Both the position numbers and the translations under genes were made by a program. This document shows positions 1-40,148 of a stretch of DNA of 40,148 nt, piece by piece. The stretch lies in the NCBI GenBank assembly GCA_013115125.1, contig JABANN010000315.1, positions 1-40,148 on the forward strand. The letters are read 5' to 3'. The stretch is from Perkinsus olseni (Eukaryota). Below the pieces are notes generated by a model, which saw only the letters and a list, made by a program, of their open reading frames with translations, was not told the origin of the DNA and did no database searches. Each line of letters begins with the position of its first letter. The first letter of the stretch is position 1.

Positions 1-217
1 ATTCCCTAACTCTAAAAACTGAATGCGTGAGCCCCGTTGAAAGTTTACATGTCTTTAGATGGCGGGTACTGTACGTTTCGGCTCAATCAGTGACCTTTGA
101 TATCGATGATGCGGGCGTCCGCAAGTGTGATTTCACTGCAAAGTGACTGAAAAACGCGTGTTGTAACGCGCTCGTCTCCCTAACCGCGTCGAGGTGGCTG
201 GGAGAATTATTGTTTCT

Positions 218-2461
218 ATGGTTCTCAACCTCATCGCCCTCACCGGCATTCTCCTGGTACGGCTGCCTACGTTTCTCGCGCCTGCTCAGTGCGGCCTGCA
301 GGTTCACAGTCTATCTCCGAGCGAAGCCACTTTCGCCGCGTCCTACTTCCCCTCCCAAGAAGTAAGGCTCCTGTCGCGCATTCCTCATTGCCGTTCCCAT
401 TAATATTCGCTACACCCCTCAGGCATGCTTGCCGCCTGAGCGGCTCTGCACTTTGCTTTGGCTAACCCTCAGCGTTCCCGCTTCTCTCTTCAGCTATCCG
501 AGCCAGCACCTCCTTCTGATATTCCCGATTTGCCCTCGTTCGAGTCAGCCCAGAATTATGGCGAAGATAATCGTGACGCCTCATCGCCGAGTTTCGATGA
601 TGACCACGAGCCTCGTGAAGAAGACTTGTTACCGGGCGTGGTGAGTTATTAATGAAAACTTACTATTTCTAACTATTAGCTCACTAGTAATAACTTATTG
701 TAGGCTCACTATTGGAGCGGTTCATCCTGTATGGTTTCTCCTTTACGTCGGAGTGGTATTCTTGGATAACAGAACTCGTGCGCTATTCCGATGTTACTCT
801 TCGGCATTGGTCCTGTAGAGAATCCATCTCAGAATGGAGGCGAATGTTCCCTCAATGTTTGAACCAAAATTGAGATCGTGCGATTGCCGCCGGATAGGGC
901 GATTTTCGTATAATGACTACTGCCATGCTGGAGCGTATCGTCACGTAAGGTTATGGTAGTGCTCGTGTCGTTCTCGCGCAATTCGCTTCCTCGACTCTAT
1001 CCCACTCCACAATGTTTCGCCTCAGGTAGCACCAGGCCTTGTTGAGCATGAGATCAGCCGGCGCGAAGCTCGTCCTACGCAAGTGAGTCTCCGCGGGGTT
1101 ACTGACGCTCTCGAGAGAGTGGGGGGAGAAGCTGGAAATTTTGCTTCGTCGCGACGAAGATTGCTCCCTTCCCGGTCCGCGGTCAGGCCGAGACGGTCGC
1201 TGCTCTTTCATTAACTGGGTGATGCTTCTCAGACACGGTATAATCCAACGGATTTCGACCCGCAAGCGGGGAGTGGCGAAGCGGATCTCGAAGATAATGA
1301 CGACGATCGCGAAGCGCTAGTCGGTGGGGCGTTCGCTACCGGAGATGGGGGACTCTCGGCGAGCACCATCGATTCCCCAGAGCCGCGCGATATCGATCCT
1401 CGAGCTCTGGATGATGCAAACTATGAATTGACTGAAGATGACAATGGCCTTTCGGATGAAGGTCCGGGAGACTCAGACCAGATGCGTGCGGTTGCTAGAA
1501 AAAACGACGACGAAGTGACCTTTGATAATGATGATCAAACTTCCGAGACCGAGAACCGCGTCACTGAGGCGGGTGATAATAGCAATACGGTAAGTGAAGC
1601 GAACCCGTTTTAAGTGGAAGGTCGTTTGCCGGATTGCGTAATTCGCGCAAGTGTGAGAGAAGTCGCTGTCTGTTCTTCAGGTACCCGAGACGAATATCCC
1701 TGGTGAATGGGTAGGGTCAGTCCGCTCGTGTAGTGACTAGATTCTTTTCGTCTAGGTCGTTTATGGCACATGCCGAGAAGTATTGGTTCTGAAGCCTCGG
1801 GGTGGCATTGAGACCGCCATCAGGTCGGCATTCGTCGAGTCTGTCAATGTTGAGGGTCACGCATTCAAGGTCGGTAGTCAAAGCATATTTTCGCAGAGTG
1901 TAGGCCTACCAGCGTTACCACTTAGTTACGTAATCCTGGTGAGGATGACACGGTCATGGTTTGCCCAGCCATTATGGGAGAGCCTTCTTACGCTTCAGAG
2001 GTTGACGACTTCTTGATGGAGATTGAGTAGTATGGTGTGTCTCTACTCGTCTGTATCACTTCTAACGCCCTGACAGCTCTACGAAAAGAAAAGCTGAAAT
2101 TTCATTTTTCCGTGACCTAGAAGGGTTGGGAAGAAATTCTTCACGCTACGGCGATTCGAGGGTCTCAAGGTGCCGTAACGTACTTCGGATCGAGAGTAGG
2201 CGTCACCCCTTCCCCAGCCTCCCTCGCCCCCGGTCCTTCTCATTGGACCTGTGTCGCAGTTGCCTCGGGAACAAGGAGGGCGTGCCTGAGGTGTTCAAGC
2301 TTCGCTGTGATTCCAAGAAGGACGCTGACCATATCCGCAAGGCGTGGAATCTGGGGTTTGAGGTGAAGGTTGTTGATGCCGCGACCTCTGTCCATGATTG
2401 TTACCGCAGAGTCCGGTTACGCAGGAGTTCACGACAACTACAACGACACCCGAGCCGGTGA
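218..2461 (+). CDS. Hypothetical multi-exon, probably secreted, acidic (D/E-rich) protein; may be more than one gene, 3' end uncertain
   Basis: ATG at 218 gives hydrophobic MVLNLIALTGILL followed by a GTACGG donor. Exon-like frames LSEPAPPSDIPDLPSFE..., ...EDDNGLSDEGPGDSDQ... and VVYGTCREVLVLKPRGGIETAIRS are bounded by GT..AG. Confidence 0.5.
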
Positions 2462-2859
2462 CAACAGGAACTGTTGCCCCCACGAGTAAGTTTCTGTGGG
2501 CAAAGTGCACCAATTGGCTTTTCGACTCTAGAGCTCTATTTTTGCCTCCTCCTTGACGGATGAACTCTATGTTCCCGTCGATCTCGCGAAAATTCTCGTT
2601 CTCTATTGGGAAAAGTCTCGGAGAATTCGGCGTTAACCGTTTTGTTGAATATGAGCGTTCTCAAGTTTCCCATCGTTTTCCGTCTGGACCGGCGGATTCG
2701 CTTGTGGTAACTCCTGTTTGAGTCTTGGATTCCCTCTCGGCCTATGAAGGGCTCAGATAGCGGCCCATCTCTGTGTCCTCCGAATCGCAGTTGGTGTCAG
2801 GGCCACCTCTGCCCGAATATCTGGGAGTCGGGATCCTTCGTCACAGCGGCTCTAACGTT

Positions 2860-3901
2860 ATGAAGGAAATGCCGACGTTCCCGACAGTTGAAGAGAAAAT
2901 GCGCCTGCATGAGGTTGGCGACAATTCCCCAACCGCGAAGTTAGATTCCGAGGTTTGTTCAGGTTCATCTTCTCTTCGACAGTTTAGAAATTCGAGACAA
3001 CATCATATCTGGCTACACGCTGTCAGGAAATCGAGCTACGATCATGTGTAACAATCGCGAACACGCAGAGTCTCTGATGCTGAAATTTGCTGGACAAGTG
3101 CAGACGGTACGTGGGTTGATGTCCTACAATCACGAAAGCATTTCGAACTTGAGCACTCGTCTCCTGAGGGTTCTGTGGAATAATGACATGTGCGAGTTTA
3201 TAGGAATTGTATCGAGAACGATGCGGAGGCATGTTCTACTTTTCTAACAAGAGAGCGGAGATTTACAAGTCTCACGTCGCGACTGTTATCCGTGAGACCG
3301 CAGGTTGTCACGGCCGATCGATGTAGTTTGGGATCAGAAATGCTCCTTCCACATGTTGCACGTAACGTGGCTCGAGTTTGCGCATCGTCAGGTGGCCGTT
3401 CGCGTCGGTAAATTCAGTCCTGAGTTGGCGGAAGAGGCTGAAGCCGTGACAGAGAAGGGAGTAGGTTGCTACGCGATCGGGATCCCATAACCTCAGTGGT
3501 CCTCTGCGAGGGCAGACGCTTCCATAAGATCACTGGTTCGCTGTTGATCATGCGCTCGTAATGATTATAGCCGGCCAATTGTTGATGTCCATCTCGTCGC
3601 GATCCTCAGGAAACAGCCTCATACGAAGAGCCCCGGCCTGTTGGTCAGAACTATAGGGAATCAACGACAGCGGCCCCAGCTGCGAAAGAAACTCCACAAC
3701 AAAGCGTTGAGACTATGCCCCCGAAAGAAGCAGATATAAAAGTGAAATCTGTCGATGTACTCCTGCCACGATTGGCGTATCGTTTCAGGAACACCGAGCC
3801 AGTGGCGGAAACGGCGGTGAGTAGAGAGAATTCCTCTCTGCATCCGAACCCAGGATCCCAGGGATGAATTTTCCCTTCAGGCTGGCGACCATACGGTCTG
3901 A
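2860..3901 (+). CDS. Hypothetical multi-exon protein
   Basis: Short open frames (MKEMPTFPTVEEKMRLHE; CNNREHAESLMLKFAGQVQT; LSRPIDVVWDQKCSFHML; ESTTAAPAAKETPQQSVE) separated by GT..AG introns. No family recognised. Confidence 0.4.
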
Positions 3902-3974
3902 AATTGAAAGCTTGAGAGTAGAACTTTTCTAAGTAAAAACGGATAAGAACTTCGACTGAGAATTTACGCTGTTC

Positions 3975-5483
3975 ATGACGATGTACCGCGGCTAGCAGTG
4001 ATAGTCCGTGTTGGAAACGGGTGTTGCGTGTCTAATTAGCGAAGCACTCATCCGCGACACCAGTTTTGTGGACCAAAGTTCCGCACTTCCTCATCATGTG
4101 CCTACGCCTTCGAGTAGCCGCAGCTCTCCTCGGCCTAGAATTGGTGGTTGCGACTCTGAGTACTGTCCGCTCGGAAACCCGCAAGGCCCTCACCCTCGAT
4201 CACAGCGTACGGGCCGCGTTTTGTTCGTAGATCACTGTTGGCTTCCTCCCAGACTCACGCAATAAGCACCTCGTATCGCAAGGGCAGGCAGGCGAAGCAG
4301 AAAACGAGAACCGAGTTCAGGAAAACTCAGAGCGACTCGTTGATTTGCCGGGTCAGGGATATTAATAATGACGACTCCTTCGAGCTTCAGAAGTCCAAAG
4401 ACCGCTTGAGCCTTACCTTTCTGAGCCAAGACGGCGTCGTATCGTAAGTTGTTTACTTGCGCTTGCCATCTGGATTAATGCATTGCTTGTTTCAGGTCGG
4501 GCGCATCTGATTTATTCGCCGGCAGACTTCCATCCTCGATTCACCAGGCAGATGTTCGAACTTGCGAAGGCGCGGTTGACTTGCTATTTCAAGGCCTTCT
4601 TGAAAGCGATCGTTTTTTCGCTGAACTCACGGAAACGAGTGAAGGGCCGATTCCGGTCAGTACACTGCTCAGCTATCTCGGAGATCTAGCTGCTAGGAAC
4701 TGGGAGCTTCCTGGTTTGCCAGTAGGCTTATCTACCCTACAGTAATGGGGATTATCGCATCGCTCTCTCAGGGGATCGAAGCCACCAGACTGCCCACTCC
4801 AACTGAACCCGGGAAAGTTCTCTGTCACTCCAGGCTTATGGGTGATAACAACCACGCTTTCGAATTCTACCGGTAATTCCAAGGACCACAGAAACTTCAC
4901 TCTCACTTGGGCTCAGTGCGGGGAGAATAAAGCTCGAGATTTGTAGGATTCACAGCTCTGCAATTACCGTATAAGTTGTCTTTCAGTTCTGACGCGTCTC
5001 ATCAGTTCGCGCTTTCCCCCAAGCAGTTCAACGATTACAGGAAGAATTTCGCCTCGGCCACCACGGACAAAAATGTGCAGAATCACTATTTTCCTTTTAT
5101 GAGGGTTTGTACTGGGCCGCGGAAGGAAAGCTGAGCGAATTCGCGAATGCTCCTCGGAGGAGCAGCGAAAAAATGGGTAAAGTTCTCGTCGACTTCATTT
5201 GCGAGGAGCTTGGTGGGTGGGAAGCAAGTAAGGTGATTTAGAATGTTGAAGTAGTGTTCAAAGTTGTTGATGCACATGTTTATACGTTGTCCCGTGCTTT
5301 AACATATTGATCTCGAGTTTAAGTAAGTGCAGCTCTTGCCATATCTACGAGGTCGAACTGGGGGGTTACAAGTTCATCAATACCGCCGCGGGAATCCAAC
5401 GGGCTTCCCAGTTATCTCGTATTTTGGACCAAAATTTTTGGCCACTCGAGAAAGATTCATCCTGGCAAGTACGGGATGAATGA
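3975..5483 (+). CDS. Hypothetical multi-exon protein (approximate)
   Basis: Exon-like frames such as TQSDSLICRVRDINNDDSFELQKSKDRLSLTFLSQDGVVS|GTAAGT and a terminal EVELGGYKFINTAAGIQRASQLSRILDQNFWPLEKDSSWQVRDE*. Confidence 0.35.
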
Positions 5484-5511
5484 AATGAGAACAGAACTCG
5501 AATAGTTCATC

Positions 5512-6507
5512 ATGACGCATCAAAAGCAGTTATGCTCCCAGATAAAGGGGCTTATGACAGAGCTTTGGCAACAGGTGCTGCAAAGCCTGAACCGATCGAA
5601 TGAGTGGCTTAACGTTTCAGAGTACACTTGTGTCCGAATACCGAGGGCCCTCTATGTTGTCTGGTCGGCCCTATGGCGTACCACTGCAGGCGAAATCACA
5701 TGTCTCGTGCAGAACATGAGCAATACGCCACCTCCACACTCCCTTCAGACTGCTGAGGCATCGGCAAATCGGGATATATTTCCCTGAGCGAGGATGTCTG
5801 AGACTACGCAGCACAAGAGTTCGAGATCTCTTCAAGGCCTGTACTTGATGACGGTGCTCATGATGTGAAGGAAGCGACTGTCCGCTGCGGCGTGTCGCGC
5901 ATAAATGCTGAGATGGCTTCCCTCGGGTCGTCTATACCTCGGTCGCAGGTAAACTGATATCATATCAGTTTACCTGTGACCGAGGTATAGACGAGGTATA
6001 TCAGTGATATGGACCACCCGGACAAGGATCTCAGGGAATCTCGGCATCAAGCAGTGGAAGAAGTAGTAGCTTCCAGTAAGAGTGGGAGATTCACCCTACT
6101 TCGGGCGACCGCGAGCCGAGTCTCCTCCTTTGGTTCAGTAAGCGCAACTTCTGGATGGAAGCTTGCCGAAAACGGAGGTAATCGTCAGTATTACAGATCC
6201 CCCATTTGAGTGAACCTAAGAAGCCTCTCCAGCTGCAATGGGCCGGGCCCGGACGGAAGGGCAAGCTTCAACTATCTCCGACTCCGGGCGATGCTGTCCG
6301 TCATATAAGCTCTGCTGATTGCCACTACTACATGGGCTGCGGACTTGTAGAAACCAAAGCGGTAGAGTACTATTCAGAAATCGGTGATACTGTCATGCAA
6401 TTGCTCGAAAGATCGATTCTGCATTTCCCGGGAGACCTGAGAAGCAAAGGGTGAATGACGATCAGACGCTGTTCACCTTACGACTGTGCAACATAGTAGT
6501 AGCGTAA
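5512..6507 (+). CDS. Hypothetical multi-exon protein (contains the palindromic intron 5949-5990)
   Basis: MTHQKQLCSQIKGLMTELWQQ|...; VRCGVSRINAEMASLGSSIPRSQ joins in frame to TRYISDMDHPDKDLRESRHQ across the 42-nt GT..AG intron. 3' end approximate. Confidence 0.45.
5928..5994. repeat. Near-perfect 33-bp inverted repeat (palindrome with 1-nt centre)
   Basis: TCGTCTATACCTCGGTCGCAGGTAAACTGATAT-C-ATATCAGTTTACCTGTGACCGAGGTATAGACGA: 32/33 Watson-Crick pairs plus one G:T. Confidence 0.97.
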
Positions 6508-6972
6508 CCGAGGCTCCGAAAAATGAAAACGCTGCGCAAATGTGGAGAAGAGATCCCAGATCGGTGGAAGGGACTGCAATGCAGACACAACCCAAACCGG
6601 CGAGAATCTGATGACAGAAAACTATTAGGACGTTAGACATAACTTCAAAGTTACCAGCGTGGTCATAGCAAGATGCAAGTTCGATCTCACGGAGCTTCCG
6701 AGTGCGGTGCAGAAATGTCGCACTCGCTCTCGGTTGACTGCGGGGACATTACAGCTGTGCCTTTAGGGAGCATTGGGGTTTTTAGTTTTCCCCGCGTTTC
6801 CAGGAAAGAGACGTGTATCGTCTTACTCTGTGGAGCTCCGCCTATTTTCTCCACTTGGTAGACCAAAAACCCCCGGCGTGACGCTCTGATAAACCAGGGA
6901 TCTTCGTGCAGTGAGGAGAAAGCGCGAAATACTTGTAAATCTGTGGCGCCTCCTTCGTGGTTGATCATGTCA

Positions 6973-9845
6973 TTAATCATATATTTGTCTTTGACGCGTC
7001 TGGCTTTCTTCCTTCTCCGTTTCCTCTTCATCTCCAAACCTGAGCGATGCGACTGACGGCGGCTCTCCACAACTATCTTCACCAGTCATCTCCCTCTTGT
7101 CCTGGGTGGTTGTTGCAAGGCATTTACTCTCTAATTCTTCTAGCAGTTCATCAATGCGGCACCTACCGTGGGAAATCAAGATGACAAGGTGTTACGCTCA
7201 TTGCGTTTTTTGCTTGAGAATCAAATAGGAATCTTCCAACCATTATTGCCATGTGCCGATGATTCATTCACGCATGGCGAACACTCACCTTAGTTTTTCA
7301 TGTTTCGCAGCCACAGTTGGGTTTCTCTGTAGGCCGCGCGACGTCCTGAAACACGTGATCTTACCCTCCCTCAAATGTCTGAAAGATTGAGTAATCAGCT
7401 CACGACGGAGTCGTTAGCAAGGCAGATCCCAACTCTAAAACTCGGAAGTTGAGACTCAGGTTCGGTCTGACTGCTTAGCGGCCAGACTATGGCCAACTAC
7501 TGCTCTGCCAACGCGGATACTTACCCGGCGTTCTGAGGTACCGACTCTACTTCCTGTGGCCTCGGGTCGAAAAGGGCAGCGTTGTGTTCATACACGTCCA
7601 TCAGACTTTGCAGAGTGAGATTGGGTATCTCCTCGAGTGAGAGAATTGCCTCCAGTCGTTCAGTGATCTCGCGCTCTGTCGGGGTGTACCTGCATCGGTC
7701 GATTGCTTAGAACAAGCGCTGAAGTAACCTCGTGTCGACGCTCCCTCATCACCGACCATCGGATAATCAGGGATCTCAGCATCAATCTGAGTTGACCAGG
7801 GGGAATACTGCTCTGGGAGTCGGCAAAGATTAGGTATGCAAATTTAATCTGTAAGAACTCGCTCATGTACAATCGATCGAAATTTAGAGAATGCCTGCTC
7901 CAGCCGAGGAATTCGCGTCATCACCGACAGACATGCGACGACCTGAAAGGATAACTGTGCGCAAAACGATGAATTATACTTCTACCCATAGCCTGAAGTC
8001 TATCGACCATTCCCCAGCTGATGGCTTCACACCGAAATGTTTTGCAGCGCGTGTAAAAAGCTCCTCAGAACCTGCCAGGGAAGCTGGCCCTCATTGCTGC
8101 ACGAAGATGCCCCCGATGCAGCCTATAAGCGCGCGGACTGAGTCCGTCTTGCTTGTGCTCTCCAATGCTACAATTGCGGGGAAAGAACCTAGAGAGATAT
8201 CTAGCTTAAGCGAATAAGTACATCGGCATTCGCCCTCGGTTATCTTCATCAAGTCTCGATAATTCATCAACCACTCCGAGTCAGGGGTCACTTCCTCGGC
8301 GGGCCCGGATTCTAGCTGTGCCGAGGATCGAAGAGACGCTAGCCTGACGTTGGGGAGCACTGCTCAAATTCGTGCAGGAGCCGTCCGTTCCACACTTTTT
8401 AAAGTAGTCCTTCAGTGCTCTAACAATCTCACCGCTCGTCATGTCGGGGCCAAAAATGGATCGTGTGAACTCGCCCAGAATCTCGACGTTCCCCCATTGG
8501 ACTAAGCAACACGGCGTGCATGTGTGTTAGAGTTTGTAGTTCAATACGATTTCCGCCATAGTTGAACTCCTCAGCGTGCACTCGGTATCGCGGTTGTACC
8601 GTTACAAGAACACTGTGTAACCATAACGTGGCCAATGCGTGAGGCATTTTCTCTTCTACCGGCGATGCGAATTCAAATCGGTAGTGAAACGGGACGCTCC
8701 ATAACGTGAACGAACATCCACTGAATCACTTGGCCCCATTCCGTCACGTTCAAACAGTTCCGAATTCCATAGAAACTCGAGGAACCGAGCTACGAAGTTG
8801 TTCACAGAGTGCTCCCATCAATGCATCGTAAGAGGCACACGATTGACGGAATCAGTTTTAATTTCAATGCGAATGGGAAAACATGAAATTTCTTAATGTG
8901 GGTTCGAAGTATCCTACCAGGCTCTTCCACGGACAATGACGATGACGTCGAAACAGGTCGCGCCTAGAATAGATATGCGCGAGCAGTTCGGTAGAGCACC
9001 GTACAATTTCTGCCGCCCTCTTTCCCGGAGGTGGTGCCAGCGGCGGCTTCGGAGGGTGCATCGGGGTCGCATCTTTCGGGACACTGGGCGCTGGGGGAAG
9101 CTGTGACGCCTGGAAGGAATCCGCGGGCATGCGCACCCTGTCAAATTGACATCAGATAAATTGTAGCCTATCAGATCCAACCAAAGAGCCCGCAGCAGCA
9201 GGCGAACCTTCGTATCGACGAACAGCCTTTCATGCTGCGGTTGAAATCCGACTATCTCCCGAAACGGAGAGCCTTTTTCTCACTTTGAGAGAGTCAGCAC
9301 TTCTAATCTCGAACGCTTTCGATCGTGGACGAAGTCCGGTATCAGATCCCAGCCTGCACGAGGACGAGACCCTGCGAAACCATGAAGCTTATTAAGCCTA
9401 CTTTGGCGGCTCTGATGATCCGGTCAGGAGTTGTGGAGCTCGGGAGCCTGAAGATGCTGCGGCTTATACGGGTACTCTCAGAAAAAAAGCGTCGGTCGAT
9501 GTATTCCGCTGGCGGATAGGCAAATATCCTCGACAAGCGTCGGAGCTCGCCGAGAGAGTCGCGAATTGAGCCGATATCATCGCGACGGCGACAATGAGAG
9601 CGAGGAGGATCCCAGTCAACAGGATGTTTGACGAATGCCTCACCGATGGTATCCTGCAGCGGGGTTGGGTAAGTTGCGGGCGGCGGTGGAGGGCACTGAG
9701 AAATAATACCGAATGCGCAGCGAGCTCAAGAAGGTGGTCAGGTGCAGGAAATCAGAAACTCTGCCAAAGATGGTGGTTCACTCACTTGTGCAGTGAAGGG
9801 TCGAGACACAGGTCTTGTTGGCGGCTTCGTGAGTGGAGGAGGACT
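6973..9845 (-). CDS. Hypothetical large multi-exon protein (start not located; could be two genes)
   Basis: Minus-strand exon frames: PPPLTKPPTRPVSRPFTAQ|, SRIFAYPPAEYIDRRFFSE, HERLFVDTKVRLLLRALWLDLIGYNL, EWLMNYRDLMKITEGECRC, and a terminal ...EEETEKEESQTRQRQIYD*. Confidence 0.4.
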
Positions 9846-10375
9846 TAAAACATCACACCGTTATCACGCTATTATGTAAAGAAGAGCATAATGGAGAAGA
9901 ATAGAATCGAATGCTCCGAAATCAGCATACATTTCCGACAGGTAAATTCCCGCTCTACTGCCAGCGGCTTAGCCACTGCAGCGCCAGGAAGGCACACGTT
10001 GGATACTTCACGCTGAATAGGTCATACTGTAGTTTCAGTCCCATCGCAGTAAAATCTGCGGAACATCGGTTAGTCGACTGCCGTCGTGACGGCAGTACTC
10101 ACCATCCGAATACGCAAGTACCGCAAGTTCCTTCACGGTATGTACCTCTGCGAGCATCTCAACCGGGTTGAGCCAGACGAACATTTTTTCATAGCTTTAC
10201 ATACATGATTTATCAAGGTTCTCAAGAATCAATTACGAGACGGAATATCCGCTAGCCTACTTCTGCTAGCCACAGTTGCCTATTGCGGCGGCCTCTGTTC
10301 TGAAATGCAAGCCTTTTAAATTCATAGTCTGCTGTATGACGGAGAGATGATGACCAGCTCGTGGCTCACGTCAAC

Positions 10376-11164
10376 TCACGATGTAACGTCATCCTCCTCC
10401 CTCTCAGTTTCACGGACTGGCGCTTCCCTGAGCTCTTTAGCTCCCTCCTGGGCTTCTTCTCTCAGCCCATCTCTCCGTCGTGCTCCCGCACCTCTGCTAA
10501 GCTCACTGGGCGGGGCGTGCCGTGGTGGTGCCCTCTCTTGAAGCGCTGTATCACGATGAGAATGATGAGAACTTCTCGGAGCCATTATGTCACTATCGAC
10601 ATGGAAAGTGAAAACATGTTCCGACTCGAAAGTTCCGAGCCCATGTGTCATACGACGATTTGTTTCCCCAGAGGCCGCCGGTTGTCGTGAGTACAAGATG
10701 ACGCATCCGCAAGCTCCTGCTGAGTTGAAACGTGTACCGATAAGTGCCGCTGTGTCTTGCGCGAACGTAAACTTACTGAACGAACAAAACCATTCTGCTT
10801 GCTCTATTAGCATGATATTCGTGTCGGGTATGATGAAGGACGCAAGTGGTACCCTTCTTTCGATTAGTGACTGCTGCGGATGACTCCCTACAAAGCACTG
10901 AAAACCGCTGAAATATCGGCAAGAATTCTCGCGCTTCTTTTCAGCGGTAGCGCTAAGAAACGAATCATTATAGTTGTGGTGCTGAAGACCGCCATACTAC
11001 GATGTTTTCCAAATCAAGTTGTGCGTGAATCCATGGATGTATTCTTCTATCGCGCCAACCAACATCGTGCGGGTCTCGACGCGCCCTGAACATTCCCCGT
11101 CATGGAGGGCGGCATGCAGCCACTGGCAACTCAGAAACGTTGAAAATACAGTAAGATTAAACAT
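10376..11164 (-). CDS. Hypothetical, possibly secreted protein with charged C-terminal tail
   Basis: MFNLTVFSTFLSCQWLHAAL... then exons PQQSLIERRVPLASFIIPDTNIMLIEQAE and a long last exon (ORF 10376..10813). Confidence 0.45.
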
Positions 11165-11279
11165 GGTGGATTTGGAAGTAATGATTTGAATTTGTACTTC
11201 TGGCAATCTTGTTAACAACTCTGCCGCGGCCATAGAGGATCCCCGGTTTGGACGCTGTTGTCTCTATAAGCTTCCATGC

Positions 11280-12151
11280 TCAGGACCGGCTCGACCTGGA
11301 AGACGCGTAGACATGCGCCGATAACAAGTACGACAAGAAGTTTACGAATTCCTGGTTCACGTTTCGATCATCGTCCACAATCCTTATATAGCCAGTAGGA
11401 GAAGAACCAAAAACCTGAAATACGAGGCCTTGAGTTGGGCCGGGAGCTTCATCGGATGAACCTGCTGGACACGATGAAATACAAAATCCAAATGAGTAAA
11501 ACAGAGCGACTAGAAATTTCCGACTCGACGAAGGACTCTTTTCATACAGCTTGGTTCCCCGCTCTGTCAACATATATGATTCTCGATGGCGGCGGCAGCT
11601 TGCCTTCGATCTGCAGAGACTACAAAGTGACCGTCGTCCTCTTGGGGCTCACTCGGCTCACTTGTCTTTGCATTTCGACGGTTCTTCCCGAGAAAGGCTT
11701 CATCCCATTGAGTTGTGACATGAGGTATCTTAGAAAAACTGGACGAATCACGGATAAAACTCCGTCTACGATCTCGCTAGCTCGCGAACCAGACAGTGGG
11801 AAGCGACGCAAGCAAGCAAGCTCCACAGACAGAGGGGCGGTACCATCCCAGGGGATGGAGAGCTTCGATGGCTGATCCCCGGCTGACGGGCGGGTCGGGC
11901 TGGGCTCGAAAACCACCACGCCGAGCAGCCGCGATGCTCGACATGGCGAGATCCACAGGGGACTAGCGACATGAACAGGCGCTACCCGCGTCACTGCGTG
12001 ACACGCGGGCTTACGCACGCAAGCCCAACGCGAGGCGAGATCGCGCAGGTTTTACACCGATGGAACAAAGTTTCTCGGAATATAGAAAACAGTTGCGGCT
12101 CTCGCCAGGTAAAACGATGCACGCCAGAGTTGCGAGCAATTCGCGAACCAT
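11280..12151 (-). CDS. Hypothetical, possibly secreted protein
   Basis: MVRELLATLACIVLPGESR (signal-peptide-like), then exons DQPSKLSIPWDGTAPLSVELACLRRFPL... and ...GLVFQVFGSSPTGYIRIVDDDRNVNQEFVNFLSYLLSAHVYASSRSSRS*. Confidence 0.45.
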
Positions 12152-12240
12152 GTGTAGAGGCTGATCACTGAATACGATGCGCACGACGTACTGTATAGGT
12201 ATAACCTGCTCGAAACACGACCCCACCACGAGTGCAGAAA

Positions 12241-23038: not shown

Positions 23039-23483
23039 ATGCCAGCCTCTGCGGTTGACGCCGCTATTGTTCTGTCGGCTCTCCAACGTCTAGTTGAGCA
23101 CTGTGGATGGAACGATAAGACTAGAAACATTGTCGGAGAGGAAGCATGGACGATTTTGCAAGTGGAGCGAAGCAATAACAGAAGACTAGTGAAGAAGGTG
23201 CAGTCGTTAGCACAGGGTGCTTGTATTTATCGTTGAAGGCCCCGATGGTTAAGGACGACGGAGCTAAACTAAGAAGGGAACTGCGAGGTGCTGCTACGGC
23301 CGAAGAATTGACTAGGTTGATCGAGAAGGCTGCCAAGGCTGGATATAAGTGAGGAAATTTCAGAGTCAGTATTCCTCAATTCAGCGCCTCGCTCCGTCGA
23401 GTGATCACCAAGAAGAGAATGCTGCTTCTTTCCGCAGGCATGAAGCAGAGATGGGCATGCGTAAATTGCTGAAATTGAAATGA
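23039..23483 (+). CDS. Small helical hypothetical protein (upstream exons possible)
   Basis: Three exons join in frame: ...ILQVERSNNRRLVKK|APMVKDDGAKLRRELRGAATAEELTRLIEKAAKAGYK|HEAEMGMRKLLKLK*. Confidence 0.55.
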
Positions 23484-23558
23484 GGGATTCTAGAGTTTTT
23501 CTGCGGCATGCTGGTATCTTAGCGTTTCAACATCCGACATTATTCCCGAGTTGCTTTG

Positions 23559-24650
23559 AATGCTGAGGGGGTGCCTGGGGATTGTTCCAGCAGTCGATTA
23601 CGCAAGTACGCACGAACCGCGCGTAATCGCTGTGTATTGGATCATCGGAATGCCAAAGTTTACGCGAAGCGTGCGGGTAAGCGCGCGGTTGACTTGAATA
23701 GGCCGAACAACGCCAATCTCCATGATATAGTTCAGAGCCGACTCGGGGCGTCACGGCCGCCATTTGGGCGTTTGCCGTCAGTACCCTACCGTCATTTGAC
23801 AATGTCACGGCGCCCCCAGCAAGGGGCCACGAGTCACGCGTTGATGCTGCCGCCTGTCGGGTATAAATTCATACCCAAGAGTGATAAAGTCTGCGGTGCC
23901 CCAGGGTGCTTCGAATGTTATGACATCTACTGCCAGCGTTGTGAAAGTAATGGGAGGTTTCGGAGGAGTTCACGTGTGCTTATCACGTTATCGGTCTCAA
24001 TTCGCTAAATCGTCAGGGATCCCTTTGCCCTGTTCCGAACTTCGTCGAGCATGTTATATCGTGGAGACAGAGTATTCGCTTCACCGGCTAACTCGTTCTT
24101 CATTATAAAAATTGTATCCTTTGCGCGTCGAAATGACCTCTCATGAGAATAGCAGTGAGCTTAGACCCTGACTGAGTTGTATTCGACCGATCTACGGGTT
24201 GTCAGGTAAGGACCGGCGTATAATGGAGCTGGAGATGCGTAATAATGACCTGTGCAAGAACCTCACTCTCTTACAGGGGCAGCTGTTTGCCAAGATTCAA
24301 CAGCACCAACAAAGCGGGAGTAGTAGGAAGGGAGAGACACTGTCACAGTTGCACACATCCATGCGCTCTTCAATGCTGCGCAATACCCCTTCAACTGAGT
24401 GTCGATTGTATATTGCCTTCGGGTGCTGCTGGTGCGTCTGATAGAAGTAGTGTGTATTGCGTCACACTACTTGCTGTTGTCCTCTCCGTTTACGGTTACG
24501 CCAGGCCATAAACTTATCGGTTGCCAGCACGCCTTAGTTTCTGAGCTATTGCAGCTTTTCCTACAGGTGCTCCTGTGGGAGGGGAGACCGTACAGTCAGC
24601 ACAGCCTACATTCCGTCCGGGTGGACCTCCGTCCGCTAACATGAAAGTGA
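23559..24650 (+). CDS. Hypothetical protein with Cys-rich segment and coiled coil (approximate)
   Basis: Exons KVCGAPGCFECYDIYCQRCES (CxxC pairs) and KDRRIMELEMRNNDLCKNLTLLQGQLFAKIQQHQQ. Confidence 0.4.
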
Positions 24651-24880
24651 GTGCATAATGTTCCGGTTGTCTGAGACTGAAGTGCTTCAGGATGCTTTTG
24701 CCTATGTTCAATCGCCTGTGCTACATGATCCGGTGTCTAATAGGAATTATGTTGCGACAACAACTTACACGTCGCCTCCTTAATAGACATGTTCTCAAGA
24801 TGGTGTACATTCAAACCCAATTCTTGAGTTCAGTTGCTAAATCGGGAAAATCTTCTCAGCAATTTTCCGCCCTTCCTCGC

Positions 24881-27800
24881 ATGCATTCATCATCTCCACG
24901 GGGGAGAACGCGGCAGTCATCAGCGAGCTCCACGTCATCGTGGTCAAGAATCGGCTCATCTTTTCGCCTGCTCTTTGCGGTTGTCCTAACGGCATGGTGG
25001 ATATGGATCATATGCCAGCTCCTCTTCTCAAGGGACGTGGTAAGGAGTGTCCAAAAATCACAAGACGAGGAACGATAACCGAATTTTTTGCTTCGTTTCT
25101 CAGTTTGTCGAGTTCACCACTTCACGTGTTGCCTTTTGCGCTCAGATACGGCAACTACTGGAGCGAACCTCGCTCGCTATTACTGAGAGTCGGCATTTGG
25201 CATCGGAGACGTGGTTGCTGATGAAGGAATACGCCAGAGTTGGACGACTGTGGCTGTATTACAAGGAACTCTACCGACTGTTGACATCGAAATCGGGTGT
25301 CATTCATGTGGTCTTGTTGTGCGCGCCCCGCCTTGGACTTCTCTCTAGGGCTTGGGAGTGACCGTTGGCATACTGAGTGGAAGATTTATCGTTGACGAGC
25401 TCCTCGAATTCTACTCGGTTGTGATGTACTTGATACTAATCATGTGTATGAGGGCTCGACCTGCTGAGGTTCGTACATAGCATACGAGTTAGTCGTATCT
25501 CAGGTTGAAGTTGGATCTCCACGGTGTGGGTATACTTGGATATCTTCAGGTTCGTGGTGGCACCATTCTTCATGGACTTATGGAGTCTCGTAACGGAAGT
25601 CACTTGGCCGTTTTTGAAGAGAACTATCTTTCCAATCTTCAAGAAGTAGGCTATGGATAAAAAAGCCTATGTACATTGTAGCTACTACAGCGTAGTATAA
25701 GTTCTGATTGACATATCGATTAGAATTCTTATTTATATACCGTTCGAGTACACCCAGTACTTATTTCTTATTTCTTTATGGAGGATTTATTCATTCACAA
25801 GTTCTTCCATCGTCCTAAAGGCCCGTTTCGACTAGGTTTGACCTCAGATACGTTGTTCCAGTGGCTCGAGACTACGTCTGGCCATTCCTCGTCGGAACAG
25901 TCTGGCCACTCGTGGAAAAACTGCCTCTGGATCTCCGCGTGGCGTTGTTGTGGGTAATATGCTAGGAGCCAGGATTGAACCGGCGACGTCTCGCATGAAC
26001 GCCAATCTCAGATCTTTGGAGTTCTGATGTTGAGGAAATTTTATCCAAAGGCTAAGCATCTCACGATTTTGCCAATTGCTTGGTTCATATGGCGGGGATA
26101 CTATTATCTGGTAAGTGGTGTCGTACCGGGGATCTTCCGGTTGAAAAGCGAAGAGCTTGATCAGTTGCCCGAAAAGTACGTGAGAGTTCCGCTCATTGTC
26201 TGTGGGACAGTACTTCCACTGTTGGCGAGCTTGAGAATGTAGTGTGAAATTCTGCATCCGGCTGAGCCCACATTCTCTTTGGCAGGTACTTCACCACCAG
26301 TAGTGACTCTTCGAGAGTGTCACAGGATCAGCGGGCTTCATTGAGATCTTACCTTTGCTACTGGGCCCTCTTCCCCTTCATGCTAGCAGCCGATTACACT
26401 TTCGTGACTTTTCTGACAACTCTAGCCGATCACGACGCAGCGACGAGGGTCAATTATGGCTACAATGCTGGTTGCTTGGTAGGGTCTCGCCTTGTCGGAC
26501 TGGGAATGCTTTCGCGCGCCACGAAATTGATTGCTCAGGTGTTGTTGATATGGCTGGTTGGTTATGGCGGTATAGTAGCGGCTTTTGAATTCGCTAGACG
26601 GGTGCTGTGGACGTTGATGGGTCAACAAATGTGGGTATTGTGCTCTGCTGGGAGCAAATATCTGAAGGAAAAAGTTGATGAGCATGGTAATAAATGATGG
26701 GGCACCGTTGTTTGCGTAGATCGAATTGCGATGCGACTTGGGAGATGGTGGACGTGTATGCTTCGAGGTTGAGTTTGAGACAGGAGTGAGTTATCTGGAA
26801 ATGAGTTTTTTTACCATCAGATGCGCAACTGACCGATTGTAGTTACCCCCAGACGGTGGTTCTGCTTGGGGTTGACATGAGCTTCTCCTGATTAGTAGGT
26901 GCACTATGGAAGATCGGCTTGTACTGGTCGAAGTTCCAGCGTATCATCACTGCCAACTCTCGCACGGTCGGCTTTGTTTACAAGATTGGAGTCATTGCTT
27001 TGGCCGTGGTGCTCCTGCTGTACTATGCTTACTCGGTATTCAGGTCTGGGGTGTGTTCTCGATTGCGTGGTGCGTGAGAAATCCGTTTACTCGCATCGTT
27101 CCCTTTGGCGTCCTGTGGATTCCGTCGGCAAATGATACCAGATGTGGGTAGTTATCCCGGCACCGGTCGCTGATCAGGTGTTGATGCGGCTCTTTGCGTT
27201 CGCTGTATGGCCGTGGTACATGGTTGAGACTGGCAAAACAGTATCGCGAAAGGCTTACTGGGATTATCGGTAGGTTACGCCGGTGGCTGCGGAAATACAT
27301 GGTGCAGAAGCTTCGGTCCCCCATCGAGTTTCACGCGGTACTTTTCACGCACGGAAAAGCCACAATCTTTATTTCCGGGGTGTTTTCTCGTCGTTCAGCG
27401 GAAGGAGTTGTCAGATGGAGTAGATGGGGTTCGAATCTTGGTCCCCTCAGGCCCTGCCTGGCGTTCTCCTTGCTATTCCTCTCGACTGAGCTGCTGGTCG
27501 CCCCGCGGCTGATCTTCCCCTTTTCAGCATTGTTCAACATGGCGCACATGCCCATTGTAAGTAGTATCCTCGGGTTCATCACGCAAGATGCAAAATAAGT
27601 TGAGGTTGCGTCCTGTTTAGCAACGAACCGCAAGAGCGCTTCACCTCGAGGTGCTGATTTTCCTGATTCTTCTCAGGTTTTCGGCTTGAAGTATTTCGGA
27701 GAATTCATACTCGACTCCTGTGGAAAATTCTACGTTTTGATGTCTGCGAAGTTGGTTCCGAGCGCCGTTGAGAAACGGCAAGGGAGCAAGGTTTCTAAGC

Positions 27801-28199
27801 CAAAGAAACGTTTCGGAGGTGTTGAGAGCGCTCAGACCACGAGCGGTCTGCAGGAGAGAATCAAGACGATGAACCCGGAGAATACGGAGGAGGTTGAGCT
27901 GCAGCAAAAGGAAGGGACTGCGTCGCCAGCGGATCCGGGTGCAGAGAGTTCAGCTGCGGTGGTTGAGGGTGATGGAATGTCTGATGAGAAAATGCAAGAG
28001 CGCGAGAATTCGGGCGGGAGTACTGCAGGGAGAAATAGTGCTGATGAGGTCACCAATATTGTCAAGCGAGGTAGGCTGCTGTTCGCGTTGAGGAATTCAA
28101 GGATGCGAGTTTCCCTCAGGCCCACGGAGATCGTCTCGGTTGTCCTCTGTGAGGCAACGAGCATCGGCAAGTGGTTCAAGATCTCCGTCTCTCGACTAA
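24881..28199 (+). CDS. Multi-pass membrane protein with TB2/DP1/HVA22 (REEP)-like segment and charged C-terminal tail
   Basis: Hydrophobic exons (FRLLFAVVLTAWWIWIICQLLF; FVVAPFFMDLWSLVTEVTWPFLK; ILPIAWFIWRGYYYL). VCGTVLPLLASLR...LRSYLCYWALFPFMLAADY resembles the HVA22 G-x-x-Y-P-x-x-x-S...W-L-x-Y-W pattern. Last exon GPRRSSRLSS...SPSLD*. Confidence 0.55.
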
Positions 28200-29224
28200 C
28201 GATTCTATCGGACTTAGCGCCGGATTTTTTCATGTAATTTTCGTATCATTTTCTTCTACGGATGCACTGATGTATGTTTAGTGTGTCAATAGCGGCCTGA
28301 GAGCGGGTCGGTATCCTCTAAGGGGTCGTGATGGAGTCGAGGGTTGAGGTACCCGTTTGAAAGGTCATTGTGCGCTAGCGGGACGATTTTTTTCTGAGTC
28401 GTCTTTGTTACTGGGTGGTCCGACGGTTTCTTTGTCTGGATTACTTCTGGCCGGATGGTGGGTCACCTAACATATTATCGGATCTGGGAAGTCTCGCTGA
28501 GAAAGCACGTGAGTTTGGTGGCGGTGCAAATTTGTAATAAACTGGAGGAATTGCTTTAGGAAGTTCACGTGTGTTGTGAGCTAGGTACGCGAGACGCGAT
28601 GAGAACCTTCTTGCACGGAAAATGCCAGAAACACCAAGCATGGAACAGGGGCGGAGAGGTACAGCAATACGCTCCTCAAAGCGAGCTCACCCGAGAAGCT
28701 CTGCTGCAATCGAAAAATTACCCGGGGGGATTTCGGAGTGATCGTATTTGGGTTTGGGGATATCTCGGATCCTAGTCGCGGCACTTTAGCGTGCACTGTC
28801 GACTGCATCTATCTTGGTGCTCGCCTGTAACGCTCGAGGCTATCATGGCAAGCTTATTAGTCGAATTTTGAGAGGATTACCTTCCGGTCACATCATCTGG
28901 ACCGCTACATACTGAGCGCGCGTCGCTCGCCCCAGACTAGATCTCCGATGCGCGAGATTTGCAATTACAAATCTTGCGCTCGCTGGGAAGTGCTCCAGGT
29001 TTGAATAGGATGCGTGTGAAGATCTTGAAGAGTATCGACAGCGGTTGTCGTCCGTCGTTGGCTGTCCAAGTTATCCCCAAGAGTAGCTCGGAGTGTCTGA
29101 GATGAAGCGCACGAAATAGCGAATGCTGCTAGCGCTCTCTTCCTTCGAACAGTAGACACAGTAGTCGAGTAGTCGAAGCTCTGCGGCGAGAGTCTTCTTC
29201 AAATGGCTGAGTCGTTGCACTCTA

Positions 29225-29644
29225 GTGTGTCTACTAGACTTGGGTGGACCAACCAGGGCAACCGTAGAGGAGCCGTTTCAGGGAGTCTCGGATATATATG
29301 CTCAGCCTGAAAGTTCCTTGCGAATCCAGCATATCCTGTTCTGTAATTATGGCTCTCGTTCACTCTGTTCTGCTGCTGGTCAAACCTCGGCGCCAGCTAT
29401 GCAGGCTTTTTTCAAGACCAAGGCATCTAAGGTGACTCGCGTGCGCCGTGTGAAGGTACTCATACCGCATGCTGGTCAGAATGAACCTTCAGTGACAGAT
29501 AGGCTTGACCGACTGGAAGGTCAAATGACTACGGTTATCAGCCAAATATCTAAGCTGTTCGATAGAACGTCCAGGCTCGCTTATGCAGGCAAGAAGGTAC
29601 TTCTGCGGTGCCAAATTAGAGCTACCATTTTGTTTCGCAGGTGA
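29225..29644 (+). CDS. Hypothetical gene fragment with short coiled coil
   Basis: ORF segment SVTDRLDRLEGQMTTVISQISKLFDRTSRLAYAGKK followed by a GTACTT donor. Confidence 0.3.
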   Translation: MCLLDLGGPTRATVEEPFQGVSDIYAQPESSLRIQHILFCNYGSRSLCSAAGQTSAPAMQAFFKTKASKVTRVRRVKVLIPHAGQNEPSVTDRLDRLEGQMTTVISQISKLFDRTSRLAYAGKKVLLRCQIRATILFRR

Positions 29645-29833
29645 ATGCTCTCGGTCCGCAGTGCGAAGCTGAATATCTAGACAGTAGGATGATCCTGTCC
29701 CGGGCGGCGGATCACTACTTCGCGACTTGGGAAGAACCTGAAACACCAAAAAGCTTCTCCCTCTGGTGATAGCTGCTCCTGCTAGACTATAGTTGGTCGA
29801 ACGTCATTTTTAAGGATTTACGGTAATTAAACG

Positions 29834-30127
29834 ATGTCATTCAAGTTCGTAGACGGGGGCCGTATCGAAAAGGTCGCAGGACCTTTGGAAATGATTCGGG
29901 ACGAATTTGCTCGTGTTAATCCCTTCACTTATTCGATGGATGAACTCAAGGCAGCGTTTGAGGGGGGTATGGATGGCACCAAGTGCTTCGCTTTGATTGA
30001 TTACATTGAAAGACACCCGACTAGGGACTACAGGGATAGCGCCGATTGGGTCAGGAAATTCGTTCATGACAAGATGAATGCAGCGATGAAACTAGCTGAG
30101 GATCATAGGGAGAAAAGTGGGCTATGA
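29834..30127 (+). CDS. Intronless 97-aa hypothetical protein, paralogue of 37148..37477
   Basis: Clean ATG..TGA ORF with AT-rich leader. Shares GPLE...NPF and P..(D/E)YR....W(V/I).KF..DK.....KLA.(D/E)H with the 37148 ORF. Confidence 0.75.
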   Translation: MSFKFVDGGRIEKVAGPLEMIRDEFARVNPFTYSMDELKAAFEGGMDGTKCFALIDYIERHPTRDYRDSADWVRKFVHDKMNAAMKLAEDHREKSGL

Positions 30128-31140
30128 GATGCCATGCTGATTGTGATGTCGATGTTCGTACAGAGTACGGTTGTGAACAGTGAATTCAATGGTATGTCGG
30201 ATGCGGGTCCAGCACTGCGTCCACTGTCCGATGTAGCTGTGTGGTAACCACACTGGGTGATGTCTGACTACCGGCACCCAACTGTTGAGTGGAATAGGTT
30301 CTAATCCGACCGAAGCAGGCGGGGTAGCCTCAACGAAGCTCCTCGGTTCGTCTAGTTGCTTCAGCTCTGGGCGATGCGGCGGATTTGACTGCCTATATGA
30401 TACAGGCTGTATCGTGTGAGGTTGGCGAAGCGCTCAGATCCGACTTACCAGCCTCAAATCCGGACCGGAACTCGTTTTCAGTGTGCACTAGGCGTGCGCG
30501 TGCTGGTGGCATACCACTACATATGAGACCCATAACTCTGGCGGCATCGATTCGCTTGGGCGTTCCGCGTATCACTCATTTTTTTCTCAGTGTGGTAAGA
30601 TGAGGTAAAATAATTGTGATTTTCTTCACGAAAAAACCGGGTTGGGATAGCGGCAGTTAACGCGCTCTCGATGGCACCGTGTGTTGGGCGTTGCCTCCAT
30701 GTTGTTCGATAGGGCGTGCATTGTCTTAATGTCGCTTCCGTCTGCATCGAGGACGCGCCGTACTCCTCGGCCAAAGGTCGCCATGGCCGCACCAATATCT
30801 ATCCCAGAAGGTACTAGTGAGTCGACTTGTTGTTTGTTGTAAGTGACTGAGGTCCGTAGTATCGAGTATCAGCGATAACAGGATGACACACCTCATCAGG
30901 GCGGAGAGATTCACTCCTTTTCACACCACCATTTGGCGGATGGTAGTTGTGGATTACGGAATGGCTGGTCGTTCGGAGCGACTCGCTCCTTTCTAGGGCT
31001 CAAAAATACCCCTAAAGGTTGTGATCTGTTTTTGCACCCAGTCCGAATTCTCGATTATCATTGCTGGTCTACTCAGCCCCTCGAGAGACCCGGCGTGTCT
31101 TTCAGATAATCCGCTGGCCTATCGAGAGCAGAGTTTCGCT

Positions 31141-34100
31141 ATGGGAGAGAAGATTGACTTCACTCGGGACTCGGTTTACACAATATCAGCTACCGCACAG
31201 AATGACGAGAACAACAACAGCCAGTTGTTGAATGTAGGAGAGTGGTTTGGGCGCAGCGCACTGTGGTTCTCAGGCTGCAGTTCGACGCGACACGATGGAG
31301 GGGAGATATGTAGGTTTCTCGCCCTTTCTCAATTTCTTGGCGCACCGGATAGACGTACGGTGCTGGTCGTCGTTGCGAAATCTCCGCTGTGCAACGATGA
31401 CTGGATCAACAAGACACTGCTAGAAAAGACTTTTTCGCCCTGCGACTCAGTCCATAACGACTCAAGGGCCGAGGTTCTCTGATGTCGACGTGAGTCCGAA
31501 AGAGCGAATCCGCGTCGGCGGGTTGGGAGGCTTGGAGACTATTGAAGAAGGGCAGGAGGATTCCCGGGGCTCAGCTCACGAGATGGTGGGTATCTTTGGC
31601 CGAAGCTGGGGTCATCCATCGCTCAGAGTGGCAACTCGGGCGCTCCAGTGGAGCCTTGGCGGTCGTCGATTGCGGAATCGGAGGATCTGGCGGGAGGCAT
31701 TGACGGAATTGAGTGTGGCAGTCGATGCAGTGTAGGAGGTTCGGAAAAGGTGGAGTATGCACGAATACACATGGTATCAGATCATGAGTCTCCCTGGTCA
31801 GCTGCCAATAGCACCTCCGACGAGCAATGGCGCCGGCCCCTTGGGGAACCGGATCGATCGTGGTAGGTTCGATGTGCTTGGCAAATCCGAATCGCACTGC
31901 GATCATCGCAGAAAATTAATGGGGTAGCATCGTTTGTGAAGATACGGTGATACGGTATATTCTTCTCATTTGAAGATTCTCATGTGAATGTTTGTCTCAC
32001 AGAGTCACTTGCGAGTATCATAGCTAATCGACCGAGCCGGTTTACCGCGGAGGATGATGGACTCGAAGCGAAAAGAAGGAAGATGTGGGGCCGGCCGGAG
32101 CTAAGAATTCGCGCAATGGCATTGCGGCAATGCTGGGAACCGCCGACGTCTTTCTGAGCGTGTTTTTCTCCCCCTTGAGTGATTGTGATAAGTTCTCTCT
32201 CCCCCGCCGCTGCATCAGAAATTCTCGTTTGGGAAGAGCGAACCGAGGCACATCTTTATTATGAACAGTTACGTTTAGGAATTCTGACATATCCACCGTT
32301 CATCACCAGGATCGATATATTCGAAATACATCAGTATTCATGTGAAATCTGTGAATGACTGGGAGTAGTAGCGACAACATATTGAGCAAAAGCAATCGTC
32401 TGTAATTTTCTCTGTGAGATTCGGAATATTGCGTCTCAGGTCGCAGGCCTCTAGCTGTGTTGATGCCGAGGTCGATGAAGATTTCCGACCTTCCTTGACG
32501 TTAGCGAGAGCAATGGAAGCATATCACAGTTTTGGCCATGTGTATAGAGAAGATACTCTGAGGGAGGTCGAGCAGAGCGAAGTGAGTATTTTTGGTCAGT
32601 CTTTTGGCTCGAAATTCTTGATGGAATCGGTGCGAAGTAAACCTGGAATAGAGTAAATGCAGGTTGATAACGAGCAGCCGGAAGAATCTGGGGCCTCACA
32701 GGAAAAAACGGAAGAAGTCAAACATGAAGATATACAGGGCGGAGCGACGCAAGCATCTCAGACCGTGGAACCTTCCCCACCTAAGCCCGAACCTACCCTG
32801 CCGCAGCGTAAGTTCATGGACGGCTTCCGAATTTCCTGCATACAGTCAATGGTTTTTTAGTGCGCTTTTCGTGAAGGGAACACTATCTCCTCATTAATTT
32901 CGTTTTATCCGTGACGATTTTTTGCGTCTTTCAGATGTTCCTTCCCCACCTCCACCGGTCCCATCTGCCAAGGGCTCTCCCCCGATAGCCCTGCCATTAA
33001 CTGCAGGAAAAGGGAAGGTAGAGTCTTCTTGCTGGGGATAGAACCCGAGATTTCTGTAGGCACCGCCGCCCCCACTACTACTAGGGAAAGGCAAGGCACC
33101 TTTTCCTAGCCCACCGGGGAAAAGTGGTAGTTTTATGCGAGTTCCTCGGCCGAGGGTCGAATCGGGGGCCTTCTGGTAGGTAAGTCGCCGCTACCTTTCA
33201 AGGCTCCTGTAAGAATGGGTCCACCCGTCGCACCCCTTCGGCCGCTGTTCTGGACAAGCGTTCCGATGGGTAAGTGTCACGGACGGTATCATATTTCTCC
33301 TGATTTTCGCACAAACTTACGAATTTACACGAAATTTCAAAGAAAAATGTTCAAATTTTCTGTATCATTCATTTTCCTCCATCCTCTGGATTATTCGTAG
33401 CGATTTTTATTCTGCCTTCAGGTCCACGAGAGAGGCTTGAAAACAACTTCTGGAAGAATGTCAAACAGGTATGGTGTTTTTGCTCCCTTTTGATAACTAT
33501 TCCGGAGCGCGTTGAAATGCTCAAGAAGCTTGAGTACCTTCTGTCACGTTTCAGAATTGTAAGCTTATCGATGAAGATACTGTACCATGGTGCGCGGAGT
33601 TCGTGAATGAGGATGAGTTGCAAAATATGTGAGACATATTGCATATTCTGTCGGGCGAGCGCTAACTTAGCGCCGCTAAGTACATTCATCCCACCAACGT
33701 ATGCGTTCAGTTTCGGTCAAAATGCTACGAAAGTACCTGAGAAGTCGGGCGGCAGTCGATCGGGTAACGCACCGGCTCGTCACAGTCGGAAGGTTCTGAA
33801 GCTGTTGGAGGACAAAAAATCGCATGTAGGCCGATCCGCTATTGTCCGTTGTATTCTGTTTAGCATTGTTACCGCGTCGCGATGCTTCAGCTCGTTTAGT
33901 GTTCGAAATCGGAGGTCGGGTGGTTAAATCATAAAATCTACCGTTGTGGTTCTCAATAATCCTTCCTCAATCCTCGTTCCTACACTCGAAAGATCTGGAT
34001 CCCAGTTGTTGCGATTGTTTGGCAGCTCCTCGCGATCGCGTTTCGGCCACTGCCGCAACCGGACGATCTGGTGAAAATAATTGCGTCTGGGAACGTAGCG

Positions 34101-35526
34101 GCACTTACTGGTAAGAATGACTCGTTAAGAGATCTCAAGTGATGCTACACCTATGCCAGGAGCTCAGCTCAGCATGCTCGCCGAAGAAGTACCAGAACAG
34201 GACTTCATCGAGGAGCTGCATGCAATGGAGACCAGGAGCCAGCAAGAAGGGGTGAGCCGGTCGAAATAGCGATAGTTTCCTCAACATCTTGCTCAGTCAC
34301 TAGCTCAATGGGACACGCCGGAGCAGTACCTCGTTGCTCTGTCAACTGCCGAGAATGCGAAGAGCGTGCTTACTGCATGGGCTTTTGGCGCTCACGTTCG
34401 GTGAGTCGAGCTGTCATGCTATTCTGTTCCCATTGTGCAATGGTGTTTCTTGTCGCTGTCAGAGATGGCCTTTTGGGAGATCCGAATAAGCGGCTAGATG
34501 CTCTCAACGCCGCTTGCAATGCGTTGAGAGAATCGAAAGAGCTGGTGGACCTTGGAAGGTGAGTGAGCTTCTGTTCGCCAATATTCGAGCGAAAACCTGG
34601 AGACGATGGCATGGCTCGCTTGATGGATTGTTTCAGAGTGATGCTGTCGATTGGGAACAGAGTAAATGCCAATACAGCGCGAGGCGGAGCGGAGGTCTGA
34701 ACTCGGGCAGGTATTAACTACAATGTTTCCCTTTCTCCAGATCCTCAGTATCGACTCCCTTCTTAAGTTCGACAATGTCCGCAGCCCGTGCGACTCTAGT
34801 ATGACGCTGCTGAGGCACTGTGTGCAGAAATGGAAAAAAAAGAACAGTAGGCAAGCAAAGCGGCGCGCTTAGGAAAATTTTGGGTAGTCGTTCTTCCCTG
34901 CTGGATACTTTCTCGATGGTGATCGCGAGCGAATCATTAAGAGCTGAGCCCAGACCAAAGAGGATATGCTCGCATGACCTGTATCAGGCCGATCTCCGAG
35001 CATGGTATCGATGTTCACCAAGTTGCTCAAGTCAGTCACTCATCCGAGTACCAGGGTACGAGCAGCACGCTCTACCCTGAGCCATGTCGTATCTACCATG
35101 GTTCAAGCTCGGATGCTTAGATTCCGGATATTAAGGAGGTCGATAGCGACGTGAAACGTATAGCCGCACTGTCGAGGGAAGCCAAGTCTCTATTGGAATG
35201 CTTGCGGTGGGTTTGGTGGAAGAAGTCGCCCTCGTGATCGATTATATAGGCAACAACCTAACTACGAATCAGAGGTTATCCCCTTGATAGAGGATGGTAT
35301 CAAGAAGGCCAACGAGCTGCAGGTGAGGGAAAACGTGTTTTATCCTTTCCCAGTCACTGCGGAGTTGATTTAGGAGTACCTGAAGAAGACGTTGGTGAAC
35401 TGGAAGCTGACGCTGCAATACTTTTGCGTGAGGAGTGAGAGCCCGGTGGCGGAAAAATCTGACGAGTTCTTCGATTTGATGAGGAAGTTCATTATCTTGG
35501 TTGGAACCTACGCTGCAATGGATTAA
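31141..35526 (+). CDS. Formin (FH1 polyproline + FH2 domain), multi-exon; 5' end uncertain
   Basis: FH1 PPPPPVPSAKGSPP / APPPPLLLGKGKAP. FH2 start LRPLFWTSVP...NNFWKNV, KVLKLLEDKKSH|QLLAIAF, ACNALRESKEL, VMLSIGNRVNANTARGGAE|ILSIDSLLKFDNVRS...MTLLRHCV, and end TLQYFC...DEFFDLMRKF...MD*. Confidence 0.92.
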
Positions 35527-35805
35527 TAGAATTAATCACTAAAATGATGCTGATGAAGAAAATAAAGCATGCTCAGACATTTGTGTTGTCGTGTTGTTGC
35601 ACTTGGGGTGTGACGCGTGAGCTTCAACCGCCGTCGATGTTCCACTCGCGAGCGATTAGACCGATACCGGAACGTATCAGGCCCATCCTTTGATATATCA
35701 CGGAGAAGGGTACGCAAGGGCGTCCTGGGCTTAATAAGGCACTGCCTCGCGACGAGTCTGCTATGATAGTAGCAGGAGTGTCGTCGTTCATAGTCTAATA
35801 AATAT

Positions 35806-36132
35806 ATGAAGGGGTACTGTGACTCGAGTGATCCGGTGTGCGGAAGCGATGCCGACTATAATCCCCGTCTGTGCTCACGCCGGCGCACATTTTTGGATCA
35901 TTTCAAGATTGAACCGGAGAACTATCCAGTGCATCAACGTGTGGCACGGAACACCAAGTACTACATGCGCGCGGCGATGATAAAGGAAAAAGGGAAGATG
36001 ACGATGTGCTACCCCGTGTATGAAATAACATCTGAACGACTCGTTCGTTCTTATTTGAAAAAGTCCGCTGAGGATGAACTGCACGCTCTACGGGCTAGAA
36101 TGCATGAAGCTGCATGGGAGGAGCCGGACTGA
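35806..36132 (+). CDS. Intronless 108-aa hypothetical protein
   Basis: Clean ATG..TGA ORF preceded by AT-rich TAATAAATAT; protein-like composition. Confidence 0.6.
   Translation: MKGYCDSSDPVCGSDADYNPRLCSRRRTFLDHFKIEPENYPVHQRVARNTKYYMRAAMIKEKGKMTMCYPVYEITSERLVRSYLKKSAEDELHALRARMHEAAWEEPD

Positions 36133-40148: not shown

Follow-up and report, generated by a model that had tools for sequence, protein, structure and literature searches.

The hairpin of a mirtron has its base at the splice sites. Hairpins are also produced by template switching, which makes perfect stems in one event and has given rise to thousands of hairpins in primates (PMC8794818; PMC10710096). A further system comes from Amoebophrya, which belongs to a lineage related to Perkinsus (the early-branching dinozoans) and in which short introns are likewise normal. 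Its introner elements are reported as RNA-validated repeated families, with terminal inverted repeats of 8-20 nt at the intron ends and direct repeats of 3-5 nt at the borders (PMC7789003).

The locus compared here with these systems is a 67-base near-perfect palindrome (5928-5994) in a stretch of 40,148 nt of Perkinsus olseni DNA, the whole of which is called the window. The arms are 33 nt long, 97% complementary and separated by a spacer of 1 nt. The palindrome and the small repeats around it are as follows.

5928..5960, no strand: left arm (33 nt), from an inverted-pair scan, with an exact pattern match at 5937-5960
5961, no strand: single unpaired centre base, read from the sequence
5962..5994, no strand: right arm, also 33 nt, reverse-complementary to the left save for T5977 against G5945
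5981-5989 and 5992-6000, plus strand: direct repeat CGAGGTATA, which straddles the right end of the palindrome, from a repeat comparison
5998..6010, no strand: second small palindrome, ATATCA-G-TGATAT

Watson-Crick pairs can form at 32 of the 33 arm positions and the remaining one is G:T, exactly as an earlier note on this DNA had described the arms (32 Watson-Crick pairs and one G:U). The sole exception is G5945 opposite T5977, a G:U pair when the plus strand is read as RNA and an A.C mismatch when the minus strand is. At the centre, ATATC occurs twice (5957-5961 and 5962-5966), together with a perfect 8-nt palindrome, TGATATCA (5955-5962). The recurrence of GAGGTATA that the same note had reported is present, in the form of CGAGGTATA at 5981 and 5992, and the first 8 nt of the small palindrome at 5998-6010 repeat ATATCAGT at 5962-5969. 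The trinucleotide GGT flanks the palindrome (5926-5928 and again 5995-5997). Taking out the palindrome and one GG would remove 69 nt, a multiple of three.

If transcribed, the RNA of either strand would be predicted to form a 33-bp duplex immediately. The calculated RNA fold of the 67 nt alone is -57.0 kcal/mol for the plus strand and -53.5 kcal/mol for the minus strand, while the DNA fold of an 87-nt stretch (5918-6004) is -35.8 kcal/mol. The surrounding 121 nt fold at -66.4 kcal/mol (z -10.2), which none of 200 shuffles equalled. When the whole 40-kb window was scanned in 5724 segments of 84 nt, the palindrome was the most stable locus (-59.3 kcal/mol; next locus -37.6 kcal/mol) and the six top segments all overlapped it. 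An inverted-pair scan of the window at seed 12 gave two pairs, of which the palindrome is the only long one and the other has 19 nt at 84%. This other palindrome (14534-14559) has overlapping 19-nt arms, 84% complementary, around the centre GAGGTACCTC. No copy of the arm with up to three mismatches occurs in the 40-kb window beyond the two arms themselves. Two metagenome scans and one viral scan with the arm returned 0 matches, in collections that probably do not include Perkinsus olseni.

The DNA itself was recovered from two studies. An 11,740-nt contig of X1 (study P1; depth 88.5) and one contig of X3 (study P2; depth 152.5) fully cover 3000-9000 with 0 differences, and both run past the palindrome into unique sequence on either side. 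Since either run may itself be the source of the window, only one of the two is certainly independent and their agreement amounts to at least one independent confirmation.

The palindrome is best explained, with a probability of about 0.6, as a real and recent template-switch inverted duplication in probably non-coding DNA. We infer the template-switch origin, the recency, the non-coding status and the lack of function alike, and probably no function should be assigned to it. A single template switch in replication (fold-back copying) would have started at the short pre-existing palindrome TGATATCA, where ATATC is repeated. About 30 nt of the neighbouring strand would then have been copied as their reverse complement, and small slippage repeats would have been left behind at the right edge.

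The anatomy is consistent with such an event. A reverse-complement copy adjoins its template, the 33-nt arms being 1 nt apart, and microhomology in the form of a short palindrome lies at the supposed switch point (TGATATCA, with ATATC twice). At the right edge there are direct repeats of 8-9 nt (CGAGGTATA at 5981/5992 and ATATCAGT at 5962/5998). One mismatch in 33 suggests that the event is young. The earlier note had offered a fold-back or template-switch origin among several interpretations, and this is the part of it that fits the anatomy; its intron and mirtron readings are unsupported, as discussed below. An ancestral sequence was sought by hand from the local direct repeats, and no simple two-switch scheme explained all of them.

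The palindrome shares with the template-switch hairpins described in PMC8794818 and PMC10710096 an adjoining reverse-complement copy and near-perfect pairing along the whole stem. Here, the palindromic core could serve as the switch point, and the repeats are at one edge. The hairpins of those reports were inferred from reconstructed ancestors (PMC8794818; PMC10710096), whereas the present case is one of anatomy and is not a demonstrated RNA gene or miRNA. The direction, age and mechanism of the duplication are likewise read from its anatomy.

A diverged relative, X8 (95-99% likeness), has no contig at ≥ 95% on 5814-6215, a region that is one of several gaps, as 6 other bins of 30 are also without cover. 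X8 carries the same species label. Its scattered contigs show differences of 1-5% from the window, mostly transitions, which suggests that the one label covers diverse strains or haplotypes. At 8518-8565 X8 has 15 other letters in place of 46 nt.

The nearest units to the palindrome on either side are convergent.

5154..5429, plus strand: nearest RNA-like contig to the left (X7), its strand taken from GT..AG joints upstream and not from the contig itself
6687..7288, minus strand: 3' part of a convergent gene, with RNA-supported introns at 7040-7082 and 7163-7288

X7 is a run guessed to be RNA (it is not on record as RNA), with contigs at depth 2-6. It behaves like RNA, in that its contigs have plus-strand GT..AG joints of 285, 47, 46 and 52 nt, along with CT..AC joints of 43 and 126 nt. 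The GT..AG joints that give the left-hand unit its strand are those of the spliced contigs upstream, at 3000-4788. On the other side, the frame of the convergent minus-strand gene is open across both intron junctions and ends with a stop at 6687-6689. The palindrome is about 500 nt from the left X7 contig and about 700 nt from the stop of the convergent gene, and at these distances from flanking convergent units it would lie in a spacer or in a 3' untranslated zone. A Pfam search of 30 ORFs, including both frames that flank the palindrome, found nothing near it.

The ordinary introns of this DNA are known mainly from one gene. A search with an amino-acid-transporter exon led to P0001, a Perkinsus olseni hypothetical protein encoded in the window. 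By exact spliced mapping, all 497 of its residues are accounted for at 21442-18080 on the minus strand, with 16 GT..AG introns of 231, 79, 180, 45, 48, 420, 55, 60, 41, 46, 80, 48, 396, 49, 47 and 47 nt. The gene (18080-21442) thus has 17 exons of 33-162 nt, and ten of its 16 introns are 41-60 nt long. With the six RNA-supported X7 joints (43-285 nt), these 16 annotation-derived introns make up a reference set of 22. Tiny introns of 41-60 nt are therefore common here. ORF lengths in the window match those of shuffles (longest 212 codons, against 157-232 in three shuffles), a likeness that the finely split structure of the transporter gene explains. There was no sign of an alternative code, since freeing any stop codon lengthened the ORFs about as much as expected. 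A literature search on the Perkinsus olseni genome and its introns gave nothing on intron structure among the matches listed.

A transcribed hairpin with a role at the RNA level is an unlikely alternative to template-switch DNA of no function. In this reading it would be cut by a Dicer-like or RNase III enzyme to yield siRNA or a miRNA-like product, or else act as a two-way signal for cleavage or termination. The latter is conceivable because the hairpin folds on both strands, and the palindrome is situated between convergent transcription units. Also in its favour are the 33-bp duplex on either strand and the Dicer-like proteins of P. marinus that a review lists on the basis of BLAST (PMC6027434). 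Template-switch hairpins can, moreover, turn into miRNA genes, although apical loops of ≥ 10 nt are described as preferred (PMC10710096). A loop of 1-3 nt on a perfect stem is unlike the typical miRNA precursor. The palindrome is also single-copy in the window, and Rfam miRNA models score it at 19.9-37.6 bits on both strands against gathering scores of 45-99, as they would any long hairpin. The best of these matches, on both strands, is MIR6136 (37.6 bits, gathering score 99).

The earlier note had also raised a mirtron. Like a mirtron, the palindrome is a short hairpin of about intron size whose stem contains GT and AG, but the candidate intron leaves out 21 nt of that stem, which fall in what would be exon, and the excised 42 nt keep a stem of only 11 bp (-12.4 kcal/mol). 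The mirtron reading is not supported.

It is similarly improbable that the palindrome belongs to a family of small hairpins that are mobile or repeated, such as a MITE, a foldback element or an introner element of the Amoebophrya type. Relatives of Perkinsus do carry hairpin introner elements and, as described for these, the hairpin here would bring the putative exon ends together (PMC7789003). The only flank repeat, GGT, might be read as a border repeat of this type, with the palindrome and one GG making up 69 nt, a multiple of three, but a 3-nt flank match arises easily by chance. The repeated tRNA-like motif in the transporter introns (see below) suggests that repeat-derived introns may exist here. 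However, no further copy of the arm with up to three mismatches was found in the window or in the metagenome and viral scans, and the 22 reference introns are without an inverted repeat of more than 9 nt. The Amoebophrya elements are repeated families with inverted repeats at the intron ends, as reported in PMC7789003, whereas the palindrome is single-copy in the window, its GT..AG borders lie asymmetrically inside the stem and nothing similar is seen among the 22 local introns. There are no repeats at the intron ends if the GT..AG borders are used, and trivially there are if the whole palindrome is taken as the intron.

The earlier note had centred on a 42-nt intron locked inside the hairpin. 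Its symmetrical counterpart and the flanking open frames are given with it.

5949..5990, plus strand: candidate GT..AG intron, 42 nt, donor 5.97 bits, acceptor -4.58 bits
5932..5973, minus strand: mirror-image GT..AG 'intron', 42 nt, donor 5.97 bits, acceptor -5.11 bits
5802..5948, plus strand: upstream open frame, 49 codons (open over 5802-5957)
5991..6206, plus strand: downstream open frame, 72 codons (open over 5991-6209)

That an unannotated plus-strand gene has a real spliceosomal intron at 5949-5990, hairpin-locked and either newly born or remodelled, is quite unlikely. The borders CAG|GTAAAC (5946-5954) and TATAG|ACG (5986-5993) are both present, as is an in-frame TGA at 5955-5957, and the TAG of the acceptor itself (5988-5990) is a further in-frame stop. 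A length of 42 nt is plausible, since short introns are normal in the window and the references include introns of 41, 43 and 45-60 nt. Splice sites were scored with weight matrices built from the 22 reference introns, the references themselves being scored leave-one-out. The donor is a good one, as its 5.97 bits fall within the reference range (1.1-8.8) and are matched by only 5.3% of 4557 GTs. The acceptor, in contrast, scores -4.58 bits, which 64.8% of the 5286 AGs in the window equal or exceed, whereas all 22 references score 2.5-12.8. The sequence ahead of this AG is purine-rich, with a pyrimidine share of 0.47 in the last 15 nt, equal to the reference minimum.

The candidate therefore resembles the ordinary short GT-AG introns (41-60 nt) of Perkinsus olseni in its length and its CAG-preceded, GTAA-type donor, and differs from them in the purines before its AG, its extreme self-pairing and its lack of a known gene. 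For the 16 short reference introns, each taken with 21-nt flanks, the folding energy is -0.11 to -0.34 kcal/mol per nt, compared with -0.70 for the candidate. A search of the 22 reference introns for inverted repeats of more than 9 nt gave none. No reference intron is built in this way, which argues that hairpin-locked splice sites are not a habit of this genome. A 33-bp duplex of -57 kcal/mol lying over both splice sites should hinder or even block their recognition.

Because the palindrome is mirror-symmetric, the minus strand carries this 42-nt GT..AG unit as well. The CT and GT of one arm would turn into AG and AC in the other, and the candidate GT..AG pair is probably a by-product of this symmetry, its use in splicing being unlikely. 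The existence of the mirror copy thus tells against the intron. X7, the only RNA-like run, has no contig on 5430-6997 and speaks neither for nor against splicing.

Removal of the 42 nt does join two open frames, as the earlier note had stated, but to no greater extent than chance allows. Among 6175 GT..AG pairs of 38-60 nt in the window (transporter gene excluded), 1008 (16.3%) join ≥ 121 open codons and 166 (2.7%) meet both flank lengths. Nor is the join unique: when the candidate donor is paired with an acceptor at 6232 (284 nt, 2.6 bits), 73 open codons are connected just as well. The start of the downstream frame coincides exactly with the candidate acceptor, since the TAG there is itself a stop codon.

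Coding potential was assessed with a codon model trained on the P0001 coding sequence, which is weak because it derives from one membrane protein. On held-out chunks of P0001 the model picked the true frame in 8 of 8 cases, with a mean of +0.09 bit per codon against -0.40 for the wrong frames. The upstream frame scored -0.06, the top of the six frames and at the 89th percentile of 484 comparable ORFs, and its coding status is ambiguous. The downstream frame scored -0.38 (9.5th percentile); there, no frame stands out and codon bias is absent. An ad-hoc gene finder was discarded as evidence, as it scored the two strands alike (26.8 and 30.2) and returned zero-length exons.

In a database that includes the window's transporter protein P0001, no longer protein matched either flanking frame. 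An exhaustive protein search with the 72-residue frame gave three hits, none of them near-identical, as the window's own annotated protein would be. All three were rejected as internally repetitive proteins, unrelated in kind, whose whole-protein scores sum near-identical weak stretches. P0003 has cystatin-like repeats (best pairwise E 0.047). P0005, also built of repeats, reaches a pairwise E of 1e-6 at best, which would be lost once the size of the library is taken into account. P0004 is of low complexity, with 0 stretches matched. By these searches, there is no credible homolog or annotated protein for either flanking frame.

On balance, a true intron has in its favour the good donor, the typical length, the internal in-frame stops between open frames of 49 and 72 codons, and an upstream frame with the best codon score of six. 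An unannotated gene is also possible in a genome so densely packed with small exons, and the yardsticks have their own limits: the codon model was trained on a single membrane protein, and RNA backs six of the 22 reference introns, the other 16 being taken from annotation. Against it stand an acceptor below all the references and most random AGs, a mirror intron, frame-joining at chance level, and flanking frames that have no homolog and, downstream, no codon bias. The intron that the earlier note had proposed is for these reasons not upheld, and its reading of the hairpin as a splicing switch is not supported.

A related proposal is that of an intron caught at birth. A single template switch would have copied the end of an exon in reverse, thereby supplying the AG, and either the 42-nt core or the 67-69-nt hairpin would be removed from an unannotated transcript in a structure-guided manner, as in the introner elements of Amoebophrya. 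We regard this as very unlikely. If it were true, the creation of an intron by inverted duplication would be seen directly, in a lineage whose intron biology is unusual, and removal of the hairpin or its core from a transcript would make this a dated and mechanistically transparent intron gain. The origin of introns is an active question in Perkinsus, Amoebophrya and dinoflagellates. As it stands, the significance of the locus is small, in that it is one more short inverted duplication of the template-switching type. It also carries a caution. The symmetry of a palindrome is enough to place a GT..AG pair on each strand and, where a genome's exons and introns are tiny, finding open frames next to such a pair has almost no meaning.

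That a fold-back artefact of assembly or sequencing made the palindrome, the case that the earlier note had named as fatal to its proposal, is scarcely credible: chimeric palindromes arise in some library types, but the X1 and X3 contigs, separately built from two studies, traverse this one unchanged, and the sequence on both sides of it is ordinary and single-copy.

Several other features of the window were seen. Contigs of X7 over 3000-4788 reveal a plus-strand transcript with GT..AG introns at 3107-3391, 3742-3788, 4207-4252 and 4444-4495. Its spliced product has frequent stops in all three frames; candidates for its nature are a spliced non-coding RNA, a long untranslated region and an incompletely spliced transcript. 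An open frame at 16747-17193 on the plus strand encodes a clear CCCH zinc finger (PF18044, E 2.5e-10), the only other piece recognisable by Pfam among the 30 ORFs. At gathering thresholds Rfam gave 0 hits in the window, and ARAGORN found 0 tRNAs.

The third transporter intron (20643-20822, minus strand) has the junction TCGCAG|GT (20815-20828), and the exact complement of this stretch, ACCTGCGA, lies about 22 nt inside the intron. The octamer TCGCAG|GT also occurs at the candidate donor of the palindrome (5943-5950), where it is paired with ACCTGTGA. Since the octamer is mostly donor consensus, the coincidence is probably due to chance.

The motif GGTTCGANNCC, which we take to be the consensus of the tRNA T-arm or Pol III B-box, has five matches in the window, and all lie inside five different transporter introns, three on one strand and two on the other.

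18578-18588, 19077-19087, 19560-19570, 19714-19724 and 20411-20421: matches to GGTTCGANNCC

Its expected count in the window is 0.40, and five matches were reached in 0 of 100 shuffles. ARAGORN found no tRNA at the copies, Rfam gave no match at E ≤ 1, and a literature search on tRNA-like intron sequence in Perkinsus returned nothing relevant. The intron copies have in common only a core of about 17 nt and may be tRNA- or SINE-derived intron sequence.
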